From the sequence record EF517027.1: 566 nt of DNA, one strand, 5' to 3'. The translations under genes and the position numbers were made by a program. This DNA comes from a phage. This document shows positions 1-566 of this stretch, one piece after another. Position 1 is the first letter of the stretch. Each line of letters starts with the position of its first letter. The notes under the pieces are model-generated. The model was not told the DNA's origin. It worked only from the letters and a program-made list of their open reading frames with translations, and ran no database searches.

Positions 1-1
1 T

Positions 2-106
2 TGGGAAAAAGAAAACCCACCAGTACAAGCAACTGGGTGTATAACTTGCTTAGAGAAAGATGACCGTTATCCACACACACCTGTAACAAAGGAGCTAACG
101 ATATGA
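2..106 (+). CDS. 5'-truncated ORF in the +2 frame, probably the N-terminal part of the same gene 1.7-like protein, displaced by a frame change and ending at TGA 104-106
   Basis: Frame 2 is open from position 2 to TGA 104-106 (34 codons: WEKENPPVQATGCITCLEKDDRYPHTPVTKELTI). Its stop overlaps the downstream ATG as ATGA (103-106). Frame 1 is simultaneously open from 64 onward, so both frames are open across 64-103. The start codon is upstream of the window. Confidence 0.45.
   Translation, partial: WEKENPPVQATGCITCLEKDDRYPHTPVTKELTI
49..60 (+). repeat. 12-nt exact direct repeat CTTAGAGAAAGA, copy 1
   Basis: Identical 12-mer at 49-60 and 495-506; flanking bases differ on both sides (48 g vs 494 a; 61 t vs 507 c). 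Confidence 0.5.
73..80 (+). repeat. (AC)4 dinucleotide repeat within C(CA)4CC; candidate slipped-strand indel site
   Basis: Positions 71-81 read ccacacacacc. The switch between the two open coding frames maps inside this tract. Confidence 0.55.
89..94 (+). promoter_or_regulatory. Shine-Dalgarno / ribosome-binding site for the ATG at 103
   Basis: AAGGAG is a perfect match to the core SD sequence, with an 8-nt spacer (95-102) to ATG 103-105. Confidence 0.65.
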
Positions 107-566
107 CCGAACGTGAACAAGAGATGATTATTAAGTTGATAGACAATAATGAAAGTCGCCCAGATGATTTGAATGGCTGCGGTATTCTCTGCTCCAATGT
201 CCCTTGCCACCTCTGCCTCGCAAATAACGATCAAAAGATAACCTTAGGTGAAATCCGAGCGATGGACCCACGTAAACCACATCTGAATAAACTTGAGGTA
301 ACTCCTACAGATGACCAGCCTTCCGCTGAGACAATCGAAGGTGTCACTAAGTCTTCCCACTATATGCTGTTTGGCGACATTGAGGTTATCGAAGTGATTG
401 CTCGTTCAATGACCGTTGAGCAGTTCAAGGGATACTGCTTCGGTAACATCTTAAAGTACAGACTACGTGCTGGTAAGAAGTCAGAGTTAGCGTACTTAGA
501 GAAAGACCTAACGAAAGCAGACTTCTATAAAGAATTCTTTGAGAAACATAAGGATAAATGTTATGC
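103..566 (+). CDS. 1.7: T7-group gene 1.7 protein (nucleotide kinase gp1.7-like), reading frame of the short/internally initiated form; 3' partial, frame still open at window end
   Basis: ATG 103-105 lies 8 nt downstream of AAGGAG (89-94). Frame 1 is then open for 154 complete codons to position 564 plus 2 nt, with no stop; frames 2 and 3 are full of stops downstream of 106. Translation: MTEREQEMIIKLIDNNESRPDDLNGCGILCSNVPCHLCLANNDQKITLGEIRAMDPRKPHLNKLEVTPTDDQPSAETIEGVTKSSHYMLFGDIEVIEVIARSMTVEQFKGYCFGNILKYRLRAGKKSELAYLEKDLTKADFYKEFFEKHKDKCYA. Identification as T7 gene 1.7 is from memory of the protein and gene order, not from a search. Confidence 0.8.
   Translation, partial: MTEREQEMIIKLIDNNESRPDDLNGCGILCSNVPCHLCLANNDQKITLGEIRAMDPRKPHLNKLEVTPTDDQPSAETIEGVTKSSHYMLFGDIEVIEVIARSMTVEQFKGYCFGNILKYRLRAGKKSELAYLEKDLTKADFYKEFFEKHKDKCY
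495..506 (+). repeat. 12-nt exact direct repeat CTTAGAGAAAGA, copy 2
   Basis: Identical to 49-60. Here it encodes L-E-K-D in frame 1 (codons 496-507); copy 1 encodes L-E-K-D in frame 2 (codons 50-61). Confidence 0.5.
563..566 (+). CDS. Possible start of the next gene (gene 1.8-like in T7 order), overlapping the 3' end of the 1.7-like ORF; only the first 4 nt are in the window
   Basis: ATG 563-565 is in a different frame from the 1.7-like ORF and is preceded by AAGGA (550-554) with an 8-nt spacer. The nearer ATG 558-560 has only a 3-nt spacer and is a poorer candidate. Overlapping start/stop is typical of T7-group early genes. The body of the gene is outside the window, so this cannot be confirmed. 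Confidence 0.3.

Follow-up and report, generated by a model that had tools for sequence, protein, structure and literature searches.

The 566-nucleotide stretch of phage DNA investigated here (EF517027.1, one strand, 5' to 3'; called the window throughout the text) carries gene 1.7 of phage T7, with the long isoform of the gene broken by one extra CA. It is an ordinary new frameshift allele of this well-known gene, like N-terminal lesions that had already been deposited, and represents neither a novel gene arrangement nor a recoding signal. With a probability of roughly 0.8, the allele arose by a slippage gain of CA, which became fixed through drift in a T7 line after mutagenesis, whereby the long gp1.7 was abolished and the internally initiated short form was left. 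For annotation, the locus should be described as a gene 1.7 that has been disrupted and whose sole plausible product is encoded by an internal open reading frame (ORF) of 155 codons, and not as two novel genes.

The CA tract and the reading frames of gene 1.7

The two open frames from which the analysis started were reproduced by six-frame translation. Frame 2 was found open from window position 2 and closed by the TGA at 104-106, frame 1 was open from 64 to 566 behind a TGA at 61-63, and both were open across 64-103. Translation of frame 2, in the phase of position 2, yielded WEKENPPVQATGCITCLEKDDRYPHTPVTKELTI. The tract suspected as the site of the frame break, CCACACACACC or C(CA)4CC, is present in a single copy in the window at 71-81, and it was absent from 200 of 200 dinucleotide-preserving shuffles of the window. 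By itself the 40-nt double-open stretch means nothing; what lifts the observation beyond chance is the homology to gp1.7 on each flank of the tract. Joined together, the peptides of frame 2 and frame 1 gave a continuous gp1.7 as proposed in the earlier note, consisting of residues 9-34 and, from nt 82 onward, residues 35-195. The note had also described T7 gene 1.7 as one ORF of about 196 codons with an N-terminal region resembling the frame-2 peptide. Both points were accurate, as the gene is a single CDS of 591 nt (196 codons plus stop, 8167-8757 in AY264774) and 25 of 26 residues of the peptide are identical to T7 gp1.7 residues 9-34.

A megablast search of the window against 50,697 phage records matched 143 records, with wild-type T7 genomes as the best matches at 97.5% identity. 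Window positions 2-566 (565 nt) were aligned to 563 nt of T7, annotated as gene 1.7 and gene 1.8. This pairwise alignment begins at nt 24 of gene 1.7 and contains the extra CA as its sole indel; the aligner put the gap at 72-73, a placement which is arbitrary within the CA repeat. Two kinds of lesion had been considered beforehand, a 2-nt expansion or a 1-nt loss. The alignment bore out the expansion (T7 TATCCACACACCTG versus window TATCCACACACACCTG) and rejected the loss, and inspection of the T7 reference revealed (CA)3, as suspected, against (CA)4 in the window. A continuous 196-residue frame for the long isoform was consequently not found, since with the 2 additional nt at 71-81 the upstream frame stops at 104-106. 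Apart from this, window and T7 gene 1.7 share the same place upstream of gene 1.8, the internal Shine-Dalgarno sequence and ATG, the DUF3310 domain and the assignment to PHROG 2585; they differ by the extra CA at codons 32-34 and by 9 missense changes, 8 of which fall within the short-form ORF. The start of gene 1.8 was found on the 3' side, and the gene 1.6 side lies beyond the window. Coordinates of all features are summarized in the table.

Features of the window, with positions counted from its first letter
Feature	Position	Strand	Remarks
5' part of gene 1.7, original frame	2..79	+	Long-isoform codons 9-34; A23T at nt 44; from the alignment
C(CA)4CC tract, frameshift lesion	71..81	+	One CA unit above T7 C(CA)3CC
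Out-of-frame tail PVTKELTI and stop TGA	80..103 and 104..106	+	From translation and codon comparison with T7
A_AAG tetramer, upstream frame	88..91	+	A -1 slip would restore the gp1.7 frame
Shine-Dalgarno sequence AAGGAG for the internal start	90..95	+	7 nt 5' of the ATG; unchanged from T7
Internal short-form gp1.7 ORF	103..566	+	T7 residues 42-196, 155 codons; last codon and stop beyond the window end
DUF3310 (PF11753) domain	343..531	+	80.8 bits versus 81.5 for T7; Pfam gathering cut-off 24
Gene 1.8 start codon	563..565	+	Overlaps the gene 1.7 end as in T7; T7 gene 1.8 at 8750

The shorter tract, (CA)3, was found in T7, in the T7 isolates K, K115, P and P82, in the mutant T7_290S and in the relatives ESh3 and WW2, and the corresponding CACATA of pO111 has T7 length. 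All compared T7 records and relatives keep gene 1.7 in a single frame, with the exception of T7_290S, which has a 1-nt deletion of its own. A genuine two-gene arrangement, in which a true upstream gene ends at the TGA 104-106, had been named beforehand as the case that would speak against a broken gene; it was seen in no relative examined and was rejected. Among the 50,697 phage records, no T7 record exceeded 97.5% identity, as a variant differing only by (CA)4 would have done. The 33-nt context with (CA)4 had no match in viral, genome or metagenome contig collections, and neither the predicted 155-residue product nor the predicted 42-residue product had an exact match in a collection of 15 billion proteins.

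Translation of the broken long isoform had been expected to give a short N-terminal peptide with the scrambled tail TPVTKELTI. The short truncated peptide was retained in our analysis, the tail was corrected to PVTKELTI; it comprises 8 residues and not 9, because the codon following His33 continues to encode the native Thr (ACC>ACA). The window begins 3' of the first 23 nt of gene 1.7, and thus of its start codon. Given an intact start codon there, the product of the long isoform would be a peptide of about 42 residues, native through Thr34 and then continued by PVTKELTI. The N-terminal extension shows a Cys-x2-Cys ... His-x-Cys pattern, GCIACLEKDDRYPHTC (window 59-106, T7 gp1.7 residues 21-35), which is conserved across T7, ESh3, pO111 and WW2. 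This pattern resembles a small metal-binding knuckle, and its last Cys is lost through the frameshift.

The N-terminal extension in homologues and in other T7 mutants

Two protein alignments of gp1.7 homologues were evaluated, in both of which Met42 of T7 is an invariant column. The annotated proteins of the Klebsiella phages K5-4 and IME1309 (Przondovirus), K1F (Kayfunavirus), phiYeO3-12 (Teetrevirus), vB_EcoP_B (Vectrevirus) and Staphylococcus phage BE21 start at this column, and so did every homologue examined beyond the closest T7 group. N-terminal extensions were found in four of the aligned proteins and in no others, with a length of 41 residues in T7 and ESh3 and of 24 residues in pO111 and WW2. 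Since the internal start of T7 coincides with the protein start in other genera, the 41-residue extension is an add-on specific to the closest relatives of T7, and the internal start corresponds to the ancestral start of the family. The surviving ORF of the window is thereby the counterpart of the whole protein in most related phages. Like this ORF, the genes of K1F, phiYeO3-12, K5-4, IME1309 and vB_EcoP_B start at the Met42 equivalent; in these phages they follow gene 1.6 directly. Unlike the window, these phages are without an upstream 42-codon remnant ORF, and the short form is their native one.

Comparable losses of the long isoform were found in two complete genome-reduced T7 mutants. In T7_290S (MZ375290), a G run has lost 1 nt at window position 35; T7_1t1 (OL964748) carries a 100-bp deletion (T7 8164-8263) by which the start codon was removed. 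For both, the annotated gene is exactly the 155-codon ORF. They thus resemble the window in the loss of the long isoform and the retention of the internal ORF, while the lesions differ. The G:C>A:T missense load of the window is also absent from both of them: T7_290S shows one substitution versus T7 over this stretch (window position 141), and the translation of the 155-codon ORF of T7_1t1 is identical to wild type, unlike that of the window. The N-terminal extension has apparently been lost in at least three independent laboratory lineages. Furthermore, three nucleotides (AAG) of the N-terminal extension are deleted in frame in the isolates K and K115, at the equivalent of window positions 9-11; the deletion in isolate K is further evidence that the extension tolerates change. 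gp1.7 was described as non-essential under standard laboratory conditions (PMC9712115), and viable T7 with a reduced genome is reported with this gene among those removed or disrupted (PMC9825161).

Substitution spectrum and origin of the allele

Besides the extra CA, 13 substitutions distinguish the window from T7 (positions 1, 19, 44, 129, 154, 218, 293, 352, 363, 374, 386, 511 and 535). Read in the direction from T7 to the window, 12 of the 13 are G:C>A:T and one is A>G, an excess in one direction with a binomial p of 4e-4 given the base composition. At 11 of the 13 sites every aligned outgroup carries the T7 base, and the state found in the window is the derived one there. Nine substitutions (69%) are missense, compared to 66.8% expected for random G:C>A:T changes in the stretch, and purifying selection on the stretch was thus not detectable. 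A 5' purine was found at 9 of the 12 mutated G positions, which is suggestive of an alkylation context, although the positions are too few for significance.

For comparison, the full genome of isolate K (AY264775) was aligned with wild-type T7. The two differ by 423 substitutions (1.07%); G:C>A:T changes make up 393 of them (93%). In the annotation of isolate K, the non-essential genes 4.7, 5.7 and 5.9 appear as no more than 'similar to' features. Isolate K and the window therefore resemble each other in a G:C>A:T-dominated spectrum and in disrupted dispensable genes. Nevertheless, isolates K, K115, P and P82 (AY264775-8) share no substitution with the window and hold gene 1.7 in one frame; the window could therefore not be placed among these lineages. 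Over this stretch the four isolates show 7-8 changes versus 13 in the window. A number of 13 changes per 566 nt is about twice the mean of isolate K and is reached in 1.4% of the 566-nt windows of its genome. Such a high local density would fit a lineage that is independent and was mutated more heavily, or a local lack of constraint on the gene. Isolates K and P reportedly stem from nitrosoguanidine mutagenesis in the Bull laboratory (Bull et al. 2003, J Mol Evol), and nitrosoguanidine has been applied to T7 populations. Judged from the spectrum alone, the origin of the window looks like a chemically mutagenised laboratory lineage. The synonymous changes at positions 1 and 19 correspond to the base of a natural relative, Shigella phage ESh3. 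They are probably homoplasies at third codon positions, but they are the sole hint against a purely laboratory origin.

According to the explanation which we prefer, a T7 derivative would have passed through a heavy mutagenesis of the alkylating-agent type, with a signature like that of isolate K and isolate P, whose genomes were deposited together with wild-type T7 (AY264774-8). Replication slippage on (CA)3 at codons 32-34 would then have added one CA unit. Ribosomes coming from the normal gene 1.7 start would leave the kinase frame after Thr34, add the eight foreign residues and stop at the UGA, and the intact AAGGAG together with the AUG at 103-105 would allow synthesis of the 155-residue short form, either via independent initiation or via termination-reinitiation. 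As the gene is dispensable in laboratory culture, frameshift and missense changes were apparently fixed without selection. We regard it as very improbable that the frameshift was favoured, for instance through loss of the Cys/His-rich extension, and not fixed by drift. The change would then have led to the ancestral short form, preceded by a 42-codon leader and made by termination-reinitiation, to which -1 slippage at A_AAG might add traces of the full-length protein.

Sequencing is known to produce erroneous indels in short repeats, and (CA)4 had no counterpart in T7 records or in the contigs of the viral, genome and metagenome collections. The extra CA could therefore be a sequencing or assembly error, and the real phage could possess an intact gene 1.7 of 196 codons. 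This is unlikely, since a +2 error in a dinucleotide repeat of four units is atypical and homopolymer errors are generally far commoner. The sequence around the tract is moreover rich in mutations that look real and are distributed neutrally. In such a lineage a dispensable gene can be expected to become disrupted, as the three disrupted genes of isolate K illustrate, and independent lesions occur in the same N-terminal region of two other T7 mutants. The substitution spectrum also bears on a natural T7-like phage as the source of the window, with the frameshift as a natural return to the short architecture of other genera. Most homologues are indeed short and begin at the Met42 equivalent, the extension differs in length even within the group of close relatives (24 residues in pO111 and WW2 against 41), and the ESh3 base is present at positions 1 and 19. 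However, if a conserved gene had diverged naturally by 2-3%, most differences should be synonymous and should go both ways, whereas here 92% of the changes are G:C>A:T in one direction, matching the spectrum of T7 isolate K, and the 69% missense changes equal the random expectation. As nothing like the window was found in the phage, viral-contig, genome and metagenome collections either, we assign a quite low probability to a natural origin.

Finally, a -1 ribosomal frameshift at A_AAG could join the two frames, giving a near-native full-length protein in useful quantity (…YPHT-PVTK-GANDM…, junction peptide YPHTPVTKGANDM). The tetramer is located within the overlap of 64-103, where its phase suits a -1 slip back into the kinase frame. 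Of the tetramers compared in E. coli, A_AA.G is the one most prone to shifting, ranking first only in combination with a strong pseudoknot (PMC4066793). Tetramers without a downstream pseudoknot reached 0.147% versus a background of 0.112% (Sharma et al. 2014, PMC4066793). In the window, the codon before A_AAG makes no heptamer, folding predicted no stable structure at the right distance downstream, and an Rfam search of the window gave no match. The two-frame arrangement results from a recent mutation and is found in no relative, and so it cannot be an evolved signal. A functional frameshift is for these reasons extremely improbable, and any leak at A_AAG is expected to stay at background level. 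The candidate for a programmed -1 frameshift site was rejected, as a tetramer alone was found, with no heptamer, no structure and no conservation.

The internal start and the surviving short-form ORF

In the alignment with T7, the ATG at 103-105 and the Shine-Dalgarno sequence in front of it are identical, and this arrangement is conserved in ESh3, pO111 and WW2. No further ATG, GTG or TTG is present in frame 1 between 64 and 103. A literature search for an internal start in gene 1.7 turned up no paper. The ORF starting at this ATG is 95% identical to T7 residues 42-195 and matches PHROG 2585 'nucleotide kinase' with E = 2.4e-69 over its residues 1-154. The earlier note had concluded that only the internally initiated form is left. 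This is well supported by the intact Shine-Dalgarno sequence and ATG, by the starts of the homologues and by the two T7 mutants, from which we infer continued expression of the short form. The stop of the upstream frame overlaps the internal start as ATGA (103-106). This overlap came about by chance through the +2 shift and mimics a translationally coupled gene pair; since ATGA is a classic termination-reinitiation layout, synthesis of the short form should be preserved.

Eight missense changes versus T7 are located in the short-form ORF (G59S, P80L, P105L, P125S, D132G, A136V, A178T and L186F). P80L, P125S and L186F hit positions that are otherwise uniform among the aligned homologues; P105L, A136V and A178T lie at naturally variable positions. 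No solved structure for the mapping of these changes was found. The mutagenesis-type spectrum and the neutral missense load, neither of which the earlier note had noticed, raise doubt about whether the short form is still active, and its eight changes may have cost it some or all of its activity. The mass was computed as 22,184 Da for the full gp1.7 and as 17,711 Da for the form starting at Met42. A value of 17,782 for the short form lies about 71 Da off the computed one and was not relied upon. Wild-type T7 reportedly makes two gp1.7 species with similar kinase activity. PMC11897194, citing Tran et al. 2012, attributes dTMP/dGMP kinase activity to T7 gp1.7. If available, the source phage of the window could show whether the short form alone supports kinase function and phenotypes that depend on gp1.7, such as dideoxythymidine sensitivity or activation of the defence protein Avs5.

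Several further searches had no outcome for the window: counts in promoter and terminator scans stayed inside the range of shuffled sequences, Tandem Repeats Finder reported nothing, and NCBIfam holds no model for the gp1.7 family. A weak hairpin was predicted at 44-100, in which CGUUAUCC just 5' of the CA tract pairs with the region of the internal Shine-Dalgarno sequence and the CA tract itself lies in the loop. With the insertion, the predicted unpaired probability of the Shine-Dalgarno region rises slightly, from 0.32 (T7) to 0.47 (window), a small difference in a weak structure.
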